Assembly (NCBI GenBank): GCA_023954655.1
Contig: JAGSHH010000001.1
Location: forward strand, 1 to 63,288
Direction: 5' to 3'
DNA length: 63,288 nt
From: Colwelliaceae bacterium
GTDB taxonomy: Bacteria; Pseudomonadota; Gammaproteobacteria; Enterobacterales; Alteromonadaceae
Shown: one piece after another, positions 1 through 63,288 of the stretch
Layout of the letters: each line of letters starts with the position of its first letter
Position numbering within the stretch: the stretch's first letter is position 1
The notes under the pieces: generated by a model
The model's input: the letters and a program-made list of their open reading frames with translations, nothing else
The model's database searches: none
What the model was told of the DNA's origin: nothing
Position numbers and translations under genes: made by a program

Positions 1-4
1 CGGA

Positions 5-81
<77 letters not shown>

Positions 82-148
82 ATTCTTTTAGAGAGAATAA
101 AAACCTCTAAGGCTTTGTTTTATAATACCTTTATAAAACTCATTCGGA

Positions 149-225
<77 letters not shown>

Positions 226-480
226 ATTCTTTTTAGTAAAATAATCTCAGTAATCAATACTTTATATACGACCTTAGCTCGTCAGTTCACTCTTTTCAAC
301 ATAAGTGGCTACGTAACTAATTACATTATCATTACCCTACCTCAAATATGAATGCTTTTATTTCATAAGCTTTTGTATCACTATCGTTAAATATTTAAAC
401 AACAAAATTCATTAATACATTGATCCAATCAAACACAGCGTATACCCTTGTTTTATCGATTTATATTCTAAGTTTTATCA

Positions 481-1488
481 ATGTCTCGTCAAAAAATAGA
501 TAGGTTATTAAGCCTTAAAACATTAATTGGTCTATTAGTGTGTTGTAGCTTTTCTTTAAATGCACAAAATATTCGGGATGTTTGTTTGCTCGAAACCCTT
601 AAAAAAGGTCCTGAGGATATGACAATTGCTGACATCAAAGACAAATGTGACGCAATTTATAAGAAAAACATTAAAACAGGAGCAATTTCAAAAAGAATTA
701 TTTCTGAAAGAATATCTGCTTTTGATCCTTACGTAATTACACCACACAAAATGAATTATATTTTACCGGTTTCATTTACTAATCAATTAAATGATAAACA
801 ATATTCAAATTTTGGTGATTGGCAAGAAAATTTAGAAGACATAGAAGCTAAATTTCAATTAAGTATCAAAGTTCCTTTATTAAGTGATAGCCTTTTCATT
901 CCTGGTGACAGTCTACACTTTGGTTTTACTCTGCAATCTTGGTGGCAATTATATTCAAATAATATTTCAAAGCCATTTAGAGAAACAAACTATCAACCAG
1001 AAATATTCTATATGGCTCCTTTAGATTGGCACCCATTTGATAGCAATACAGGGTTAATGATCGGAGCTGAACACCAATCAAATGGTCGTTCTCAATTACT
1101 TTCACGCAGTTGGAATAGAGTTTATTTAAACTTTTTATATGAAAAAGATAACTTTGCCTTTTCTTTTAAACCATGGATTCGGATTCCAGAAAAAGATAAA
1201 GAAAATGCTTTATCGTCTGACGGAGATGATAACCCTGATATAGGAGACTATATGGGGCATTTTGAACTTGGAATGGTCTACAAATGGTCTGACTATGAAT
1301 TATCATTAAAAGGTAGAGAAAACTTTTCTAAACATCATGGCGGTTTGGAATTTGGATTTACTTTTCCTTTATGGGGGAAATTAAGAGGTTATGCTCAATA
1401 CACTGCTGGGTATGGAGAAAGCTTAATTGATTACAATCATAAGCAACAAAGGTTTGGGTTAGGAATAGCCTTAACTAACGTTTTATAA
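481..1488 (+). CDS. pldA: Outer membrane phospholipase A
   Basis: EAKFQLSIK, PFRETNYQPE, catalytic HQSNG, SRSWNRVY, GYGESLIDYN motifs; signal peptide. Confidence 0.93.
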   Translation: MSRQKIDRLLSLKTLIGLLVCCSFSLNAQNIRDVCLLETLKKGPEDMTIADIKDKCDAIYKKNIKTGAISKRIISERISAFDPYVITPHKMNYILPVSFTNQLNDKQYSNFGDWQENLEDIEAKFQLSIKVPLLSDSLFIPGDSLHFGFTLQSWWQLYSNNISKPFRETNYQPEIFYMAPLDWHPFDSNTGLMIGAEHQSNGRSQLLSRSWNRVYLNFLYEKDNFAFSFKPWIRIPEKDKENALSSDGDDNPDIGDYMGHFELGMVYKWSDYELSLKGRENFSKHHGGLEFGFTFPLWGKLRGYAQYTAGYGESLIDYNHKQQRFGLGIALTNVL

Positions 1489-1512
1489 ATTTATAATACT
1501 TAGAGTGAAATA

Positions 1513-1722
1513 ATGCTTAAAAAAGGTCGATATCAACATTTTAAAGGTAATTATTATCAAGTTTTACATATTGCCAAACACAGTGAAACTGAAGAATACC
1601 ATGTAGTTTATCAACCAGAATATGGCGAACGAGAAATTTGGATCAGACCTCTTTCTATGTTTGATGAGATCATAGAAAGAGATGGTAATAAACTTAAACG
1701 GTTTAGTTATATTGGCAGTTAA
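1513..1722 (+). CDS. DUF1653 family protein
   Basis: GRYQHFKGNYY..AKHSETEE..VVYQ..WIRPLSMF signature. Confidence 0.9.
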   Translation: MLKKGRYQHFKGNYYQVLHIAKHSETEEYHVVYQPEYGEREIWIRPLSMFDEIIERDGNKLKRFSYIGS

Positions 1723-1748
1723 TATTTAAAATAAATGTAAACTATACC

Positions 1749-2021
1749 CTAACCAATCGAAAAATGATTATGGGCTTGCCAAGGCACCTTTTTCGTTTGT
1801 ATTTGAGATACTTCAGCTGAAGGTGGTCCATGGTTCAACCAATCTAACATTTTGTCTACATTTTGCTCATCTCCACAAACTAATACTTCCACATCACCGT
1901 CTGCTAAATTATGAGCATATCCACTTAAACAATACTCTATAGCCATTTGCTGACTAGACGCACGAAAATACACGCCTTGAACTTTACCACTAATGTGGGC
2001 TATGTAACTTACATTCATCAT
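1749..2021 (-). CDS. yccX: Acylphosphatase
   Basis: GKVQGVYFR phosphate loop, N(L)xDGxVE, GPPSAEV. Confidence 0.92.
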   Translation of the reverse strand: MMNVSYIAHISGKVQGVYFRASSQQMAIEYCLSGYAHNLADGDVEVLVCGDEQNVDKMLDWLNHGPPSAEVSQIQTKKVPWQAHNHFSIG

Positions 2022-2127
2022 TTGTCTCTCTTATTTTATGATAAATAAATTCAACTGAAGATTGCACCCAAGCAAAGCATTGACTAAACTCGGCGCAAAT
2101 TAACTTCGTATTACTAAGTATAGGCAA

Positions 2128-3318
2128 ATGTCAGCAAGAATTTATTTAAAAGTTACTCGTGAGAAATCTTTATTAAGAAAACACCCTTGGGTTTTTTCAA
2201 AAGCTGTCAATAAAATCAAAGGAAATCCTATGCTTGGTGATACCGTTGATATCTTTGATCATAAGAATAATTGGCTAGCTAAAGGGGCTTATTCTCCAGA
2301 ATCACAAATTCGAATACGAATATGGAGCTTTAATGAAAATGAAGAAATTGATCGTGAATTTTTTCGTAAGAAATTGTTAAGCGCTCAAGCAAGACGTGAC
2401 TGGTTCATTGAAAAAGGTGGACTGACAGGTTATCGCTTAATTGCTGGTGAATCAGATGGACTACCTGGAATAACCATTGATAAATATAACGATTTAATTG
2501 TTTGCCAGTTACTGAGTGCTGGAGCAGATTTTCACCGTTATACCATAGTTGAATGTTTAAAAGAGCTTTATCCTAGCTGTCATATTTATGAACGTTCAGA
2601 CGTTGATGTTCGAAAGAAAGAAGGGTTAGATCCCATAACAGGTTGGCTTACAGAGCCACAAGAGACTACAAGTACGGTAATTGAAGAGCATGGTATTAAA
2701 ATTCATGTTGATGTAGCTACAGGCCATAAAACTGGTTTTTATCTTGATCAAAGAGATTCTCGTGTTGCAGCTGGTATTTACGCAAAAGATAAAACGGTAT
2801 TAAATTGTTTTTCTTATACTGGTACATTTTCATTGCACTGTGCTGCTAATGAAGCCAAGGAAGTGATTAATGTTGATGTATCACAACCTGCTCTTGATAT
2901 TGCTAAACACAATCTTGAACTCAATAATCTTGAAGACAAAAATGTATCCTTTCTTAAAGAAGATGTTTTTAAGCTATTAAGAAGATTTAGAGCTGAAAAA
3001 CGTACCTTTGATATGATTATTTTAGATCCACCAAAATTTGTTGAATCAAAAGCCCAACTTACTGGTGCATGTCGTGGTTACAAAGATATTAATATGCTCG
3101 CGATGCAACTATTAAATCCAAAAGGAATATTATTGACTTTTTCATGTTCAGGGTTGATGGAAGCTAGCTTATTTCAAAAGGTTGTTGCTGATGCAGCTTT
3201 AGATGCTAAAAGAAATGCTTATATCGTGGAAAGACTACATCAAGCTGCTGATCATCCTGTTTCTTCTAATTATCCTGAAGGTTACTATTTGAAAGGATTA
3301 GTTTGCCAAGTAGATTAA
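2128..3318 (+). CDS. rlmI: 23S rRNA m5C1962 methyltransferase (RlmI family)
   Basis: PUA N-terminus [50 protein letters not shown]. Confidence 0.92.
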
Positions 3319-3358
3319 GTCTATTTGGCATTATTTCATATTTAAGGAATATATTAAT

Positions 3359-3661
3359 TTAATCAATTTCAGCGATATTAATACCAATAAGATAAGTATC
3401 TGTACTTTCTTCAGTAACACGAACAACTTTACCTTGAACATCTAAAGGTTGCACAGTGTTACCTGAAGAATTAACACTGACACGAACATTTGTATTTAAT
3501 TCTATAGGATGAGACATTTCTATCGCCATTCCAGTAGCGCTTAGGTCACGACATGTTGCAAAAATATCACTGTTAGCTTCATCATCAATAATGGTTACTG
3601 AAACATCACTATTTAACATCATACGATAAAAATCACGCTTATCATCATAATTTACCATCAC
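3359..3661 (-). CDS. Single-domain PilZ c-di-GMP receptor
   Basis: RDFYR (RxxxR) and DLSATG (DxSxxG). Confidence 0.9.
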   Translation of the reverse strand: MMVNYDDKRDFYRMMLNSDVSVTIIDDEANSDIFATCRDLSATGMAIEMSHPIELNTNVRVSVNSSGNTVQPLDVQGKVVRVTEESTDTYLIGINIAEID

Positions 3662-3695
3662 TACTCCATAGGTGTATCGCTATATATCTATTTCT

Positions 3696-3724
3696 TTTAT
3701 ACGCATTGCAATAATACATGTCAA
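3696..3724 (-). promoter_or_regulatory. Sigma70 promoter of the PilZ gene
   Basis: Minus strand TTGACA (3724-3719), 17-nt spacer, TATAAA (3701-3696). Confidence 0.6.
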
Positions 3725-3741
3725 ATATCGAAATTGTATGT

Positions 3742-3755
3742 TTGATTAAAATCAA
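3742..3755. promoter_or_regulatory. FNR-type box
   Basis: TTGATtaaaATCAA, exact match to TTGAT-N4-ATCAA. Confidence 0.55.
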
Positions 3756-3764
3756 CTTCTTATA

Positions 3765-6700
3765 TTAGTTGAGATCTTTTAAATGATTTGCAATACGTTT
3801 CGCCGAAATTGGGTAAGGTGTTTTCAAATTTTGTGCAAACATTGAGACTTTTAACTCTTCAATCATCCATCGTGTTTTATTCACTTGGGTTAATTGATAC
3901 AAATCCTGCTTACTTTTAGCTTGAGCTTGCTCAAAACTTTTTTGAACCTTATCAAGTTCAATCATTTTTAATCGATCTTGATTAGGATCAACCGGAAGCT
4001 TTTCCATTCTTCTTAATATGGCTTTTAAATAACGCTCTATATCAGATATTTTTTGATAGCCCGTTTCAGTGATGAAGCCTTTGAAAACAAGTTGTTGTAA
4101 GTGATGTTTAATATCTCCATGTGACTGAATCACATTCAACGGTACATTACCTTTGAGCTTTTTGTTTATCTCATGAGTCAATTGTAAAACTTGTTCAACT
4201 TTAATGGCTAATTCGAGGACACAATCGGCGATTTCCGCACGAATAAAATCTTTACATTCAGCGAAACTTTTCTCATCTCTTGGAATGTCTGAATGTGATT
4301 TTACTAGATATTGGCAAGAAGCTAGAATACAGTCATTGAGTAAGTCCGAGATTGAACCGAAAGGATTAAAATATAAACCAAGCTTAGATTTATTCGGTAA
4401 TTTCTGTTGTAAATACTTAATTGGTGAAGGAATATTTAATAAAATGAGTCGAGCAACTCCTGTTAACATTGCTTGCTCAGCTAACAATTCATGTTCAAAT
4501 AATTCGATTGCAACATTGTTCTTTTTATCAACCACTGCAGGAAAAGCTTTAATGGTTAGATTAGCAACTTTTTTTTGATAATTTTTAGGTAAGTTATTAA
4601 AGTCCCATTCAGTAATGTCATTACGTTCAATTCCTTTGTCGGCTACTTTTTGAATAGACGCTTTAACTTTACCCTGTAACTTTTCTTGTAATAAGTGTAA
4701 TGATCTACCCTGTTCTACAACCTTACCTTTTTCATTGATAATTTTAAAATTCATTTGTAAATGAAGTGGTAATTCAAGACCTAACCAGCTTTCATCATTT
4801 AACCTGACTCCTGTCATACGTAATAGCTGTTTACTCACTGCTTGTTGAAGTGAATTTTGATCTTGAGAAATTGCTGCCATGCACGCATCAGCATAATTTG
4901 GTGCAGGAACGAAGTTACGTCTTAACGCTTTAGGAAGCCCTTTAATCAATGCAATAATTAATTCATAACGTAATGCAGGAATTTGCCAATCAAAACCTTG
5001 CTCTTGTACCTGGTTTAATACACCTAATGGGATATGAACACTTACACCGTCATCAATATCACCAGGCGTGAAGTGATACGTTAAAGGAAAAGTTAAGTTA
5101 CCTTGTTGCCAAAAATCAGGGTATTCAGTTTTAGTTATTTTTTTACTATCTTCATTTAGTAGAAACTCTCGAGTAAAATTTAATAACTTAGGTTTGTCGG
5201 CTTTAGTTTTTTTCCACCAAGATAAGAAACTACGTTGACAAATTACTTCTTCTGGAAGCTTTTCACTATAAAAACTAAATAACTGTTCTTCATCAATAAG
5301 AAAGTCTTTACGTCGTGCTTTTTGCTCTAACTTTTCAACTTCCTTAACTAAGTCTAAATTACGCTGGTAAAAAGATTCTCTGATATTAGCATCACCATTT
5401 ACCAATGCTTCTCTAATAAATAGCTCACGGCAAGTATTAGGTTCTATTTTATTAAATTGCACCTTTCTTTTAGAAACAATAATCAAACCGTATAAAGAAA
5501 GCTGCTCATAGCCCATCACTGAGCCTTGTTTTTTCTCCCAATGCGGTTCGCTGTAATTTCTTTTTAGTAAATGCCCTGCCATGGGTTCGATCCACAAAGG
5601 ATCAATCTTGGCGACCATACGACCAAACAATCGACTTGTTTCAACAAGTTCTGCAGCCATTAACCATTTAGGTGGTTTTTTGGCAACAGCAGAACCAGGA
5701 AAAATGAAAAACTTTGAGCCTCTTGCACCCTTATATTCTCGGTTTTCATCCTGTTGTCCTAAATGGCTTAGTAAGCCAGATAAAATAGCTTGGTGAATAA
5801 CATCTTGCCCTTGTGTGTTTTCTTCATCAAGGGTTATAGAAGACATAGCAATATGATTATCTTTAAGTGCTAATTTTAATTGGCTAAAAATGTCCTGCCA
5901 TTCTCGAATACGAATATACGAAAGAAACTCTTTTTGACACAATCTTCTAAACTGGCTATTAGTTAACGCTTTTTGTTGCTCTTTTACATACAACCATAAA
6001 TTTAAAAAACTAATAAAATCAGATTGCTTATCTTTAAAACGACTATGTTTTTCATCGGAAGCTTGTTGCTTTTCAAAAGGACGTTCTCGTGGATCTTGAA
6101 TACTCAAGGCGCTAACAATAATAAATACTTGTTCAATACAACCTAAATCAATGGCTGTTAAAATCATTTTAGCAAGGCGAGGATCAACTGGAAACTTAGC
6201 TAATAAACGACCTACTTTTGTTAAAGCACTCGTTCGGTTTGCTTGTTTAATATTAACGGCATTTAGTTCTTCAAGTAAACGGACACCATCATTAATATTA
6301 CGGTTATCAGGCGGCTCAACAAAAGGAAAATCAGAAATATCACCTAAATCTAGCGATAACATTTGAAGAATAACCGTGGCTAAATTTGTTCTTAATATTT
6401 CAGGATCAGTAAATTCAGGTCGATTTAAATAATCATCTTCTGAATATAATCGAATACAAACACCTTCAGAGACACGACCACAGCGTCCTGCCCTTTGATT
6501 AGCACTCGCTTGAGATATAGCTTCAATAGGAAGACGCTGAACTTTTGTTCGGTAACTATAACGAGAAACCCTTGCTGTTCCTGGATCAATGACATATTTA
6601 ATCCCTGGTACTGTCAGGCTTGTTTCTGCAACGTTTGTTGCTAGGACAATATTACGGCCAGAATGAGGCTGAAATATTCGATTTTGCTCTTGTACTGTTA

Positions 6701-7727
6701 AACGAGAGAATAATGGTAAAATTTGAGTATGGCGTAAATTGGCTTTTTCTAATGCAGAAGCTGTATCTCGAATTTCACGTTCACCATTTAAAAAGATTAA
6801 TATATCACCATTACCATAATTCGATAATTCATCAACCGCGTGTAAGATCCCAGATATTACATCGACATCTTCACTTTGTTCATCTTTCATTTCACTTAAT
6901 GGACGATAAATCATTTCAACAGGGAATGTACGACCTGATACTTCAATTATTGGTGCTAAGTCACCAGAGGAGTTTTTGAAGTGAGCAGCAAAGCGTTGAG
7001 GGTCAATCGTTGCAGAAGTAATAATAACCTTAAGATCAGGACGCTTTGGTAGAATTTGCTTTAAATAACCTAAAATAAAATCGATATTTAAACTACGTTC
7101 ATGGGCTTCATCAATAATTAACGTATCGTATTGGCGTAATAAACGATCATTTTGCATTTCAGCAAGTAAAATACCGTCTGTCATTAATTTGATATAACTT
7201 TTATCACTTACTTGATCTGTAAAACGAACTTTATATCCAACTATATCTCCGATTGAGCTTTCAAGTTCATCAGCAATACGTGTAGCAACAGTTCTAGCTG
7301 CAATTCGCCTCGGCTGAGTATGACCAATCATTCCTTCGACACCGCGACCAAGTTGTAAGCATATTTTAGGTATCTGAGTAGTTTTACCTGAGCCTGTTTC
7401 ACCCGCAATAATCACCACTTGATTATCTTCTATGGCTTTTGCTATTTTTTCAACGTTTTGGGATACAGGTAGGTTTTCTGGGTAATGAATTTTAAGCGTT
7501 TGTTTTAGCTTATTTTCTTTATGAGTAATAGATTTTTGAATATGCTGCGCAAGTTGATTTAATTGACGTTGTTTATTATCCTGCTGCTTTTTATCGACTT
7601 GCTTAAGTTTTTTTAAATGCTGCAGTCGTTTTTTAAAACGCGGCTTATCACAAAGCCGAGTTTTATTTAATAAAGAAAATAGTGCATCTGTAGTGATGCT
7701 GTTATCAGGGGAAACTTCAGAAGACAA
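3765..7727 (-). CDS. hrpA: ATP-dependent RNA helicase HrpA
   Basis: GETGSGKT, HTQPRRIAA, DEAHER, SAT, QRAGRCGR; 1320 aa; C-terminal ELKVSMFAQ; TTG start. Confidence 0.96.
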   Translation of the reverse strand: MSSEVSPDNSITTDALFSLLNKTRLCDKPRFKKRLQHLKKLKQVDKKQQDNKQRQLNQLAQHIQKSITHKENKLKQTLKIHYPENLPVSQNVEKIAKAIEDNQVVIIAGETGSGKTTQIPKICLQLGRGVEGMIGHTQPRRIAARTVATRIADELESSIGDIVGYKVRFTDQVSDKSYIKLMTDGILLAEMQNDRLLRQYDTLIIDEAHERSLNIDFILGYLKQILPKRPDLKVIITSATIDPQRFAAHFKNSSGDLAPIIEVSGRTFPVEMIYRPLSEMKDEQSEDVDVISGILHAVDELSNYGNGDILIFLNGEREIRDTASALEKANLRHTQILPLFSRLTVQEQNRIFQPHSGRNIVLATNVAETSLTVPGIKYVIDPGTARVSRYSYRTKVQRLPIEAISQASANQRAGRCGRVSEGVCIRLYSEDDYLNRPEFTDPEILRTNLATVILQMLSLDLGDISDFPFVEPPDNRNINDGVRLLEELNAVNIKQANRTSALTKVGRLLAKFPVDPRLAKMILTAIDLGCIEQVFIIVSALSIQDPRERPFEKQQASDEKHSRFKDKQSDFISFLNLWLYVKEQQKALTNSQFRRLCQKEFLSYIRIREWQDIFSQLKLALKDNHIAMSSITLDEENTQGQDVIHQAILSGLLSHLGQQDENREYKGARGSKFFIFPGSAVAKKPPKWLMAAELVETSRLFGRMVAKIDPLWIEPMAGHLLKRNYSEPHWEKKQGSVMGYEQLSLYGLIIVSKRKVQFNKIEPNTCRELFIREALVNGDANIRESFYQRNLDLVKEVEKLEQKARRKDFLIDEEQLFSFYSEKLPEEVICQRSFLSWWKKTKADKPKLLNFTREFLLNEDSKKITKTEYPDFWQQGNLTFPLTYHFTPGDIDDGVSVHIPLGVLNQVQEQGFDWQIPALRYELIIALIKGLPKALRRNFVPAPNYADACMAAISQDQNSLQQAVSKQLLRMTGVRLNDESWLGLELPLHLQMNFKIINEKGKVVEQGRSLHLLQEKLQGKVKASIQKVADKGIERNDITEWDFNNLPKNYQKKVANLTIKAFPAVVDKKNNVAIELFEHELLAEQAMLTGVARLILLNIPSPIKYLQQKLPNKSKLGLYFNPFGSISDLLNDCILASCQYLVKSHSDIPRDEKSFAECKDFIRAEIADCVLELAIKVEQVLQLTHEINKKLKGNVPLNVIQSHGDIKHHLQQLVFKGFITETGYQKISDIERYLKAILRRMEKLPVDPNQDRLKMIELDKVQKSFEQAQAKSKQDLYQLTQVNKTRWMIEELKVSMFAQNLKTPYPISAKRIANHLKDLN

Positions 7728-7843
7728 AATAAACTCAAGAAAAACATATAAAAGCGTATTTTATCAATTCTGTGGTTTAATACCAATAATTAAATATTAA
7801 AGCGTTTTTAATAGCTGTTACAAAGAATTTAATCATCAGTTAG

Positions 7844-8245
7844 CTATTTATTAAATTTATTAACCGCTGCCAGTAACTGTCGGCAAGTAACCTGCCCAAC
7901 TAACTTACCATCTTCAATAACAGGGCGTCTGCGATGTTTCTTCTTAAGCATATCTTGTGCAACATCAACGATATCATCACTCGGGTGTGCTGTGAGTATA
8001 TTATCTCTGATCATATACTCATTTACTTGACCGACACCAATATCATTATAAGTAGCATTAAGGACAGCAGTTAAACAATCCATTTCAGATAGAATGCCAA
8101 CAAAGTTACCAACATCATCAACAACACATACACCTGAAACTTTATTATCTATTATCGACTGCATCGCTTCAGATAAATTTGCGCTCTCTTTAACCTTAGT
8201 AGGATGGGTGAGCATATAATCCCGCAGGTCTACTGATGTAAGCAT
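7844..8245 (-). CDS. Stand-alone CBS-pair protein
   Basis: Two CBS repeats (VSGVCVVDDVGNFVGILSEMD; PVIEDGKLVGQVT). Confidence 0.88.
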   Translation of the reverse strand: MLTSVDLRDYMLTHPTKVKESANLSEAMQSIIDNKVSGVCVVDDVGNFVGILSEMDCLTAVLNATYNDIGVGQVNEYMIRDNILTAHPSDDIVDVAQDMLKKKHRRRPVIEDGKLVGQVTCRQLLAAVNKFNK

Positions 8246-8394
8246 AGTTTTATTCCTTATTTTTTATTATATAAATATTTCAAGGTATTTATATAATTAC
8301 TGTAGACTCATTTACCTCATTAATCATGTATTTATCAAAAAAATATTAACAAATTTTGATAAAAATAATTAATAACGATATAAATATTTATCAA

Positions 8395-9180
8395 TCACTT
8401 TTTAATCGTTAAAAATAAAGGGCTTTCACTAGTCTGGCTTAATGATGATAGTTCACTATATGCTTGACCAAAGGCTTTACGTAAATGCCCTTTAAGGTGT
8501 TGTTTTACATCTTTGAGCTTTTTTGACTTTAACACACAAAATAGCGCTAATGCATAAACGTTATCATTCTCAGATAAAGCCGCTTGTCTATTCGCTCTTG
8601 GGTTATAACATGAGCCACATCCGCCCTTAAATTGATATGCGGTATTTGAAAAAATCACGCCAAAGCCCATCACACAAGCTAGAACATCAATAGCCTGTGG
8701 TAAAAACTCTTTTCCTCCAGGTGGTAATATCTTTTGTTGCATCACTAAAATAGTGGCAAGTTGTTGTGCATAAGAAGCAATTAAATCTTGAGGTTGATTA
8801 ATTTGGCTTGGGTTAAAGGTAAAATCTATTGTTTTATAGCGATCATTTAACACTTCAACAAGTGCATTCTCTCCTCTTATTGCATTACGAACAGTTAAAA
8901 CAGGCATCTCTGTGGTAATAGCTTCATGAGGATTCACTAATCTAATTGGCCAGTTTTGCATGCTGGAATAAGCTAACGTGTGATTAAAAATGTTATTAGC
9001 CATTTCATTTACACTTGCAACCCGGCCGGAATAAAATTCATTAGTTGGCAGAATTAACTGGGTTTCTTTTAGAAAAACTTGAACATTAAAATGCTCTATT
9101 GCCCAAGAAAAAGTATCAAAGAGCCATTCTTGGGTGTTTTCATCGACTAATGGCTGTTTTTTAAACAAACTTGTAAACAT
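8395..9180 (-). CDS. Hypothetical protein, zincin-like family with degenerate HExxH and a CGSC motif
   Basis: Long ORF; LIASYAQQLAT..PPGG..DVLACVMGFGVIFSN..GGCGSC. Confidence 0.7.
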   Translation of the reverse strand: MFTSLFKKQPLVDENTQEWLFDTFSWAIEHFNVQVFLKETQLILPTNEFYSGRVASVNEMANNIFNHTLAYSSMQNWPIRLVNPHEAITTEMPVLTVRNAIRGENALVEVLNDRYKTIDFTFNPSQINQPQDLIASYAQQLATILVMQQKILPPGGKEFLPQAIDVLACVMGFGVIFSNTAYQFKGGCGSCYNPRANRQAALSENDNVYALALFCVLKSKKLKDVKQHLKGHLRKAFGQAYSELSSLSQTSESPLFLTIKK

Positions 9181-9189
9181 AAACTTCTT

Positions 9190-9678
9190 TTAATTATTAT
9201 TGACTGGATTCGTTGGCTGACCCAAGTGTTGAATGCTTTCCCAAGCTTCCGTTTTATATAGCGGTACTGTAGATAATGAATGATGATGACTACCACTTGA
9301 TTCTTTTGTGGAGTATGACAAATATATTAAACTGCTATTTTCTTTATCAAAAATTCGTCTCACCTTTAAGCTTTTAAAAAGAATACTTTTAGACTCTTTG
9401 AAGACAACTTCACCATTTTTAGATTTATCAATTGAGGCAATTTCTTGTGCAGTGATTTCTCCTGTTTGACGACAAGCAATAGACATATCGGAAGGATCAG
9501 AAATATCTAAATTACCTTCGACATGACTAATATGACAAGTTACGCCTTTCAGTTTGGGATCTTTAACCGCTTCAATTTTCACATCTTTAGTTGTAAACCA
9601 CCCTAAACTTACGTCGCCTACATTTTCAGAACAAGCAGATAAACTAAATATGGTGATAATGATGAATATTTTATTCAT
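9190..9678 (-). CDS. creA: CreA family protein, probable lipoprotein
   Basis: DPKLKGVTCHIS, DPSDMSIACRQTG, SILFKSLKVRRIFD; lipobox LSAC. Confidence 0.85.
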   Translation of the reverse strand: MNKIFIIITIFSLSACSENVGDVSLGWFTTKDVKIEAVKDPKLKGVTCHISHVEGNLDISDPSDMSIACRQTGEITAQEIASIDKSKNGEVVFKESKSILFKSLKVRRIFDKENSSLIYLSYSTKESSGSHHHSLSTVPLYKTEAWESIQHLGQPTNPVNNN

Positions 9679-10711
9679 TGTGAAAGATCCCTATAAATGA
9701 TTGTCCATTAGATGATTTACTTGCGCGGTACATACCTTCACTATTAAACGGCATAGCTATATTTCCTTTTGCGTCGATCGCAATAACACCACCCGAACCA
9801 CCAGCTTCCACTAAGATTTTATTAATCACTACATCAGCAGCTTTTTCTAAAGGAATATTTTGGTACTGCATACGCGCACAAATATCTGCTGCAACATGAT
9901 AACGAATAAAGTATTCGCCATGACCCGTTGCCGAAACCGCACAACTTTCATTGTTGGCATAAGTTCCAGCTCCAATTATTGGAGCATCACCTATTCGACC
10001 AAAACGCTTCGCTGTCATTCCTCCGGTTGATGTACCAGCGGCTAGGTTTCCATCTTTATCAAGTGCTACAGCCCCTACAGTACCCACTTTATATTCTAGA
10101 GGAAGTGATTGGTGGGCTGCTTGAAAGTCTTTATCTTTTTCAATTAGCTTCTTCTTGGCTCGAAGTAATGACTTATATCGTCTTTCAGTATTAAAATAAC
10201 TATTCTCAACTTCTTTTAATCCTACCTTTTTAGCAAAATTTTCTGCTCCTTCCCCACTTAACATGACATGGACCGATTCTTCCATTACTTTTTCAGCAAG
10301 TGCTATTGGACTTTGTACGGTCTTAACCCCCGAAACAGCACCAGCATTTAACGTTTCACCATTCATAATAGAAGCATCTAATTCATGCTCACCTTCAAAA
10401 GTGTAAACGGCGCCCTTTCCTGCATTAAATAAAGGCGAGGCCTCCATAATTTGGATAGCAGCAATGATAGCTTTTTGACTTGATTTACCTTGAGATAATA
10501 ATTGGTATCCTACATCAATAGCTTCTTTTAACTTAGCTTCATAGGCTTGCCGTTGTTCGGGTGTCATTTTACTTTTACTAATAGCACCTGCACCACCATG
10601 AATGGCAATGGCAAATGAGGATTCGAATGCTTGAACTGCCGTAAAGTTTAAACTTGCCAACATCGAGAGGCTGACTAATAACCCATGTTTCAGTAATTTA
10701 TTTTTCATCAT
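9671..10711 (-). CDS. iaaA: Isoaspartyl peptidase/L-asparaginase (Ntn hydrolase) with signal peptide
   Basis: IAIHGGAG, FNAGKG, ELDASIM, G|TVGAVA, TSTGG, GRIGD, SATGHGE. Confidence 0.93.
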   Translation of the reverse strand: MMKNKLLKHGLLVSLSMLASLNFTAVQAFESSFAIAIHGGAGAISKSKMTPEQRQAYEAKLKEAIDVGYQLLSQGKSSQKAIIAAIQIMEASPLFNAGKGAVYTFEGEHELDASIMNGETLNAGAVSGVKTVQSPIALAEKVMEESVHVMLSGEGAENFAKKVGLKEVENSYFNTERRYKSLLRAKKKLIEKDKDFQAAHQSLPLEYKVGTVGAVALDKDGNLAAGTSTGGMTAKRFGRIGDAPIIGAGTYANNESCAVSATGHGEYFIRYHVAADICARMQYQNIPLEKAADVVINKILVEAGGSGGVIAIDAKGNIAMPFNSEGMYRASKSSNGQSFIGIFHNE

Positions 10712-10844
10712 TAAGTTCTTTTTATTATTAATACCAACAATGTGCTAGAAAACCAAAGTCTTTGCAAGCTTCTCTTTTAAAATTACAGTGCATTAAATGC
10801 CTTAAAAACTAGACAGTTTTATCAAATTTGATAAGCTTACTTAA

Positions 10845-10861
10845 AACTGGTCAAACCAGAG
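10845..10861. promoter_or_regulatory. FadR operator
   Basis: AACTGGTCAAACCAGAG versus FadR consensus AACTGGTCnGACCAGTT, abutting a crotonase gene start. Confidence 0.7.
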
Positions 10862-11677
10862 GTGCGCATGAATTATACAACCATCAATTTTAATATTAAA
10901 AAACAGATAGCTTATGTAGAATTATCTCGAGCTGAAAAGCACAACGCTGTCGATATGACGATGTTTCTTGAAATTATTCATGTCATTAAAACCATATCAA
11001 AAAATAAAATGATCAGAGCGGTCATAGTTTCTGGTAATGGTGAAGATTATTGCTCTGGCATAGACATAAAATCGGTATTTACTTCACCTAAAAGTGCTCT
11101 GAGATTATTATTTAAATGGCTACCATGGCAGTCTAATAAAGCACAACTTGTTTCTACTGGCTGGAGAAATCTCCCTGTTCCCGTGATCTTCGCAATGCAT
11201 GGCCGTTGTTGGGGAGCTGGAATGCAAATAGCTTTTGGTGGTGATTTTCGAATTGCTACACCTGACGCGTCAATTTCTATTATGGAAGCGCGATGGGGTT
11301 TGATTCCAGACATGGGTGGAACATTAGCATTACGAGAAGTTTTACCTTTAGATGTTGCTAAAGAATTAGCCATGACTGCAAAAGTTATAACAGGAAAAGA
11401 AGCGTTATCTATGGGTTTACTAACCAAAGTTTCAGAAAACCCACTAGAAACAGCGATTGAATTGGCTGAAGAAATATCAGTTTATTCTCCAGATTCTGTT
11501 GCTGCATGTAAGAAACTTTATAATAAAAGTTGGTGGAGCTCTGCTGGAATGGCTTTAGCACGAGAGTCAATTTATCAAATCAAAGTATTTTTAAGTAAAA
11601 ACTATAAAATTAAATCATACAATGAATTACATGATAAATCGGAACACAAAGAATTTAAACCTAGGAAAAACTGGTAA
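10862..11677 (+). CDS. Enoyl-CoA hydratase/crotonase family protein (ATG at 10868 is an alternative start)
   Basis: YCSGID, PVPVIFAMHGRCWGAG, DFRIA, EARWGLIPDMGG. Confidence 0.9.
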   Translation: MRMNYTTINFNIKKQIAYVELSRAEKHNAVDMTMFLEIIHVIKTISKNKMIRAVIVSGNGEDYCSGIDIKSVFTSPKSALRLLFKWLPWQSNKAQLVSTGWRNLPVPVIFAMHGRCWGAGMQIAFGGDFRIATPDASISIMEARWGLIPDMGGTLALREVLPLDVAKELAMTAKVITGKEALSMGLLTKVSENPLETAIELAEEISVYSPDSVAACKKLYNKSWWSSAGMALARESIYQIKVFLSKNYKIKSYNELHDKSEHKEFKPRKNW

Positions 11678-11754
11678 CTTAAAAATCAAATACAAACAAT
11701 AAATTAGCCAATACCTTATCATCAAATAGTTAAATATAAGACATTGGCTTTATA

Positions 11755-12015
11755 TTATTTTAATAACTCGTGATCTTCTGGAAGTTGTTTTGAAATCCAA
11801 ATAGCGAGTTTATGCCTCATACTTTGAGCATCTTCACCATCTTCAGGCAAGGGGTGGATTAGTTTGTCATTTACCAATAAACGATAAATACTTTCGACTT
11901 TATCCTTTGCTGCATTAGTAGCAGAAAACCCCTTGTAACCACGATTCATCGCATACTTTTCACCTACTTGAATAGCTTTTTTTAATAAAGCTGCTTCATT
12001 CTTTAACTTTTTCAT
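11755..12015 (-). CDS. DUF5062 family protein
   Basis: MKKLKNEAALLKKAI..YAMNRGY..YRLLVNDKLI..HKLAIW. Confidence 0.78.
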   Translation of the reverse strand: MKKLKNEAALLKKAIQVGEKYAMNRGYKGFSATNAAKDKVESIYRLLVNDKLIHPLPEDGEDAQSMRHKLAIWISKQLPEDHELLK

Positions 12016-12055
12016 ATTTTCCCTAGCTAAGACTTCTTATATTAAAACTCATTGA

Positions 12056-12078
12056 GCCATTAACATTTTGTTAATGGC
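12056..12078. other. Intergenic hairpin (terminator or stabiliser)
   Basis: GCCATTAACA-ttt-TGTTAATGGC perfect 10-bp stem between the VOC and DUF5062 genes. Confidence 0.5.
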
Positions 12079-12114
12079 ATCACCGATGAAAGGTAGATGA
12101 TGCACTATAAAATA

Positions 12115-12501
12115 CTATTCACTTGGCATTGCAAAATGAAATGCATTTAGCTTATTGCCATCAAGATCTCGAAAATAGCCCGCATAAAATCCAGAAAACT
12201 CTCCTCGTGGCCCAGGTTTACCTTCACATGTAGCACCTAATTCGATTGCTTTTTGATAAAAAGCATCGACTTTTTCAGGAGAATCCATCTCTAAAGCAAC
12301 CATATTACCATTTCCAACTGTCGCTTTTTCACCATCAAAAGGCTTGGTTACCGAAATACCAGGTGCCCCTGGTCCAGTAGCCCAAGCTACAAATTGTTCT
12401 GTTTCCATAAAACGACCAGCGCCAATTGTTGCTAGCAATTGGTCATAAAAATTGACCGCTTTATCAATATCATTTGTACCTAACGTTACATAACCTATCA
12501 T
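12115..12501 (-). CDS. VOC/glyoxalase family protein
   Basis: MIGYVTLGTND, GNGNMVAL, CEGKPGPR, YFRDLDGNKL. Confidence 0.9.
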   Translation of the reverse strand: MIGYVTLGTNDIDKAVNFYDQLLATIGAGRFMETEQFVAWATGPGAPGISVTKPFDGEKATVGNGNMVALEMDSPEKVDAFYQKAIELGATCEGKPGPRGEFSGFYAGYFRDLDGNKLNAFHFAMPSE

Positions 12502-12528
12502 TGTTAATCCCTCATTTGATTTTGTTTC

Positions 12529-13071
12529 TTAGAAAGACGCTATCATGTCTTTATTAAATTGTTCAATATCAATAGTTATATTTTTACTTAACTTTAAGTC
12601 TTCAAGTTTTTGTTGTTCTTTATTAAGTGCTGATATCGTTAACGTATTATCATCAAGTAAATAGACTTGTTTTAAAGTAATATAATAATAATTTAGTACA
12701 ATCATCGCATTAATATCATTATCTTCGAATGCTAACATTTTAATTTTTTTTAATTTTCTATAAATAAGATTATGAATTTGTTTTAATTGCCACACATAAT
12801 AAATTTCTTCAAAAAGTGCTGTATTTTTTACACGATGTAAAATTAAAGCACAGCTAAACAATGACAATAAAACCCCCATAAAATTGTATTTGAAGTTACT
12901 AACTTGCTCTTCACCAGCAGAAATCGCAACCTCAATAATAGGCTCAGAAAACATAGCGATAAGAATACTACCAAAAACAAGTGACAAAACAGCCAATGTA
13001 GTGATAAAACCAATAATGACTCGATTGAGTCTCTGTCTGTACAAACTTTTATCTATATCTTTAATTTTCAT
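12529..13071 (-). CDS. DUF3087 family membrane protein
   Basis: Two TM segments, NFKYNFMGV, EIYYVWQLKQ, QVYLLDDNTLT. Confidence 0.75.
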   Translation of the reverse strand: MKIKDIDKSLYRQRLNRVIIGFITTLAVLSLVFGSILIAMFSEPIIEVAISAGEEQVSNFKYNFMGVLLSLFSCALILHRVKNTALFEEIYYVWQLKQIHNLIYRKLKKIKMLAFEDNDINAMIVLNYYYITLKQVYLLDDNTLTISALNKEQQKLEDLKLSKNITIDIEQFNKDMIASF

Positions 13072-13100
13072 TTATTCACTGTTTATATTTAATCAATTGA

Positions 13101-15029
13101 TTATGTTAATTCAATACCTGAATGACGCAACACTTTACTTTCGACTCCTTGTGACCAAACAGATTTTTTACTTTGTATAGTTAACTGTTTTTTCGCTCGG
13201 GTAATACCTGTATATAGTAACTCACGTGTCAATAACTGGTTATCTGTATTTGTTGGTAATATCATTGCAACATGTTCAAATTCACTACCTTGTGTTTTAT
13301 GAATTGTCATCGCATAAACCGTTTCAAATTGTGGTAAACGACTCGGTAAAATACTTTTAAATGATCCGTCTTGTTGTTCAAACATTGCCATTAAATGACC
13401 TGATTCATTTTGCCAAATTAATCCAATATCGCCGTTGTATAATCCAAGGGCATAATCATTTTCATTGATCATAATCGGTTTCGCATGATAAAGCGCATTA
13501 TTAATTCCCTTATTCGGCATAATCAACGACTCGATCTCTTGATTTATTGTTTCAACACCAACCTCACCTTTTCGTGTTGCGGATAAGAATCGAAACTTCA
13601 GCAATAAATCAAAGGCTTCTTCAACTGTTTTTGCATGCCTTAAAGGGGAGTAATATTGTTTCACTAGAGATTTAAACCATGCGCTTAAGCCTAAGTTTTC
13701 TTCAACAAACATCAGTTGCGGAATAATATTTTCTTTAGCTTGTTGTAAAAGTGTCCAGCTATTTTCACTATCACCATTTATAACTGATTGAGATAGTATC
13801 CCTATCCCCCCTTTACCATCGAATCGACGGCTTTGTGTTAAGTAAGTAAGATGATCGATAGATACTTTTTTGTTAGAAGGTAAACCAGAAATTTTAGTGA
13901 CTGTTGCTAAATACTTTTGATTGTCACTACTATATTGAGCTTTTTCTAAAGGAGTAAAGTCCGATAAAATACTACCTGCAGCAACAGATGGTAATTGCTG
14001 TGAATCACCCAATAAAATAACCTGACAACTTAAAGGAAGCGCTTTTAATATTCTGGCCATTAAAGGTAAATCAACCATTGACGCTTCATCAATTAATAAG
14101 ATATCACTTTTTAATAAGTTATCTTGATTATGTCTAAATTTAGGGGTATTTGGGATCACACCCAATAACCGATGAATCGTTTGCGTATCAGTTGGTATTT
14201 TTTTGAGAATATCATCCGATAGTAACGATTTAAAACCAGCTTTTGCTTGGCTTATAGATTCACTTAATCGTTGTGCTGCTTTTCCCGTTGGAGCGACTAA
14301 GGAAAAATGTAGCGTTTTATCGCTGTTTAACATAATAATAGCTGCTAACAGCTTGGTCACCGTATACGTTTTTCCTGTCCCTGGGCCACCAGCAATTATA
14401 GAAAAAGACTTATTCAATGCATTAGCAACAGCAACTTTTTGCCAATCAACTTCTTGTGAATTAGTATTACTACTATTTGGAAAAAGCCGAGTTAAACAAT
14501 CAGTAATTTTTTCGATAGAATGAGTTTTTACTGAATCGCTACCATCGTCTCGAAAAATTTTATTTTGATGGTGTTGAATAAACGCTTGCACTTGTTGTTC
14601 AAATTGATAATAACGACGTAAATACAAATTACCATTTTCAAAAACAATCGCTTGTTGATTTTCTTTTTCTAATTCTACCTCACGAAGTAAAACATTAAGT
14701 TCTTCAACACTAGAAAAGTGAAAACCTTGATGACTAACAATGCCAGAAGGATCAGATGAAAATCCAAAACGTTGTCCCGCAATTATTTTAATAGGTAAAC
14801 AGCTATGTCCTTCTCTAAGACTCACGCTTAAAGCGACTAAAAGATGAAATAAGCAATCACTTTGATAATGGGTGAACGACTTTCCTAACTTAGGTTTTAA
14901 TAAAAATATTTCAGAAAATTGTTTAGCAAAAAAGTAATCGATTGCTTCAATATTAACTAATTGCTTTTGAGCGTCAACAAAACGCTGATAAGGTAAATGA
15001 AGGTTTTGCATTGATTCTGTATTGATCAT
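13101..15029 (-). CDS. recD: Exodeoxyribonuclease V alpha subunit
   Basis: GGPGTGKT, APTGKAA, TIHRLLG, DEASMVD, AMTIHKTQGSEF, YTGITRAK; ATGA overlap with recB. Confidence 0.96.
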   Translation of the reverse strand: MINTESMQNLHLPYQRFVDAQKQLVNIEAIDYFFAKQFSEIFLLKPKLGKSFTHYQSDCLFHLLVALSVSLREGHSCLPIKIIAGQRFGFSSDPSGIVSHQGFHFSSVEELNVLLREVELEKENQQAIVFENGNLYLRRYYQFEQQVQAFIQHHQNKIFRDDGSDSVKTHSIEKITDCLTRLFPNSSNTNSQEVDWQKVAVANALNKSFSIIAGGPGTGKTYTVTKLLAAIIMLNSDKTLHFSLVAPTGKAAQRLSESISQAKAGFKSLLSDDILKKIPTDTQTIHRLLGVIPNTPKFRHNQDNLLKSDILLIDEASMVDLPLMARILKALPLSCQVILLGDSQQLPSVAAGSILSDFTPLEKAQYSSDNQKYLATVTKISGLPSNKKVSIDHLTYLTQSRRFDGKGGIGILSQSVINGDSENSWTLLQQAKENIIPQLMFVEENLGLSAWFKSLVKQYYSPLRHAKTVEEAFDLLLKFRFLSATRKGEVGVETINQEIESLIMPNKGINNALYHAKPIMINENDYALGLYNGDIGLIWQNESGHLMAMFEQQDGSFKSILPSRLPQFETVYAMTIHKTQGSEFEHVAMILPTNTDNQLLTRELLYTGITRAKKQLTIQSKKSVWSQGVESKVLRHSGIELT

Positions 15030-18000
15030 TCGATATCTGCCATATATTCATCAGATAGATTCTCTGAATTTGAATGGCTACCCGAAAAAATATTATCCAA
15101 TGTTTGTAATTCATCAGCAGTAATTTTTCTAAAGTAAACGCCTGTACTTTTTTCTTCTAAATCATCTGTCATACCGCGTAAATATAGGTAATATACGCCA
15201 CCAAAATCACGTTCAATTTGATAATCGGCTAAATTGAGCTTGAGATAACGATGTAAGGCAAGCGCATAAATAAGGTACTGTAAGTCGTAATGATGTTTAA
15301 TGATATCTTGCTGTAATAATTCACTTCGATAGTCGCTATAGTTATCCCCTAAATAATTCGATTTATAATCACAAATATAATATTTTCCCTGTTGTTCAAA
15401 AATCAAATCGATAAAGCCATGCATCATGCCTTTTAGGGTCGTAAATTGAGGCAAACTAATAAAACTATTTTGAGATATCTTGTAAGGAGATTGTTGACGA
15501 TGAATCATTAACATATTAGCGAGCTGCTTAGTTGATGTTTCTTCTAAAGGAAAATAAAATTCAGCCTCTTTAATACATTGTTCTGATTTAACTGAAGACA
15601 AACTAAATCTAGTTTTGTCAGTTGAGTTAATAGTATTTAATGGTGCATCAAGTGTTTGTTGTAGCCACTCAATAAGATTATCATTCGTATAATTAGTAGG
15701 TAAATCACCATATTTTGTCAAAGGCCATTTTACACTTTTATGCCAATCTGGGTGTGCAAAATTAAGGTTTTCGAAAATATCATGTAATAAATTTCCAGTT
15801 TGAGCGCCTTTGGTTAAAGCAAAGCGTAGTAAGTGGCTATACTTAGAGGATGTTGTTCTGTTATTTTCTTTCGCATTTTCAGTGTCTCTATCAGGTAAAG
15901 AGACGCCATTATCACGAATATTACGACTTAGCGCAGTAAACGAACTTAACCACCAATCTCGTTCAATCTTGCCGGTAAATGAACTAACAATACCTTTATT
16001 GTCATTGACTTCTCCTCCTTGATAAGTATCACTTTCAATACTGTCACTAATCACGGTCAACCCAATACTGCTGGAAGTATCCAACGCTAATGTTTGTAAA
16101 TATTGAGGAATATCCGTATCTTTTTGCCATTTACAACATAAACCCAATGGAGAGAAATGACTTGATTCAAAAGCCGTAGATAATAAATAACAGCGATCTT
16201 TTGCCCTAGTTATCGCAACATATAACAATCGAACACTCTCAGCATAGGCTTCATTAGCCATGTTCTTTTTAGCTTCTTCACAGCCAGACAAGCTTACTTG
16301 TAATTTCCCATTTTCATCATGATATTCAATTAATTGAACATTTTTATTACCAAACTTAAGGGGGTGTTTATGTCTTGTTGCAAAAGGTACAAAGACAATT
16401 GGATATTCAAGACCTTTGGAACCATGTTGAGTAATAATTCTTATTAAATTTTCTTCACTTTCTAAACGTAACTCATTTTCACCATCAGGAAACTCAGTTA
16501 AGCTTTGTTGTTCAAACCAATACAGAAGTTCTTGTGGTTGTTTATGTCTTTGACTAGCCCCTTGAATTAATTCAAAAAGGTGTAAAAGGTTTGTAATAAC
16601 TCTTTCACTATCATCACCAGAAATCACCATATGATCATGCATTAGTTTTAATGCCATGGTAATAAATCCTTTTTTTAACCATTCATCTCGTAATTGGTTA
16701 AAAGTAACTTTCATTGACTGCCATGCAGAATCATCTTGCTGTAATTGATAAAAAGCTTTTGGTGAGTAAGGTAAAAGAGAACAAGTTAATGCCGATGAAA
16801 AATAACGTTCATTCTCTAAGAACAAAATACCTTTTAATAAAAGAAGTAATTGTTCAGTTTGTTCACTGTGTATGAGATTAGACCGATTACTTAAATAAAC
16901 AGAAGGTAATCCAGCATTAAACAATGCTTGTTTAATGTCTTTAGCTTCTGTGCCATCTCTAACAAGTAACGCAATATCTTTAGCTTCTATATTTTTTGAG
17001 GAATCAGCTAATAATTTTATAATTTCATTAGCACACCATGTTGCCATTTCAGCTCTAAAACTTTGTTTAACAGCACCTTTTTGTTCAGAAGGTTCAAAGT
17101 GCACCAATTTAAGAGCAGAGTCTGTTCCATCTGTTGAGGCAATTTTATTCAATGCAATAGGTGAAGGTTTTACTGGATGGTAAGGTATTTGATAACCAAA
17201 AATGTCTTGTCCATTACCTTTTAACTCTGTGCCATAAAACAGACGATTATAACCATGAATCATTTGGCAACTTGATCGCCAATTAGTGTCCATTAACCAT
17301 TGATAGTGACAATCTTTCCTTGCTGACATATAAGCAAATACATCTCCTCCCCTAAAACCATAAATCGCCTGTTTAGGATCTCCTATCATCATTAAGCCAT
17401 ATTGGTTATTACTATGCTGGCGATGATAATAAATAGCCTTCAAAATTGAGAACTGTTCAGGATCGGTATCTTGAAACTCATCAATTAGTGCGAATGGATA
17501 TTGATTGAATAAGGTATCCGCCAAAGCCGTTTTATTTTTATAATCATTTTCATTGGTTAAAGATGTAGATAACGTGGAAATTAAATCATCAAACGACAAT
17601 ACATTAAGTTGTTTTTTTTGTTCGTTAATCGAGTCTCTTATACGATAAATACCTTGCCTAACAATCATTAACGCTTCAACTCTGGCAATGTCTATCAATA
17701 AAGATTTAGCTTGTTGTTTAACTTGATTAATTGATGAAAATATCGAGATTAATTCCGGTTTTGCTTTAGAACGAGCAAAACGTCGACCGTCAATAAAACC
17801 ATCAGGTATTTTAATCGCAAGATTTTGATGATCTTCAATGACAATGTTTAACCATGAGAGTAATTGCTGATATTCTGCACTTCGTTTCTCTTGTTCTGCT
17901 GGTTTTTTCCCAGCGATTAACTGTTCGAATAAATAAGCCTCATTATCCGTTAGGCTTTCTAATGCTTGCTCAGCTAATGTTTTAAAATGTTCAATTAATT

Positions 18001-18628
18001 CAGCAGGTTTGACGAGTTCTAATTCACCATTTTTATATATCGCTTTTGAAAAATGACTCATCAAACTTTCAGGCACAGGCCAAAATGAAATAACTCTCAT
18101 AAACGCTTGTTCATCTTCACTCGCTAACTGGCGATACCAATCTTGTGTGGCCTGTAAAATAAGGCTTTGTTGATTAGTCTCCATATTAGCGCTAAAAGAA
18201 ATATTGCTCGCTAAAGCATGTTCAGTTAATACGCTTTTACAAAAGCCATGAATAGTAAAGATTGCTGCTTCATCTAAAAACAATAATGCTCTTTTAAGAA
18301 GATGTTGTGCTTCTTCGGTTTCTACACACTTACTTAAACTAATAAAGTATTCGTCGGAGTGACAAAGTGTTTGCCAATTGTTTAATGCAAATCTTATAAA
18401 CTCATCAATACGCCCACGAATCTCTTCTGTAGCATCTTTCGTAAATGTCATCACAAGTATCTGCTGAACAGTCAGTTTTTTTTCTAATAACAAGCGCAAA
18501 TATATTCGAGTAATGTTATAAGTTTTCCCTGTTCCTGCACTTGCTTCAATTAAATGAAGGCCTGATAAAGGCATTTCATGAGCAATAAGGTTTTTAGCCA
18601 CAGGTAATGAACTCATAGAGTTATTCAT
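15026..18628 (-). CDS. recB: Exodeoxyribonuclease V beta subunit (start moved to ATG 18628)
   Basis: EASAGTGKT, DEFQDTD, GDPKQAIY, SKGLEYP, nuclease GFIDL..DYKSN; ATG 18628 overlaps the recC TGA. Confidence 0.96.
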   Translation of the reverse strand: MNNSMSSLPVAKNLIAHEMPLSGLHLIEASAGTGKTYNITRIYLRLLLEKKLTVQQILVMTFTKDATEEIRGRIDEFIRFALNNWQTLCHSDEYFISLSKCVETEEAQHLLKRALLFLDEAAIFTIHGFCKSVLTEHALASNISFSANMETNQQSLILQATQDWYRQLASEDEQAFMRVISFWPVPESLMSHFSKAIYKNGELELVKPAELIEHFKTLAEQALESLTDNEAYLFEQLIAGKKPAEQEKRSAEYQQLLSWLNIVIEDHQNLAIKIPDGFIDGRRFARSKAKPELISIFSSINQVKQQAKSLLIDIARVEALMIVRQGIYRIRDSINEQKKQLNVLSFDDLISTLSTSLTNENDYKNKTALADTLFNQYPFALIDEFQDTDPEQFSILKAIYYHRQHSNNQYGLMMIGDPKQAIYGFRGGDVFAYMSARKDCHYQWLMDTNWRSSCQMIHGYNRLFYGTELKGNGQDIFGYQIPYHPVKPSPIALNKIASTDGTDSALKLVHFEPSEQKGAVKQSFRAEMATWCANEIIKLLADSSKNIEAKDIALLVRDGTEAKDIKQALFNAGLPSVYLSNRSNLIHSEQTEQLLLLLKGILFLENERYFSSALTCSLLPYSPKAFYQLQQDDSAWQSMKVTFNQLRDEWLKKGFITMALKLMHDHMVISGDDSERVITNLLHLFELIQGASQRHKQPQELLYWFEQQSLTEFPDGENELRLESEENLIRIITQHGSKGLEYPIVFVPFATRHKHPLKFGNKNVQLIEYHDENGKLQVSLSGCEEAKKNMANEAYAESVRLLYVAITRAKDRCYLLSTAFESSHFSPLGLCCKWQKDTDIPQYLQTLALDTSSSIGLTVISDSIESDTYQGGEVNDNKGIVSSFTGKIERDWWLSSFTALSRNIRDNGVSLPDRDTENAKENNRTTSSKYSHLLRFALTKGAQTGNLLHDIFENLNFAHPDWHKSVKWPLTKYGDLPTNYTNDNLIEWLQQTLDAPLNTINSTDKTRFSLSSVKSEQCIKEAEFYFPLEETSTKQLANMLMIHRQQSPYKISQNSFISLPQFTTLKGMMHGFIDLIFEQQGKYYICDYKSNYLGDNYSDYRSELLQQDIIKHHYDLQYLIYALALHRYLKLNLADYQIERDFGGVYYLYLRGMTDDLEEKSTGVYFRKITADELQTLDNIFSGSHSNSENLSDEYMADIE

Positions 18629-21600
18629 GATTTCACCTGATGACATTCATTAATAATCGATGAATAAACGTGTTCAATTGTAGACTGTATACTTTCAAAA
18701 TCAGGGCAATTTGGCCAAAAGAATTTTAGATAAGGATCGTTGCCAAAAGCTGTACGATTATTGTCATCATGCCAGTAATTTTCAAAATTGACTTGTTCGA
18801 AAACCTTCGCTTTAAAATAAACTTGTGCTAAATCACCATTTAGCAATAAAGCTTGTTCTTGACCTAATAGATATACCTTTATTAATTCGATAAGTTTTTG
18901 CTGCGCGTCATCAATTTTTTGATATGCGTATTGGACTGTTTTTTGACTTTTACTATCAAAGTAATAACCTTGACTCGATTCTAATTGAGACAACTTTTCA
19001 TGTAAGCTATTGTTTAATAATGTAGGTTCATGATTTTTCTCTAACCATACCTGTACGATAAGTAAATTAATATAAAGACCAATAAAGTCTTTCATTTTTG
19101 GTAAACTACTACGGTATGAAATGATATGTTTTGTAGCAAACTGCAAACTTGAAGTAACCTCAATATCATAACGTTTAGTTATACCTTTTATATCAACTTC
19201 AAGTTCTAGAGAAGTTAAAACATCTACTTGTTCGATACTATTTAAAATATTTTGCTCAATAAATTCAGCTAAACCGATGGAGTCATCAATTAATTTATCA
19301 ATATGTTCATTTTGGTTTGGTAACTGAGGGAATTTTCCAGACAAAACAGCTTGTTGCTTTAGAGCATTCACAAGATTCTTTCTTGTTTGCTCACTATTCT
19401 CTGCCTCCACATTTTCATTTAATAATAGGTTTAATGCTTTTTCTTTGAATATATATCTAGACAAGTGATCACTTTCAAACGGTTCAACATCATCAAGTTG
19501 ATCAGTCACATTATCTAAATATAATGCAAGTTTTTTTTGTGCAAAATAGCGGGATGGATGAACAAAGAATTTCACTAAATCGTTACTTTGCAATGACAAA
19601 TTATAATAGTCAGTTTCTTGATTATTTTGTTGATAAGCGTCTTGATTAACTGAAGCCTCTTCATATTCTGCTAAATTTAAATATTCACTGCCACCAAGGG
19701 ATTGGAGTTGATAAGCAGGCGATAAAGCTAACCATTTATTATCAAACCCTGCATATTTTCCTAAATAATTTTTATCACTATAAGGCTGCATAGCCAGTTG
19801 GCGGATATCATGAGTATCATCACCTAATAACTTCCATTGATATGCTTGTGATAAATAATCCATTAGCTCTTTAAGCACGATTGAAGGCTGCCTTTCATTA
19901 TTGTTTTTAATACTTCGTCCTTGGTAACTCAAATATAAAGACTTTCTTGTTGAAATAATGGCCTCTAAAAATAAATAACGATCATCTCCTCTACGTGAAC
20001 GATCACCAATTCTGCTTTGAGAAAGAGACATTAGGTCAAAACCTAGTGGTGCCCTTTGTCTTGGGAATTCACCATCATTCAATCCTAAAACAGCAACAAT
20101 TTTAAAAGGAATACTTCGCATGGGTAGCATAGAACAAAACGTCACCTGACCTACCATAAACTGACGACCAGGTTCAGGTTGGCTAAAATGATTATTAAGA
20201 TATTCACGTAATATAGTGAGGTCAATTTTTTGTTCAAAGCTTGCATGCTGGCAATACTCAACAAATGACTCTATTGCAGCAAAAACATTTTTAAAGTTTT
20301 CATCACTGCCAACATCAAATATATCATTAATTAATGTTTGTAAAAATTGGTACCAACTCTGTGGTGTTCTAGCAGTATTCAATTGTTGTGAATAATATTG
20401 TAACTGTTCAACAACAAGCATTAATTTACCCAATAATATTGCTTCACTCCCTTCAATATTGGGTAAAAGAAATTTATCTTCATAAACAACTTCTTGATCA
20501 GAAAAAGCAAAACCTTGCAATAACCTAGATAAGCCATATTGCCAAGTAAACTGTTCACTCTCATCTTCAGTTTTTAATACCTGTTTTTTATGTGAAGAAT
20601 TTAAGCCCCAGTGAATACAAGCTTGTTCAATCCAGACTGTAAACTTTTCAATGTCTTCAATTTGTAAATCAAATTTCTTTTGCATCGAAGGTAGCCTCAA
20701 CCATGCTAAAATTTGACTTACTTGAAAACGAGAATCAGGCAATGTTAGCAGTTCTGAGAAGGCCGCTACTAACGGTTCTGAATCTTTAGATATTCGATCG
20801 GCGATAGAACAAGGTAATGGAGGGATATCATTACCTAAGTCTTGCCAGCCTCTCGCAAAAACCGCATTTACATAAGGCGCATATTGCTCAACTTGAGGAC
20901 ACATCACTAAAACATCTTTAGGTGTTAGTTCATTATCATCATTAAATTGATGTAATAGCCAATCATGCAAACCTTGAACTTCGCGCAATGCGCTATGTGC
21001 ACTAGTGATAACTATAGAATCGTCATTTACAGTTGATGAATCTGTTCGGGCATCCGTTAACGTTAAAATATCATCTTGTAATTTTGAAAGAATCGTTGGC
21101 TGGCTATTGTTTTCGTAATTGATAGCTGACTCAAAAGCTTCAATATTCACCATCGAATATTGCTGTAATAACACTAAAAACTCTCGCCCTTGTTGTCCTA
21201 AATTAGCTAATAAAGGGTTACCCACAGAGTCATTCATCAACTGATGCTTTTGTGTCCATTTATCACTATTTTTAATTGCCTGCTTTTCAGAAAGTATATC
21301 GCCCCAATAATCAACACAAGGGTTTAAATGAAAAAAATGAACTTCAGTAAACTCACTTAAAGCATTAATGAAAGATAGCCACATAGGTGCCATCGCATTG
21401 ATACCAAAAAAACAAAGTCTTTTAGGAATAACATGACGATAACTTTCTAAATTATGCTTTGCCAAATCCAGTAATTTGATCGGGTTATAATCTTGATGTT
21501 CAACTAACAAATACCAAAGTTTTGCTTGCCATTCTTCCATAGAATTAAAATTAGGCTGCAAGTTTTTACTTTCTAATTCATTGAGGCTATTTTGAATATA

Positions 21601-22113
21601 ATTTCCTGACTGCCAACAATCAATCCAATCAGGACGAAAAACAAGATACTGTTCAAACAAGTCAGCTAGCTGACAAGCTAATTGATAACGTTTTAAATTC
21701 TCCTCCTTACTAAAACATTCTTTTGAATAACCTTTATATTTTCCTTCATTACTATCTTGCCAATATTGTGTAACAGGCCTAAAGACTTCATCGTCTCTAA
21801 CTCGTTTTTCAGCTAACAACTGATAAACTCGCCAACACATTGCCTCTCTTGAAAATGGTGCTTGTTCAACCTCTTTCCCATTATTTACAAGGGTTCTGAC
21901 TATTCCCCATAAAAACTGAGCAGGTAACGCATAATCAACATTTATACTAATACCTCTTTTATCGGCTAAAGACATATTTAGCCAATGCTGCATTCCTGCG
22001 TTTTGTACAACAAAGGTTTCTTTAGAGAATATTGGGAGTGGAGATATTTGCTGAACTTTCTCAACAAGTGCTAATAAATTTTCCATTTTATTAGCGGGAT
22101 AAAGGTAGATCAA
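18625..22113 (-). CDS. recC: Exodeoxyribonuclease V gamma subunit
   Basis: LADLFEQYLVFRPDW, NPLLANLGQQGREF, HSALREVQ, PMRSIPFK, DDRYLFLEA. Confidence 0.96.
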   Translation of the reverse strand: MIYLYPANKMENLLALVEKVQQISPLPIFSKETFVVQNAGMQHWLNMSLADKRGISINVDYALPAQFLWGIVRTLVNNGKEVEQAPFSREAMCWRVYQLLAEKRVRDDEVFRPVTQYWQDSNEGKYKGYSKECFSKEENLKRYQLACQLADLFEQYLVFRPDWIDCWQSGNYIQNSLNELESKNLQPNFNSMEEWQAKLWYLLVEHQDYNPIKLLDLAKHNLESYRHVIPKRLCFFGINAMAPMWLSFINALSEFTEVHFFHLNPCVDYWGDILSEKQAIKNSDKWTQKHQLMNDSVGNPLLANLGQQGREFLVLLQQYSMVNIEAFESAINYENNSQPTILSKLQDDILTLTDARTDSSTVNDDSIVITSAHSALREVQGLHDWLLHQFNDDNELTPKDVLVMCPQVEQYAPYVNAVFARGWQDLGNDIPPLPCSIADRISKDSEPLVAAFSELLTLPDSRFQVSQILAWLRLPSMQKKFDLQIEDIEKFTVWIEQACIHWGLNSSHKKQVLKTEDESEQFTWQYGLSRLLQGFAFSDQEVVYEDKFLLPNIEGSEAILLGKLMLVVEQLQYYSQQLNTARTPQSWYQFLQTLINDIFDVGSDENFKNVFAAIESFVEYCQHASFEQKIDLTILREYLNNHFSQPEPGRQFMVGQVTFCSMLPMRSIPFKIVAVLGLNDGEFPRQRAPLGFDLMSLSQSRIGDRSRRGDDRYLFLEAIISTRKSLYLSYQGRSIKNNNERQPSIVLKELMDYLSQAYQWKLLGDDTHDIRQLAMQPYSDKNYLGKYAGFDNKWLALSPAYQLQSLGGSEYLNLAEYEEASVNQDAYQQNNQETDYYNLSLQSNDLVKFFVHPSRYFAQKKLALYLDNVTDQLDDVEPFESDHLSRYIFKEKALNLLLNENVEAENSEQTRKNLVNALKQQAVLSGKFPQLPNQNEHIDKLIDDSIGLAEFIEQNILNSIEQVDVLTSLELEVDIKGITKRYDIEVTSSLQFATKHIISYRSSLPKMKDFIGLYINLLIVQVWLEKNHEPTLLNNSLHEKLSQLESSQGYYFDSKSQKTVQYAYQKIDDAQQKLIELIKVYLLGQEQALLLNGDLAQVYFKAKVFEQVNFENYWHDDNNRTAFGNDPYLKFFWPNCPDFESIQSTIEHVYSSIINECHQVKS

Positions 22114-22233
22114 CAGATAGCCTTGTTTGAGATTAATGCATTAATTTAATTTAATCATATCACCCTATAAATCACTAGTAGATTTATAAGGTATTATGAT
22201 TTTTTGACAATATCTGAAGTTGTAAAATGATAT

Positions 22234-22560
22234 TTATTTGATGAAATCAAGATGTGTTTGGTAGAAATCTCCAACAAGAGGAAGTGATCGTCTTTGACCA
22301 TTAATGGCATGAAATAAACCTAAACACCAGCCCAAAACAATACCAAAGGAGAGTACCCAGCCGATTAAAGGAATACAAGCTAAAATAGCACCGGTTAATA
22401 CTAAACCAAGTGATTGACGTAAATGAAAACGCGCAAAAGAAGATTTATGATCACCATAGAGAACTAAAGCGACTAACCAGCCAACAATTGTTAAATACGA
22501 TAAAACAGAAACCACTTTGACCATGTCATATTGTAAACGACTATCCGAGTGAGAATGCAT
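22234..22560 (-). CDS. Small membrane protein (DUF4870/Tic20-like)
   Basis: SYLTIVGW, FARFHLRQSLGL, IPLIGW, AINGQRRSLPLVG. Confidence 0.75.
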   Translation of the reverse strand: MHSHSDSRLQYDMVKVVSVLSYLTIVGWLVALVLYGDHKSSFARFHLRQSLGLVLTGAILACIPLIGWVLSFGIVLGWCLGLFHAINGQRRSLPLVGDFYQTHLDFIK

Positions 22561-22853
22561 ATGCTCAACCTGTAATAATAACGTTACCTATAAATTTAGA
22601 TCGATTTTAAGGCTTAAGCAAATGACAGAATGTTACTATTATGTAAAAGGTTTGTTTGAAATTTTATAAGCTATTTATTTTAAAGAAGATTAATTTTTAA
22701 ATATTTTTTTGTTATAAAAACAGTATTTTACTACACATTTACGAGTGTTTTTAATTTACAATTAATGATGAGTATTTACGCAAAGCTTGTCGGGTAACGT
22801 TTATAAAAAGATAGCTCAGTCAGTATATTCATAAGTTAAACAGATATTACTTA

Positions 22854-24932
22854 TCACTTGTTTTTTTGTTTCATTATTTGAATAACTAAATGGCAAAATT
22901 GTCGATACTCTTGTTTCACTATTTGGATCAATTCGACTTTTTCATCTTCAGTATTTTCTTTATATTGCAAATGACCAACACTCTCTACAAATCGCTGATA
23001 ACATTGCCCAAGATTCGTATCGTGTAATAACACTTGCTCCAAAAATTGCTTTTGTAACTGCTCGTTTTTTTTAATTAGCCCCATTTCTCTCAGTTTATTA
23101 TGTACATCTAGATAATATCTTATCCATACTTGTGTTTTATTTAAGGGTTTAGACCATAAATGTAGCAACCAAAGTATCATCCAAGTCATAATAATTGTTA
23201 TTGAAATAATGATTGCCGACTTAAGGTTAAAGTCATCACCAAACCAAGATTTTAATAAGTTTTTTTGTTTTTCTTGAGAGAAATTAATAACGAGCTTTGT
23301 CCATTGATAATCTAATGCCTCAAACTGCAGTTTAAATTTATTCAACCAAACTGCACTTAGGTAACTATCAAAATAAAAACCAGAAGAAAGAGATTCTTGC
23401 TCAAACAACAGTTGGTCAGAGAAACCTTGTTCGACACGGCTAGGATCAACAGCGGCGGTAGGGTCTATTCTTACCCAACCCACACCCGACAACCAAACTT
23501 CACTCCACGCATGCGCATCCCTTTGATAAATACTGTAGTAATCGCCTTGAGAGTTATAATCCCCTCCTAAATAACCTAAAACCATACGAGCAGGAATACC
23601 TACAGCACGCATCAGAAAAGTAAAACTGCTGGCATAATGTTCACAAAATCCTGCTTGAGTATCAAAATAAAATTCATCTAGGCTATTATTACTTAATGTC
23701 GGCGGGCTTAATGTATATCGGTAATTCTGTTGTCTAAAGTTTAATAAAACCTGCTGAATTAGCTCATGGTTATCTTGATACTCACGACGTAAATTATTTG
23801 CCAACACCACAAGTCTAGGGTTTGATCTTTCAACTGTAGCTATATTTAAGTGTTTATCTTCATCTGTGAGATCTATATCTGTTGCGCTATCAATATAACT
23901 AGTGACTTTATACGATAGCGGTTGTGCTATTTTATCTCGACTAAATAATGTTTGATCATTAAGTTGGTAGACAATCTTATTTTGTTTAACATGTTCAAGC
24001 TTGGGCACATCTAAAGAAAAAAGCCAACGTTGGTAACTGGGTTCGGCTATCACTTCATAACTTAATGGCTGTTTATTAAAGTCCAAATTTTTATTCAATT
24101 GCTCTTTTTTTAAAATATCTTCTTTTGTTTTTTTTGTTCTTCGCCAAGTTTTACCGTCAAAATCCTCTAAAACTAGAGCCCGCCAGTACATTTGACTATA
24201 ATTTGGACGCTCATTTGAAAACTCGACTCTAAAAGCCAATTCATTAGATAAAGCTAAATTTGAAATATCTCCTACAGAAACATTATCACTTAACCCTGTT
24301 GTTGCCGATTTAGCCATAGGGACATGCCAAAATGGTGAGATTTTTGGAAAAAAAACAAATAAAACAATCGCCAAAGGAAAGCTTTGTAATAATAATTTAA
24401 AAGATGTTCTCAATTGTATGAATAAGTTTTTATTATAAGAAAAGTAACATAACCACCAAGCAATATTTAGTGTCACCAATATAATAATAAAGACTGAAAA
24501 ATAGATAGATTGATTAAAAATAAATGAACTGGCTAATATAAATAACCCGAGAACTATTAATTGATAAAGGTCACTAGTTTTATGCAATTCAAATGGTTTT
24601 AACAGGTATGATAAACACAATAAGTGGATCATCCCTATTAAAACCCCCATATCATTAGTCGAAACTCCCAAAAGAATACAACCCGTTATCGCTATAAAAA
24701 ACTTAATAATACGAGAAGGCTTTGCAATATATTGTTGATGGATAGATATATGCCAGAGCAAACATACTAATGAAAGTGCAATAAACCAAAATGAAAGTTC
24801 AGTTACTAAAGTTAAAATATTTAATGCTTGAATGGCCACTAAGGAGAGTTTTAGTGAGTACGGCATACTTAAGTACGTAAGTTTGTTTTTTGATGAGTTC
24901 TTAGAAAAAAACTTATTAATCGTTAAAGTCAT
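22854..24932 (-). CDS. Membrane-anchored transglutaminase (TgpA/DUF3488 family)
   Basis: Multi-TM N-terminus; TGLSD, YWR, catalytic GFCEHYA, HAWSEVW, IDPT. Confidence 0.9.
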   Translation of the reverse strand: MTLTINKFFSKNSSKNKLTYLSMPYSLKLSLVAIQALNILTLVTELSFWFIALSLVCLLWHISIHQQYIAKPSRIIKFFIAITGCILLGVSTNDMGVLIGMIHLLCLSYLLKPFELHKTSDLYQLIVLGLFILASSFIFNQSIYFSVFIIILVTLNIAWWLCYFSYNKNLFIQLRTSFKLLLQSFPLAIVLFVFFPKISPFWHVPMAKSATTGLSDNVSVGDISNLALSNELAFRVEFSNERPNYSQMYWRALVLEDFDGKTWRRTKKTKEDILKKEQLNKNLDFNKQPLSYEVIAEPSYQRWLFSLDVPKLEHVKQNKIVYQLNDQTLFSRDKIAQPLSYKVTSYIDSATDIDLTDEDKHLNIATVERSNPRLVVLANNLRREYQDNHELIQQVLLNFRQQNYRYTLSPPTLSNNSLDEFYFDTQAGFCEHYASSFTFLMRAVGIPARMVLGYLGGDYNSQGDYYSIYQRDAHAWSEVWLSGVGWVRIDPTAAVDPSRVEQGFSDQLLFEQESLSSGFYFDSYLSAVWLNKFKLQFEALDYQWTKLVINFSQEKQKNLLKSWFGDDFNLKSAIIISITIIMTWMILWLLHLWSKPLNKTQVWIRYYLDVHNKLREMGLIKKNEQLQKQFLEQVLLHDTNLGQCYQRFVESVGHLQYKENTEDEKVELIQIVKQEYRQFCHLVIQIMKQKNK

Positions 24933-24942
24933 TATTTAAGTT

Positions 24943-25956
24943 TCACCTATGCTCATTATTCGTTATAGGTGAATTAAAAGTAGCTAATGCTACTAAACAT
25001 TGTTTTAAGTGCCCTTCACCTAAATTTGGTGTAGTTAGCTCATCTGTGTCTTGATCATTTAATTGTAAACCAAATTCAATGCCTGTTTGATGTAATTGCA
25101 ACACCAAGTAACATAGCTTTCTAAGCTTGGCTTCTATAGAAAGACCTTCAATTTCGGATAATGTCAAAATTACCGAATGATTATGGGTTTGAGAATATTG
25201 CTTAGTCATCCAATGATTACCTTTTGCAACTTGTTTCCAAGCAACTTGGCTAAACGGCTCTCCTTTTTGATACTGTTTCAATTCATAGAAATCTTCCCCT
25301 TTTTGCATAACTCCTGCAACGCTTTCTTGGTCATTTTCTCTTTGGTCAGTAATTGTTGTTGAATTGTACGTTTCACAAATTAAAGGTTTTGGATAAACAA
25401 TCACTTCAACGTCAAACTGTAGTTTTGTCCAACAGTGAAAAAATGCAAATGGATATTCACTCGAAAGAATTAAACGCTTAAGTTTATGACTTCCTCTATG
25501 GTTAAAAGTTACCGGTAAAGTTATGGGTTGATCACTGTCAATAAAAGATACATTTATAGATTCATGATCATAAAAGTTCATTGATAAGGTCTGTTTTAAA
25601 TGTTTGGCAGAAACATCAATTGGAATATTAATAACGTCTTCAGCAAAGCCTTGATATGTTCCTTTTGCCGAAACCGATAAACCCGCCAAATTCATAAAAC
25701 AATAAATCATCGCAGTGATAAACAAACTGCCAAATAAATAACTAGTAAGAATGATTAAGTTATTTTGATAATTAGTGCCTAAAATAAAAAGTAATAAAAT
25801 AAAAAACAAATAGGCAAAACCAAAATAACTTGGAAATATAAAAATATTTTTTTGAGTTAAGGTTTGTCTTTGTTGGCTCGGCATTCTTTTATTTAACCAA
25901 TGATTAAATCGTCGATTAATCACAGTATTTATCTGTTCTTTTATAGAAGTGAACAT
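24943..25956 (-). CDS. DUF58 domain protein
   Basis: GTNYQNNL, YPFAFF, VYPKP, GEDFYELKQYQKGE..VAWK. Confidence 0.88.
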   Translation of the reverse strand: MFTSIKEQINTVINRRFNHWLNKRMPSQQRQTLTQKNIFIFPSYFGFAYLFFILLLFILGTNYQNNLIILTSYLFGSLFITAMIYCFMNLAGLSVSAKGTYQGFAEDVINIPIDVSAKHLKQTLSMNFYDHESINVSFIDSDQPITLPVTFNHRGSHKLKRLILSSEYPFAFFHCWTKLQFDVEVIVYPKPLICETYNSTTITDQRENDQESVAGVMQKGEDFYELKQYQKGEPFSQVAWKQVAKGNHWMTKQYSQTHNHSVILTLSEIEGLSIEAKLRKLCYLVLQLHQTGIEFGLQLNDQDTDELTTPNLGEGHLKQCLVALATFNSPITNNEHR

Positions 25957-25977
25957 AGATAAAATATCCGGTAATGT

Positions 25978-26907
25978 TTAATTTTTTGAATCAAAAGGTT
26001 GAATGTAATCAACCATCTTGAGTAATTGATTTGAAAACAATTCATTCATATGAGATTGCTTGCCAACCATTCTGTGTTCACAAACAGAGCTAAACACGGC
26101 TTTAACATCATCAGGTACGACATGCGCTCTATTTTCCATAAAGGCCCAGGCTTTCGCGGCAGCAATTAATGACTTACCCGCCCGAGGCGAAAGAGGATTA
26201 ACAGATATTTCTCCAGTTCGGGTGTGTTGAAATAATGCAATAACATAATCAAGAATAGACTCGGAAACATGTGTTTCACTTACTTGCTTTTGAATTTTCT
26301 GTAGTTGTTCAAGTGTGATACATGCATCAACATCCGTTAAATCAACTGACTTATTTGTCATAGATAATATTTTCCTTTCCGCATCTCGATCAGGAAAACC
26401 TAATGAAATTCTCATCATAAAACGATCTAATTGTGATTCAGGTAAAGGATAGGTACCAGCGTGAAAGATAGGGTTTTGAGTTGCAATAACAAAAAAAGGC
26501 CTTGGTAAATTATGCGTACTTCCATCGATACTGACACTATTTTCTTCCATTGCTTCCAATAGAGCACTTTGTGTTTTAGGGCTTGCTCGATTAATTTCAT
26601 CCGCCAAAACAACTTGATTAAAAATGGGTCCTTTGTGAAGGGTAAAGTTTTGGTTAGTTGAATCGAAAATTGAAACACCAATAACATCAGCTGGTAATAA
26701 ATCACTCGTAAATTGAACCCGTTGATAACTAAGTCCTAATGAAGATGCTAAAACATGCGCTAAAGTTGTTTTACCCATACCCGGCAAATCTTCTATCAAC
26801 AAGTGACCCCTAGCTAATAGACAAGCAAGTGCTAATCTAACTTGTTCTGGCTTTCCTATAACAAACTTTTCAATTTGACATAAAGCTTTTGTTATCAATG
26901 ATTGCAT
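25978..26907 (-). CDS. MoxR family AAA+ ATPase
   Basis: LIEDLPGMGKT, RVQFTSDLLPAD, DEINRASPKTQSALLEAMEE, LPESQLDRF. Confidence 0.94.
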   Translation of the reverse strand: MQSLITKALCQIEKFVIGKPEQVRLALACLLARGHLLIEDLPGMGKTTLAHVLASSLGLSYQRVQFTSDLLPADVIGVSIFDSTNQNFTLHKGPIFNQVVLADEINRASPKTQSALLEAMEENSVSIDGSTHNLPRPFFVIATQNPIFHAGTYPLPESQLDRFMMRISLGFPDRDAERKILSMTNKSVDLTDVDACITLEQLQKIQKQVSETHVSESILDYVIALFQHTRTGEISVNPLSPRAGKSLIAAAKAWAFMENRAHVVPDDVKAVFSSVCEHRMVGKQSHMNELFSNQLLKMVDYIQPFDSKN

Positions 26908-26951
26908 TAATTCTCCGTAATTATTTCAATAATTAATTAATAAAAATTTTA

Positions 26952-26993
26952 TTGACCTTAATCAAAAATCAACATCTTTGAGTATGACATGCT
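26952..26993 (+). promoter_or_regulatory. FNR box plus extended -10 (class II geometry) of the GCS2 operon
   Basis: TTGACcttaATCAA at 26952-26965; TGnCATGCT at 26985-26993 places the box centre at -41.5. Confidence 0.6.
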
Positions 26994-27023
26994 GTCGTCA
27001 AGTTAACAAAAAGGACGGTAGCT

Positions 27024-28484
27024 ATGGGGCAAAATATTGAACAATCAATTTTTACTGGACATGACTATAATCTTTTTCAAAACAAGCTTTTCGAACAATT
27101 AGAACAATTAAAAGAAAATATTTCTTCCCCTAAATTCGGCACTGAAGAATTAAAAATGGGGGCCGAATTAGAATTATATTTAGTCGATGAACACGGTGAA
27201 GCACAACTCAATAATCAACTTATTCTGAATAAAATAAACGACAAACAATTCCAACCTGAATTAAATCAATATAATTTAGAACTCAACCTGTTACCCGTTA
27301 TTCAGCGAGGTAAACCATTTAGTCAATTGCACAATGAAATGAGTCACAAAATCGCCAAACTCGAAAAAATTGCAAACGAGTGCGATACCAATATAACACC
27401 CATAGGTATTCTTCCAACACTAAGAAAAAAACACTTAAATACCCAATGTATGACAAATATTCCTAGATATACTTGTTTAGCTGAACATTTATATAAAGAA
27501 CGAGGTGAAAACTTTAAAATAAATATTAATGGTAAAGACCCCTTGCTTGTCGATTTTTCTGATATTTGCGCTGAAGGAGCAAATACTTCATTTCAAGTAC
27601 ATTTAATGACAAAGCCTGAGCAATTAGTTAATACTTTTAATGCCGCTCAATTAACTTTGTCACTAGTCACCGCAATTTCTGCCAATTCCCCCATATTTTT
27701 AGGAAAGACCTTGTGGCATGAAACAAGAATTGCCTTATTTAAACAATCTTTAGATATTCGCCACAGGAAACAATTTCAATGGCAACAACCTACTCGTGTT
27801 AATTTTGGACATGGCTGGCTGAGAAATAACATTTGGGAGTTTTTTGCGCAGACAGTAGCTTTGTACCCTCCACTCATCCCTTATGTTAATAAAAACAAGC
27901 ATAAAAACAATTTAGCATTAGAAGAATTATGTTTTCATTTAGGCACAATCTGGCCGTGGAACCGCCCGGTATACAGCCCTGATAACAATGGTCATATCAG
28001 AATAGAATTTAGAGCAATACCTGCAGGTCCTACTTCTGTTGATATGATTGCCAATGCAGCATTCGCGATTGGTTTAGCTACCGGATTACAAAATGATATT
28101 GAAGAATTAATTACTTATATCCCTTTTAAATATGCTGAATATAACTTTTACCGAGCTGCACAATCAGGCCTAGATGCAAAAATTTTGTGGCCAAGTAAAA
28201 ATAAAGTACAACCCCAAGAAATTGACATAAAACAAGTAATTGCAAAATTATTGCCTACAGCATTGAAAGGATTGATTTCTCTCAATATAAATGAAAAAGA
28301 AGCACAGTATTATCTCAGCATAATAGAAGAACGTTTAGCTAAACAGTTTACTGGCGCTGTATGGCAAAAGAATACTTTAGAACGTTTACAAAGAAAAATG
28401 ACCAACGATAAAGCGTGCCAGCAGCTTGTTCAACACTATATAAAAAATAGTAGAAGCTGTCAGCCAGTAGCTACATGGGAATGA
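27024..28484 (+). CDS. Glutamate--cysteine ligase family 2 (GCS2-like) carboxylate-amine ligase
   Basis: GAELELYLVD, PELNQYNLE, GILPTL, TSFQVH, ANSP, ETRIALF, WPWNRPVY, HIRIEFRAIPAGPT. Confidence 0.85.
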   Translation: MGQNIEQSIFTGHDYNLFQNKLFEQLEQLKENISSPKFGTEELKMGAELELYLVDEHGEAQLNNQLILNKINDKQFQPELNQYNLELNLLPVIQRGKPFSQLHNEMSHKIAKLEKIANECDTNITPIGILPTLRKKHLNTQCMTNIPRYTCLAEHLYKERGENFKININGKDPLLVDFSDICAEGANTSFQVHLMTKPEQLVNTFNAAQLTLSLVTAISANSPIFLGKTLWHETRIALFKQSLDIRHRKQFQWQQPTRVNFGHGWLRNNIWEFFAQTVALYPPLIPYVNKNKHKNNLALEELCFHLGTIWPWNRPVYSPDNNGHIRIEFRAIPAGPTSVDMIANAAFAIGLATGLQNDIEELITYIPFKYAEYNFYRAAQSGLDAKILWPSKNKVQPQEIDIKQVIAKLLPTALKGLISLNINEKEAQYYLSIIEERLAKQFTGAVWQKNTLERLQRKMTNDKACQQLVQHYIKNSRSCQPVATWE

Positions 28485-29533
28485 ATATGAACATAGACTT
28501 TAGTGACATCGAATATTTAGAAAATCCTGACGAAATAACCTTAAAAGCCGATTTTCAACAATTTTTGCTTTCATTAGATGTGCCAACCATTATTGATATT
28601 ACAGGTAAAGATCCTAAAAGATGTAGAGTCATTGTTACTTTGTTACACGGTAACGAACCCTCAGGTTTAATCGCTATTCATCGTTGGTTAACATCTAATG
28701 GTGAGTTACCTTCCCCTGAAACAAATTTACGATTTATCATATGCTCTGTCGAAGCAGCTAATGCTACACCACTTTTAAGTCATAGGTTTTTAGAAAAAGG
28801 TCTAGACATAAATCGTTGTTTTGGTAATAGCCAAAACCATGGTTATTACAAGCGCGCTAAAGCTATCGAAAATGCTATAAATGAAGTAAGCCCTGAAGTT
28901 GTCGTTGACTTACATAACACTTCTGGTTCAGGCCCTGCGTTTGCTGTATCTCCATTGTTATCAACAAGAGGCTTATCGCTTACATCATTTTTCTGTGATG
29001 CAATAATACTATCTGGTTTGGAATTAGGGGCATTAATGGAACAAGACTTTAATTGTCCTACAATCACCATTGAATGCGGCGGAGCAAATGACGAACAAGC
29101 CCATGAAGTTGCATTCGAGGGAATACATCAATTGGCAAGTTGCCCATCAATAGATAATTTTCATCAAGAAAAATCGGTTGAAATAGTTTACAAACCACTA
29201 CGACTAGAACTTAAGCCTCATAAAAGCCTTTCTTACAGTAATCATAATGAAGGAAACAATGGTGTAACATTATTGTCAAAAATCGAACAATTCAATTTTG
29301 GTGGAGCCCATAAAGGACAAATGCTTGGCTGGTTAGATGAACACGGCCTAGATAACTTACAATTGATTAATGAAAATCAAGAAAATGTCATTTCTGATTA
29401 TTTTACAGTAAGAGATAACCAATTGGTTTGTGCTACAAACCTTCGAATTTTTATGGCCACACCGAGTTTTGAAATAGCTCAAAATGATTGTTTATTTTAC
29501 ATTGTAAATTTAACTGGCTCGTCAAGTATTTAA
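28481..29533 (+). CDS. Succinylglutamate desuccinylase/aspartoacylase (M14) family zinc amidohydrolase
   Basis: HGNE, DINRCF, DLHNT, TIECG; ATG 28481 overlaps the upstream TGA (ATGA). Confidence 0.85.
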   Translation: MNMNIDFSDIEYLENPDEITLKADFQQFLLSLDVPTIIDITGKDPKRCRVIVTLLHGNEPSGLIAIHRWLTSNGELPSPETNLRFIICSVEAANATPLLSHRFLEKGLDINRCFGNSQNHGYYKRAKAIENAINEVSPEVVVDLHNTSGSGPAFAVSPLLSTRGLSLTSFFCDAIILSGLELGALMEQDFNCPTITIECGGANDEQAHEVAFEGIHQLASCPSIDNFHQEKSVEIVYKPLRLELKPHKSLSYSNHNEGNNGVTLLSKIEQFNFGGAHKGQMLGWLDEHGLDNLQLINENQENVISDYFTVRDNQLVCATNLRIFMATPSFEIAQNDCLFYIVNLTGSSSI

Positions 29534-29623
29534 AAGCGAATAAGATTAAACAAATCAATAAAGATTTTGACTTAGTCTAGAAAATGTTAACATCTAAATT
29601 GATTTTTATTATTTTAGTGAAAA

Positions 29624-30292
29624 ATGGATTTAGATTTTCTCTCAGCTTTTATCATTGGTTTTTTAGGCGGTGGACACTGTATTTCTATGTGTGGTGGCAT
29701 AACCACAATGCTAACTTCAGCTTTACCTGATCAGCAACAATCAAAACTTCCTTATTTATTAAGTTATAATATTGGTCGTATATTTTCATACTCTCTTATT
29801 GGAGCAATAGCTGGTTTTACTGGTTCAATAGCCGTTAAAAGTATTGGCTTTCCAATTGTTGCCTTAAAAATGTTTGCTGGCATTTTTCTTATATTACTTG
29901 GGTTATACATCGGGCAATGGTTAATGTGGTTAACTAAAGTTGAATTTATTGGCAAGCGTCTATGGAAAATTCTATCCCCGATTAGTAAAAAGCTTATCCC
30001 TATTGATACCGTTAAAAAATCTTTATTACTTGGCATGTTATGGGGATGGTTGCCCTGTGGCTTAGTCTATTCAACATTAACGTGGTCTTTGGCAAGTGGT
30101 AATGCAGTAAATGGAGCTCTAATTATGACATTTTTTGGTCTAGGAACTCTTCCAGCATTATTAACAATTTCATTTGGGATTATTAACATAAAACTAATTT
30201 TACAGAACATATTATTCAGAAAATTAATGGCCTTATTATTGATATTTTATGGATTAATTACTTTAAAATTTGCAACCGAGCTCATGTTTTAA
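29624..30292 (+). CDS. DsbD_2/TauE-SafE-like membrane protein (usually cco-fnr associated)
   Basis: [37 protein letters not shown]. Confidence 0.88.
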
Positions 30293-30341
30293 TAATATTG
30301 AACTTGTCGATTATCATTCCCATATAGAAATTAAGGGCAAC

Positions 30342-31061
30342 ATGTACAAAAATCAGTGTTCAGCACAACAGCATATTCATTGTCAAAACTGTAGTATCAG
30401 TGAGTTATGCTTACCTTTTTCTCTTAATGACAAAGAACTAGAAACACTTGATCAAATTATTGATCGCAAACGCCCTATTCATAAAGGTGAGCAAATTTTT
30501 CAAGATGGTGAAAAAATGCAATCACTTTATGCTATTCGATCTGGCACTTTTAAAACATTTACAGTTAATGAAAGTGGTGAAGAGCAAATCACAGGTTTTC
30601 ATTTAGCAGGAGATTTATTAGGCTTCGATGCTATTGCTGAATCTGAACATCCAAGTTTTGCTAAAGCTTTAGAAACATCAATGGTATGTGAAATTCCTTA
30701 TAATACTTTAGATGCATTATCGAATAATATGCCAAAGTTAAAAAAACAAATTTTACGTATGATGAGTTCTGAAATTAAAACAGATCAAGAAATGTTAACC
30801 TTACTTAATCGCAAAAATGCTGAACAACGTTTAGCAACTTTTCTTAGTGCCCTCAGCACTCGCTATCATGCCAGAGGTTTATCAGCTACTGAATTTAGAT
30901 TAACAATGACACGTAGTGATATTGGTAATTACATTGGACTAACTGTTGAAACGATTAGTCGTTTACTAAATCGTTTTCATAAGAATGGTCTCATTCAAGT
31001 AGACGGTAAGTTAATCACTATTTTAGATAGTGACAAATTAGAAGATTGTGCTGCTTTATAG
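30342..31061 (+). CDS. fnr: Anaerobic regulator FNR/EtrA (start moved to ATG 30342)
   Basis: [10 protein letters not shown] Fe-S ligands, [24 protein letters not shown]. Confidence 0.96.
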
Positions 31062-31143
31062 CAGCCTTTTTCATTCCCCCTATTTAAACTATTTCCCTAA
31101 CATTATTTTCCCTTCCGTGTTAATTCAATTTAAAGCTTGATTT

Positions 31144-31157
31144 TTGATTTAAAACAA
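31144..31157. promoter_or_regulatory. FNR-type box upstream of uspE
   Basis: TTGATttaaAACAA (1 mismatch). Confidence 0.55.
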
Positions 31158-31233
31158 GCTTTAACTGTGTGTTTTATAAGAATATAACTATACTAAAAAT
31201 AATCACTATGTATTGACAAAATTGGAGTCGATA

Positions 31234-32163
31234 ATGGAAAAATATCAACAAATATTAGCGATAATTGATCCAACTACTGAAGATCAAAAAGCGCTAAAAA
31301 GAGCAATAGAGCTAGCAACTCAAACTAAAGCTCGTATCACCGCTTTCCTCTCAATTTATGACTTTTCATATGAAATGACCACCATGTTATCGAGTGATGA
31401 AAGAGAAGCGATGAGACAATCATTAATTAATGATCGTACTCAATGGCTTAATGAATTACTCAAAACTATCCCTCATGATGGAATTGCTATCGATTCAAAT
31501 GTAATTTGGCATAACCGTCCATTTGAACCCATTATTGCAGAAGTAATGACTAATGGTTATGACATTGTGATTAAAGGAACACATCAGCATGATAAATTGA
31601 AATCTGTGATTTTCACCCCTACAGATTGGCATATTCTAAGAAAATGCCCATGCCCTGTATTATTAGTTAAAGAACATTCTTGGCCAATGAATGGAAATAT
31701 TGTTGCGGCGCTTAATGTTGGTAGTGATGAACTTGAACATCAATCTCTTAACACTAAAATAACCGAAGAAGCCGTTAATTTATCGAAGCTCATTAAAGCT
31801 AATATTCATTTAGTAAACTCTTTCCCTGGTACACCTGTCAATATTGCAATAGAAATTCCAGAGTTTAATGCCAGCGAATATAACGAATCAATGTTTAACC
31901 ATCACGTTGAAGCTATGCAAAACCATGCAGAAAAGTTCAGTATCAACAAAGATCATACGCATGTTGAAGAAGGTTTACCTGAGGATATAATTGTAAGGCT
32001 CTCTGAAGAGTTAGATGCTGAACTTGTCATACTAGGTACCATTGGAAGAACAGGTTTTTCAGCTGCACTCATTGGTAATACAGCTGAACATGTGATCGAC
32101 AATTTAAATTGTGATGTTTTAGCACTCAAACCTAATGGCTATATTTCTCCTTTGGCAAAGTAA
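31234..32163 (+). CDS. uspE: Universal stress protein E (start moved to ATG 31234)
   Basis: YDFSYEMTTMLS, WHNRPFE, FTPTDWHILRKCP, GRTGFSAALIGNTAE; GGAG RBS. Confidence 0.95.
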   Translation: MEKYQQILAIIDPTTEDQKALKRAIELATQTKARITAFLSIYDFSYEMTTMLSSDEREAMRQSLINDRTQWLNELLKTIPHDGIAIDSNVIWHNRPFEPIIAEVMTNGYDIVIKGTHQHDKLKSVIFTPTDWHILRKCPCPVLLVKEHSWPMNGNIVAALNVGSDELEHQSLNTKITEEAVNLSKLIKANIHLVNSFPGTPVNIAIEIPEFNASEYNESMFNHHVEAMQNHAEKFSINKDHTHVEEGLPEDIIVRLSEELDAELVILGTIGRTGFSAALIGNTAEHVIDNLNCDVLALKPNGYISPLAK

Positions 32164-32185
32164 ATTAAATTCAAAATTTTCAGCA

Positions 32186-32216
32186 AATAAAACCAAGTTT
32201 ACGACTTGGTTTTATT
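32186..32216. terminator. Bidirectional intrinsic terminator uspE/pdsO
   Basis: AATAAAACCAAGT-ttacg-ACTTGGTTTTATT between convergent genes. Confidence 0.8.
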
Positions 32217-32235
32217 ATAATTAAAAATCAAATTC

Positions 32236-33024
32236 TTAGTAATTACTCACCGTTTGTGAATTTAACGTCAATCCATTATCTTTTTTTAACTTAATTACAA
32301 CACGACGATCATAAAAGCTCGTTTCTTTTTCATTATTTGCGACAACTGGCGATTTTTCTCCAAAGGCGAATAAATTTATACGTTCAGCTTCAACCCCTTG
32401 ATTTAATAGCGCATGTTTTACAGCGTTTACTCTAGCAATAGATAATGCATGATTTAACTCATCACTTCCTTGTAAATCAGTATATCCAGATAAATCAATG
32501 GATAAGTCTGGTGCTTGTTTGAGTAAACTAACTAATGAGTTTATTTGGCCTTCATAATGAGGCTTTAACTCACTAGAACCTGTTGAGAACTGTAAACTCA
32601 TCAATAAATTTTCAGCTTGAAGCTGACTCGTGTTTTGTTGGTTTTTCTGAAGTGCCAATAATTCATTTTGATAACCCTGTTCTAGCCGTTGTAGTTTTTG
32701 TTGGTACTTTTCTAAAGCCAACTGATGTTGGCTTTGTTCTGAAGAAATCTGTTCCGTTAATTCATCATTTTCATTAACTGCATTTAAATGTTTTGCTGTA
32801 AAGGCTCCTACCAACCCAGTTACAATTGCACCTAGCGGGCCAGCAACTACAGCACCAATAACAACGCCAGTACCAAAACCAATATTTTCATTGTCTATTT
32901 TTTGTTGATGCTTACTAATAGCTTCCACGTCCTTTGCCATTACTGGTGATAATGACATTGTTGCAATCAATGCTAAGGTAATTGCTGAATTTTTCATGCT
33001 TTTATTTCTCTTTTGCTTGTTCAT
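32236..33024 (-). CDS. pdsO: Sortase-system OmpA-like protein PdsO (start 33024 or 32997)
   Basis: Signal peptide, glycine zipper GVVIGAVVAGPLGAIVTG, coiled coil, OmpA domain QFSTGS..GYTD..ALSIARV..DRRV; divergent from pdsRS. Confidence 0.85.
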   Translation of the reverse strand: MNKQKRNKSMKNSAITLALIATMSLSPVMAKDVEAISKHQQKIDNENIGFGTGVVIGAVVAGPLGAIVTGLVGAFTAKHLNAVNENDELTEQISSEQSQHQLALEKYQQKLQRLEQGYQNELLALQKNQQNTSQLQAENLLMSLQFSTGSSELKPHYEGQINSLVSLLKQAPDLSIDLSGYTDLQGSDELNHALSIARVNAVKHALLNQGVEAERINLFAFGEKSPVVANNEKETSFYDRRVVIKLKKDNGLTLNSQTVSNY

Positions 33025-33143
33025 AGTTTTTTGCCTTTTATTGTTAAATGTATATTTCTCAATTAACGCACTCTGAATAACCTCAAAGCGATTCAATGAT
33101 GTTATTTAAACAATTAAAAAAGCCAAGTTCAGGTCACAAAAAG

Positions 33144-33183
33144 GGCAATATGCTGAACAAATGTGGCAACAATATGGCAATAT
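33144..33183. promoter_or_regulatory. Tandem GGCAA direct repeats, candidate PdsR sites
   Basis: ATGTGGCAA (33161) and ATATGGCAA (33172) 11 bp apart; further GGCAAT at 33144. Confidence 0.45.
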
Positions 33184-33277
33184 CACTGATTTGAGGAATT
33201 TAACAATAAACTTTTATATAGTTGCGGTGTCAGAAAAACATCCGCAATATTGATTCATAAAAGGAAAACATACTGAA

Positions 33278-34003
33278 ATGTCAAAAAGAATTGCTATTGT
33301 AGAAGATGAAGCAGCTATTAGAGAAAATTATGCTGATGTATTACGTGCTCAAGGTTATCAAGTACAAACCTATGCGAATAGAAATAGTGCCACTCAAGCT
33401 TTTCAAATTAAGTTACCTCATTTGGTTATTTTAGATATTGGCCTTGAACAAGAATATGACGGCGGTTTTACTTTATGCCAATGGCTTAGAAATATTTCAG
33501 TTACTTTACCTATCATATTTTTAACAGCAAGAGATAATGACGTTGATACAGTTTCTGGTTTGCGAATAGGTGCAGATGATTATTTAACTAAGGATATTAG
33601 TTTACCCCATTTAACTGCAAGAATTGCTGCACTTTTTAGAAGAGAAGATGCACTTAAAAAACCAACACAACAAGACCACCTAGTTTCTATAGGGCCTTTA
33701 ACTATTGATAGTCAACGCATGAGTGTCTTCTGGCAAGAACAAAGTATAGATTTAACTATTACTGAATTTTGGATGGTTTATGCGTTAGCGAAAAATCCAG
33801 GTCACGTAAAAAATCGCCAACAACTTATGCAAGATTCAAAAATTTATGTTGATGACAGTACAATTACCTCACATATTAAAAGGATCAGAAAAAAGTTTAT
33901 TATTCACGATAATGAGTTTGATTGTATAGAAACGGTCTATGGAATGGGTTACCGATGGAATCAAATATCAGGTGATAACGCCATTAACAAGGCAACAAAA
34001 TAA
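33278..34003 (+). CDS. pdsR: Proteobacterial dedicated sortase system response regulator (OmpR family)
   Basis: MSKRIAIVEDEAAIRENY, VSGLRIGADDYLTKDISLPHL, VDDSTITSHIKRIR. Confidence 0.9.
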   Translation: MSKRIAIVEDEAAIRENYADVLRAQGYQVQTYANRNSATQAFQIKLPHLVILDIGLEQEYDGGFTLCQWLRNISVTLPIIFLTARDNDVDTVSGLRIGADDYLTKDISLPHLTARIAALFRREDALKKPTQQDHLVSIGPLTIDSQRMSVFWQEQSIDLTITEFWMVYALAKNPGHVKNRQQLMQDSKIYVDDSTITSHIKRIRKKFIIHDNEFDCIETVYGMGYRWNQISGDNAINKATK

Positions 34004-34005
34004 AG

Positions 34006-36183
34006 ATGAATTTTAGATTCGGCCTTCGCAGCAAACTTCTACTGCTTTCCTCTTTTTTAGTGGCTATACCATGGTTTGGTTATCAATATGTTTGGGAAAT
34101 GGAAAAATATCTTAGATTTGGACAAGAGCAAACTATTATTGGAACAGCTAGAGCACTTGCAACGGCACTACACGAACGTCCCAACCTATTTAATAATCAG
34201 GCAAGTTTTTTACCAAGTGTCGAAAAAGGCAAAGATTTATACGGATATCAGTTATCACAGCCAATAAATTTAGACGGAAAACATCAAGACTGGCCAAATT
34301 TTATTGAAAAAGCACATTATTATGGTTTTGATAATCAATTAACTAAATCTGATTCAGCAAATCAACTTCCTATATCCCAATTAACAAACAATTTTACTGC
34401 TGCTGTTGGTAAGTTTGACAAATACCTGTACTTTTTTATTAGTGTGGTTGATGACCACTTAGTTTATCGTAATAAGAATGCACGTAGCATCGAATTAAAT
34501 GATCGACTTGAACTTGCTTTTACTACACCAAAAGGTGAATTTCAGCGATTTTTGTTAACCAATAAAGAAGCTGGTTGGCTAGATGTTTTTCAAATAGAAC
34601 TAGAACAAAATCCAGCACCATTGCCTACTAATTTTATACAAGGAAAGTGGTTAGCTACTTCGCAAGGTTATAACATTGAGTTTAGAGTTCCTCTAAAAAA
34701 CATTAGCGACAATTTAGCTTTTGCTATCCATGATGTAGATAGCGAATTTGGGCAAACGTTAAGCACTATAGCAAGTGCAAACCCAAGTACCGCTGAGTCA
34801 TTAGGTACAATACTCGTACCATCACCAGAAATAGAGCGTATTGTTAAAGGGATGAGCTATAGTAATTCAAGTGTTTGGGTAGTAGACAAGCATCATCGCG
34901 TTCTAGCAAAAGCAGGAAATATTCAAAGAGCAAACGGGCTATGGCAAAAAAACTCTAAAAACAAGTATGATAATGAATGGCACTCATGGTTAAAAACCTT
35001 ATTGAAGCCTTTATTTAATAAATTACTCTCTCAACCACCTAAAGAGTTTATTGATAAACTTTATGATGCACAAAATTTAACCGGAGAACATATTGAGTCT
35101 GCTTTATCAGGTGACCCAATGTCTCAATGGCGTCTATCAAGTGATAATAAAGCCGTAATTTTAACAGCCGCCTATCCTATATATTTTGGTAACAACGTTC
35201 ATGGTGCAGTTATTGTTGAAGAAACAAATAACGGCATTCGTACAGTTAGAAATGAAGCATTAGAGAAGTTATTCACCAGTATTTTAGCTATTATGATGTT
35301 TGGTATTTTAGCCTTTTTCTTTTTCGCATCGAGAATTTCAAACCGAATCCGTTCACTAAGAAATCAAGCGGAAAAAGCCATTGATGAGCATGGTCGCATA
35401 AACGAAGAAATGATGGCATCGAATACCAATGATGAAATAGGTGATTTATCCCGAAGCTTTTCAACGGCAGTAAGTCGATTAAGTCAATACAACCATTATC
35501 TAGAAAATATGTCATCTCGGCTTTCTCACGAGCTTCGAACACCTATTGCAGTGGTTCGAACTTCATTAGAAAACTTATCAATGCAACAGCAATTACCTGA
35601 TCAAACCAATGCTTATATTGATAGAGCTCAACAAGGTTTAAATCGACTTAATTTAATTTTAACGAACATGAGTGAAGCAACTCGTTTAGAAGAAATGTTA
35701 AAAAATACAGAGAAAGTAAAATTCAACTTTTATGATGTTTTAAATGGTTGTATTCAAGGGTATAGACAGATTTATCAAGATCATAATTTTGAAATAATGG
35801 CTGAAAAAGAAGTTGCATTTATCGATGGTTCTCCTGAGCATATAGCTCAATTACTTGATAAAGTGGTCTGTAACGCAATAGAGTTTAGCCAAGATAAAAG
35901 GATTATTTTATCATTAGAACAAAGTGCTGGCTTTCTTCAACTTCATATTAGTAATAACGGTCAATATCTTCCCGAACAAATGACTGAACGACTTTTTGAT
36001 TCGATGATTTCTATCAGAGAAAATCATATCGATAATATCCAAGACAAACGCCCTCACTTAGGCTTGGGCTTATATATAGCCAGATTAATATGTGAATTTC
36101 ATCAAGGAAAAATACAAGCGAGTAATCATCATAATCCTCAAGGTGTTACTATTTCTGTAAAATTCCCTTTAATCACATCTTAG
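34006..36183 (+). CDS. pdsS: Proteobacterial dedicated sortase system histidine kinase
   Basis: PWFGYQYVWEMEKYLR, periplasmic domain, HAMP DEIGDLSRSF, LSHELRTP, HLGLGLY. Confidence 0.9.
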   Translation: MNFRFGLRSKLLLLSSFLVAIPWFGYQYVWEMEKYLRFGQEQTIIGTARALATALHERPNLFNNQASFLPSVEKGKDLYGYQLSQPINLDGKHQDWPNFIEKAHYYGFDNQLTKSDSANQLPISQLTNNFTAAVGKFDKYLYFFISVVDDHLVYRNKNARSIELNDRLELAFTTPKGEFQRFLLTNKEAGWLDVFQIELEQNPAPLPTNFIQGKWLATSQGYNIEFRVPLKNISDNLAFAIHDVDSEFGQTLSTIASANPSTAESLGTILVPSPEIERIVKGMSYSNSSVWVVDKHHRVLAKAGNIQRANGLWQKNSKNKYDNEWHSWLKTLLKPLFNKLLSQPPKEFIDKLYDAQNLTGEHIESALSGDPMSQWRLSSDNKAVILTAAYPIYFGNNVHGAVIVEETNNGIRTVRNEALEKLFTSILAIMMFGILAFFFFASRISNRIRSLRNQAEKAIDEHGRINEEMMASNTNDEIGDLSRSFSTAVSRLSQYNHYLENMSSRLSHELRTPIAVVRTSLENLSMQQQLPDQTNAYIDRAQQGLNRLNLILTNMSEATRLEEMLKNTEKVKFNFYDVLNGCIQGYRQIYQDHNFEIMAEKEVAFIDGSPEHIAQLLDKVVCNAIEFSQDKRIILSLEQSAGFLQLHISNNGQYLPEQMTERLFDSMISIRENHIDNIQDKRPHLGLGLYIARLICEFHQGKIQASNHHNPQGVTISVKFPLITS

Positions 36184-36216
36184 TATTCTTAGAAAATATT
36201 TTATTATTATTAGAAT

Positions 36217-36891
36217 TTATTCTATGCCAATGTATTTATGAACTTGTATTGATAATCGCCAATTATTTTCGATACAAGTTTGTATAGCTAACTCTGTAGC
36301 ACGTTCTTTTTGGCTTATTGGTTGTAAGTAAACTTGTTTATCACTAACATTGTGTTCAATTATTAGTGCTTTTAGATCATCAATATGCTGCTCTGTTGCA
36401 ACAGGGTGTTTAATTTCATTCGCTCTTTGCATTGCAGAAGTTAGAATTTTATAACCTCCTTTCATGTTTACTTTTGGTGAAACTGTCACCCAACATTTTG
36501 GTGTTGTTTTAATTTCAAAAGTACCAGAAGTTTCAATTTGACAGCTATAACCTTTTGACTCTAAAGTTGTACACAAAGGAGTTAAATCAACCATAGATGG
36601 CTCACCACCAGTGATCACTATATGTTTTGCCTGGTAATTTTTATCTTTAAATATTGTTAATATTTCTTCTACCGATAAAGAACTCCAGTGGTCAGATTCA
36701 ACAACCTTTTCAAGCATAGTATGTTGGTCAACTTTATCTTCTAAATTAATTTCCCACGTGTGTTTTGTATCACACCAAGAACAACCGACAGGACAACCTT
36801 GAAGGCGAATGAAAATTGAAGGCTGGCCAGTGAAAGCTCCTTCCCCTTGGATAGTTTCAAATAATTCGTTAATTTTGTAGTTAATGCTCAT
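36217..36891 (-). CDS. queE: 7-carboxy-7-deazaguanine synthase (radical SAM)
   Basis: ETIQGEG, GCPVGCSWCDTKHTW, ITGGEP, IETSGT, VTVSPK. Confidence 0.95.
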   Translation of the reverse strand: MSINYKINELFETIQGEGAFTGQPSIFIRLQGCPVGCSWCDTKHTWEINLEDKVDQHTMLEKVVESDHWSSLSVEEILTIFKDKNYQAKHIVITGGEPSMVDLTPLCTTLESKGYSCQIETSGTFEIKTTPKCWVTVSPKVNMKGGYKILTSAMQRANEIKHPVATEQHIDDLKALIIEHNVSDKQVYLQPISQKERATELAIQTCIENNWRLSIQVHKYIGIE

Positions 36892-36974
36892 AGAGGCTTT
36901 TTTTACCTATTTATTGCCGAAGTAATTTAAAGTAGAATGCGCAAGTTTTTTATTATACCTCAGAGAGCAGCAAT

Positions 36975-37646
36975 ATGAGCAACAATATCAGTAATAAAGT
37001 CGTCGTAATTTACTCTGGCGGAATGGATTCATTTACGGTATTAAATCGTGCTTTAAAAGATGGTAAAGAAGTTTTTGCTTTGTCTTTTGATTATGGACAA
37101 CGCCATGTCAAAGAACTTGAGTGTGCAAGTTCAGTTTGTAACTCTTTGAATGTAAAACATAAAGTGATCGATATTTCTGCAATTAATCAGTTATTAGCAG
37201 GTTCTTCGTTAACCGATAATATTGATATCCCTGAAGGGCATTATGAAGCTGAGTCAATGAAGTCAACGGTTGTTCCAAATAGGAATATGATTTTACTGTC
37301 ATTAGCTGTTGGATATGCAGTTTCAGTCGGCGCTTCTCAAGTATATTATGGAGCTCACTCAGGCGATCACGCTATTTACCCAGATTGTCGTCCTGAATTT
37401 GTGAATAAAATGAATGATGTTTGCCAAATTGCCAATTATGAAGCGATAGAGATTTTCAGCCCTTATCTTGAAGTTTCTAAAACTGACATATTAACCGACG
37501 GTATTAAAATGGGCTTAGATTATAGTCAAACTTGGACATGTTATAACGGTAGAGAAAAGGCTTGTGGGAAATGTGGCGCTTGCCAAGAAAGGTTAGAAGC
37601 TTTTAGCGATAATAATATTGTCGATCCGCTATGTTATGAAAGTTAA
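36975..37646 (+). CDS. queC: 7-cyano-7-deazaguanine synthase
   Basis: [38 protein letters not shown]. Confidence 0.96.
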
Positions 37647-37658
37647 ACATTTAAATTA

Positions 37659-37697
37659 AAGAAAATAGATATTGTTAGATACAACATCTATTTTCTT
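37659..37697. terminator. Bidirectional terminator queC/lysC
   Basis: AAGAAAATAGAT...ATCTATTTTCTT inverted repeat between convergent stops. Confidence 0.65.
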
Positions 37698-37707
37698 AAT
37701 TTTGTCA

Positions 37708-39078
37708 TTATGCAAATAAAGTATTATGCAATTTTTCAACAGTTTCATTAGCTTGTGTTTCATTTACTAAAAAACATAAATTATGCTCACTCGCTCCTTG
37801 GCAAATCATACGAACATTTATTCCAGATAAAGCATCAAAAATACTGGTACCAACCCCATTTGTTTTATGGATACTGTTGCCAACAACAGCAATTAATGAC
37901 AACCCATTCTCAACAGAAACTTCACAAAGTTGTTCCAATTCTTCAACAACTGTAGAATTTAATAATGCTTGAGTAGAGCCGGTTGGATTATCAAATGTCA
38001 TTGCCACACTAATTTCTGACGTTGTAATTAAATCAACACTTAGCTCATGTTTTGCAAGTACAGCAAAAACTTTTGCTAAGAAGCCACTTGCATGAAGCAT
38101 AGCGGGGCTTTTTACTGTAACTAGTGTTTGTTCTTTTCTTAATGATATTGAACGATATGTTGGTTTTGATTCCACTTTCTTTTGGATACGAGTGCCACCT
38201 TTCTCTGGTTCTTTACTCGAACCAACAAATACTGGAATATTCTGTCTCATTGCAGGAATTAACGTCGCAGGGTGTAATATTTTAGCTCCAAAAGTAGCCA
38301 TTTCAGCCGCTTCGCCAAAGCTTATTTCTTTAATAGCTCGAGCTTGATCGGTTATGCGAGGATCTGTGGTAAATATACCGACAACATCAGTCCAAATTGC
38401 TAAATTTTTAGCATTTAATGCTTCTGCGATTAATGCTGCACTATAATCAGAGCCACCTCGTCCAAGTGTTGTCGTATAGCCATCGTCATTTTGTCCGATA
38501 AATCCTTGAGTAACAATAACTTCATTTTTCAACTTCGGTTGTAAAACTTGAGCTGTACACTTTGAAAGTTGGGCTAAATCAACAACCGCTTGACCATATA
38601 AGTTATTTGTTTTCATAATCTGACGAACATCAAAAGTATGACCATTAACACCTATTGATTGTAATACTTGGGCAAAAATGAGTGAACTCATTTGTTCACC
38701 AAAAGACAAAATTGAATCTGCAATACGAGCACTATGGTTTAATGATTGTGCTTTTGCATAAGCACTTAATTCATCAAGTAATGTCAATATTTGTTTTTCT
38801 AAAGCATTACTATCATTCAAATGTTTCAATATATTCAGCTGAATTCTTTTTATGTTTTCAACTATCTGTTTTTGTTCTATTTCTGAGATATTCTCTTGGC
38901 TTAAGCGAACAAGATAATTGGTAACTCCTGAACTTGCCGATACAACAACAACTCGATTTGATTGATCATTTTTAATAATATGAGCGCAACGCAGCATCGC
39001 TTGATGATCAGCAACACTGGTTCCACCAAATTTAGATACGGTTATATAATTATTATCATTTAATGAAACTACTGACAT
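37708..39078 (-). CDS. lysC: Lysine-sensitive aspartokinase III (start moved to ATG 39078)
   Basis: KFGGTSV, TLGRGGSDYSA, WTDV..TTDPR, FGAKILHP, two ACT domains; GGAG RBS. Confidence 0.95.
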   Translation of the reverse strand: MSVVSLNDNNYITVSKFGGTSVADHQAMLRCAHIIKNDQSNRVVVVSASSGVTNYLVRLSQENISEIEQKQIVENIKRIQLNILKHLNDSNALEKQILTLLDELSAYAKAQSLNHSARIADSILSFGEQMSSLIFAQVLQSIGVNGHTFDVRQIMKTNNLYGQAVVDLAQLSKCTAQVLQPKLKNEVIVTQGFIGQNDDGYTTTLGRGGSDYSAALIAEALNAKNLAIWTDVVGIFTTDPRITDQARAIKEISFGEAAEMATFGAKILHPATLIPAMRQNIPVFVGSSKEPEKGGTRIQKKVESKPTYRSISLRKEQTLVTVKSPAMLHASGFLAKVFAVLAKHELSVDLITTSEISVAMTFDNPTGSTQALLNSTVVEELEQLCEVSVENGLSLIAVVGNSIHKTNGVGTSIFDALSGINVRMICQGASEHNLCFLVNETQANETVEKLHNTLFA

Positions 39079-39176
39079 GATAAAGTCTCCCTTCTCGCTA
39101 ATTTTTAGCAATAAATACATCAAGGAAGAGCGTGACTGAAGAAAGGTATGTATAAAGTACAAACTAAACATTTCAG

Positions 39177-39360
39177 CCAGAAGCTCTCCACCCTATTCTG
39201 TTCAAAATATATGAACAGAGGTGACAATCCTAAGGATTCAACCTTAGTGACCGAGTATCAAACTCCACGTTTCTAATACTCTCGGCAATAGTCTCCCTCA
39301 ATAACAGTCATAAGAATGTGGTTCTTCGTGTTATTTACCTAGCTATTGCTCCTCTTCTGG
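39177..39360 (-). ncRNA. Lysine riboswitch (L-box)
   Basis: Minus strand CCAGAAGAGGAGC..AGGTAA..GAGGG..TTGCCGA..TGTCAC..GGAGAGCTTCTGG with closing P1 CCAGAAG/CTTCTGG, upstream of lysC. Confidence 0.92.
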
Positions 39361-39569
39361 TGTGTAAATTAGACCTCAAATAAATTGAGTAAATATTCTA
39401 ATTTAACAACGAGCCAATTAAACCTTATTTTTTACTGCAAATCAATAGACCAATAGGATAAAAGTTACACTTTATTATATATAGGTTCTGAAAAACTCCT
39501 TACTTGATGTTTTGGAGCTAAAAGCTTGATACCATGTACTTTATTATAAATAAGATATTATTGGTTTAA

Positions 39570-40325
39570 ATGGACCTGTTTTTACTCAAAAAGATCATTG
39601 GTTTATTAATAATGCCGTTGAGTTTGATAACACTATTATTAATAGTTTCAATAGTTACATTTAAAAGAAAACCTTCTTTAAGTTTTAAATGCTTGTTAAG
39701 TGCGAGTATTTTATTATTCCTATCGTCAACTGGTTTTGTTTCAGACAAAGTAATGCAACCTATAGAAAGTAGTTATGAAAGTTATTCCTATTCAGGTAAA
39801 AAAATTGATTACATTGTTATATTAGGCTGTGGACATACTACAAACCAAGCTATTCCAGCAACATCACAATTAATGCCTTGTTCTTTACAACGATTAGTTG
39901 AAGCATTAAGAATTTTCAAATTACACCCTGAAGCACAACTAATTACATCAGGTGCATCGTTTGACGATAATAAATCAAACGCTGAAACAGTAAAACAAGC
40001 AGCTATTTTACTTGGTGTTCCTGAAACTAAAATATTGATAGAAAATTTCCCAAAAGATACCGAAGAAGAATCTGAACTTATTGCTCCTAGAGTAAAAGGA
40101 AAAAATGTTATTCTTGTAACTAATGCTGATCATATGATTCGCTCTGTAAATTATTTTGAGCAACAAGGTGTTAAGGTGATTGCAGCCCCCGCAAGCAATT
40201 GGGTTAAAAATATTGAAAGCCCAAAAAACTGGTCATATTACTTGCCCAAAAGCCATAATTTAACTCAAACAACACATGCATGGTATGAAAGCATTGGTTT
40301 GTTCGTTCAGTGGTTAAAAAAATAA
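39570..40325 (+). CDS. elyC: Envelope biogenesis factor ElyC (DUF218/YdcF)
   Basis: FLLKKIIG..MPL, IVILGCG, RLVEALR, PKDTEEE, LVTNADHM, AWYESIG. Confidence 0.85.
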   Translation: MDLFLLKKIIGLLIMPLSLITLLLIVSIVTFKRKPSLSFKCLLSASILLFLSSTGFVSDKVMQPIESSYESYSYSGKKIDYIVILGCGHTTNQAIPATSQLMPCSLQRLVEALRIFKLHPEAQLITSGASFDDNKSNAETVKQAAILLGVPETKILIENFPKDTEEESELIAPRVKGKNVILVTNADHMIRSVNYFEQQGVKVIAAPASNWVKNIESPKNWSYYLPKSHNLTQTTHAWYESIGLFVQWLKK

Positions 40326-40351
40326 TCTGCAATTAAATTTTTAAATAAATA

Positions 40352-41110
40352 TTAAACTGGGTTATCAATATCAATGAACGAAACATCTAACGACAAATTT
40401 TGTTGTAAATATTCAGCTAAAGCTTTCGCACCATAACGTTCTGTAGCATGATGGCCAGCAGCAAAAAAATGTATATCCATTTCACGAGCGACATGTGTAG
40501 TTTGTTCGGAGACTTCACCCGATAAAAAAGCATCAATACCTTGTTCTGCAGCTAGCTCAATATAGTTTTGTCCTCCACCACTACACCATGCAATGGTTTT
40601 TATACGTTTATTTGACTCTGGGGCAATATGTAAACATTCACGATTTAACGTTTGATTAATCTTCGCTGTAAAATCAGTAGCAGAAATTGGAGAAGAAAAC
40701 TCACCCTGAATAGCTACACTTTGAGGATTACCTAACTCCAGTGGACCAGTTATATTGATATCTAATAGTTTTGCCAATTGAGCATTATTTCCTAGAACTG
40801 GGTGGATATCGAGCGGTAAATGGTAAGCAAAAAGATTAATGTTATTATCAAGCAACGCTTTGATACGTTTATGTTTCATACCGCGAATAACATAAGATTC
40901 ATTTTTCCAAAAATAACCATGGTGAACAATGATCGCATCGGCACTTTCATCAATAGCTCGATTAATTAAAGCCTGGGTTGCGGTAACACCAGTAACTATT
41001 TTAGTTATTGCTTCTTTACCTTGAATTTGCAATCCATTTGGGCAAAAGTCTTTAATTAATTCAGGCTTAAGGAGTTGATTTAAATATAATTCAAATTCGT
41101 TTCTATTCAT
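40352..41110 (-). CDS. Nif3-like dinuclear metal centre protein (YbgI)
   Basis: DFCPNGLQ, VHHGYFW, YHLPLD, CSGGG, AAGHHATERYG. Confidence 0.92.
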   Translation of the reverse strand: MNRNEFELYLNQLLKPELIKDFCPNGLQIQGKEAITKIVTGVTATQALINRAIDESADAIIVHHGYFWKNESYVIRGMKHKRIKALLDNNINLFAYHLPLDIHPVLGNNAQLAKLLDINITGPLELGNPQSVAIQGEFSSPISATDFTAKINQTLNRECLHIAPESNKRIKTIAWCSGGGQNYIELAAEQGIDAFLSGEVSEQTTHVAREMDIHFFAAGHHATERYGAKALAEYLQQNLSLDVSFIDIDNPV

Positions 41111-41194
41111 GACTTACTATGTCTAAAGGTTGATTAAAACAATATTATCTTAATTTTTATCTCAAGTTCAGTATTTATAAAATTTTAATCACAA

Positions 41195-41956
41195 TTATTT
41201 TTGTTGTCTTGAAGAATTCACTGTAGAGACATTTACTGGTTTAAGTTGGGCTCGTAATTTCCATTTAGGTTTTATTGGAGTCAAAGGTAAAACGCGTTTT
41301 TTAGCGACTATTACATAAATAGAACCTAATTGAGGGAAGTATCGTTGAGCAAGTTTACGCCAATTTCGAGAGATAAAGCCCTGGCTCATTTCTTTAGCAA
41401 GTGATGAATGTAAACAACGTTCATCCATTAATATTTCATAGCCCATCAAATGAAGCCAATCTTTTACCCTCATCGCTGAGAAAAATCGTTCATTCCAAGG
41501 GGATTGTTGTCGTCGATATGGAATAAAACTATTCAATCCGGCCAAACTAAAAGGGTTATAACCCGATAAAACTAAATAACCATTAGGGATCAATGTTCGA
41601 TTGGCTTCTCGAATGACATGATGTGGATCTAACGAAAACTCTAGAGCGTGTGTAAGCACACAAACGTCAACACTATGCTCTAAAATAGGTAAGTCATCTA
41701 CTTCAGCAAATATAGGAATATCAGAACCATCAGCTAGTTTTTTATTTTCCAACAAAGTGACCTGATGTTTTATAGGACAATTTTTACTATCGACAAAACT
41801 ACTTAAAGCACCAATTTTGAGTAAATGATAGCCAAAAAGCTTTGGCCACCATGGCGCTAAAACTTGATTTATTTCATTTAAGATTAACTCTCCATTTGGC
41901 AACTTGGCCCACGAAGAAGGATAATGAGGTTGTCTAAATGCTAATGCTGGTTTCAT
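41195..41956 (-). CDS. YafS-like class I SAM methyltransferase fold protein
   Basis: FGYHLLKIG, HALEFSLDPHHVIREANR, RVKDWL, PLTPIK; divergent from gloB. Confidence 0.85.
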   Translation of the reverse strand: MKPALAFRQPHYPSSWAKLPNGELILNEINQVLAPWWPKLFGYHLLKIGALSSFVDSKNCPIKHQVTLLENKKLADGSDIPIFAEVDDLPILEHSVDVCVLTHALEFSLDPHHVIREANRTLIPNGYLVLSGYNPFSLAGLNSFIPYRRQQSPWNERFFSAMRVKDWLHLMGYEILMDERCLHSSLAKEMSQGFISRNWRKLAQRYFPQLGSIYVIVAKKRVLPLTPIKPKWKLRAQLKPVNVSTVNSSRQQK

Positions 41957-42020
41957 TTATGCTGGTTTCAGTTACACAAGTAACAGTATAATAAGTTATT
42001 AACCTTATTGAGAATGATCT

Positions 42021-42830
42021 ATGCCACAAAGTCAAATTACAACTAAAAATTTAATCGTCGGCATTAAAGCATTTTCTGATAATTATATTTGGGCTATTTC
42101 TTCCAAAAGCTCAAATTACCTGACTTTAGTAGATCCAGGTGATGCTCAAGTATGTATTGAATACCTTGAAAGGAATAATTTAATATTATCATCAATATTA
42201 GTGACTCATCATCATGCTGATCATATCGGTGGAATTGAAAGGCTTTATGAATATTGCCAAGAGAAAAACTGGCCTCTCGAAATATATTCACCAAAAAATG
42301 AAAATATCCCTCACTCTACCCACAAACTTAAACAAGATGATAACATTCATTTAGCGTCACTAGATCTTTCTTTTAAGGTGATAGACCTACCAGGACATAC
42401 CCTTGGACATATTGCTTATCATAATGAAAACATTCTGTTTTGTGGAGATACATTATTTTCAGCAGGATGTGGAAGGATTTTTGAAGGCTCTCCGGAACAA
42501 ATGCTGCAATCATTAACAAAATTAAAAAATTTACCAGAAAGAACTCTCGTTTATTGTACTCATGAATATACATTAGCAAACTTAACATTTGCTTTAACCG
42601 TTGACCCTAGTAATCCTGAATTAGTACATTATTATAATCAAGTACAACAATTAAGGGCTGTAAATAAAAGCACCCTACCTTCTTCAATTTTAAGAGAAAA
42701 ACAAATTAATCCATTCTTACGGAGCTTTGATATGAATATACAACAAAGTGTCAGTGAATATGCTAATAAGTCAATTTCAAGCGAATTAGATACTTTTACA
42801 GCTCTTAGAAGTTGGAAAGATAATTTTTAA
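42021..42830 (+). CDS. gloB: Hydroxyacylglutathione hydrolase (glyoxalase II)
   Basis: THHHADHIGG, PGHTLGH, GDTLFSAGCGR, CTHEYT, LRSWKDNF. Confidence 0.95.
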   Translation: MPQSQITTKNLIVGIKAFSDNYIWAISSKSSNYLTLVDPGDAQVCIEYLERNNLILSSILVTHHHADHIGGIERLYEYCQEKNWPLEIYSPKNENIPHSTHKLKQDDNIHLASLDLSFKVIDLPGHTLGHIAYHNENILFCGDTLFSAGCGRIFEGSPEQMLQSLTKLKNLPERTLVYCTHEYTLANLTFALTVDPSNPELVHYYNQVQQLRAVNKSTLPSSILREKQINPFLRSFDMNIQQSVSEYANKSISSELDTFTALRSWKDNF

Positions 42831-42913
42831 TTACGATAAACATCGTTTACTCAGTTGATAGTTAGGTGCAAATAAGTAACACTTACCCTTAAGAATAAAT
42901 AGCTAGATATTTC

Positions 42914-44569
42914 ATGAAATATATATCATTTTCAATTTCTGCGGCAATAGCCCTTGTTGGTTGTCAAACAACGACAAACCAAGATAAAAATCCTCTTGTA
43001 AAAAACAATATCGATGCAATTCCACAAATTGTTGAAAATATTGCTACACCTGTTGATATTAGCCAAGCATTACTAGCTGATGAAACAGCAGCTGTTATTC
43101 ATCCTGTTGACGATGTTGAGATTTCACTTTCAGATAAGGTCAACGTTAGTGATGATGTTTGGCAACGCATAAGAGAACAATTAACGTTTAACGTTGAACA
43201 AAATCGTCGTGTAATTGTTCAACGAAATTGGTATGCAAAAAACCAGGCTTATTTAGATCGAGTAGCCAAACGTGCCAAACCATATATGCACTATATCGTT
43301 GAAGAATTAGAAGCCGCTAACATGCCACTAGAAATGGCATTGTTACCGATTGTTGAAAGTGCCTTTGATCCATTTGCTTACTCTCATGGGCGAGCTTCAG
43401 GTATGTGGCAATTTGTTCCGGGAACAGGCACACGTTTTGGTATGAAGCAAAACTGGTGGTACGACGGTAGACGTGATGTTATCGCATCTACAAAAGGTGC
43501 AATTAAATACCTAAAATATTTGCATAAATTTTTTGATGGTGATTGGTTATTAGCCCTTGCAGCTTATAATTCAGGAGAAGGTAGAGTTAGAAGAGCAGTT
43601 AAGAACAATGCTCGTCGTAAAATGCCAACAGACTTTTGGTCTCTCGATTTACCTAAAGAAACAAGAGCTTACGTCCCTAAGTTACTTGCTTTAGCTGATT
43701 TAGTAAAACGTCCTAGTGATTTTGATGTTGAGCTCTTTGAAATTAAAAATCAAAGTGTAATAACTGTTGTTGATACTGGTTCGCAAATTGATCTTGCAAA
43801 AGCAGCTGAACTTGCTGAGCTTTCACTTGAAGAGCTACAACATTTAAACCCAGGTTTTAATCGGTGGGCGACAGATCCTAAAGGACCTCATTATTTAGTT
43901 ATACCAAATCATAAGGTTGCTAAGTTCAAAACAAGCTTAAGCTCATTAAGTAAAAAAGATCGCTTAGCTTGGCAACGCTATCAAATAAGAAATGGCGATA
44001 GTCTTGGGAAAATAGCTAAAAAATTCAATACTGATATGGGTGTTATCAAGCAAGTTAATGACATACGTGGCAACCAAATAAGAGCAGGGAAACATTTACT
44101 GATCCCTGTTGCTGCAAAGTCACTCGATTCCTATATTTTATCACAAGATCAAAGGCTTGCTAAAAAACAAAATACTCCTAGAGGTAATGAAAAACTTACC
44201 CATACAGTTAAATCTGGCGATAATTTTTGGGATATAAGCCGTAAATATGGTGTTAATTATCGACAATTAGCAAAATGGAATGGCATGGCACCAAGAGATA
44301 CTTTAAAACTTGGTCAAAAGCTCGTTATTTGGAAAAAAACTAAAGTAACAACAAAAACGCTTAGTAAAACAGTACTTTCACCAAATGAACAAGCTATTAT
44401 GCGTAATATTACCTATAAAGTAAGACGTGGAGACTCTTTTGCCCGTATTGCTGATAAGTTCAATGTTAGTATTAAAGATATTGAACGATGGAATAGATTA
44501 AACCGTAAGAAGTATTTACAACCTGGACAAATGTTAAAATTGTCAGTCGATGTAACAAACGCAATTTAA
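42914..44569 (+). CDS. mltD: Membrane-bound lytic murein transglycosylase D
   Basis: Lipobox LVGC, LPIVESAF, GMWQF, AAYNSGEG, ETRAYVPK, three LysM domains. Confidence 0.93.
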   Translation: MKYISFSISAAIALVGCQTTTNQDKNPLVKNNIDAIPQIVENIATPVDISQALLADETAAVIHPVDDVEISLSDKVNVSDDVWQRIREQLTFNVEQNRRVIVQRNWYAKNQAYLDRVAKRAKPYMHYIVEELEAANMPLEMALLPIVESAFDPFAYSHGRASGMWQFVPGTGTRFGMKQNWWYDGRRDVIASTKGAIKYLKYLHKFFDGDWLLALAAYNSGEGRVRRAVKNNARRKMPTDFWSLDLPKETRAYVPKLLALADLVKRPSDFDVELFEIKNQSVITVVDTGSQIDLAKAAELAELSLEELQHLNPGFNRWATDPKGPHYLVIPNHKVAKFKTSLSSLSKKDRLAWQRYQIRNGDSLGKIAKKFNTDMGVIKQVNDIRGNQIRAGKHLLIPVAAKSLDSYILSQDQRLAKKQNTPRGNEKLTHTVKSGDNFWDISRKYGVNYRQLAKWNGMAPRDTLKLGQKLVIWKKTKVTTKTLSKTVLSPNEQAIMRNITYKVRRGDSFARIADKFNVSIKDIERWNRLNRKKYLQPGQMLKLSVDVTNAI

Positions 44570-44588
44570 ATAGCAACATTCTTTTTCT

Positions 44589-44617
44589 AAAAAGGCACTC
44601 AAATGAGTGCCTTTTTT
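44589..44617. terminator. Bidirectional intrinsic terminator
   Basis: AAAAAGGCACTC-aaat-GAGTGCCTTTTTT. Confidence 0.88.
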
Positions 44618-44640
44618 GTTTTTCATCTAAATATATATTT

Positions 44641-45288
44641 CTAAATTAATAAGTCAGCCAACTCATTGAGTGAATTTACAATGGCTTTAGGTTGAAATTG
44701 GCTCAAGGTTTGATGGTCATGAACACCATAACTGACACCTATACGATCAACATTGGCATTTTTTGCCATGGCCATATCATGAACCGTATCACCAATCATC
44801 ACGGCTTCTTTAGGATGAATATTCAACTCATTTAGAATTTGCTCAAGCATTTCAGGGTGTGGTTTTGATTGGCATTCTTTTGCACAACGAGATGCATGAA
44901 AATAATGTTTAGTTTTTGTCGCTTCGAATATTCTTTCTAAACCATCTCGACCTTTTCCTGTTGCTACTGCAAGCAACTTATCTTGAGTTAATAACTCTGA
45001 AAATAGTTGTTCTGCATAATTAAATAAAGGAGTAGGTGTATCGTCAATTTCAATATAATGCTCTTTATATCTCAATCTTAAAGATTCTGCTTGAACATTA
45101 TCACTATCAGGAAATAATATGTTAGTTGCTTCAGGCAAACTCAAACCAATAATGTTTTTTACTTGATCAGTAGTAGGAATAGTTAATTCAACATCTTTTG
45201 CTGCGGAACGCATTGATGAGACGATTCTGCCAACTGAATCCATTACGGTGCCGTCCCAATCAAAAATAACTAATTTATAATGATTCAT
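44641..45288 (-). CDS. HAD-IA family phosphatase
   Basis: FDWDGT, VATGK, SKPHP, MIGDTVHD. Confidence 0.9.
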   Translation of the reverse strand: MNHYKLVIFDWDGTVMDSVGRIVSSMRSAAKDVELTIPTTDQVKNIIGLSLPEATNILFPDSDNVQAESLRLRYKEHYIEIDDTPTPLFNYAEQLFSELLTQDKLLAVATGKGRDGLERIFEATKTKHYFHASRCAKECQSKPHPEMLEQILNELNIHPKEAVMIGDTVHDMAMAKNANVDRIGVSYGVHDHQTLSQFQPKAIVNSLNELADLLI

Positions 45289-45300
45289 ACCAAATAAACC

Positions 45301-46257
45301 CTACTGCTCTTTTTTAAGTTGCTTTAAAAACTTCTCTAAAGATGGTTCAAGAGGGGCTTCTATTTTTAAACGTTGCTCTGTCAATGGATGCGTAAATTCA
45401 ATACTTGCAGCATGTAAGAATAAACGCTTAAGGCCTTTATCTTTCATATTTTCATCAAATTCAGGGTGCCCATATTTAGCATCACTCGCTATTGGATGAC
45501 CTTTACATTGACAGTGTACCCTTATCTGATGAGTTCTCCCGGTAACAGGAAAAGCACGCACAAGTGTCGCACCTTGAAAATATTGTAATACTTTGTACCT
45601 AGTTTCAGACTCTTTACCGTTAATATTATCCACAATAACAACACGCTCACCTGATTTTAAATCATTTTTCTTTAATGATTCTGTAACCTTGGTTAGTTTT
45701 GCAGACCAACGGCCTTTTACTAATGCATGATAAAATTTCTGAACTTTTTTTTCTCTTAACTGCTCATGCAAATTTCTTAATGCTGAGCGTTTTTTAGCAA
45801 CGACTAAGCAGCCCGATGTATCACGATCTAGTCGATGTACTAACTCTAACATTCGAGCATCAGGTCTTAATGCCCTTAACGCTTCAATTAAGCCAAAGCT
45901 AAGGCCACTACCACCATGAACTGCCATTCCGGACGGCTTATTAATAACTATTAATCTGTCATCTTCAAACAAAATTTGTTTTTCAAGGTTGGCAACAACA
46001 TTAAGCTGAGTTGAAACTGTATTAGTATTTTCCGAAACCCTAATAGGTGCAATACGGAGAATATCTTCATTGACTAATTTGTATTCAGGCTTTTTACGTT
46101 TTTTATTTACACGAATTTCCCCCTTACGTAATAGTCTATAGATCATGCTTTTAGGCACGCCTTTTAGAGTTTTGAGCAGGAAATTGTCGATTCTTTGTCC
46201 AGCATCTTCATTATCAACAGTGATAAATCTAACTTGGGGTTTTGTACTTTCATTCAT
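45301..46257 (-). CDS. rluC: 23S rRNA pseudouridine 955/2504/2580 synthase
   Basis: S4 domain GQRIDNFL, NKPSG, VHRLDRDTSG, TGRTHQIRVH; divergent from rne. Confidence 0.95.
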   Translation of the reverse strand: MNESTKPQVRFITVDNEDAGQRIDNFLLKTLKGVPKSMIYRLLRKGEIRVNKKRKKPEYKLVNEDILRIAPIRVSENTNTVSTQLNVVANLEKQILFEDDRLIVINKPSGMAVHGGSGLSFGLIEALRALRPDARMLELVHRLDRDTSGCLVVAKKRSALRNLHEQLREKKVQKFYHALVKGRWSAKLTKVTESLKKNDLKSGERVVIVDNINGKESETRYKVLQYFQGATLVRAFPVTGRTHQIRVHCQCKGHPIASDAKYGHPEFDENMKDKGLKRLFLHAASIEFTHPLTEQRLKIEAPLEPSLEKFLKQLKKEQ

Positions 46258-46314
46258 GAGCAGGAGTTTATCATACTTTTTTAAAGGTTTCGGCTAAATA
46301 AACCAACGATTTCA

Positions 46315-46344
46315 TTGCGTTTTTAATAAAAAAAATGGGATAAT
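46315..46344 (+). promoter_or_regulatory. Putative rne promoter
   Basis: TTGCGT (46315-46320), 18-nt spacer, extended -10 TGnGATAAT. Confidence 0.5.
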
Positions 46345-46350
46345 GCGCAA

Positions 46351-46859
46351 GTTGCAGTATAATTAGACTTGCAACACAGTATTGGAAGCTTTAAGCGAAA
46401 CGTAAGAGGCGAATTGCGGCCACATTAATGTGCATCACGACAAAAATGACATATTAACAGAACGGCCAATTGCGAAAATGACTTAAATATCATGTCAATT
46501 AGAACGCATAAACAATTCAGTCCAGCGCGAATAAAGCACTATTTAAATAAGTTTTGAAAGCTTTTATATTTTTCAAACGGTAAAACACACTTAAGTAATG
46601 ACTTAAGAAATTTACCATCAAATAAAAGTTTATCAAAAAGAGCACAGCACACATGCTGAGCACATAAAGAATACATTAACAGTAAGATAAGTGTCTTACT
46701 GTAAGAGTTACAATCAGAAATTATTAACAGCTTATTACGTAATATGGCGTAATAATATTGACACCCGAGAGGCTGACAACTTGCTGTTACCTTAGCGACA
46801 GATTGCTTTGTGCACCAAGCATTATAGTGTGTTGTGACAAATAATGAGTCACAAAAACT
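46351..46859 (+). promoter_or_regulatory. Long structured rne 5' leader
   Basis: About 500 nt without a long ORF; hairpins at 46590-46607, 46679-46702, 46732-46755. Confidence 0.6.
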
Positions 46860-49751
46860 ATGAAACGTATGTTAATCAATGCTACACAATCAGAAGAATT
46901 GCGTGTAGCGCTTGTTGATGGTCAACAACTTTATGATCTTGATATAGAAAGTCCTGGTCACGAACAAAAAAAAGCCAACATTTATAAAGCCAAAATCACA
47001 CGTATAGAGCCTTCTTTAGAAGCAGCTTTTGTTGATTATGGTGCTGAACGTCACGGTTTCTTGCCAATGAAAGAAATCGCTCGCGAATACTTCCCTAAAG
47101 GTTACACATTTCAAGGTCGTCCAAGCATTAAAGATGTTTTAAAGGAAGGCCAAGAAGTTATTGTACAAATTGATAAAGAAGAGCGAGGCCAAAAAGGTGC
47201 GGCTCTTACTACATTTATCAGTTTGGCGGGTAGCTATTTAGTATTAATGCCAAATAACCCTCGTGCAGGTGGAATCTCTCGCCGAATTGAAGGCGATGAA
47301 CGTACCGATTTAAAAAACTCACTTAATAAACTTTCTTTACCTAAAGGCATGGGCTTAATTGTTCGTACTGCTGGAGTAGGAAAAGACTATGATGAATTAG
47401 AGTGGGATTTAAATCTTCTCTTAGATTATTGGCAACGTATTGAAACAGCTTCACAAAGTCGCCCTGCTCCCTTTTTAATCCATCAAGAAAGTAATGTAAT
47501 TGTTCGTGCAATTCGTGATTATTTACGTCGTGATATTGGTGAAGTACTTATTGACCGTCCAAAAACATTTGAAAGTGTTAAAGAACGTATTTCTGTAATG
47601 CGTCCGGATTTCTTAAGTAAAGTTAAACTCTATGATAACGATGTTCCATTGTTTACTCATTATCAGATAGAAACACAAATTGAATCAGCTTTCCAACGTG
47701 AAGTTCGCCTTCCATCTGGTGGTTCAATTGTGATTGATCCAACAGAAGCAATGACATCTATCGATATTAACTCTGCTCGTGCAACGAAAGGCAGTGATAT
47801 TGAGGAAACAGCGTTTAATACTAACTTAGAAGCTGCCGATGAAATTGCTCGTCAATTACGTTTACGTGATTTAGGTGGACTAGTTGTTATCGATTATATC
47901 GATATGACACCAGTACGTCATCAACGTGAAGTTGAAAATCGTATGCGTGATGCAGTTAAACCTGATCGTGCTCGTATTCAATTAGGTCGCATTTCACGAT
48001 TTGGTTTATTAGAAATGTCTCGTCAACGTTTACGCCCTTCTATAGGTGAAACTAGCCAAGGTGTTTGTCCTCGTTGTAATGGTACAGGTCATGTTCGTGG
48101 TGTTGAATCTTTAGCGTTATCAGTTCTTCGTTTAATGGAAGAAGAAGCAATAAAAGATAATACGTTGCAGGTTCAAGCTCAAGTACCTGTTCCTGTTGCA
48201 ACATACTTATTAAATGAAAAGCGTCGTTCAGTTTTTCACGTAGAGAAACATCATGGTGTTAGGGTATTAATAATACCAAATCCAAATATGGATACACCTC
48301 AATATGAAGTTGTCCGTGTTCGTAAAGATGAATCGGTTGAAGAAGCGAGTTATTTAGTTAAGGTAAAAGAGTCTGCGCCAGAAGAAGCAGTGATGCCTAA
48401 GTTTGATAATGCTGCAGTGAAGAAAGATGAACCTTTATTACAAGGCATGTCTGCTCCGAAGCAAGCACCTACAACTCAAAAAGTAGCGGTAAAGAAAGAA
48501 GAAGTAAAATCTGAAGGATTATTCTCTAGTATTTCTAAATGGTTAAAATCTTTATTTGCTCCTGAAGTAAAAAAAGAGAAACCTAAAACATCTAAACCTG
48601 CAAATAATAAAAATCGTAATCAAGAACGTCGTCCACAGCGTAATCGTAATAGTCAGCGTCGTAATAACAGACACGACAATAAAAATGAAAAACGCAATGA
48701 CAATCGTTCTGCCAAAGATAACCAAGAGAATAATGAGGCTCAAAACAAGCAAAATCGTAAACCTCAGCAACCTCGTAATCAAAAGCCTAAAGAAGAGAAA
48801 GTAGCAGAGCGTCGTCAACGAAGGAATAATCGTAAGAAAGTGCGTGTTGCGGATCAAAGTGCTGATGTTAAAAATTCAAACGTAACCGCTCAAAAGCCAC
48901 AAGTTGATAAAAGTGTATCACCAGAAAAAGTAAGTGATAACCCTGATATTGCATTGGTAAATGAAGATAAGAGCACACGTGACGAGCAACGTCCTAGAAA
49001 TAGACGTTCACCTCGCCATTTACGTTCTCATGGACAACGTCGTCGTCAAAACAATGAAGTTAAAGAAACTTCTGATTTTGTACCAAATGACCAAACTGTT
49101 GTTGATCCAATAGAAGCTCGTTACCCAGAAGTTGAAACTTCGGAAAACAAAACTGATAAAGTTGAATCTACAGAAATTCAACAAGATCTTCCTCTAGAGC
49201 CGGCAAATGAAAAAGCAGAAGTTGTTGTTGAAACATCATCAGTAGTAGAGCCAGTTATTGCAGAAGAGGCTTCAGTTGAAGCGCATACTTCTGCTGAAAC
49301 TAAGCAATCAACAGAAAATACTCAAGGTGATTTATTAGCTGAAGCAATGACTAAAGAAGCTACAATAAATGAAGCAGCTCCTGAAGCCGTAACAGAGAAA
49401 GTAGAAAAACCTATTGTTGATGAAAAACCTCAAGAAATAGTTTCAGAACCTGTTGTAGCTGAAAAAGTTAGTGAAGAGGTTATTAATGAAGAAGTCGCTG
49501 AAAAGAAAGTAGCTGTTAAGAAAAAGGCTACACCAAAAGCTAAGGTAAAAATTAATAATCCAACTAAGAAAAAACGTGTTCAACACCGTTCTTCATCAGC
49601 GATGGCAAAACCTGAAACCATTAATACGGTAAATGAAATTCCTCGTGAATTTTATAGTAATGAAGACCGTCAATCTGCTCAAGTTTCAGGCAGAATGGCT
49701 ATGGTATCTGATGTTGTTAATCGTAGTGCAGCAGGTCCTACTAAACCATAA
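46860..49751 (+). CDS. rne: Ribonuclease E
   Basis: [26 protein letters not shown] Zn link, amphipathic membrane-targeting helix [14 protein letters not shown], Arg-rich C-terminal domain. Confidence 0.97.
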
Positions 49752-49772
49752 ACAGTTAAGTTTAGTAAAAAT

Positions 49773-49807
49773 AAAAAGCGGAAGAGTTTTCACTCTTCCG
49801 CTTTTTT
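49773..49807. terminator. Bidirectional intrinsic terminator after rne
   Basis: AAAAAGCGGAAGAG-ttttca-CTCTTCCGCTTTTTT. Confidence 0.9.
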
Positions 49808-49842
49808 ATTATCTATTTTAATATCCACTAACTATTATTCTT

Positions 49843-51048
49843 TTATTCAATATTGAAATTAGCCAACAAAATGCCTTCTGATAATGGTAAATTTTGATAA
49901 TATTTATCTCTGAGAAAATGTATAAACTTTAGTGTTTTAAAGGCATCAAACCAAACAACTAATTGTTTATTAAATTGCTCAAGTTTGACAGATTGTTGCT
50001 TAGCAACAAATGATTCAAAACCAATTGATATTAAAGCTTCCTTTATATCTTCAGTAAAATTTTCATACCAAAATTCAAGGTTATTTCGGTGTTCGCTTAA
50101 AATGTTAAAATTAGATAGTAATGTTTTCAAGCGTTCAAAAACTTCAGGATTATAATAATAATACACTTTATTTTGGGAGGTTAACTCTACTATGCTTTTT
50201 ACAGCAGGTCCGGTTCCAAACGGCACTCTATCTGACATTCTAGCCTCCAATGCCAAAATACACTTTTTAAGCCATAAAACATCACCAAGCTTGGCTAACT
50301 TATTCAGCAAATAAAAGTCTTCACCGGCAGATCTCTTAGGAAAACCACGAACACAAGCATAAACATCAGCTTTAAATGCTAAAACACTGCCTATGGTATA
50401 AAAATTATAAGGAGAGTTTGCATAAGTTAAACCCGCAACGTAATACCTTAATGACTGTTCGTATATATCATTTGCATGTTCGATGATTTTATTATCACTA
50501 AGATGAGTAAAATTATAACAAGCTGCTACGCTACTTTTTGATTCTGCAATTGCTAAACTTGAAAAATAGTTACTAGGTAATTGTGCATCAGCATCACTTG
50601 AGTGTATCCAGGGTGTTGTAATGTTTTTTTGATTAATTAAATAGCACGCTAAATCAGCACCAATTTTTCTCGCTAAACCAACACCAAATTTATCAGCAAT
50701 AGGTTTAGTGAAACGATCAACAATTAGTAACGAGGAATTTTTACAAGCAAGATTTATCAAGGTTAAATTCTTATGTTGCCAAGAAACATCTCCTTTACTT
50801 AACGCTATATTATAAAGACATTGTTGATGCTCAATATCGTTTTCTGACTCTGGTTGATTAATGACAATAATCAATAGAACATTTTGTTCAGCCAGTGATG
50901 ATTGAATAAAAGAGTCTATGAATTTTGATTCTTCTTTATATGCAGGAATAATTAACGTGTGAGAAAATCGACAATGCCGAGGGAAGGTTGAAAGTAATTC
51001 AACCTCTGGCTCGGCATAATTAATTTGATATTTTGTTAAGTTATCCAC
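49843..51048 (-). CDS. GT-A (GT2-like) glycosyltransferase-fold protein
   Basis: LIIPAYKE, GVGLARKIGAD, SDADA (DxD), GFP..AGEDFY, R.SDRVPFGTG. Confidence 0.72.
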   Translation of the reverse strand: MDNLTKYQINYAEPEVELLSTFPRHCRFSHTLIIPAYKEESKFIDSFIQSSLAEQNVLLIIVINQPESENDIEHQQCLYNIALSKGDVSWQHKNLTLINLACKNSSLLIVDRFTKPIADKFGVGLARKIGADLACYLINQKNITTPWIHSSDADAQLPSNYFSSLAIAESKSSVAACYNFTHLSDNKIIEHANDIYEQSLRYYVAGLTYANSPYNFYTIGSVLAFKADVYACVRGFPKRSAGEDFYLLNKLAKLGDVLWLKKCILALEARMSDRVPFGTGPAVKSIVELTSQNKVYYYYNPEVFERLKTLLSNFNILSEHRNNLEFWYENFTEDIKEALISIGFESFVAKQQSVKLEQFNKQLVVWFDAFKTLKFIHFLRDKYYQNLPLSEGILLANFNIE

Positions 51049-51084
51049 TTATCAATTACTTAGTTAAACAATCTAAATGGATAA

Positions 51085-51657
51085 TTAATGTAATGCTGCA
51101 CGAAACGGTAAATTTGCACAAATTTCACCTTCGGCAATTAATATTTCTTCTAGGCGAATATCGACCTCTTCTTTATCAAAATATTCATAGGCGAGTTCTA
51201 CAAAAAGGTTTTTGTGCTTTTCTTCCGATTTTGCTATTGCCGCATAAAAATCTTTCTCTTTACCTGCAGGTAGCGCTTGACCAACTAAATCAAAACGTTC
51301 ATGTCCGCGAGCTTCAATTACGGCCGCAACTAATAAACGATCTAAAAAGAACACTTCTTTCCCATGACGAAAAAGTGCACGTATATCTTTGATATACATA
51401 TCTTTTGAATCATTAGCTAGTTGAATATCTTTTGCCTGCATCAACTTAAGCACTTGCTTAAAATGAATTAATTCTTCAATAGCTAAGTCAGCCATAGCTC
51501 TAACCAAAGTTTTTCTGTCGGGGTAATGCGACAACATGGTAATAGCCATACCTGAAGCTTTTTTTTCAGCAGCAGCATGATCTTTCAAAAACTCATTAAA
51601 GTCAGCTAATACAACTTCAGTCCATTCGAATGGCGTTTTATATTTCAACTCAAACAT
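51085..51657 (-). CDS. miaE: MiaE-like di-iron hydroxylase (tRNA ms2i6A hydroxylase family)
   Basis: DHAAAEKKAS, EELIHF, DRLLVAAVIEARGHERF, SEEKH ferritin-like ligands. Confidence 0.82.
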   Translation of the reverse strand: MFELKYKTPFEWTEVVLADFNEFLKDHAAAEKKASGMAITMLSHYPDRKTLVRAMADLAIEELIHFKQVLKLMQAKDIQLANDSKDMYIKDIRALFRHGKEVFFLDRLLVAAVIEARGHERFDLVGQALPAGKEKDFYAAIAKSEEKHKNLFVELAYEYFDKEEVDIRLEEILIAEGEICANLPFRAALH

Positions 51658-51746
51658 ATTTAAAACAAAACCTAATAGTAATTTTATATTAAATACATTT
51701 TATCAACGTTAAGCATGACAAAAAAGCGATTGTTACTTTTTAAATA

Positions 51747-54700
51747 TTATTTAAGCTGTTTATTGATGCGTATTAAACAATTAGCCAAAATGAAAAAAAC
51801 GAGATAGTAAAGTCCCCCTCCACTACTAGACTTTTCAGGATCAACTGTTTTAGCCACTTCTTTATTAGGTATAAGTGCTACAACACCGGGATCGTCAATC
51901 GTGCCATTAGCGAGACCATCAGCATCATTTACACCACCATCTTCAATCAATAAACGAAGGCAAACATTGCCAGCAATTAATCCTGTTTGATAACTATCGT
52001 GATTTGCAAAAGGACAAACACCATTTACCAAAGGACTAGAAGATATAGAATTATTAGAATTTTCTATAAAATCTTGCCAACCATTCTCTTTAGAAAATTT
52101 ACGATAGATAGCATTGCTAGGCAAAGGCTCAGTTAAAGGAATAGTTACAAAAACAGAGCGTCCAAAAGGTACAATTTTATCAATGATAAAATCAAAATAT
52201 CCGCCGACATGGGTTAATGAATCAATAGTAACTAACTGAGTGTTTTCAATTTCTAATTGAGACAATTGAATACCATCAGAAAATTGTAACTTGGCATACT
52301 TTCCTAAACCTAATCTTAAACCTGGTTCAGTTTCAACGATTTTTGTTTGGGCAGCATTTACATGAAGGGGTTGCATATAATTAATTGTAGAGTTGTCCAT
52401 GAACGCAGGTATGCCATCACCGTCTTCATCAGAAAAACCTTCAATATTATCAGCAATACCATCGAGATCAGTATCCGTGGTATCTAACCTTGCATGTTGT
52501 TCAAACAAGGCGATATCAACTAATTGAGTTTGACTTAACTCACCTGTACCGCTATCGGTAATAGTTACAGAAAGAGAAATTAAGTTTTTTACATCCTCAG
52601 GTAAATCAACTCCTTCAGGTGCAATATAAACACTCAATTGATTTGCACTAATTTCGGCATTGATATACTCAGGAATATCCCAACTAATGATATGCTTATC
52701 TGAAGTATTAGCATCATCAATTGATAATTGAATATGAGCTTCACCTAAATCTTTAACAATTGATGAAACTTGTTGATCTTGTTGGAATATCTTTACAGTC
52801 GATAAAGGAGTGATATTTTCTTCTGATATAAAAATTGTATGCTGTTTATTATTAGCACTGTTAACACTTCCACTAAACGTTACGATTAATTCTTCCTGAC
52901 CTTCTTGTTGATTATCTTGTCTTATATACAGCTCAACGTATCCGCTAATACCAGAATCAAGAATTACTTTTTGTTGCGATAATTGGTAATCAAAACTATC
53001 AACATCACCATTAATAGTAAAAGGTATTTCTAGCGGGTACTTAGGTGACTCACCAGATAATTCAACCATTAGTTTCACAGATGTTCCTTCGGCTGCATAT
53101 TGCTGTTTAGCAAAGCTTACTAAAGGCGCAAAATTAACAGCCTGTTCGACAGTCGCAATATTACCGGCAAGATCTTCAGTACGCCATGTAATTAAATTAG
53201 TACCTGATTTGAAGTTTGCGACACCATTTTCAAAGCCTAATGGTAATATTTCACAACAATTTGGCCCATCTTTGCCATCAAATGCTGAAATTTCAGTAAG
53301 TGACAGTAATGTCTCTAAACTCAGTTGTGTAAAGGTATGCTCAGCATTTATATTTATTGCAACAGGTGTAGTAATTTCTGGTGCGTAATCATCTACTAAT
53401 GGATTAGTATGGTTAGCTTGTTCAACATGATTAAGAACGCCATCGCCATCAGAATCTAAAAGTGCATCATCGGCATTGCGTGGATTGAGTCCGTATAAAA
53501 TTTCAAACTCATCACTCATTCCATCATTATCATCATCTAAATCTGCGTTATCACCCAAACCATCATTATCAGCATCAAATGCTTCATTTGCGTTTAAAGG
53601 AAGTTCATCGATAAAATCTAAATAACCATCGTTATCATCATCAATATCTTGAACATTACCAATTCCATCATTATCTGTATCTAAATACTCTGATGAGTCA
53701 AACGGGAAAGCATCATCAACATCTAATACACCGTCATTATCATCATCACTATCAGCATTGTTACCGGTACCATCATTATCATTGTCATACCATTCATCTT
53801 TGTTTAAGGGAAATAAATCAGCACTATCAACATAGGTATCATTATCATCGTCAATGTCGATATTATTACCTAAACCGTCATTGTCTGTATCTAGCCATTC
53901 ACTGCTATCAAAAGGAAAAACATCTGAAGCGTCTAAAATTCCATCATTATCATCATCAGCATCAGCATTATCACCTACGCCGTCGCCATCAAAGTCATAC
54001 CATTCAAGATTATTTAATGGGAATATATCGTCTGAGTCTGTGTAACCATCGTTGTCATCATCACTATCAGTATTATTTCCTAATCCGTCATTATCTGTAT
54101 CTAACCATTCACTACTGTCAAAGATAAAATCGTCATTTGAATCGATAATGCCATCATTGTCATCATCAGCATCGGCATTATTACCTAACCCATCACGATC
54201 AAAATCATCAGTTTCATTCGGATCTAATGGAAATAAATCATCAGCGTCATTGACCCCGTCTCCGTCATCATCCAAATCATTAATGTTCGCAATACCATCA
54301 TTATCTGTGTCAGTTGTGGCAAGCATATTTAATGGAGCTGGGTCATCAACATCACGAATACCATCACCGTCGTCATCGTCGTCAGAGTTATTTCCACGAC
54401 CATCGCCGTCAGTATCGATCCATTCAGTGTTGTCTAATGGAAACGCATCATCAGCATCTAAGTAGCCATCTCCATCATCATCGTTATCCGCATTATTACC
54501 AATGCCATCACCATCGGTATCAAGGTATTCATTAATATCTAAAGGAAAGGCATCACTTCCGTCAGCAATACCATCATTGTCATCATCGTTGTCAGCATTA
54601 TTGCCTAATGAATCTCCATCTGTATCAACAGATTCAGAAAAAAGTAACGGAAATGCATCATCTCCATCTAAAATAGTATCATTATCATCATCAGTATCTG

Positions 54701-55472
54701 CATTATTACCTGTTCCATCAGAATCACTATCTAGCCATTCGTTTGGGTCATCTCTAAAAACATCTATTGCATCAGCAAAACCATCACCATCATTATCACT
54801 GTCGGCGTTATCGCCTAAACCGTCACCATCAAGATCTGAACTTTCCAAATTATCAAGAGGAAAAGCATCATTAGCATCAATAATTCCGTCGTTATCATCA
54901 TCAGGATCGGCATTATTGCCGATACCATCACTGTCTGTATCTATTTGTTCATTAGGGTCTTTTGGTAGATCGTCATAAATATCTATAACGCCATCACCAT
55001 CGTCATCACTATCAGCAATATCACCAATACCATCGCTATCAGTGTCTTCAAATTCAGCAGCATTTAATGGGAATGCATCAATAATATCGGGGGTTCCGTC
55101 ATTATCATCATCGGTGTCAGCATTATCATCAATACAATCACCATCAAAATCTAACCAACGTGTAGCATCTTCAGGAAATGGGTCATGAAAGTCGACAACA
55201 GGATCACCATCATTATTATCATCAATATTATCCGGAATACCGTCTCCATCATCATCAGTATCAGCATTATTGCCAACACCATCTAAATCAGTGTCATACC
55301 ATTCAGCTGCATTTGCAGGAAACACATCAAAGCTATCATCATATCCATCACCGTCTGTATCGGTAGTAGGGGCAGGCACAGGACAGGCAGCAGCAAAAGA
55401 AGAATTGCTATATAAGCAAATAGCATTGAATAAAATAATAGCAGCAATTTTGGATTTATACGGCATAAACAT
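51747..55472 (-). CDS. Large secreted thrombospondin type-3-like repeat protein with C-terminal GlyGly-CTERM
   Basis: Signal peptide, about 17 Asp-rich repeats, beta-rich middle, DGGVNDADGLANGTIDDPG motif, SSSGGG-TM-basic tail. Confidence 0.85.
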   Translation of the reverse strand: MFMPYKSKIAAIILFNAICLYSNSSFAAACPVPAPTTDTDGDGYDDSFDVFPANAAEWYDTDLDGVGNNADTDDDGDGIPDNIDDNNDGDPVVDFHDPFPEDATRWLDFDGDCIDDNADTDDDNDGTPDIIDAFPLNAAEFEDTDSDGIGDIADSDDDGDGVIDIYDDLPKDPNEQIDTDSDGIGNNADPDDDNDGIIDANDAFPLDNLESSDLDGDGLGDNADSDNDGDGFADAIDVFRDDPNEWLDSDSDGTGNNADTDDDNDTILDGDDAFPLLFSESVDTDGDSLGNNADNDDDNDGIADGSDAFPLDINEYLDTDGDGIGNNADNDDDGDGYLDADDAFPLDNTEWIDTDGDGRGNNSDDDDDGDGIRDVDDPAPLNMLATTDTDNDGIANINDLDDDGDGVNDADDLFPLDPNETDDFDRDGLGNNADADDDNDGIIDSNDDFIFDSSEWLDTDNDGLGNNTDSDDDNDGYTDSDDIFPLNNLEWYDFDGDGVGDNADADDDNDGILDASDVFPFDSSEWLDTDNDGLGNNIDIDDDNDTYVDSADLFPLNKDEWYDNDNDGTGNNADSDDDNDGVLDVDDAFPFDSSEYLDTDNDGIGNVQDIDDDNDGYLDFIDELPLNANEAFDADNDGLGDNADLDDDNDGMSDEFEILYGLNPRNADDALLDSDGDGVLNHVEQANHTNPLVDDYAPEITTPVAININAEHTFTQLSLETLLSLTEISAFDGKDGPNCCEILPLGFENGVANFKSGTNLITWRTEDLAGNIATVEQAVNFAPLVSFAKQQYAAEGTSVKLMVELSGESPKYPLEIPFTINGDVDSFDYQLSQQKVILDSGISGYVELYIRQDNQQEGQEELIVTFSGSVNSANNKQHTIFISEENITPLSTVKIFQQDQQVSSIVKDLGEAHIQLSIDDANTSDKHIISWDIPEYINAEISANQLSVYIAPEGVDLPEDVKNLISLSVTITDSGTGELSQTQLVDIALFEQHARLDTTDTDLDGIADNIEGFSDEDGDGIPAFMDNSTINYMQPLHVNAAQTKIVETEPGLRLGLGKYAKLQFSDGIQLSQLEIENTQLVTIDSLTHVGGYFDFIIDKIVPFGRSVFVTIPLTEPLPSNAIYRKFSKENGWQDFIENSNNSISSSPLVNGVCPFANHDSYQTGLIAGNVCLRLLIEDGGVNDADGLANGTIDDPGVVALIPNKEVAKTVDPEKSSSGGGLYYLVFFILANCLIRINKQLK
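53510..55361 (-). repeat. About 17 tandem 35-aa (105-bp) Asp-rich repeats
   Basis: Consensus D(A/V)FPLDxxEWxDTDxDGxGNNADxDDDNDGxxDxx, counted by eye. Confidence 0.88.
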
Positions 55473-55570
55473 TCCTACAGTTGCATCACTGGTTAATAGG
55501 GTTATTAATTAATAAAATTACGAATTAATAAATTATAGAATTTAAATTCAATAATTAACAAACAGGCTTA

Positions 55571-56182
55571 TTAGTTGTAATTAAACTGATTGCCAAATTT
55601 ATAAGTAAAACCTAGATATAAAGAGGTGATATCATCAAACTCACTGAAACTTGGTTGATATTTAAAACCAACATTAACAGCCGTATTTTTACTTATACTG
55701 TAATGGACATTAAATCCCAACAAAGCGTTAATATCATTGCTTTCACTAAAGTATTTTTCTTCATTGAGCTCTGGCCAAGTAAATTTATTTTCAGTTAAAG
55801 CGATAGTTGCCCCTAATTGATATTCAAAAATAAACTTTTTCATAGATTGATTATACGTTTTTGGTTTGTATCGATAACTCACAATCGCATCGATAGTGTC
55901 GACTTTAAAAAACAAATCACTATTGTTCCATTCAATTTTCACATCATCTAAATAGCTGTAACCAACATTCCAATAAAAATTACTGCCTTTAGAAAAAGTA
56001 TCTGAAATAAGAAAAGACAATCCTTGAGTATTAGATTCACTACCTTGATGGATTGAAAAGTTAGTTTCAATAGCCTGAGTTGGCAAAGCTAATATACTGA
56101 AGATTATAAAAAGCTTAATTGATTTAACTAAGCTGTTTGATTTGGCTAAAAATGATTTTCTAATAAATGTCATGTTACTCAC
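55571..56182 (-). CDS. Outer membrane beta-barrel protein (8-stranded type)
   Basis: Signal peptide, alternating aromatic strands, C-terminal LYLGFTYKF. Confidence 0.75.
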   Translation of the reverse strand: MSNMTFIRKSFLAKSNSLVKSIKLFIIFSILALPTQAIETNFSIHQGSESNTQGLSFLISDTFSKGSNFYWNVGYSYLDDVKIEWNNSDLFFKVDTIDAIVSYRYKPKTYNQSMKKFIFEYQLGATIALTENKFTWPELNEEKYFSESNDINALLGFNVHYSISKNTAVNVGFKYQPSFSEFDDITSLYLGFTYKFGNQFNYN

Positions 56183-56297
56183 TCATATGTCAATTATACA
56201 ACGGTGTTACATTGACAAAATAAAATGCAATAATTACACCATTATTATTGCTATAAATAAAATACTAGTGATTAAAAAATCAATAAGAATATTTAAA

Positions 56298-57482
56298 TTA
56301 AATAGAACTAATTGAATGGGTCAACATTTGTTTGATTTGTTTGATGATTTTTTCTGAAACATCAGGTTGATAAGCCTTAATTCTAGGAGTATGTATATGC
56401 CCTACTGGCAGTACAGGATTTTTTTTATCGCGTAATAAAATACTGCGATAAGAAATTTCATTAGACAAATAACCTCCACCTGATCCTGCTACTGATGTTT
56501 GCTTTTTTAATTCATTAAGAGTTTGAGCAGTATAAGATTTTTCAGTCGTCGTAACAGATCTATTATCATTAATTTTATAATGACCTAATGCTTTCTTCAT
56601 TGCTTTGGCCGGTAAACTAAACTCAACAAACTCTGAACCCGGCAGTTCTTTGCCATTTATCAAAGGTATCAGAGGATTTCTATTTGTTGCTCCTGAAAAT
56701 ACATTTAAATTATCTGGGGCTTTCGCACTTCGACGTAAACCGGGAAATCTTTCTAAATCAAAGTCTTTTCTTCCCATGCTAATAGTGACAATCATGTCTA
56801 CTTTGTTGTAATAAGGCGATAACAAAGCTTCAATTATACCCTGATCAAAGTCCGCAAAACGAACAGGTACAATCAAAGTTTCTATTTCTGCGCTAATTCC
56901 ATCTCGACGTATCACTAAATCATCTAAAGCCAAAGCAGTAACACCAGAAGGATTACTCTGATCAATATTTCTATCTAAATAAAATGGATCAAATCCTGTG
57001 ATTAGTATTTTTTTATCTGTCTTTTTATCAAATTTTATATCATTTTTGCCACGAGAAAGAAGCTCTAGTTGCCATAAAAGATTTTGTTGTTGTGTGGGTA
57101 ATAAGTTTTGATATGCTGAAGATAATCGCAACGCTTTACTCATTTGTAACCTTGCCCAATATAAAGATCTATCGTCATATTTGGATATTTCATCAAAAGA
57201 TTTAACTCCATCTTTCCATATACCATCACTATGTCTGATAATTAATTGGGTTAAAGCTGTCAGATTTCTTGCTTGATTAATTTGTAACTTAAATTTTTCA
57301 ACTCTTTCAGACAAAGGCTTGAATACCGAAGGCATATATTGCTTAGCTTTATTAATTCTCAACTCTTCAATGGTTAATTTACTAGCGTTTACCGCTTCTT
57401 CTGCATTAACTTTGCTGACTACCATCAAAGGATGTAAAACAAAACTTATTAAAAGTAACTTAGCTAGAGTACAAAGGTTCAT
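56298..57482 (-). CDS. Secreted pyroglutamyl peptidase I (C15)-like protein
   Basis: ILITGFDPF, NPSG, DLERF, GGGYLSNEISY, GHIHTP; signal peptide and helical N-domain. Confidence 0.78.
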   Translation of the reverse strand: MNLCTLAKLLLISFVLHPLMVVSKVNAEEAVNASKLTIEELRINKAKQYMPSVFKPLSERVEKFKLQINQARNLTALTQLIIRHSDGIWKDGVKSFDEISKYDDRSLYWARLQMSKALRLSSAYQNLLPTQQQNLLWQLELLSRGKNDIKFDKKTDKKILITGFDPFYLDRNIDQSNPSGVTALALDDLVIRRDGISAEIETLIVPVRFADFDQGIIEALLSPYYNKVDMIVTISMGRKDFDLERFPGLRRSAKAPDNLNVFSGATNRNPLIPLINGKELPGSEFVEFSLPAKAMKKALGHYKINDNRSVTTTEKSYTAQTLNELKKQTSVAGSGGGYLSNEISYRSILLRDKKNPVLPVGHIHTPRIKAYQPDVSEKIIKQIKQMLTHSISSI

Positions 57483-57933
57483 TATTTGAGTCTCTTCAGA
57501 TTTATAACAGGAAGAATAAAAGATTTATTGTTTATTCAATAACTTGGTTGATATTAATGATAGTTGACAGTTGTTAATGTTAAAAGTCTTATATTTATAA
57601 ATTCAATCAACAAACAAATAATTCTAAACAATGATAAATAAAAAAGCATTAGAGTAAAAACTCACCCAGCCCTTTAGTTTAAAGTGATACCTTGCTACCC
57701 CTTATTCTACTGACACTTTGTGAATTGTAATAAAATTACATTTAATAAAAATATCCCTTGATTTTTATTGTGATGATGTCAAAGTGTCGACAACAGTTAG
57801 TTATTAGCAACTGTTGTTTTTGTAGTATGTTTTCCCTATCAGAAAATAGCACGCGCTTAGCAACTCAATTAGCTGTCCACAATCAATTATTATAATTGTA
57901 TAAATCAAAACTATATTAAGGAGTAGCGCTTCA

Positions 57934-59598
57934 ATGTGTTCGATATTTGGTATATTAGATATAAAAACTGGTGCTGAGTTATTACGCCCAAAAGCTTTAG
58001 AATATTCTCGTTTATTACGTCATCGTGGTCCTGATTGGTCAGGTATTTATCAAAACGAAAATGCAATATTAGTTCATGAACGTCTTTCAATTGTTGACAC
58101 AGAACACGGTGCTCAACCTTTATACAACAAAAGTAAATCCCACGTACTAGCAGTTAATGGTGAAATCTATAATCATAAAACATTAGCAAAAACGCTAAAA
58201 GTGGATTACGAATTTCAAACGGGTTCTGATTGTGAAGTGATTTTACCTTTATATGAAGAGTTCGGCGTTGAGTTTGTCGACAAACTTCAAGGCATGTTTG
58301 CTTTTTGTCTTTACAATGCAGAAGACAACAGCTATTTAATTGCTCGTGACCATATTGGGATTATCCCTCTTTATACAGGTCGTGACGCTGATGGGAACTT
58401 CTATGTTTCCTCAGAAATGAAAGCATTAATGCCTATTTGTAAAACGGTAGAAGAATTTCCTCCTGGACATATTCTTGATAGTAAAGTAGGTAAAGTACAA
58501 AAGTATTACAAACGTAACTGGCACAAATATGATGCGATTAAAGATAATACCACCAGTACCACGAAAATTCGTGAAGCCTTAGAAGAATCTGTTAAAAGTC
58601 ATTTAATGACTGATGTACCATACGGTGTATTGCTTTCTGGTGGTTTAGATTCGTCATTAATTTCTGCAATCACCCAAAAATTTGCCTCTCGTCGAATTGA
58701 AGATAACGACTTAGCTGAAGCTTGGTGGCCAAAAGTACATTCTTTCGCTTGTGGACTAGATGGTTCACCTGATTTAGTTGCGGCTCAAACTGTAGCTGAC
58801 AGTATTGGTACTATTCATCACAGCGTAATCTTTACCGAGCAAGAAGGTATCGATGCACTTAAAGAAGTAATTTATCACTTAGAAACTTATGATGTTACGA
58901 CTATTCGTGCGTCAACCCCTATGTACTTAATGGCCCGAAAAATTAAAGCTATGGGTATTAAGATGGTACTTTCTGGTGAAGGTGCTGATGAAATATTTGG
59001 CGGCTACTTATACTTTCATAAAGCGCCAAATGCACAAGAATTTCATGAAGAACTCAACCGTAAGCTTGATAGATTACATAAGTTTGATTGCCTAAGAGCA
59101 AACAAATCTATGTCGGCTTGGGGGATTGAAGCACGGGTACCATTTTTAGATAAAAACTTTATGGATGTGGCGATGCGCATCAATCCTGAAGATAAAATGT
59201 GTGGCAATGGCAAAATGGAAAAAGCTATTTTACGTTCATCTTTTGAAGGTTATCTACCTAAAGAAATATTGTGGCGTCAAAAAGAGCAATTTTCTGATGG
59301 CGTTGGCTACTCTTGGATTGATGGATTAAAAGAATACGTTGAATCACAAGTTACTGATCAGCAACTTGAAAGTGCTGCGTTTAAATTCCCTGTAAATACT
59401 CCTGACAGTAAAGAAGCATACTTTTACCGCTGTGTATTTGAAGATAAATATCCATTATCAACGGCTGCTGACTGTGTAATTGGCGGGAAATCAGTTGCTT
59501 GTAGTACAGAAGAAGCATTAGCTTGGGATGAAAGCTTTAAAAACAACGCTGACCCTTCAGGGCGTGCTGTATTAAGTGTACACAATGAAAGCTATTAA
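57934..59598 (+). CDS. asnB: Asparagine synthetase B
   Basis: N-terminal Cys MCSIFG, RHRGPDW, NGEIYNH, LSGGLDSS, SGEGADE, WRQKEQFSDGVG. Confidence 0.97.
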   Translation: MCSIFGILDIKTGAELLRPKALEYSRLLRHRGPDWSGIYQNENAILVHERLSIVDTEHGAQPLYNKSKSHVLAVNGEIYNHKTLAKTLKVDYEFQTGSDCEVILPLYEEFGVEFVDKLQGMFAFCLYNAEDNSYLIARDHIGIIPLYTGRDADGNFYVSSEMKALMPICKTVEEFPPGHILDSKVGKVQKYYKRNWHKYDAIKDNTTSTTKIREALEESVKSHLMTDVPYGVLLSGGLDSSLISAITQKFASRRIEDNDLAEAWWPKVHSFACGLDGSPDLVAAQTVADSIGTIHHSVIFTEQEGIDALKEVIYHLETYDVTTIRASTPMYLMARKIKAMGIKMVLSGEGADEIFGGYLYFHKAPNAQEFHEELNRKLDRLHKFDCLRANKSMSAWGIEARVPFLDKNFMDVAMRINPEDKMCGNGKMEKAILRSSFEGYLPKEILWRQKEQFSDGVGYSWIDGLKEYVESQVTDQQLESAAFKFPVNTPDSKEAYFYRCVFEDKYPLSTAADCVIGGKSVACSTEEALAWDESFKNNADPSGRAVLSVHNESY

Positions 59599-59647
59599 TT
59601 AATGCGTTGATTCTTATCTTTGATGAGAAACGAAGCAATTTTATAAT

Positions 59648-59683
59648 AAAAGCCGATGAATATTCATATTCTTCGGCTTTTTT
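59648..59683 (+). terminator. Intrinsic terminator of asnB
   Basis: AAAAGCCGAtGAATA-ttca-TATTCtTCGGCTTTTTT. Confidence 0.8.
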
Positions 59684-59781
59684 GTGAAATAATCGAATTT
59701 TTTATCAATAAGGAGTTAAAACTTAACGCATTTTGTTTTAAAGTTACTCTTTAGTTGTTTATTCTTCCCATAGGTATCATT

Positions 59782-60564
59782 TTGTCGAATCGTGTTGAAC
59801 CAGAAATCCCAAGTATTACACTTGATCATGACCAAGTAAAATCAGCCAACCCTTCTCGTTCAAAAACTTCGAAAGTAGAAAAAACTGTAAAAAACACAGA
59901 AAAGCAACCGGTTAAAGCTTCTCCTGTTAATAGTTTTTTCACAGTTATCATTTATCTTGCTTTAGCAGGAGCCGCGTGGTTTTTTTATCAAGAAAACCTT
60001 AAATTGCAAAATTTAATCTCAAACTCTGAACAACGTATCCAACAATTAGAAAATCAATTATCTGCAACTGGCGAAGAAATGGGCGAATCAACAATAGCAC
60101 TCAAAGTTAAACTAGAGGCTATTAGTGAAAAAACTGAAAAACTCTGGGGAGAAATGGATAAACTTTGGGCATCGGCTTGGCGTAAAAATCAGTCTCAAAT
60201 CAAAGCGTTAAACTCTACTAGCAAAAAACAAGAAACATTAAATAAAAATCAAACACAACAATTAGCACAAGCTAATTCAGCAATCAATGCAGTTAATGAC
60301 AAACTCACCTCTGCGGAATTTAATATCACCGCCTTAGCTGATAAAATTTCTGCTGCAAATACTATTCAGACAAAAATCAAAGAGCTTACCTCTCAATTGT
60401 CATCACTTGAAGAGAAGTCTTCAGGAAGAGATACACAACAAATGGAAGTAGCAACAACTGTTAATCAACTTGAAATGTCAATTACCCTATTAATTGAACG
60501 TTTAGAAAAAATTGAAAATCAGCCTAAACCAACAGTGAATACACAACCAACAACATCATTATAA
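59782..60564 (+). CDS. Single-TM anchored long coiled-coil protein (start probably TTG 59782)
   Basis: TM FFTVIIYLALAGAAWFFY followed by heptad-rich helix; EMDKLWASAWR. Confidence 0.75.
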   Translation: MSNRVEPEIPSITLDHDQVKSANPSRSKTSKVEKTVKNTEKQPVKASPVNSFFTVIIYLALAGAAWFFYQENLKLQNLISNSEQRIQQLENQLSATGEEMGESTIALKVKLEAISEKTEKLWGEMDKLWASAWRKNQSQIKALNSTSKKQETLNKNQTQQLAQANSAINAVNDKLTSAEFNITALADKISAANTIQTKIKELTSQLSSLEEKSSGRDTQQMEVATTVNQLEMSITLLIERLEKIENQPKPTVNTQPTTSL

Positions 60565-60578
60565 TTTTTTAAAGTGCT

Positions 60579-60604
60579 GGTTTGCTTCTATTTGAAAGCA
60601 AACC
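60579..60604 (+). terminator. Hairpin downstream of the coiled-coil gene
   Basis: GGTTTGCTT...AAGCAAACC. Confidence 0.5.
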
Positions 60605-60855
60605 CACGTCAACTGTTTTCCTTTAAATCTCTAAATAAATGATTTTGATTGCTGATATTGCTACCATGAAAACGATTTAAATAATAAAACTCTTCATAGA
60701 AAAGCCGTGCTTGAGTCAAAAATTAGAAACGATATTATGGCACGATTATGAACACCCCCTAATTGAAAGGGCTAAACTCATTATTTCACTCATGGAGTCA
60801 TATCCATTTTCTACTACTATCCAATAAACTTATTGAAACAAAGATTACACCATAA

Positions 60856-60871
60856 CTGTACATACAACCAG
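60856..60871. promoter_or_regulatory. LexA (SOS)-like box
   Basis: CTGTACATACAACCAG fits CTG-N10-CAG with an AT-rich core. Confidence 0.5.
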
Positions 60872-60911
60872 GTTGAGAATGTTATTCCCACGAATTTACA
60901 ACGGATTAATA

Positions 60912-61243
60912 ATGCTTACACCAAAAATTAATAAACAGTAATTAAATGCTTAGGAATAGCTTCGAGCTTAGGAGTCGCTTTAGGAGATCTGGCATTACTT
61001 AGCTATTGATACAAAATCAACTACTTTCCAGAGGGTATTTCTGCCGGAGATACAATTGCACTTATATATTTCAATAGCATTTAATTCATTATACCTGCTT
61101 TTTCTGCTTATCTTTATGCGCTTGAAATTACAATGTATCCGTTATGGCATGTAATGAATAAGCTGTACCACCTAAAATCGTGTTATATAAGATCTTATAA
61201 GATCCAGACAGATAGAATTACCACTTATAATTCAGTTAGTTAA
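60912..61243 (+). pseudogene. Decayed membrane-protein gene
   Basis: Frame from 60935 reads TVIKCLGIASSLGVALGDLALLSY*YKINYFPEGISAGDTIALIYFNSI*FIIPAFSAYLYALE; stops at 61007 and 61082; ATG 60912 is out of frame. Confidence 0.55.
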
Positions 61244-61397
61244 ATAGACGTACTGTAGCCATTACGATTAAATCCTATATTATAATAATCATCATTGTAT
61301 GTGTTGCATGCCTATAATAGGTTTATACCCATTGGCAATTCATGTCGGTTAGAACGACCTAGTATTCGTCTTAATTTGCAGTATTGGAGTAATAAGC

Positions 61398-62072
61398 ATG
61401 AAGAATAATAAAAACATATACATAGTACCTCATAATTCAACTGACACTATGAAAAACTTGGAGTCTTTAATTGGATCATTAGGATTTAATGTGCATGTAG
61501 TCGATGCGAATCCGTTTATACTTACCAACAAACCTGCAGGCATTATTATTATAGATTACACGTCTGTATCATTAACTGAAGAAAAGTTACCAAAACAAAC
61601 CGATATATATGCACGTAAACATAAAATTTTACTGGTGAACTTGTCAGTTGGAGTTATTAATGAAGCCATTGCTATCCAGCGCGGTTGTACTGGCGCAATA
61701 TACGACAATTTAAGAGCAGATGAAGTTATTAAAGCAATCTATGCGGTGCAGCAAAACGAGTATTGGTTTAGTCGTAAAAATATAAGCCTTGCATTAAGTA
61801 ATATTTTGCAACATGGTTCTGGTAGCCAAGAGCCACAATTAACCCAAGAACAATTAACAACCATTAACAGCCTAACTCGTCGTGAAAAGGCTATTGTCAG
61901 CTTAGTATGTAAAGGTTCAAGTAATAATGATATTGCTGAATCGTTATTTATCAGTTGTCATACTGTCAAAACGCATATCTATAGTGCCTTTAGAAAAACC
62001 CAATGTAAGAATCGAGTAGAGTTAATATATTGGGCAATGAAGAATGCGATGGCGGCAGAGCTAACTGCATAA
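61398..62072 (+). CDS. LuxR-family regulator with atypical receiver domain (CsgD/VpsT-like)
   Basis: HTH LTRREKAIVSLVCKGSSNNDIAESLFISCHTVKTHIY; YWFSR; GGAG RBS. Confidence 0.85.
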   Translation: MKNNKNIYIVPHNSTDTMKNLESLIGSLGFNVHVVDANPFILTNKPAGIIIIDYTSVSLTEEKLPKQTDIYARKHKILLVNLSVGVINEAIAIQRGCTGAIYDNLRADEVIKAIYAVQQNEYWFSRKNISLALSNILQHGSGSQEPQLTQEQLTTINSLTRREKAIVSLVCKGSSNNDIAESLFISCHTVKTHIYSAFRKTQCKNRVELIYWAMKNAMAAELTA

Positions 62073-62075
62073 TAT

Positions 62076-63288
62076 TTAAAGTTCACCATCAGTTTCTGAG
62101 TTTGTAAAATTGATCTTAACTATGTTGGTATCAATATCTTCTTCTGTTTCAAGCAAAATGCGGTGATTAAAATGATCGTAACTTAAACCGCCAAAAGGAT
62201 TTGGCTCACTACTGCTAACTAATTCCGGTGGCGATTGTTCAAAACGTTGAAAATATAACCCTCTGTTAGTATCGTTGCCGATCTTAGTAAAATAAATACC
62301 TTCTGATGTACTTATCCAATTTCTTAATTGAAAAGGACTCGAAGGCTTATTTATCAATAACTTAGTCGTATCATGACTTCTATTATAAAGAAATATGCCA
62401 CCACTCCCATCTTGATAAACGATGTTGCCATCTAAAAACTCAGCATAAACAGCATCATCGATTAACGGCTTACTATTGATTGTACCTTTAATTTCAATAT
62501 TAGGGTTATGCTCAACAAGAAAACTGCTTTTACCCTTAACGATATAATAAAGCTTACTGTCAGAATCAAACACAGGGAAACTCGCACGAATATGCTTATC
62601 CGTTATCCACTTGAATTCTGCTGTAGCTACGGTAAATTGAAATAATCGATCATCTGTTTGTCCAACGACAACTTCTCCAGAGGGTTCAGTAACCAAATTA
62701 AAGTAAGCGCGATGTTCGTTAAATTCAGAAATCTGACGATCAACACCGCCGCGTTCACGCAGCCAAAACTGAAACATACCACTGCGATCAGAAACATAAA
62801 CTGTACTTGTTTTATTTAGCTGCACTGCATTTTTGTCATTTGCTGTCGAGGCGATCAACAACTTTTGTTGATGTGCAATCTCAGGAGTTAATGAAATTGA
62901 TGAAATGTCGTATTGTGTCTGGTTTCCTAATACAGCGTATACTCCACCATCGCCGCGCTGATTAGTAAGACTATTGAGGCGGTTATCATTTAAAATACTA
63001 TAGGTAACATCATCACTTTCCAGATTATAGTAAATAAATTGATTAAATCTTTTCTCAAAAAAAATAATTTCGTTACTATCTTTCGACCAAGAAATTGAAT
63101 GTAAATACGGCCCATTACTACTCCAAATAACTTTTTCATAATCAAGGTTATCTAGCCTTTTTAATACCACTTGATTTGCACCATTGTCGGTACGAACAAA
63201 AGCAAGTTTTTCGCCATCAGGAGAGAGCTTTTGATAGTAATCAGAGACGTTGGATGTATTAGGGTTTGAAACCCTTATTTTTTCCTTA
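62076..63288 (-). CDS. TolB/PD40-type beta-propeller protein, 5' end outside window
   Basis: Frame stays open to the window end (KEKIRVSNP..LSPDGEKLAFVR); ISWSKDS and VYVSDRSGMFQFW repeats. Confidence 0.8.
   Translation of the reverse strand, partial: KEKIRVSNPNTSNVSDYYQKLSPDGEKLAFVRTDNGANQVVLKRLDNLDYEKVIWSSNGPYLHSISWSKDSNEIIFFEKRFNQFIYYNLESDDVTYSILNDNRLNSLTNQRGDGGVYAVLGNQTQYDISSISLTPEIAHQQKLLIASTANDKNAVQLNKTSTVYVSDRSGMFQFWLRERGGVDRQISEFNEHRAYFNLVTEPSGEVVVGQTDDRLFQFTVATAEFKWITDKHIRASFPVFDSDSKLYYIVKGKSSFLVEHNPNIEIKGTINSKPLIDDAVYAEFLDGNIVYQDGSGGIFLYNRSHDTTKLLINKPSSPFQLRNWISTSEGIYFTKIGNDTNRGLYFQRFEQSPPELVSSSEPNPFGGLSYDHFNHRILLETEEDIDTNIVKINFTNSETDGEL

What the first reader, a model, noticed from the sequence alone, without database searches (positions are those of the whole stretch)
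26952..29533. Candidate uncharacterised system: FNR-driven GCS2 ligase plus M14 hydrolase writer/eraser pair
Seen: a 486-aa GCS2-fold ligase (GAELE, FQVH, RIEFR motifs) overlaps by ATGA an M14 zinc amidohydrolase (HGNE, NR, DLH, E). Upstream, TTGACcttaATCAA sits at -41.5 relative to a TGnCATGCT extended -10. Known: GCS2 enzymes form ATP-dependent gamma-glutamyl amides, AstE/AspA enzymes cleave N-acyl amino acid amides, and -41.5 is class II FNR geometry. The ligase does not look like classical GshA and no ast genes are nearby. Inference: a low-oxygen-induced reversible glutamylation cycle on an unknown metabolite, peptide or protein.
Basis: partly seen in the sequence, partly recalled or inferred. 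Interest (0 to 1): 0.72.

Follow-up and report, generated by a model that had tools for sequence, protein, structure and literature searches.

The report
Low-oxygen amide ligase–hydrolase gene pair
Two overlapping genes sit behind a conserved binding-site sequence for the low-oxygen regulator FNR and encode an unstudied enzyme pair that likely makes and then splits a glutamate–amino-acid dipeptide, which would be a small-molecule cycle not found described in the papers searched.

Summary
A 486-aa glutamate–cysteine-ligase-fold gene (27024–28484) overlaps an AstE/AspA-type zinc hydrolase gene (28481–29533). The genome also has its own GshA, GshB, AstE and AstA.

- Pairing: adjacent in 20 of 22, 18 of 18 and 52 of 80 loci across three surveys, and sometimes fused.
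- Promoter: the FNR box precedes 24 of 39 family ligases (0.6 expected), with a −10-like hexamer at class II spacing in 21 of 24. It is rare outside this family.
- Coupling: seven catalytic residues are intact in 109 of 109 paired hydrolases but only 17 of 27 orphans.
- Substrate: both active sites point to a gamma-glutamyl–amino-acid dipeptide, and unrelated gamma-glutamyl-type hydrolases take the partner's place in 5 loci.

Against a strict writer/eraser: each gene often occurs alone, orphan hydrolases keep the promoter under purifying selection, and nothing points to a protein target. Substrate, activity and FNR control are untested. I found no paper on the pair, but one key survey could not be read. 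The scan noted this pair before on two other genomes. Verdict: a real, uncharacterised new variant of known ligase/hydrolase logic.

The parts
26952..26965 (+). FNR-type box TTGACCTTAATCAA, 1 mismatch to the recalled consensus TTGAT-N4-ATCAA; centre 65 nt upstream of the ligase ATG
   Evidence: a box lies before 24 of 39 family ligase loci against 0.63 expected and before 24 of 27 orphan hydrolases
26985..26993 (+). Extended -10-like element TGaCATGCT; would put +1 at about 27000 (inferred)
   Evidence: YAnnnT 21-23 nt after the box in 21 of 24 loci against 3.2 background
27011..27015 (+). Likely ribosome-binding site AAGGA
   Evidence: read from the sequence; inference
27024..28484 (+). 486-aa carboxylate-amine ligase of the glutamate-cysteine ligase fold; conserved E48, E50, E79, E86, R148, Y149, E184, H193, R235, R258, W312, R314, R326, E328, R330
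28481..29533 (+). 348-350-aa AstE/AspA-type (M14) zinc amidohydrolase; H54, E57, H143 (zinc), R100, N109, R110 (carboxylate site), E196 (catalytic), E185; residue roles assigned by analogy; numbering from the ATG at 28487

Best explanation
The two genes form a conserved, overlapping pair behind a conserved FNR-type box, and they likely run a small-molecule cycle: the ligase is predicted to use ATP to join the gamma-carboxyl of glutamate to the amino group of a free alpha-amino acid, the zinc enzyme is predicted to split that dipeptide again, and FNR would switch both on at low oxygen. Shown: gene anatomy, folds, conserved residues, pairing and fusion, and the promoter footprint. Inferred: the chemistry (from fold and residues), the amino-acid nature of the acceptor (ligase R148; hydrolase R100/N109/R110), the low-oxygen induction, and the purpose (a reversible store or buffer of glutamate and the partner amino acid when respiration slows, with the CBS tails of fused relatives as likely energy sensors). 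A basic acceptor (Lys, Arg, Orn, His) is my first guess, about 0.3, from a conserved acidic residue in each enzyme.
For: Ligase model pLDDT 95.6. Best structural matches are YbdK-type Z 36.7 (rmsd 2.4, 345 aligned), plant GCL Z 31.9 (3.0, 379) and yeast GCL Z 28.4 (3.1, 472 of 486); Dop and PafA score Z 19.4 and 18.1. R235 aligns with yeast R313 and R148/Y149 with the plant RY motif, R220/Y221 by offset. PMC6463388 (two passages seen) puts Arg220 at the acceptor end of the tunnel binding a carboxylate; the Cys-carboxylate and Glu-carboxylate roles of these arginines are recalled, not read. R148 is kept in 140 of 141 ligases and R235 in 141 of 141. The hydrolase fold matches AstE Z 21.6, CphZ 18.8 and ASPA 17.4. 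In CphZ, R102/N112/R113 bind the leaving amino acid's alpha-carboxylate (PMC9974463, parts 1-2 of 6 read), and R100/N109/R110 are invariant here. Adjacent in 20 of 22, 18 of 18 and 52 of 80 loci; 6 of 27 scanned longer or odd-length homologues are ligase-hydrolase fusions. Catalytic set intact in 109 of 109 paired, 17 of 27 orphan and 0 of 3 unpaired second copies, with erosion in five separate clades of a FastTree tree. Among 28 loci without the M14 partner, Peptidase_C26 is the upstream neighbour in 2 (L130, L141) and a GATase_4-type gene lies downstream in 3 (L132 and L143 by Pfam, L144 a contig-cut copy by resemblance); that these families include gamma-glutamyl hydrolases (PuuD; EgtC, Dug3) is recalled. 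GshA is in 250 of 251 family genomes and the ligase in 72. A four-cysteine FNR is encoded 0.8 kb downstream, and the ccoN promoter carries two similar boxes. USP, CBS, PNPOx-like and nitroreductase genes flank L137, L152 and L162 in other phyla.
Against: No activity, substrate, transcript or binding was measured. A make-and-break pair under one promoter is a futile cycle unless regulated, and this ligase has no CBS tail. The hydrolase survives without the ligase in 27 family genomes; 24 of those 27 keep the box, and dN/dS is 0.02-0.20 in orphan or second-copy pairs against 0.03-0.12 in paired ones, with dS near saturation in many. So it has a use without the ligase. The ligase has no hydrolase match in 22 of 28 genomes checked, many of them incomplete assemblies. 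The box is rare beyond the family and near relatives. The basic-acceptor hint rests on an ungapped motif match (GALME against CphZ-type GALDE/HPFDE) that profile alignment did not reproduce; only one of the two acids is present, and E185 is in 95 of 109 paired hydrolases. Kin are not independent in any count.
Confidence: 0.5

Rival explanations
1. The ligase is a second gamma-Glu-Cys ligase for low oxygen, and the hydrolase recycles gamma-Glu-Cys or trims glutathione: a thiol-buffer module.
For: Only yeast GCL covers the model end to end (472 of 486 residues, TM 0.79 by query length). The RY motif is shared with plant GCL. 24 of 73 family members touch Pfam GCS at E up to 0.1. Gamma-Glu-Cys fits the hydrolase's carboxylate site.
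Against: GshA is in 250 of 251 family genomes and GshB is in this genome. All 5 distant genomes checked hold another, much stronger GCS2 match. Two of five checked have no GshB match. The family-invariant E184 sits where the alignment has no acid in yeast or plant GCL (position inferred).
Confidence: 0.2
2. Writer/eraser of a protein or peptide mark: the ligase activates a protein's terminal or side-chain glutamate and adds an amino acid, and the M14 enzyme clips it off, as with Pup ligase or tubulin glutamylase and carboxypeptidase (recalled).
For: PafA arose from this fold (PMC2588565, passages seen). A terminal added amino acid would also fit the hydrolase's carboxylate site. Orphan copies that lost catalytic residues yet stay under purifying selection could be binding proteins.
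Against: Dop and PafA score far below the small-molecule ligases. No conserved third gene recurs across 100 loci (ORFs of 90 aa or more). At this locus the gaps on either side are 116 and about 90 nt, too short for a Pup-sized ORF beside the promoter.
Confidence: 0.12
3. Protect-convert-deprotect pathway like Puu (recalled): the ligase glutamylates an amine, enzymes encoded elsewhere convert it, and the hydrolase frees the product.
For: It avoids a futile cycle. Peptidase_C26 sits next to two ligases, and ATP-grasp or amidotransferase genes next to three others.
Against: No conserved oxidase, dehydrogenase or transporter accompanies the pair. R148 suggests the acceptor already carries a carboxylate. 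Glutamine-synthetase-type glutamylating enzymes are only Z 13-15 matches.
Confidence: 0.12
4. The hydrolase matters mainly as a non-catalytic partner or sensor, and its catalysis is secondary.
For: 13 of 30 unpaired copies lost a key residue but keep an intact ORF; the E196K trio has dN/dS 0.07-0.11.
Against: All 109 paired copies keep all seven residues.
Confidence: 0.06

Closest known systems
YbdK / GCS2 carboxylate-amine ligases (PF04107; PDB 1r8g, 1tt4)
   Same: Fold (Z 36-37), GxExE and QxH motifs, Pfam GCS2 above cut-off
   Different: About 15% identity, about 120 aa longer, far below every NCBIfam YbdK cut-off (best 43.5 against 409 bits); dedicated M14 partner
Eukaryotic glutamate-cysteine ligase (yeast, PDB 3ig5) and plant GCL (2gwc)
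   Same: Yeast enzyme aligns over model residues 1-484; arginines equivalent to R313 and R220 are kept
   Different: 17-19% identity, Pfam GCS below cut-off (15.7 against 25 bits); cysteine specificity untested; the host has its own GshA
AstE / aspartoacylase / CphZ (AotO) M14 hydrolases
   Same: Two-domain fold, H-E-H zinc set, R-N-R carboxylate site, catalytic Glu (residue roles from PMC9974463 and PMC5412892 passages)
   Different: 12-18% identity; separate AstE and CphZ-like genes exist in the genome; only one of CphZ's two side-chain acids; CphZ barely cleaves gamma-Glu-Arg
Ligase/hydrolase pairs PuuA-PuuD, EgtA-EgtC, RimK-RimB, PafA-Dop (all recalled, except PafA from PMC2588565)
   Same: An ATP-driven glutamyl ligase encoded with a hydrolase
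   Different: A different ligase family with an M14 hydrolase; no tailoring enzymes or tag protein; FNR-type promoter
The 'new carboxylate-amine ligase' families of PMC2588565 (passages seen)
   Same: GCS2-sized ligases beside amidotransferase-like peptidases, proposed to make glutathione-like peptides
   Different: Those passages name transglutaminase fusions, thiol peptidases and cyclotransferases; 'desuccinylase' and 'CBS' do not occur in the text. I did not test whether those examples belong to this family

Membership tests
GCS2 / carboxylate-amine ligase superfamily | Pfam PF04107 above gathering score; GxExE signature; glutamine-synthetase-type fold | tested here: met
   37 against 21 bits; G46/E48/E50; Z 36.7
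GCS2 / carboxylate-amine ligase superfamily | ATP-dependent gamma-glutamyl amide formation | not testable with these tools
   needs an enzyme assay
YbdK subfamily (TIGR02050, PRK13515-13517) | NCBIfam score over cut-off | tested here: not met
   23.7 against 176.4 and 43.5 against 409 bits
Classical GshA (PF04262) | PF04262 match | tested here: not met
   the genome's only match is on C65; BLASTP of that protein against the ligase gave no hit
Eukaryote-type GCL (PF03074) | Pfam score over cut-off | tested here: not met
   15.7 against 25 bits
Eukaryote-type GCL (PF03074) | Specific kinship (sister group) | tested here: inconclusive
   full-length structural match, but profile E-values are equal for yeast and plant GCL (0.35-0.36); no tree with eukaryotic sequences was built
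AstE/AspA M14 hydrolases (PF24827) | Pfam over cut-off; H-x-x-E...H zinc set; N-R; catalytic Glu; two-domain fold | tested here: met
   35 against 25 bits
AstE (succinylglutamate desuccinylase) | Orthology to AstE | tested here: not met
   the genome's top PF24827 match (E 6e-45) is on C43; 28% over 113 aa, E 0.009, to this protein
Aspartoacylase (NF002601) | NCBIfam score over cut-off | tested here: not met
   33.7 against 180 bits
CphZ / AotO | D222-E223 acidic pair for Arg/Lys | tested here: inconclusive
   motif-level match gives M184-E185, one acid of two; profile alignment did not reach this region
Pup ligase / Dop system | Adjacent small tag ORF or proteasome genes | tested here: not met
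   no room for one at this locus and no recurring third gene of 90 aa or more; shorter ORFs in other loci were not surveyed
Class II FNR-activated promoter | TTGAT-N4-ATCAA-like box centred near -41.5 relative to a -10 element, conserved in relatives | tested here: met
   consensus and geometry recalled from E. coli; +1 inferred
Class II FNR-activated promoter | Four-cysteine FNR with ETISR recognition helix in the genome | tested here: met
   window 30342-31061, Cys 14, 17, 23, 116
Class II FNR-activated promoter | FNR-dependent, low-oxygen transcription from that start | not testable with these tools
   needs a reporter or transcript assay
Puu-type gamma-glutamylation pathway | Linked oxidase, dehydrogenase and transporter genes | tested here: not met
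   no such recurring neighbour in 100 loci

The most novel reading that the evidence does not exclude
A widespread bacterial family that is the closest structural kin of the animal/fungal glutamate-cysteine ligase makes a new gamma-glutamyl isodipeptide (for example gamma-Glu-Arg or gamma-Glu-Lys) as a low-oxygen, energy-gated nitrogen store or signal. A dedicated zinc hydrolase removes it, and that hydrolase has been kept, in several lineages that lost the ligase, as an FNR-induced catalytically dead binding protein.
Probability: 0.15. Interest if true: 0.75.

Novelty: new variant of a known kind. Interest (0 to 1): 0.52.

Why it matters
The ligase family is large (518 clusters at 50% identity with E up to 1e-30), spans several phyla, and is routinely labelled 'glutamate-cysteine ligase' although its hosts already have one. 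If the reading holds, it gives that family a reaction, names a new gamma-glutamyl metabolite, and ties it to low-oxygen control in marine bacteria. Two soluble enzymes and one promoter make the question testable in a simple assay panel. The logic (glutamyl ligase plus hydrolase) is familiar, so it would be a new variant and not a new category.

Tried and rejected
- Complex prediction of ligase with hydrolase gave no verdict; it is not used either way.
- No RNA holder was listed for the region.
- A PF03074 search of 401 genomes was too insensitive: it found none of the known family members, so it says nothing on kinship with eukaryotic GCL.
- A search for homologues longer than 886 aa found none; weak evidence, since 915- and 965-aa fusions were seen.
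- The Atlas look-up with a homologue returned only this family's own clusters.
- phmmer of the ligase against PDB gave only short spurious NuoI hits.
- Profile alignment of the hydrolases to the genome's CphZ-like protein failed.
- The IQ-TREE run did not finish; the FastTree tree is midpoint-rooted with no clade test.
- Rejected, that the box serves the divergent MoxR operon: it stays with the ligase or hydrolase where the upstream gene differs.
- Rejected, that TTGACC is a plain -35 hexamer: no -10 at 16-18 nt was listed.
- Rejected as main reading, a Dnr-type regulator: only FNR and one cysteine-bearing paralogue were found, in an 81% complete genome.
- Rejected, that E185 equals aspartoacylase R168: on my recalled motif register it does not.
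- Literature: searches listed no paper on this pair (listings only). PMC13674229 (passages) concerns another system. Iyer et al. 2009 (Mol Biosyst, amidoligases), Hothorn 2006, Biterova 2009 and Copley 2002 were not held; the first may already list this neighbourhood. No supplements were read.

Full report
Observation. The ligase ORF runs 27024-28484 (486 aa) and the hydrolase ORF ends at 29533; an ATGA overlap lies at 28481-28484, with further in-frame ATGs at 28475 and 28487. Pfam assigns GCS2 and AstE_AspA_cat above cut-off, while every NCBIfam subfamily model stays far below its cut-off. Upstream are TTGACCTTAATCAA (26952-26965) and TGaCATGCT (26985-26993). The nearest named homologues are from Thalassotalea and other Colwelliaceae.

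Not housekeeping copies. The genome holds a classical GshA, GshB, AstE, AstA and gamma-glutamyltransferase matches elsewhere. Across 251 family genomes GshA is found in 250, the ligase in 72 and the hydrolase in 94; 67 have both. The five ligase-only genomes belong to one genus; in the three I fetched the ligase is about 635 aa and is followed by a divergent AstE/AspA gene, and in the one scanned it carries a CBS pair.

The pair is a unit, but not an obligate one. The hydrolase follows the ligase in 20 of 22 relative loci with downstream sequence, 18 of 18 further loci from a phylum sample, and 52 of the best 80 of more than 600 matches in the named genome collection (three of the 28 misses end within 500 nt of the gene). 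Record titles place adjacent pairs in Pseudomonadota, Myxococcota, Nitrospirales, Spirochaetaceae, Bacteroidota, Ignavibacteriae and one actinobacterium. Of 27 mostly longer homologues picked for scanning, 4 are ligase-hydrolase fusions, 2 ligase-CBS-hydrolase, 7 ligase-CBS and 1 ligase-PNPOx-like. For the 28 loci without the partner, the cognate hydrolase lies elsewhere in 2 genomes, weak matches occur in 4 and none in 22. In 5 of those 28 loci a Peptidase_C26 or GATase_4-type gene is a close same-strand neighbour (L144 is a contig-cut copy judged by resemblance). No third gene of 90 aa or more recurs beyond local synteny.

Coupling of catalysis. All 109 paired hydrolases that passed my filter (score over 100, profile positions 45-300 covered; divergent CBS-type partners excluded; the set includes those used to build the profile) keep H54, E57, R100, N109, R110, H143 and E196. 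Only 17 of 27 orphans and 0 of 3 unpaired second copies do. The eroded copies fall in five separate clades (no formal test). This suggests the ligase supplies the hydrolase's substrate. Against a simple story, orphans keep intact ORFs, dN/dS of 0.02-0.20 (many dS values near saturation) and, in 24 of 27, the box. In G002 the ligase is cleanly deleted and the same promoter now lies directly before the hydrolase. Ligase active-site residues are the same in 111 paired and 30 solo copies.

Chemistry. The ligase model (pLDDT 95.6) matches YbdK-type, plant and yeast ligases far better than Dop, PafA or glutamine synthetases. Yeast GCL alone aligns over nearly the whole chain (472 of 486). R235 aligns with yeast R313 and R148-Y149 with plant R220-Y221. 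PMC6463388 (passages) shows Arg220 binding a carboxylate at the acceptor end; the finer roles are recalled. The hydrolase model (pLDDT 93.6) matches AstE, CphZ, EutE and aspartoacylase. In CphZ the R-N-R triad binds the alpha-carboxylate of the leaving amino acid (PMC9974463, parts 1-2 of 6); aspartoacylase's catalytic residues are listed in PMC5412892 (passages). Both enzymes therefore point to an N-acyl-alpha-amino acid, most simply gamma-Glu-Xaa. The hydrolase's GALME lines up, ungapped, with the GALDE of the genome's CphZ-like protein, whose DE equals CphZ D222-E223. With the invariant ligase E184 this hints at a basic acceptor, but the hint is weak.

Promoter. One window cannot establish the box, but footprinting does. 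It is found before 24 of the 39 family ligase loci I held (of 72 positive genomes), 22 of them at -61 to -82 from the ATG, against 0.63 expected, with a -10-like hexamer 21-23 nt downstream in 21 of 24 against 3.2. In the wider set it is 20 of 117 against 0.9, nearly all in this family and close relatives, so FNR-type control is lineage-specific. A four-cysteine FNR is encoded at 30342-31061 and the ccoN promoter has two similar boxes. In other phyla three loci sit among USP, CBS, PNPOx-like, nitroreductase or GAF-kinase genes, which I recall as typical of low-oxygen regulons; this is anecdotal.

Mechanism and rivals. Most likely (0.5): an FNR-induced make-and-break cycle of a gamma-glutamyl amino acid, serving as a reversible store or buffer. 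Rivals: a second gamma-Glu-Cys ligase with a recycling enzyme (0.2), a protein writer/eraser (0.12), a Puu-like protect-and-deprotect pathway (0.12), and a mainly non-catalytic hydrolase (0.06). Nothing biochemical was tested.

Novelty. My paper searches listed nothing on this pair; the 2009 amidoligase survey could not be read and may mention it. The scan's own notes record the same pair on two other genomes (unchecked AI notes). Class: new variant of a known kind; interest 0.52.

Noticed in passing
L199, L212, L215; L198, L201, L202, L243, L244; L221-L224, L246: Ligase-less hydrolase copies with lost zinc or catalytic residues (E196K, H54Q, several at once) but intact ORFs; low dN/dS in the pairs tested and the FNR-type promoter in most; candidate pseudo-enzymes.
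   Followed up: partly
window 27024-28484 (model against PDB 3ig5): The ligase family aligns with yeast glutamate-cysteine ligase over 472 of 486 residues, including the N-terminal helix; possibly the nearest bacterial kin of the animal/fungal enzyme.
   Followed up: partly
window 29624-32163: Same-strand DsbD_2 membrane gene, four-cysteine fnr and a USP-type gene (label recalled) follow the pair; a 1-mismatch box lies at 31144-31157 before the last. ccoN is on another contig, C48.
   Followed up: partly
window 22854-26907 (-): Divergent MoxR-type AAA, DUF58 and TgpA transglutaminase-like operon; syntenic with the pair only in close relatives.
   Followed up: partly
window 3742-3755 and 3978-3991: Two perfect TTGAT-N4-ATCAA boxes: one 90 nt upstream of the short gene at 3359-3658, one inside the 1320-aa ORF at 3765-7727.
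   Followed up: no
L216:788-8701 (similar in L217, L218): CBS-fused ligase plus divergent M14 gene, transcribed away from an esterase, ATP-grasp, CBM20-esterase and second ATP-grasp-like cluster.
   Followed up: partly
L132:3147-8307; L143:6001-9710; L144: Myxobacterial ligases flanked by an asparagine-synthase-like gene, ATP-grasp or circularly permuted ATP-grasp genes and GATase_4; looks like a peptide-metabolite cluster.
   Followed up: no
L027:691-1818 (G000 C191): A third M14 gene, close to PDB 3fmc and 3lwu and related to CphZ (E 1e-24), downstream of genes that resemble diaminopimelate-pathway enzymes (labels recalled).
   Followed up: partly
G000 C85:9963-18966 and C48:12587-13330: FNR-type boxes before genes resembling nitrite reductase and NirQ/NorQ (labels recalled, not scanned), and a second cysteine-bearing FNR-like regulator just upstream of ccoN.
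   Followed up: no
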